The notes: generated by a model not told the origin, from the letters alone. 14,454 nt of DNA from Candidatus Nanohaloarchaea archaeon (GCA_030631505.1 DAOVKX010000019.1:1-14454), one strand, 5' to 3'; positions 1 through 14,454 are shown, numbered from the stretch's first letter. Translations and numbers: made by a program.

Positions 1-2
1 AA

Positions 3-452
3 AAAATGGAAGCCATTCAAAAAGGCAAATACAATAAAACAAAAGTTCTTGAGGAGGCAAGGGAAGCTTTAACCGTGACTCTGGAGAAGTTTAAGAGGGA
101 AGAGAAGGAAATCGGTGAGGATCTTATAGGTTCTCTGGACGAAACAGAACGGATTGTGAACCAGTTAGGCAAATGCCCGAAATGCAAGAGTGGGACTTTA
201 ACCATAATGCGATCCAGAAACGGTGGGCGGTTCGTAGGGTGCAGTTCATACCCGAAATGCAACAACATTTACCCACTCCCAAGGCAGGGGATGATAAAAA
301 AGACAGATAAAATCTGCGAGAAATGCAACACTCCAATAGTAATCATAATAAACAAGGGCAGGAGGCCGTGGAACCTTTGTTTAGACCCTAAATGCCCTAC
401 GAAAAAGGACTGGAATACAAAGAAGACTAAAAAGAAAATCAAAAAATCTTAA
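3..452 (+). CDS. C-terminal end of a DNA topoisomerase (type IA, Topo I/III-like); two C4 zinc-ribbon repeats; 5' partial (frame open to window start)
   Basis: Two copies of the topoisomerase zinc-ribbon pattern C-x2-C ... G-x-F-x-GCS-x-YP-x-C: CPKCKSG...RFVGCSSYPKC and CEKCNTP...WNLCLDPKC. Lys-rich tail. No in-frame stop between position 3 and the first Met at 6, so the gene most likely begins upstream of the window. Confidence 0.65.
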   Translation, partial: KMEAIQKGKYNKTKVLEEAREALTVTLEKFKREEKEIGEDLIGSLDETERIVNQLGKCPKCKSGTLTIMRSRNGGRFVGCSSYPKCNNIYPLPRQGMIKKTDKICEKCNTPIVIIINKGRRPWNLCLDPKCPTKKDWNTKKTKKKIKKS

Positions 453-1134
453 ACCTTTTTTCAACATCAAACAAGCCTTTATTCCTAATCTCAAATTCTG
501 TTGAGATACCATCTGGCCTGAACCTGTGTTTTATTACTATTGCCTTTCTTTTGTTTCCGCTGAGTTTTTCCAGTTTTATTATGGTCTTGCATCCGTATCT
601 TGGTATGTCCCTACCGACCATTTGTATTTCACCAGAGTCAAAGTCAGAGTAAACCTGATTTGTTACAAGGACAGGTATCTTCTTTTCTCTTGCAATTTTT
701 GAAAGTATTGACAACTGGTTGCTTAGCTTGTAATTGGCTTTCTGGTAATCGTCTTCATGCAGAGCCAGCCGGTAAAAACTCACGAGGGAATCAACCACGA
801 TTAAGCCAACTGTGTCGTTTTTTACTAATTTTTTGTCCAGAGTTTCTATTACGTTGTTCTGCTCTTCAAAGGTTTTGGGCTCTATGAGAATGACTTTTTC
901 CAGCAAATCCTTGTCTTCTCCTGCAATCTGGAAGAATCTCTCGACAGAGAAACCTCCTTCAGAATCTATAAATATAACTTTTTTCCCTGTTCTTATGCAT
1001 GAAACTGCTGCCTGGATTGTGAAATTTGTTTTTCCACTTGCCCAGGAGCCATAAACATTAGTTACAACTCCGGGCTCTAATCCTCCACCAATCAGGGAAT
1101 CCACGCTTTTTGCTGCCAGAGAGATTTTTTCCAT
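439..1134 (-). CDS. radB: DNA repair/recombination protein RadB (archaeal RecA/RadA paralog)
   Basis: 231 aa, the size of RadB, with no N-terminal HhH domain as RadA would have. Walker A GSWASGKT and Walker B-like LIVVDS. RecA-fold ATPase core. Convergent 14-nt overlap with the topoisomerase 3' end. Confidence 0.8.
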   Translation of the reverse strand: MEKISLAAKSVDSLIGGGLEPGVVTNVYGSWASGKTNFTIQAAVSCIRTGKKVIFIDSEGGFSVERFFQIAGEDKDLLEKVILIEPKTFEEQNNVIETLDKKLVKNDTVGLIVVDSLVSFYRLALHEDDYQKANYKLSNQLSILSKIAREKKIPVLVTNQVYSDFDSGEIQMVGRDIPRYGCKTIIKLEKLSGNKRKAIVIKHRFRPDGISTEFEIRNKGLFDVEKRFKIF

Positions 1135-1168
1135 AAATTAAGTTTGCAGTGCAAATATTTAATCTTGA

Positions 1169-1387
1169 TTACAGCGCTTTTTTCAGTTTCAACTCTGTAC
1201 CGTCCTTTAGTTTTATTGTTACATCAATTTCTTCAACCTGATCCAAAGATTTTAATGCGTTTTCCAAGCCGGACAAAACAGAATCAATTTTCCCTTCAAC
1301 AGTATCTGCTAGTTCTGTCTGCTTGCTCAAAAAGTTTTCTTTCTTCTTTTTTAGCTCTTCTTTAACATCAATAATTTTATCCGACAT
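1169..1387 (-). CDS. hypothetical small coiled-coil protein (72 aa)
   Basis: Complete ORF, charged and Leu-rich heptad-like sequence (EELKKKKENFLSKQTELADTVEGKIDSVLSGLENALKSL). Start codon preceded by GGTGAT SD inside a duplicated 52-bp cassette. No recognisable domain. Confidence 0.5.
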   Translation of the reverse strand: MSDKIIDVKEELKKKKENFLSKQTELADTVEGKIDSVLSGLENALKSLDQVEEIDVTIKLKDGTELKLKKAL

Positions 1388-1436
1388 ATAATCACCATTT
1401 AATATTAGTGTTCGTAGATTTAAGTTTTTTTGTTAA
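1385..1436 (-). repeat. 52-bp perfect direct repeat, copy 1 (stop codon of the upstream gene, then promoter/SD, then the ATG of the 72-aa gene)
   Basis: catataatcaccatttaatattagtgttcgtagatttaagtttttttgttaa is identical to 1853-1904. On the minus strand it reads TAA, then A-rich, then cttaaat (TATA-like), then atattaaat, then GGTGAT, then tat, then ATG. Confidence 0.9.
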
Positions 1437-1855
1437 CCCATTAAATATTCCGAAGTTTCATTAAGCGTTATTTTTCCCAATTCAGAGAAAAAGTTCCTTA
1501 TTTGCTCTTTTTCTTTAATGGCAAGGTCTTTACCTTCATATGCTTTTGTTAACGCATTTTTTATTTTCTCTAAATGCTTATAAGGGTTTTCTTCAATAAC
1601 CTTTTGGCGTGTTAAGTTACATAACACTTCGGTATTATATCTATGATTAGTAAAAATTTGCGGGTTGCCACACAACCCATTATTCATTAAATCTTTAGCT
1701 CTTTTAGTGCTATCAATCTGAGCAATTCCTCTTTCTATCAGGTCATAGGGTTCTTTATTTTTATAACTCTCTTTGCAAAAAGCTTTAACCAATTCGTCAG
1801 ATAAGAAACCAACATTTAATGAGTCTGTAATTTCAAGGGCAGCGTGTCTGTTCAT
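1433..1855 (-). CDS. hypothetical protein (140 aa)
   Basis: Complete ORF. Its TAA stop lies in repeat copy 1 and its ATG in repeat copy 2, so it is flanked on both sides by the identical 52-bp cassette. No recognisable motifs. Confidence 0.5.
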   Translation of the reverse strand: MNRHAALEITDSLNVGFLSDELVKAFCKESYKNKEPYDLIERGIAQIDSTKRAKDLMNNGLCGNPQIFTNHRYNTEVLCNLTRQKVIEENPYKHLEKIKNALTKAYEGKDLAIKEKEQIRNFFSELGKITLNETSEYLMG

Positions 1856-1904
1856 ATAATCACCATTTAATATTAGTGTTCGTAGATTTAAGTTTTTTTG
1901 TTAA
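1853..1904 (-). repeat. 52-bp perfect direct repeat, copy 2 (stop of the 103-aa gene, then promoter/SD, then the ATG of the 140-aa gene)
   Basis: Identical to 1385-1436 (read directly from the sequence). Confidence 0.9.
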
Positions 1905-2212
1905 AAATTACCTTTCATTCCATTATCAATAAATTCTTTCATTTGCTTAATTTTCCATTCTATATAGTCTTTATTATCTTCATTGTTTGTATTGAGAGGA
2001 TTCAAGTCTCTGTTTGATTCCTGGACTGGAAGATGAAGACCGGATTTATAAATAATTTCTGAAAATTTATCTTCAGAAGCGCGCTCTACATTATCGGATG
2101 TGACAATACCGAACATCACATTGTTAAATTCATCATCATCAAGGATTTTCAGGTACAAAACGTGTCCTTCATGTTCATCCAAAAAATAGCTTTTGCCCAC
2201 CTGCAATTTCAT
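1901..2212 (-). CDS. hypothetical protein (103 aa)
   Basis: Complete ORF, acidic, no recognisable motifs. Divergent from the 2296 ORF across a TATA-rich spacer (tttatataaacaaaacatatataaag). Confidence 0.45.
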   Translation of the reverse strand: MKLQVGKSYFLDEHEGHVLYLKILDDDEFNNVMFGIVTSDNVERASEDKFSEIIYKSGLHLPVQESNRDLNPLNTNNEDNKDYIEWKIKQMKEFIDNGMKGNF

Positions 2213-2261
2213 ATTATTATTCCTTGTTTAAACCATTAAAAATCTTAGTTAGTGTTTATAT

Positions 2262-2285
2262 AAACAAAACATATATAAAGTTTGA
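2262..2285. promoter_or_regulatory. Divergent promoter region with two TATA-like boxes (tttatataaa / atatataaag)
   Basis: AT-rich spacer between minus-strand gene start 2212 and plus-strand gene start 2296. Archaeal TATA-box-like octamers. Confidence 0.35.
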
Positions 2286-2295
2286 CTTTTAAAGA

Positions 2296-2616
2296 TTGCC
2301 TATGAGGGCTATATTAATTACCTTTTCAGCAAAGTCTTCAAAATTTAATTCAGCTTATGAGAGAAACCAATTTTACAGGGAGCTTTATGGCTGGAAACAA
2401 ATAATAATAAGGAATTACAGAAGGTATGAATATCAAAAAAGTGGACTGATGGATGAGATACCCCACATAAAAGTTGACAAGAGCGTTTTCATTGTTGCAA
2501 GAAATAATTTGGAACGATTAAGAATGTTTTTTAACAAGTGGGATGATAAAACGAGATTCAGTTCCTTTGAAATAAAGATAAATAAAGAGGAAGCCAAAAC
2601 AATAAAAGTGGAGTGA
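2296..2616 (+). CDS. hypothetical small protein (106 aa) translationally coupled to cdc48
   Basis: Complete ORF ending 4 nt before the cdc48 ATG. Alternating beta/alpha pattern (AILITFS, FYRELYGW, QIIIRNY, KSVFIVA). No confident family assignment. Confidence 0.5.
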   Translation: MPMRAILITFSAKSSKFNSAYERNQFYRELYGWKQIIIRNYRRYEYQKSGLMDEIPHIKVDKSVFIVARNNLERLRMFFNKWDDKTRFSSFEIKINKEEAKTIKVE

Positions 2617-2620
2617 TGTT

Positions 2621-4879
2621 ATGTCTGAGAACGAAATTCAGTTAAGGGTGGGGGAGATACCCTCGAATGCGCAGAGCGATATTGGTGTTGGGATAGTGCG
2701 GCTTGATGTTAAGATACTGCATGAGCTTGGTTTACGGGAAGGCGATGCTGTAGAGATTGAGGGCAAAAGGAAAACAGGAGCCATTGCATTAAGGGCGTAT
2801 CCTAATGATGTTGGACTGAATGTTGTGAGAATGGACGGTTATATGAGAAGAAACTCCGGAACGAGCATTGGCGAGAAAATTACAATTAAGCCGCTGGAAC
2901 TCAAAGAGGCAAAAAAAGTTACAGTTGCTCCTGCTGAGAAAGGCATAATGGTTCAGGTTCCCGGGGAGCAGGTAAAACGGGCGCTGATGGGGCGGATTGT
3001 TGCAAAGGGCGATATAGTTGTGCCTGCAACAAGAAGAAAAGAAGCTTTCGGGGATTTCTTCGGGATAGATTTTGATGAGTTATTCGGGGGTTTTGGCTTT
3101 GGCGAGACCCGGTTTATAATTGCGGGCACGGCGCCCAAGGAAATATGCAAGATTACTGACCTGACAGAGTTTATTGTCAAGCCAAAAGCAGTGGATATAA
3201 AGGAAGACCAGCTTATGTCCACGGGTATAACTTACGAGGACATAGGTGGTTTGCATGAAGAGGTGAAGAAAGTCAGGGAGATGATTGAACTTCCTTTAAA
3301 GCACCCTGAACTGTTTAGCCGGCTGGGCATTGACCCGCCAAAAGGAGTTCTTCTGCATGGGACGCCTGGGACAGGCAAGACCCTGATTGCAAAGGCAGTT
3401 GCAAATGAGTCCGGGGCAAGTTTCTATTCAATTGCAGGGCCTGAAGTTATGAGCAAATGGTATGGCCAGTCAGAGGAAAATCTAAGGAACATTTTCAAGG
3501 AAGCGCAGGAAAATGCGCCCTCAATAATCTTTATAGATGAGATTGATGCGCTGGCTCCGAAACGGGAGAATGTTACCGGGGAAGTTGAAAGAAGAGTTGT
3601 CGCGCAACTGCTTGCTGTGATGGATGGCCTGCAGGCAAGAGGTGATGTGATAGTCATTGCCGCAACAAACATACCAAATTCAATAGACCCTGCACTGAGG
3701 CGACCGGGAAGGTTTGACCGGGAAATAGAGATAAATGTTCCGAGCAGGAGAGGAAGGAAGGAAATTTTGCAGATACATATGAGAGGGATGCCTCTTGGAA
3801 AAGATGTTGATGTTGACGGTCTTGCTGAAATAACCCACGGGTTTGTCGGCGCTGATTTGTCAGCTCTGGCAAGGGAAGCTGCAATGAGCTCTTTGAGGAG
3901 GATTCTGCCGGATATAAACCTGAAGGATGAGAAGATACCGCGGGAAGTTCTGGAAAAACTGGAAGTGACAAACAAGGATTTTAAGAACGCTCTTTTGGTT
4001 GTTGAGCCGTCTGCGATGAGAGAGGTTCTTGTTGAAATTCCAAAACTTAACTGGGATGACATCGGTGGACTTGACGAAGCCAAGCAGTACCTGAAGGAAA
4101 TGGTTGAATGGCCATTGAAACATCCTGATGCATTTAAGCGGATGGGCATAACGCCGCCCAAGGGCATTCTGCTTTACGGCCTGCCAGGGACAGGCAAGAC
4201 TTTACTTGCGAGAGCTGTTGCAAATGAAAGCAAATCCAATTTTATAGCTATAACCGGCTCCGAGGTGTTTTCCAAGTGGGTCGGCGAATCAGAAAAAAGA
4301 GTAAGGGAGGTTTTCAAGAGAGCAAGGCAGGTAGCGCCTTCAATTGTGTTTATCGATGAGATTGATGCTGTGGCACCTAAAAGAGGACACTCTCATGATT
4401 CAGGGTCTGCAGACCGTGTGGTTAACCAGATTTTGAGTGAGCTGGATGGATTAACCGGTTTGAGTGGTGTTGTTGTCATTGCGGCGACAAACCGGCCTGA
4501 CATAATAGACCCGTCGCTTTTGAGACCCGGCCGATTTGACAGGCATCTTTATGTTCCTGTTCCTGACAAAAAGACAAGGAAGAAAATATTTGAAATCTAC
4601 ACCAAAGATATGCCATTGGATAAAGGTGTAAACATAGACAACCTTGTTTCAAAAACAGAAAATTATGTCGGGGCAGACATCGAATCTGTCTGCAGGGAGG
4701 CGGCAATAAATGCTTTAAGGAAGGATATAAAATCAAAGAAAGTTACAAAAAAGGATTTTGAAAACTCCCTTGAACGAGTAAAGCCTTCTATAAGAGGAAA
4801 CGACGTTGAGGAATACAAAAAAAGAGTCAGCACAACAAAAGAGCTGTCAGTTTCCAATGACATTGATTATGTCGGGTGA
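2621..4879 (+). CDS. cdc48: Cdc48/VCP/p97-like double AAA+ ATPase
   Basis: 752 aa. N-domain (double-psi barrel-like). D1 Walker A GTPGTGKT and Walker [11 protein letters not shown]2 Walker A GLPGTGKT and Walker [13 protein letters not shown] regions. SD GGAGTGAT upstream of the ATG. Confidence 0.95.
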
Positions 4880-4910
4880 GATTGAGGGTTTTTGGTAATG
4901 TTGTTATGCC

Positions 4911-4932
4911 TAATCCTCAAAAAAGAGGATTA
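4911..4932 (+). terminator. Hairpin (8-bp stem taatcctc/gaggatta, 6-nt A loop) downstream of the cdc48 stop, after an oligo-T run at 4889-4893
   Basis: Perfect inverted repeat read from the sequence. The oligo-T immediately after the stop is a typical archaeal termination signal. Confidence 0.35.
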
Positions 4933-5009
4933 AAAAGATAATAATTGGGTCGTTAAGTGTGTTGTAAAGTTAACGGGGCTTTATAAATAAAAAATTATAA
5001 AATATCTTT

Positions 5010-5780
5010 ATGAAAAAATCTAATTATAAAATGAAAATTAAAGCCTTGAGAATAGATGAAGAAAAGAGAAGAAGAATAGCAACCAATTCTTCAGAATTAA
5101 GGAAACGAGCTTATGAAGAAGCTATTTCATGGAAAGGTGGAACACTTTCAGATAAAAAATCCTATCTTATGTATGAATATTCTAATTATAAAATAGTTCT
5201 TAAAAAACCTGGAAAAGAGTCTCCTATAGAATATAATCGATGTACGTATAAAGATAGAACAAAGGGAAATAATCCTAACGACATGACTCCGACGCTTATA
5301 AAAGATGGAGAAATTCATGAAAATAAATTAGGATTTGATAATATCTTTGAGATGATTCATTCAATAAAAGATGAACGGGCACTTGAAATATTAGGAACTA
5401 TACTTTTTAGGATGGCTTATATGTTAGAATATAAAAATAATGAAGAGGGAAAGGTAAGATTAAATATCTCTGAAGAGGGCTTAAAAATCTTAGAAGATAA
5501 ATGCCCACTAGTCAAAGATATCCCGATAAAAGTTTTTTTAGCAATGTTGGAAATAATTTCTCTCAATGAAGATGTTAAATATCACACTTTGGGTTATAAT
5601 GACAATTTTAAGAATGGAACCGGGAAAAGAAATAATCTTCTCACATATGTAAGACTTATTGCAGTTCTTTTAGAGAGAGAATCATTTTTCTCATTTGCTG
5701 GTTCTTTTGCAAGACCGCCTGTTGGAATTTCATCTATATCAAATTCAAAGGCATTTAAAATATTTCCAGATTTAGTTTAA
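5010..5780 (+). CDS. hypothetical protein (256 aa); candidate restriction endonuclease partner of the adjacent C5-MTase
   Basis: Complete ORF in very low-GC DNA. Convergent with the MTase, with 6 nt between stop codons. No recognisable catalytic motif, so the R-M role is inferred from context only. Confidence 0.5.
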   Translation: MKKSNYKMKIKALRIDEEKRRRIATNSSELRKRAYEEAISWKGGTLSDKKSYLMYEYSNYKIVLKKPGKESPIEYNRCTYKDRTKGNNPNDMTPTLIKDGEIHENKLGFDNIFEMIHSIKDERALEILGTILFRMAYMLEYKNNEEGKVRLNISEEGLKILEDKCPLVKDIPIKVFLAMLEIISLNEDVKYHTLGYNDNFKNGTGKRNNLLTYVRLIAVLLERESFFSFAGSFARPPVGISSISNSKAFKIFPDLV

Positions 5781-5786
5781 TAAAAA

Positions 5787-7016
5787 TTAATCTAATTTTA
5801 AAGAAAGTTCTTTTCCAATTCTTTCTATAACTCCAATAACTAAAGCATTTCCCATAAGAAAAGCTCTTTTTATATTTGTGCAACCTTTTGTATGGTTGTC
5901 GGGAAACATATTTAATCTTTCAAGTTCTAAAGGCATTAATCTTCTCAATCTCCCATTTTCAGTTTTTACTACATGCTTAAATCTTGAAGGTGTAGAACCA
6001 CCTTCTCCAGTAATTATTGTTCTGGAAGGCTTATCTAATGAATCGGGGAAAATCATTGCACCTTCATTATAATTATAATAAAAATTTCGACTTTTGTTAA
6101 ATCGTTTTTCTCTTTTTGCACCCTTAAGATATTCCCATTTTTCATATTCTCCATTCACAAAAAATTCTTCAGGTATTTTTTCTTCAGGTAATACAATATC
6201 TCCCAAAGTAATTCTCTCTCCATCATAATCTGGAAAAACTTTTGCAGTAAATATCTTTCTATCAATTATAATACCACAATTTTGAAATGGACTAAATTTT
6301 CCTTTTTTGTTGAAATTATTTGTAACTTCAATTAAGTTTCCATCTATGTTGAATTTTTTTTTGAAAAAGATTTTATTTATATTTATGCCAAATGCTTTTG
6401 CTAAAGTTCCATTATTAAAAATCCATTTCTCAGAATTATCTTTTTTAATTTCTTTATATATTGATGATTTTTTATGGTATCCCATAATAAAAATTCTTCT
6501 TCTTCTTTGAGGCATCCCGTAATCTGCTGCATTAATTATTCTCCATTCCACAATATAACCTAAATTAGATAATGATGATAAAATAATTGCAAAATCTCTC
6601 CCCCTCTGACTTGCTGGAGAACTCAATAATCTATCAACATTTTCTAATAAAATAAATTCTGGTTTATTTTTATTATCTCTTAAAATTCTATGGATTTCCC
6701 ACCATAAAACTCCTTTTTTTCCAGTAATTCCTTTTGATTGACTTAAACATTTAGCCACAGAATAATCTTGACATGGAAAACCACCAACTAAAATATTGTG
6801 TTCGGGGAGTTCATCAATAGAAACTTTTGCGATATCCTTATTTGAGTGGTTTTCTTCTCCAAATCTTTTTATATAAATTTCAGAGGCTTCTTGACTTTTT
6901 GTTTTTGGCTCCCATTGATTACTCCAAACCATTTCAAATTTTTCAGAAGCATTGGTTAATCCAATTCGAAACCCACCAACTCCGGCGAATAATTCAACAA
7001 TTTTAATTTTTTCCAT
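5787..7016 (-). CDS. DNA (cytosine-5)-methyltransferase (Dcm/M.HhaI-type)
   Basis: Motif I FAGVGGF, motif IV GFPCQDYS (PCQ), motif VI LLENV, motif VIII QRRRRIF, motif X GNALVIG. 409 aa. Confidence 0.9.
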   Translation of the reverse strand: MEKIKIVELFAGVGGFRIGLTNASEKFEMVWSNQWEPKTKSQEASEIYIKRFGEENHSNKDIAKVSIDELPEHNILVGGFPCQDYSVAKCLSQSKGITGKKGVLWWEIHRILRDNKNKPEFILLENVDRLLSSPASQRGRDFAIILSSLSNLGYIVEWRIINAADYGMPQRRRRIFIMGYHKKSSIYKEIKKDNSEKWIFNNGTLAKAFGININKIFFKKKFNIDGNLIEVTNNFNKKGKFSPFQNCGIIIDRKIFTAKVFPDYDGERITLGDIVLPEEKIPEEFFVNGEYEKWEYLKGAKREKRFNKSRNFYYNYNEGAMIFPDSLDKPSRTIITGEGGSTPSRFKHVVKTENGRLRRLMPLELERLNMFPDNHTKGCTNIKRAFLMGNALVIGVIERIGKELSLKLD

Positions 7017-7022
7017 TTTTTT

Positions 7023-7172
7023 CTACCTTTTTTTATTAAATATAGTTTTTAGTTTATCCCAATAGGGGCTTTTGCATTTAGGACAAACTATAGGTTTATC
7101 GTTTCCATCTCTCGGTATCCAAGTATGTCCACATCTTGAGCATTTGTAACCTTTTAGCATTATTTCTGGCAT
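7023..7172 (-). CDS. 49-aa zinc-ribbon protein (CxxC-x13-CxxC) immediately upstream of the MTase; not in the supplied ORF track
   Basis: Manual translation of the minus strand gives MPEIMLKGYKCSRCGHTWIPRDGNDKPIVCPKCKSPYWDKLKTIFNKKR*. Its stop is 6 nt before the MTase ATG. Confidence 0.5.
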   Translation of the reverse strand: MPEIMLKGYKCSRCGHTWIPRDGNDKPIVCPKCKSPYWDKLKTIFNKKR

Positions 7173-7194
7173 ACAATAACTATGTACCCTTTAG

Positions 7195-7205
7195 TATATA
7201 AACTT
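7195..7205 (+). promoter_or_regulatory. TATA-like box (tatataaactt) in the divergent spacer between the zinc-ribbon gene and the plus-strand small ORF
   Basis: AT-rich octamer about 50 nt upstream of the ATG at 7249. Confidence 0.3.
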
Positions 7206-7248
7206 AAAGGGATTACTAATAAGCGACAACTTTAAGTGCAAAAGCATA

Positions 7249-7386
7249 ATGAAAGGAATTGAGATATACTACAATTTCATAACCAAGCATCAGGCAATTA
7301 AGAAATGCCTTTATGAGCTGGCTGTTTCTGAATTGAAATTAAATTCTGAGAATAAGTGGTTGGAATTGATTAAATTAGCGAAGTGA
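7249..7386 (+). CDS. possible small ORF (45 aa), MKGIEIYYNFITKHQAIKKCLYELAVSELKLNSENKWLELIKLAK
   Basis: First ATG in an open frame downstream of the TATA-like box. No SD and no homology recognised, so it may be non-coding. Confidence 0.25.
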   Translation: MKGIEIYYNFITKHQAIKKCLYELAVSELKLNSENKWLELIKLAK

Positions 7387-7476
7387 TGAAAGACATGATT
7401 AAGAAGTTCTTAAAAAATAAAGCTTAAATACTATTTTTACCAATTATATACTATAATAAGTTGAATGTGGTAATAA

Positions 7477-7656
7477 ATGGTAAAAATAGCCAAAAATAAC
7501 CGAATTACAATCCCTTCTGAAATAATGAATCTAAAAGGTTGGAGTGAAGGTACAGAGCTTATATTTGTTCCATTTAACCAAGATGCAAAAGACACACTGG
7601 AAAGAGAAACACCGATTGTTCTGAACGAAGTAATAAGGAAAGAGCGAGTTAAATGA
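7477..7656 (+). CDS. AbrB/SpoVT/MazE-family swapped-hairpin DNA-binding protein (59 aa), antitoxin/regulator-like
   Basis: MVKIAKNNRITIPSEIMNLKGWSEGTELIFVP matches the K-x-ITIP-x-EI-x-LG...G-x-L pattern of SpoVT_AbrB domains. The stop overlaps the next ATG (ATGA). Not in the ORF track because it is under 60 aa. Confidence 0.7.
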   Translation: MVKIAKNNRITIPSEIMNLKGWSEGTELIFVPFNQDAKDTLERETPIVLNEVIRKERVK

Positions 7657-7961
7657 TAGAAAAAAACGATAACTATTTAAACTTTAATGTTACACATAGT
7701 AGCATGGGAGAATTATTAAGTAGTCTAAAGGAGAAAGAAGAAATAAGTAATATTTGTAAAGAACGTTCGTTAAACATCATTTTATTAAAAAATTTATTTT
7801 TTTGGAGTGCACAAGGGTTTAATAATGTTGAGTTAGCAAGGAAATTAGGTGTTCATAGAGTTACAGTTCAAAGATACAGTAGCACATTAAAGAAAATGAA
7901 AGTAGAAGAGTATCATAAATTATTTAATTACATATCTAAAGGATTACGTAATGGGGTATAA
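7653..7961 (+). CDS. HTH DNA-binding protein with sigma-70 region-4-like helix-turn-helix (102 aa)
   Basis: LSSLKEKEEISNICKERSLNI....GFNNVELARKLGVHRVTVQRY resembles sigma70_r4 / LuxR-type HTHs. 4-nt ATGA overlap with the AbrB-like gene. Its stop is 2 nt before the next gene. Confidence 0.55.
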   Translation: MIEKNDNYLNFNVTHSSMGELLSSLKEKEEISNICKERSLNIILLKNLFFWSAQGFNNVELARKLGVHRVTVQRYSSTLKKMKVEEYHKLFNYISKGLRNGV

Positions 7962-7963
7962 AG

Positions 7964-9121
7964 ATGAAAAGCGAACTGAAACTTAAAAGCGGAAAAATTA
8001 TTAATTTACCATCAAGAATGTTTAGGAATAAAGATTTATCAGAAATGAATTTGGACTATGTAGAAAATAAGATATATTTCAACAAATATGATGAAAAAAA
8101 AGGATTTATCTCATTTAATAAAGAAGTTGAGAAAAATATGGCTATAATTAATTATGTGGATTGTTCTACTACTCCATTCTCAAAAGAAGAACTGGTTTCT
8201 TCTATCAAAAAACAAATAGACACTAATAGTGATTTCATTATTTTGCCATACTTCAAGGATGAGAATGAATATGATTTAAACATAAAAATTGAATTGGCAG
8301 GTAAAATAAAAACCAGATATAATAAAGAAATAATATTGGAAATATCATATAAAGCAACACCGCAGATGATTAAGAAAGTTATTAAACAATCTGAAAACTT
8401 TGATATTTTAGCTGTATTTTATGGTGTGCATTATGGAAGATTTCCATCATTTAGACTATTATGTGAGAAAATTTTTCTCTTTAAACAAGTCACAAATGGT
8501 AAAGTTTTTTGTACTGGTGTCCCCCTTGTATTCTCAGGAGATGAATATTCAAAATATTCCTATCTATTCCCAATATGGTCTTTAGTTTGTGATGGGTGGG
8601 TAAAAAATTGGAAACGTGGCGGAGGTGCTAAAGAAATACGCTTGGTGGATTATGAAGATTATAGAAATAAGAATTTTATGGGGTGGTGTGAAACACATAA
8701 ACCTAATGATATAGTGGAGTCTGTAAATATGAGTGTTAAAGGGTTATTTGGAGATGGACACGCTATGAAACAAGTAAGAGAACAATACATAGGGATGCTT
8801 AGAGATGAAGTTTTAAATGAGGTTTATTCAATAACGCCTAAGAGTATTGGAACTTATTTGAGAGATAAACCAAGAATATATATTGCTCTAATTTTAGATT
8901 TATACAAACAGAAATTAATTATACAAAAAGTCCGTGAAGCTAATTGGGCAAAAACATATGCTGAAAATGACATACGATTATTGGAAAAGGAGCTATTTAA
9001 TTTTTTAAGCCCCTCTGAAATAGAAGAAAAAATAGAGAAGAATATTGTTACTCTCGTTTCAAAAGAACAGAAAGTTCCCATCTCTGTTTTGATTAACGAA
9101 GTTCAAAATTCTCGATTTTAA
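7964..9121 (+). CDS. hypothetical protein (385 aa), third gene of the AbrB-HTH operon
   Basis: Long uninterrupted ORF at ~23% GC. No Walker, DDE, HNH or PD-(D/E)xK motif that I can identify confidently. Confidence 0.55.
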   Translation: MKSELKLKSGKIINLPSRMFRNKDLSEMNLDYVENKIYFNKYDEKKGFISFNKEVEKNMAIINYVDCSTTPFSKEELVSSIKKQIDTNSDFIILPYFKDENEYDLNIKIELAGKIKTRYNKEIILEISYKATPQMIKKVIKQSENFDILAVFYGVHYGRFPSFRLLCEKIFLFKQVTNGKVFCTGVPLVFSGDEYSKYSYLFPIWSLVCDGWVKNWKRGGGAKEIRLVDYEDYRNKNFMGWCETHKPNDIVESVNMSVKGLFGDGHAMKQVREQYIGMLRDEVLNEVYSITPKSIGTYLRDKPRIYIALILDLYKQKLIIQKVREANWAKTYAENDIRLLEKELFNFLSPSEIEEKIEKNIVTLVSKEQKVPISVLINEVQNSRF

Positions 9122-9196
9122 TTTTTTAAGCCCCTTTAAGTTTACAACAAACCAATATTTATAATTTTTATATACCCGAAATCAAATAGTATCTTT

Positions 9197-10987
9197 ATGT
9201 CGAGTGAACTTCTCTTGTTTGATATTGGCCTGATAATCCTTGTTTCCACAGTTCTGGCGTATTTTGCGCATCTGTTCAGACAGCCGCTTGTTCCGGCTTA
9301 CACTATAGCGGGATTGATTCTTGGCCCTGTCGGGTTTGGGTGGATAACAAATACAGAGATAATTACAATACTGTCCGAATTAGGGATTGCTTTTCTGCTG
9401 TTTATTGTGGGTATGGAGATTGATTTTCAGAGGTTAAAGGATGTCAAGCTTGTATCGTTTTTCGGCGGCATGACACAGATAGTTTTAATTTTGGGATTGA
9501 CATTTTTCACTGCGCTTTATTTTGGGTTCAGCCAGATACAGGCGCTTTACCTTGGTCTGATTCTGACATTCAGCAGCACTATGGTTGTTGTAAAGTATTT
9601 TTCTGATGAGAACATGCTTGATACATTGCATGGCAAGATAGTTCTTGGGTTTCTGCTTGTCCAGGATATTTTTGCGATTGTTGCCCTGTCAATTCTAATG
9701 AACCTGAGCGAGTTCAGTGTTGCTCATTTACTGCCGACTTTTATCGGCGGATTCGGGCTTTTTATTGCCGCTATTGTAGCCAAGAAGTATATATATCCTG
9801 TCTTGTTCGACTCTGTTGTTAAAACCCCGGAGTTGCTGTACCTGTCATCCTTGTCTGTATGTTTTATTTTTGCGGGCATTGCTCATGCTGCAGGGTACTC
9901 TATTGCAATAGGCGCGTTTATTGCGGGTTTGAGTTTGGCGGCGTATCCTTATGACCTTGAAATAATAAACAGGGTGGGGTCCCTGAGAGATTTTTTTGCA
10001 ACTTTGTTTTTTGTTTCACTTGGAATGCAGATAACCAGTTTTAGCATCCTTACTGTTTACATGAAGCCCCTTATCGCTCTTGCTTTGATTGCTTTATTAA
10101 TCAAACCGCTCATAATTTTCACTACATCAACGTTCTTTGGATACGAGCAAAGAACTTCTTTCTTTGCTTCAACCAGTCTCGGTCAAATCAGTGAGTTTTC
10201 ACTGATAATTGCATTGCAGGGGCTGCTGATTGGCGCGATTCCGATGGAAATATTTTCGATGACTGTGGTGCTGGCAGTTTTCACAATGTCCTTGTCCACT
10301 TATGTTATCAGGTTCAGAAATGCGCTGTTTTCATTTTTCTCCAAATATTTAATTATTTTCAGGAAAGTCAACATACTTAACAGACAGGTGGAGCTGGGCC
10401 ATGAGCCGGAGAAAAAGGGCTTGGAGAACCATATAATTCTATGGGGGGCGCACAGGATTGGTTCCGGCATTGTGGACGCGGCTCAAAAATTGAAGAAAAA
10501 TATAATCGTTGTTGATTATAATCCTGACATAATAAAAACATTGATGAACGAAAAAGTTCCCTGCATTTATGGAAATCTTGACAACCTGGAGACTCTGGAC
10601 AGGGTTAATGTTGACAGGGCGAAGCTGATTATATCCACAGTGCCCAATTTTGAGTATAATATGTTTCTTTTAGAACAGGCAAAGGTGCTAAACAAAGAAG
10701 TTCCTGTTATCCTTACGGCCAATGCGCTTGAACAGGCGTTGTTCTTTTACAATAAAGGAGCTGATTATGTCATACTGCCGAAAAGACTTAGCAGGGACAA
10801 GGTAAAAGATTATGTTTACAGTTTGTTTAACAAGCACAAAAGGACCGAGACACAAATCAGGAAAATAAAGGAAGGCCATGTAAAGGAACTGAAAGCGGAT
10901 CTTGAAGAGCAGATTCTGGACAGATATGAACCACGGCCTTTAAAATTGGATATAACAGGAACAAAAGAAAAAAGAAATGAAAAGTGA
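9197..10987 (+). CDS. kefB: Monovalent cation:proton antiporter-2 (CPA2, KefB/KefC-like) with C-terminal RCK/TrkA-N domain
   Basis: About 12 hydrophobic helices (Na+/H+ exchanger family pattern). C-terminal Rossmann ILWGAHRIGSGIV (GxGxxG) followed by VVDYNPD. Confidence 0.85.
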   Translation: MSSELLLFDIGLIILVSTVLAYFAHLFRQPLVPAYTIAGLILGPVGFGWITNTEIITILSELGIAFLLFIVGMEIDFQRLKDVKLVSFFGGMTQIVLILGLTFFTALYFGFSQIQALYLGLILTFSSTMVVVKYFSDENMLDTLHGKIVLGFLLVQDIFAIVALSILMNLSEFSVAHLLPTFIGGFGLFIAAIVAKKYIYPVLFDSVVKTPELLYLSSLSVCFIFAGIAHAAGYSIAIGAFIAGLSLAAYPYDLEIINRVGSLRDFFATLFFVSLGMQITSFSILTVYMKPLIALALIALLIKPLIIFTTSTFFGYEQRTSFFASTSLGQISEFSLIIALQGLLIGAIPMEIFSMTVVLAVFTMSLSTYVIRFRNALFSFFSKYLIIFRKVNILNRQVELGHEPEKKGLENHIILWGAHRIGSGIVDAAQKLKKNIIVVDYNPDIIKTLMNEKVPCIYGNLDNLETLDRVNVDRAKLIISTVPNFEYNMFLLEQAKVLNKEVPVILTANALEQALFFYNKGADYVILPKRLSRDKVKDYVYSLFNKHKRTETQIRKIKEGHVKELKADLEEQILDRYEPRPLKLDITGTKEKRNEK

Positions 10988-10989
10988 GA

Positions 10990-11424
10990 TTACTCAACTT
11001 CAAGGTTCTTTGCTTTTTTGACTTCTTTTTTCGGGAGTATTATCGTTAATATGCCGTTCCTGTACTTTGCCCGTGCATCGTCAACAAGAACTTCTGTTGG
11101 CAGTGTTAAAGTCCGGTAGAAGTGCCTCTCCCGCCTTTCTCTTCTGTAAAACGCTTTTCCTTCTTCATGTTTTTCTTCCTTGGCTTCTGCGGAAATCTCT
11201 ATTCTGTTGGGCGTTGCTTTTATGTTAATATCGCTTTTTTCAACACCAGGTATATCTACTGTAACAATAATATCTACGTTTGTTTCTCCTATGTCTGCAG
11301 GAAGCCGGTTTGTCAAATTGGGGAATGGCACTGCTTCAAATGAGTTCCTCATATGGTCTATATACCGTTCCATATCCCACAAACTATCCCATACTCTTCT
11401 TTTTCTTTCAGCCATTTTGCTCAC
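10990..11424 (-). CDS. hsp20: HSP20/alpha-crystallin small heat-shock protein
   Basis: Alpha-crystallin domain (VDIIVTVDIPGVEKSDINIK...NGILTIILPK). 144 aa. Confidence 0.9.
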   Translation of the reverse strand: MSKMAERKRRVWDSLWDMERYIDHMRNSFEAVPFPNLTNRLPADIGETNVDIIVTVDIPGVEKSDINIKATPNRIEISAEAKEEKHEEGKAFYRRERRERHFYRTLTLPTEVLVDDARAKYRNGILTIILPKKEVKKAKNLEVE

Positions 11425-11482
11425 TATAGTAACATTATAAAAGGATTTATATATTGTTTTCTATTTATTATCTGTGTGATAA

Positions 11483-12064
11483 ATGTTTAATCAACATATC
11501 GAATTATTAGGAGATATTAAACTTCAAACCATTTCTGAACGAACAAGAAGAGACCTTCTTTTATACTTATGTCACATTTCTGAAGATGTAAGACCTCCTA
11601 CCGATACTCTTGAGTCTTATCTTGACCTTGAGCGCTTTACTACGAGATTTCAAAGGATGTTCTACTTGTTGGATAAAAAAATATTTGAAACACATTGTTT
11701 AACTAGCGGTTACAAATTTATGCACCATTTGAGGGGGCCAACTGATAGGGATTTGTTGAATGATATAGTCTCATTATATCACCATGATCTTGTCGGTACA
11801 GAATATGGTAAAAATTATATTGAAGCTATAGATTTAGAGGGAGAGTTAAGAACTAGTTTAGGAAAAGATTTATTTAATGAACTTGTTGATTCTGTAAAAA
11901 GATACAACGAAATGAAAATAGCTGATTTAATTAAAGAATCTGTGGAAGTATGGCATGAAGAACATCCTGAAATTAAAAGAGGGATCGAGGAGATGGCTGA
12001 AAAATGGGGTTTCACACGCGAAAAATTTGAGAAACTTATGCGCCAATATCACGAAAACTCTTAA
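11483..12064 (+). CDS. hypothetical protein (193 aa)
   Basis: Complete ORF, divergent from hsp20. Its 3' end overlaps the nog1 3' end by 29 nt (convergent). No recognisable motifs. Confidence 0.5.
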   Translation: MFNQHIELLGDIKLQTISERTRRDLLLYLCHISEDVRPPTDTLESYLDLERFTTRFQRMFYLLDKKIFETHCLTSGYKFMHHLRGPTDRDLLNDIVSLYHHDLVGTEYGKNYIEAIDLEGELRTSLGKDLFNELVDSVKRYNEMKIADLIKESVEVWHEEHPEIKRGIEEMAEKWGFTREKFEKLMRQYHENS

Positions 12065-13052
12065 TTTTTTCTTCGTTTAAATAAGCACCCTTTAACAGGA
12101 ATTTCTTTAATTTATCAAATCCCTCTTTTTTTGCACAGGACAATTCAAAGAATTTTTCTTTTTTTATCTTCTTTTTTAACTCCCGTAATCTTTCTTTATC
12201 AGTTATGTCAATTTTATTTATACAAACTATTATTGGAATGTCAAAACTCTCTTTTATCTCGTTGTACAGATTTAACTGTTCATGCGCTGAGTAGCCGCAG
12301 GTTTCGGACAAATCGAAAACAAACAGGATTTTATCTGCAAGGTATTTTAATGCCAGGACTGCTTTCAGTTCAATTTTGTTTCTGAGTTTTAAATCCCTGT
12401 CCAGAATTCCTGGGGCATCAATGAACTGCAGTAAGTCCTCTATGTATCCGAGCATGAGATTTTGCGTTGTGAATGGATATGGCTGCACTTCAGGCAATGC
12501 GCCTGTAAGGTGCTTCAGGATGCTTGACTTGCCGATGTTTGGAAATCCCGCAATAACAATTGTTTCCATGTCTTTGACCTTTGCCAGATTCCTTAAGCTT
12601 CGCCTGCAGTCATCCAGAAATAAGAGGTCTGAGTTAATTTGTTTTAAGATTGAACTTACCCTGCCGTAATGCTCTTTTCGAATCCTTGCCATGTCTTTTA
12701 ACTGAGCACCTTTCAGTTTTCTCTTATATATTTCTGTTAATCTTCCTGTTTGGCCCATAGCCCAATTAACAGCGCCAAGTGACTTTTTCATCTGCTCTCT
12801 GTTGACAATCAGGCCAATCAGCTCATAATAAAAATTATCCAACCCGTTAATACTTGGCGTTCTTTCGAGAATTTTTTTAAGGTAGTCCTGGATAACATAA
12901 GTAGTTATTTCCACTCGCTTAAGCTCTTTTCTTCTTTTTTCCACTCTTTTGTCTTTAGCGCTGACATTCATAGCGCCCATCCGGGCTTTGCGGAATGCCT
13001 TATCCAGAATTTTCTTATACGACAAAATTTTAGGCATATTCGAAAACATCAT
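12036..13052 (-). CDS. nog1: NOG1-family GTP-binding protein (archaeal Nog1 homolog)
   Basis: N-terminal NOG1-type domain, then a G domain: G1 GFPNIGKSS, G2 YPFTT, G3 DAPG, G4 NKID. 338 aa. Confidence 0.85.
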   Translation of the reverse strand: MMFSNMPKILSYKKILDKAFRKARMGAMNVSAKDKRVEKRRKELKRVEITTYVIQDYLKKILERTPSINGLDNFYYELIGLIVNREQMKKSLGAVNWAMGQTGRLTEIYKRKLKGAQLKDMARIRKEHYGRVSSILKQINSDLLFLDDCRRSLRNLAKVKDMETIVIAGFPNIGKSSILKHLTGALPEVQPYPFTTQNLMLGYIEDLLQFIDAPGILDRDLKLRNKIELKAVLALKYLADKILFVFDLSETCGYSAHEQLNLYNEIKESFDIPIIVCINKIDITDKERLRELKKKIKKEKFFELSCAKKEGFDKLKKFLLKGAYLNEEKIKSFRDIGA

Positions 13053-13066
13053 AAATCACCGTTGAG
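13034..13066 (-). repeat. 33-bp perfect direct repeat, copy 1 (SD, ATG and first 6 codons of nog1)
   Basis: gcatattcgaaaacatcataaatcaccgttgag is identical to 13195-13227. Confidence 0.9.
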
Positions 13067-13194
13067 AATATATACTAAAAGACATAAACATTTGAGCAAG
13101 GCGTCTTTTCCATATATTGATGGATAGTGATTTATTGGTTCAGTTTGTTTATTCTTTCTGTGTCCCTCAATATTGAAGAATCTTTGATTCTGAA

Positions 13195-13227
13195 GCATAT
13201 TCGAAAACATCATAAATCACCGTTGAG
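13195..13227 (-). repeat. 33-bp perfect direct repeat, copy 2 (160 bp upstream of the nog1 start on the minus strand)
   Basis: Identical to 13034-13066. Provides an SD and an ATG for a 54-codon uORF. Confidence 0.9.
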
Positions 13228-13312
13228 CATGTCGAAACATTTTTGGAACATAAGCTTATTTTTATACATAAGTTTATAAACGAGTAAATGAAATGTTTTA
13301 TGGGGTGTTCGT

Positions 13313-14062
13313 GTGCTTTGGTTAATATTTCTGTTTGTTTTCTTTGTTATGCCCCTGCTTTTGTCAGCTGTAAGGGTTATATATGAGTATGAACGCGGTG
13401 TCAAGTTTACTTTAGGGAGGTTCTCAGGCACAATGGAACCGGGCCTGAGATTTATAATACCAATTATACAAACCATGACTAAAGTTGATGTGAGGATTAA
13501 GGCTATTGATGTTCCTGATCAGGATGCCATAACCAAGGATAATGTCTCCATAAAAGTAAATGCTGTGCTGTATTACAAAGTCTCGGATGTCAAGAAAGCA
13601 ATTATTGAGGTAGAACATTATGGTTATGCAGTTTCCCAACTGGCGCAAACCACAATGAGGGATGTTGTTGGCGAGGTCAGTTTAGACCAACTGCTTAGCA
13701 GCAGGGACTCTGTTTCAAAAAGGATAAAGGAGATTGTAGATAAGGCAACAGACCCCTGGGGGATAAAAGTGGATTCTGTTGAGCTAAAGCATGTTGAACT
13801 TCCTGAAGGATTAAAGAGGGTTATAGGCAAAGAAGCAGAGGCAGAACGTGAAAAAAGGGCTGTGATAATCAAAGCAGGTGGAGAGGTTATAGCATCAACA
13901 AATCTTGCAAAGGCGGCCAAAACACTGGCTACATCGCCGGGAGCACTTCATCTTAGAACCCTGAATACGTTAAATGACCTGAGCAGTGACCAGAGCAATA
14001 CTGTTGTGTTTGCAGTTCCATTAGAAATCCTTAAGGCATTTGAGACCATCAAGAAAAAGTAA
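13313..14062 (+). CDS. SPFH/band-7 (stomatin/prohibitin-like) membrane protein
   Basis: N-terminal TM helix (LWLIFLFVFFVMPLLLSAV), SPFH core (VIYEYERGVKFTLGRF ... VPDQDAITKDNVSIKVNAVLYYKV), coiled-coil EAEAEREKRA. The frame opens only at 13292, so the start is probably GTG at 13313; the alternative is ATG at 13349. Confidence 0.85.
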   Translation: MLWLIFLFVFFVMPLLLSAVRVIYEYERGVKFTLGRFSGTMEPGLRFIIPIIQTMTKVDVRIKAIDVPDQDAITKDNVSIKVNAVLYYKVSDVKKAIIEVEHYGYAVSQLAQTTMRDVVGEVSLDQLLSSRDSVSKRIKEIVDKATDPWGIKVDSVELKHVELPEGLKRVIGKEAEAEREKRAVIIKAGGEVIASTNLAKAAKTLATSPGALHLRTLNTLNDLSSDQSNTVVFAVPLEILKAFETIKKK

Positions 14063-14454
14063 TTATCCCCAGATAATGTTTGAGATAAAGCACTCTTCGC
14101 AGACTTCCTTGTCCTTATTCTTTATGTGATTTGTTTCTTTTTTGCAAACAGAACAATATTTTTTCGTTCCAACATTGATTCTCATTTTTAGCACCAAAAG
14201 CAGAATTATAGAATATTGTATTTTAAATTTAAATAACTATAGCCGAAAACTACAAAATTTGAATGATAATCCCGTTTTGCCATGAGGATAAATCGCATTT
14301 TGTTCGTTTTGATGCGTTCTACTATGTCTAAAAATCGGGACTAAACCTCTGGCATTTATACTCTCTTGATTCTTGCCATGTTTAAAAGACACTCTTACGT
14401 TTTTTTGATGATAACACAAACTTTATTTAGATTCCTGACTGTTTATATTTTATG

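Follow-up and report, generated by a model that had tools for sequence, protein, structure and literature searches.

The window analysed here is the whole 14,454-nt stretch of DNA from Candidatus Nanohaloarchaea archaeon (GCA_030631505.1, DAOVKX010000019.1:1-14454). The contig encodes RadB, a Cdc48-type AAA ATPase, a NOG1-type GTPase and a topoisomerase zinc ribbon and, further on, AlaRS, L12, L10, L1 and L11. Three small genes precede radB on the minus strand, where the order is a 103-aa gene, a 52-nt sequence designated R, a 140-aa gene, a second copy of R, a 72-aa gene, a 34-nt spacer and radB (Table 1). The GC content of the 140-aa segment (0.325) is close to that of its small-gene neighbours (0.32-0.34), and the core genes stand at 0.39-0.46.

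Table 1 Features of the radB-proximal small-gene locus. Positions are counted from the first base of the window; offsets in the last column are relative to the ATG.
Feature	Position	Strand	Description
radB	439..1134	-	Conserved anchor downstream of the small-gene trio; own TATA-like box at -29
72-aa gene (downstream flank)	1169..1387	-	No family match; single-member cluster at 90% identity
R, copy 1	1385..1436	-	Last base of the 140-aa ORF, TAA (1435..1433), 45-nt spacer, ATG of the 72-aa gene (1387..1385)
140-aa gene (cargo)	1433..1855	-	Present in the window and in ENA scaffold_918; absent from JAGLTX010000211.1
R, copy 2	1853..1904	-	Last base of the 103-aa ORF, TAA (1903..1901), 45-nt spacer, ATG of the 140-aa gene (1855..1853)
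103-aa gene (upstream flank)	1901..2212	-	ORFan; self-match only among 5.8 billion proteins
Variable unit, 468 bp	1437..1904	.	One R and the non-repeated part of the 140-aa gene; register within R arbitrary
Predicted TATA-like box, CTTAAATC	1417..1424 (copy 1); 1885-1892 (copy 2)	-	-37..-30; predicted from sequence
Shine-Dalgarno, GGTGAT	1391..1396 (copy 1); 1859-1864 (copy 2)	-	-9..-4

A repeat search of the window returned R as a direct repeat whose two copies agree at every position (52/52) and lie 468 nt apart, start to start. Its minus-strand reading is TTAACAAAAAAACTTAAATCTACGAACACTAATATTAAATGGTGATTATATG. The 5' limit falls one base ahead of the TAA stop of the upstream gene and the 3' limit is the G of the ATG of the downstream gene; beyond these limits identity is lost abruptly at both ends, one copy being bordered by ATTT and AACAG and the other by TGGG and TCGGA. 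The preliminary description of this DNA had reported a perfect 52-bp stop-to-start duplicate, and this was borne out to the base, with respect to identity, copy number and coordinates. Exactly two copies were found in the window by a pattern search allowing three mismatches, while none of 200 dinucleotide-preserving shuffles contained any match to R. Extending the survey by another 7.6 kb of the same contig, so that 22 kb of its 32.6 kb were covered, revealed no further R-like copies. The weak resemblance to R previously claimed for positions 2213-2262 proved to be at chance level, with a local alignment score of 17 that was reached or exceeded by 39% of 2000 shuffles, and a degenerate third R upstream of the 103-aa gene was dropped as a candidate on the same figures.

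Each copy of R holds the same putative expression signals. A GGTGAT Shine-Dalgarno motif at -9..-4 and a TTAAAT box at -36..-31 lie where the preliminary description had placed them, and the A7 tract just upstream of the TATA-like box could be a BRE-like element. Motifs of the GGTGA/GTGAT type occur no more than 18 nt from the start in 10 of the 26 genes on the contig. Two classes of gene start were recognised in the 22 kb examined. In one, represented by radB, a 256-aa gene, the Na/H antiporter gene and a 159-aa gene, a TTTATAWA box near -30 is found without a Shine-Dalgarno motif, an arrangement that fits leaderless genes. In the other, represented by AlaRS and by genes of 57 and 193 aa, a TATA-like box at -37 to -40 is combined with GTGAT or GGTGA at about -7 to -9. 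The layout of R, with CTTAAATC at -37 and GGTGAT at -9, falls in the second class, and its box departs from the strong TTTATAWA boxes seen elsewhere on the contig. Judged from these motifs, R is plausibly a promoter joined to a ribosome-binding site, from which transcription of the gene behind each copy may be driven.

Folding predictions gave R no secondary structure beyond that of shuffled sequences, either as RNA (-3.3 kcal/mol, z -1.17) or as single-stranded DNA of both strands (z 0.4 to 0.7), and no match to R was found in Rfam at gathering or permissive thresholds. Together, the lack of structure and of an Rfam match argue against a processing site, a riboswitch-like leader or an attC-type hairpin. 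The alternative offered in the preliminary description, that the repeat might equally be a conserved processing or regulatory site, is therefore unsupported.

The protein encoded between the two copies of R was predicted with low confidence to be all-alpha, with five helices (AlphaFold model, pLDDT 60). Sequence searches of Pfam, PHROGs, PADLOC, NCBIfam and PDB returned nothing above threshold for the small proteins, and in a word-indexed search the 103-aa and 140-aa proteins matched themselves only. The 140-aa protein is nevertheless a near-ORFan rather than a complete one: a HMMER search of 1.84 billion representatives recovered one distant relative, P0125, with 28% identity over the full length (E 3.6e-7), whose source is a different sample from the same cold seep. 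In IMG/VR the 140-aa protein had no relative. Compared by BLASTP with the 72-aa, 103-aa and 104-aa proteins, it gave no match at E <= 10, and the other pairs gave nothing or chance matches of 4-7 residues. The gene for P0125 (155 aa) lies at L017:241-3094 (ENA ERZ23498719, SAMN18200507) in a tight co-directional cluster with genes for a 90-aa protein and for a 492-aa protein with a HExxH motif, and with a dCTP deaminase-like gene; this context might hint at the role of the 140-aa family.

The closest RadB among 5.8 billion proteins is 57% identical to that of the window, and the named close relatives come from DPANN, Nanohaloarchaea and Aenigmarchaeota MAGs; at such a distance there are no true sister genomes for comparison. 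Four radB relatives, encoding RadB proteins 53-57% identical to that of the window, have no small co-directional genes upstream of radB. Two of the four have a divergent 216-aa gene next to radB on that side, and another has a KaiC-like ATPase gene. A RadB-based scan of genome contigs for synteny returned only a bacterial RecA-like gene, 26% identical. The small-gene cluster is a lineage-specific, plastic spot.

Two other assemblies of the locus were recovered through exact-protein look-ups. ENA scaffold_918 (32,586 bp; ERZ23498525, BioSample SAMN18200499) has the long form seen in the window. The NCBI contig JAGLTX010000211.1 (13,206 bp; GCA_023135055.1) corresponds by BLASTN to the window minus exactly 468 bp, namely one R and the 140-aa gene. 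Two BLASTN blocks define this difference, window positions 1015-1436 matching positions 1-422 of the JAGLTX010000211.1 locus and window positions 1853-13671 matching positions 371-12189, and the 52 nt by which the blocks overlap on the shorter contig are its single R. The alternative allele has one intact R with the intervening DNA gone and the flanks otherwise matching, as expected of an indel bounded by direct repeats, and in its annotation the 72-aa and 103-aa genes adjoin under consecutive locus tags (KAS87_05320 and KAS87_05325). Outside the indel, the short-form contig and the window differ by two SNPs in 11.8 kb. The check for cassette polymorphism proposed in the preliminary description thus gave a positive answer, in the form of a second, otherwise almost identical assembly without exactly the 140-aa gene and one copy of R. 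The short form likewise supports the earlier reading, in which the repeat stems from a recent duplication or recombination event and the small gene travelled with expression signals of its own.

The SNPs are informative in their own right. At position 6230, in the methyltransferase gene, an A is private to the short-form contig and both long-form assemblies have C, whereas at position 12931, in the NOG1-type gene, which is C or A, the long-form assemblies disagree with each other. More than one haplotype of the archaeon was therefore assembled. The MAG RS_11.bin.18, the ENA scaffold and the Logan contigs considered below have one cold-seep sediment sample in common (RS_11 = SAMN18200499 = SRR13892601), and since the MAG and the ENA scaffold share this sample, the long and short forms derive from one and the same set of reads. 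The MAG GCA_023135055.1 is labelled Candidatus Omnitrophica, yet its contig is archaeal in content (RadB, Cdc48, NOG1 and archaeal-type L10 and L12); either the contig was probably mis-binned or the MAG mislabelled.

The pipelines behind these assemblies bear on whether either form could be an artefact. JAGLTX is bin RS_11.bin.18, a MAG of poor quality, 65.6% complete and 18.4% contaminated, which the bin name places in sample RS_11, and the project assembly was made with MEGAHIT at k from 21 to 141 and followed by MetaWRAP reassembly (PMC9357000). The name of the ENA scaffold has the format STUDY_SAMPLE_METAG-scaffold_N, the scheme of a metaSPAdes pipeline (PMC9259500), from which we infer that scaffold_918 was built by a metaSPAdes-style pipeline. 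At k above 52, any junction that runs from one unique flank through R into another, that of the 103-aa and 72-aa genes included, should need spanning reads. The largest default k is 55 in metaSPAdes and 55 or 77 in SPAdes.

Logan contigs are built at k=31, and every 31-mer in them is distinct by construction (PMC12424806). One Logan contig of SRR13892601, covering window positions 1875-3659, terminates with exactly the first 30 nt of R, and a second, covering positions 1-1414, opens with exactly the last 30 nt. Ends of 30 nt correspond to the k-1 overlap at nodes with two predecessors and two successors, so R is a true repeat in the reads, branched at both ends. At k=31 the graph is shorter-sighted than the 52-nt repeat, and a population with the long form alone looks the same in it as a mixture of forms. 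The long form is not the invention of one assembler. The preliminary description had considered that the duplicate might be an assembly artefact; R is instead found in two assemblies and as a branch at both ends in the read graph. On the strength of assemblies from differing pipelines, we think it likely that the long and short forms are both present in the population.

We favour, as the probable explanation, a strain-level indel produced by recombination or slippage between the copies of R, or by the reverse process of single-crossover insertion. Two perfect direct copies 468 bp apart would be a substrate for homologous recombination or replication slippage. A crossover between them would excise one R together with the 140-aa gene, precise to the base, as a circle of 468 bp, and the 72-aa gene would retain an intact R after the deletion. 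By the reverse route, a circle composed of R and the 140-aa gene could enter at a resident R through a Campbell-type single crossover, which would add a gene together with its own expression signals. The event may have run in the direction of loss or of gain. That the two copies have not diverged at a single position is suggestive of a recent duplication. Most likely, a DPANN-like archaeon of the cold seep is genuinely polymorphic here for the presence of one gene, with direct repeats as the borders of the variable segment. The evidence at hand points to an ordinary mechanism, recombination between direct repeats, and makes the locus a further example of an already known kind of event.

The main competing account is that only the long form exists, in which a duplicated spacer has become fixed as the two copies of R, and that the short form of the MAG contig arose when the assembly collapsed across the repeat. 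The short form is indeed known from one assembly alone, which came from an 18.4%-contaminated bin after binning and reassembly, and the k=31 graph, in which k is smaller than 52, fits the long form alone as well as it fits a mixture. Yet the upper k values used by MEGAHIT (59 to 141) exceed 52, and by inference the junction of the 103-aa and 72-aa genes across R should have needed spanning reads. The short-form contig also has its private SNP at 6230, as expected for another haplotype, and its deletion is base-precise with one intact R kept. We consider a collapse unlikely on these grounds. The converse proposal is that the long form is chimeric: the assemblers would have threaded into the chromosome a 140-aa segment that resides on another replicon sharing R (such as a circle, plasmid or virus of the same host). 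The k=31 graph is equally well satisfied by a chromosome with a single R between the 103-aa and 72-aa genes and a separate circle of R and the 140-aa gene. We nevertheless consider this proposal very improbable: the complete order of three genes and two repeats occurs in two assemblies that differ by a SNP, for which k above 52 should again demand reads across both junctions; the GC content of the 140-aa segment is like that of its neighbours; and searches of phage, plasmid and IMG/VR collections returned nothing for the segment.

R might also be an att-like or attC-like site for site-specific recombination, with the 140-aa gene as a cassette moved by an integrase encoded elsewhere. A single ORF between identical sites, excised precisely with one site, and a small ORFan cargo typical of chromosomal integron cassettes would agree with this. 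It is very improbable all the same, given that folding as RNA or as single-stranded DNA of either strand yields neither a hairpin nor an imperfect palindrome in R (z from -1.2 to +0.7), that its plus-strand ends GTTAACC and GTTAAAA both fail to fit the GTTRRRY core, that the gene calls of the 22 kb include no tyrosine recombinase, and that R spans exactly stop to start and resembles ordinary expression signals. Alternatively, R could be a regulatory or RNA-processing element common to both genes and serving to co-regulate them, in which case selection or gene conversion, and no recent recombination, would have kept the copies identical. The plausible promoter and Shine-Dalgarno signals in R speak for such a role, but identity at 52 of 52 positions, spacer positions included, in DNA of 21% GC exceeds what selection on short motifs would keep; R has neither structure nor an Rfam match, and the exact 468-bp indel would be left unexplained. 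We attach hardly any weight to this account.

Two other candidates were rejected. A transposable element with a target-site duplication does not describe the insert, which consists of one helical 140-aa ORF with no family match and no transposase, and whose ends, AACAGACACG... and ...ATTTAATGGG, do not match as terminal inverted repeats. Target-site duplications are, moreover, usually far shorter than 52 nt. A tandem duplication of a gene with its upstream region was discarded because the genes that follow the two copies of R are not paralogues by BLASTP.

The indel between copies of R can be set against several known systems. When homologous recombination or slippage deletes DNA between direct repeats, one repeat is kept and the intervening DNA is lost; the identical, closely spaced copies of R are of this kind and the product expected is exactly the short-form contig. 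Such deletion covers loss only, and does not account for two unrelated genes sharing an identical stop-to-start spacer. Phage morons are single genes with their own expression signals, usually a promoter and a terminator, lodged between two other genes. The 140-aa gene resembles them as an accessory gene with a promoter-like signal between two genes, absent from a near-identical assembly, but the term moron applies to phage genomes, and long perfect direct repeats do not border such genes.

Integrons are now reported in Archaea too (PMC9668308). Their cassettes are small, mostly ORFan genes, bounded by sites and gained or lost as units, as here, whereas R lacks a hairpin-forming imperfect palindrome and a GTTRRRY core, and there is no integrase within 22 kb.

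The closest analogue of R is the PeSL mobile regulatory cassette. PeSLs of T4-type phages are intergenic promoter/Shine-Dalgarno modules that reach the ATG and flank ORFans (Arbiol, Comeau et al. 2010, PMC2839356; PMC4122927); recombination between them explains indels between near-identical phages, and mini-circles of an ORF plus the motif measure about 400 bp (PMC2839356). R likewise runs from the end of one ORF to the next ATG, flanks an ORFan and bounds an indel between near-identical assemblies, and the 468-bp unit is close in size to the PeSL circles, although it is known from assemblies and no circle was observed. In contrast to PeSLs, R has no stem-loop terminator, and its two copies in 22 kb compare with dozens clustered in hyperplastic regions. 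On an archaeal chromosome, any promoter in R would also be of the TATA/BRE type and not sigma-70. By analogy R may be likened to a PeSL, but we do not class it as one, because it has no stem-loop and no multi-copy distribution.

The distribution of R beyond this locus was examined with its 20-nt core, which had no match in a set of one genome per GTDB species and none in IMG/VR, collections that do not include the source genome. A single match in a JGI metagenome contig was discarded as chance, as it lies inside a bacterial glycosyltransferase gene. The 1.1-kb ORFan region had no DNA match in phage or plasmid collections. The preliminary description had considered that the motif might be a ubiquitous element of this organism; within the reach of these searches it is not, R being unrepeated elsewhere in the 22 kb and its core absent from the GTDB-species and IMG/VR sets. 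It is rather doubtful that R belongs to a genome-wide family of promoter/RBS spacers that serve as portable homology patches, with ORFans moving as small circles in an archaeal chromosomal counterpart of PeSLs. A repeat-flanked 125-nt insert upstream of the NOG1-type gene, described below, is a weaker hint in the same direction. Further copies of R, or 468-bp circles, would bear on whether archaeal chromosomes use portable regulatory spacers as T4-type phages do.

If confirmed, the polymorphism would be a base-resolved case of an uncultured archaeon with a reduced genome gaining or losing one orphan gene together with ready-made expression signals in one sediment population. In practical terms, MAGs built from one set of reads can disagree at repeat-bounded sites.

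Other parts of the window have repeats of their own. A second direct repeat occurs on the minus strand at 13034-13069 and 13195-13230, exact over 33 nt and 97% identical over 36 nt, with its copies 161 nt apart. It covers the GGTGAT Shine-Dalgarno motif, the ATG and the first six or so codons of the NOG1-type GTPase gene, all of which are thereby present twice. Its upstream copy opens an uncalled 54-aa ORF, and the pair is present in all assemblies. The geometry is like that of the 140-aa gene between its copies of R, an insert lying between repeats that bear the start signals of the downstream gene. The 125-nt insert holds an element of about 105 nt (window ~13070-13180, minus strand) that recurs at about 80% identity at L002:18385-18492 (minus strand), 6.8 kb away and upstream of the 57-aa gene. 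The two copies of this element have in common a 19-nt exact core, AATCACTATCCATCAATAT, and two conserved stems; neither Rfam nor IMG/VR returned a match, and the element may represent either a small RNA or a repeat dispersed among intergenic regions.

At the opposite edge of the window (positions 1-3), inside the topoisomerase zinc-ribbon ORF (6..452), the Logan contig stops exactly at base 1, and coordinate arithmetic puts the ends of the ENA and NCBI contigs about 3 nt beyond. Contig ends shared in this way near window base 1 suggest another repeat or a strain branch point. Between these two edges, an imperfect 37-nt inverted repeat (4957-4993 and 9116-9152; 31 of 37 positions matching, more than in any of 20 block shuffles) delimits a low-GC island of 4.1 kb at 5010-9121, with 25-33% GC against 41-48% outside. 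The island encodes a C5 cytosine methyltransferase, an HTH protein and three ORFans, and may be a mobile restriction-modification or defence-type island.
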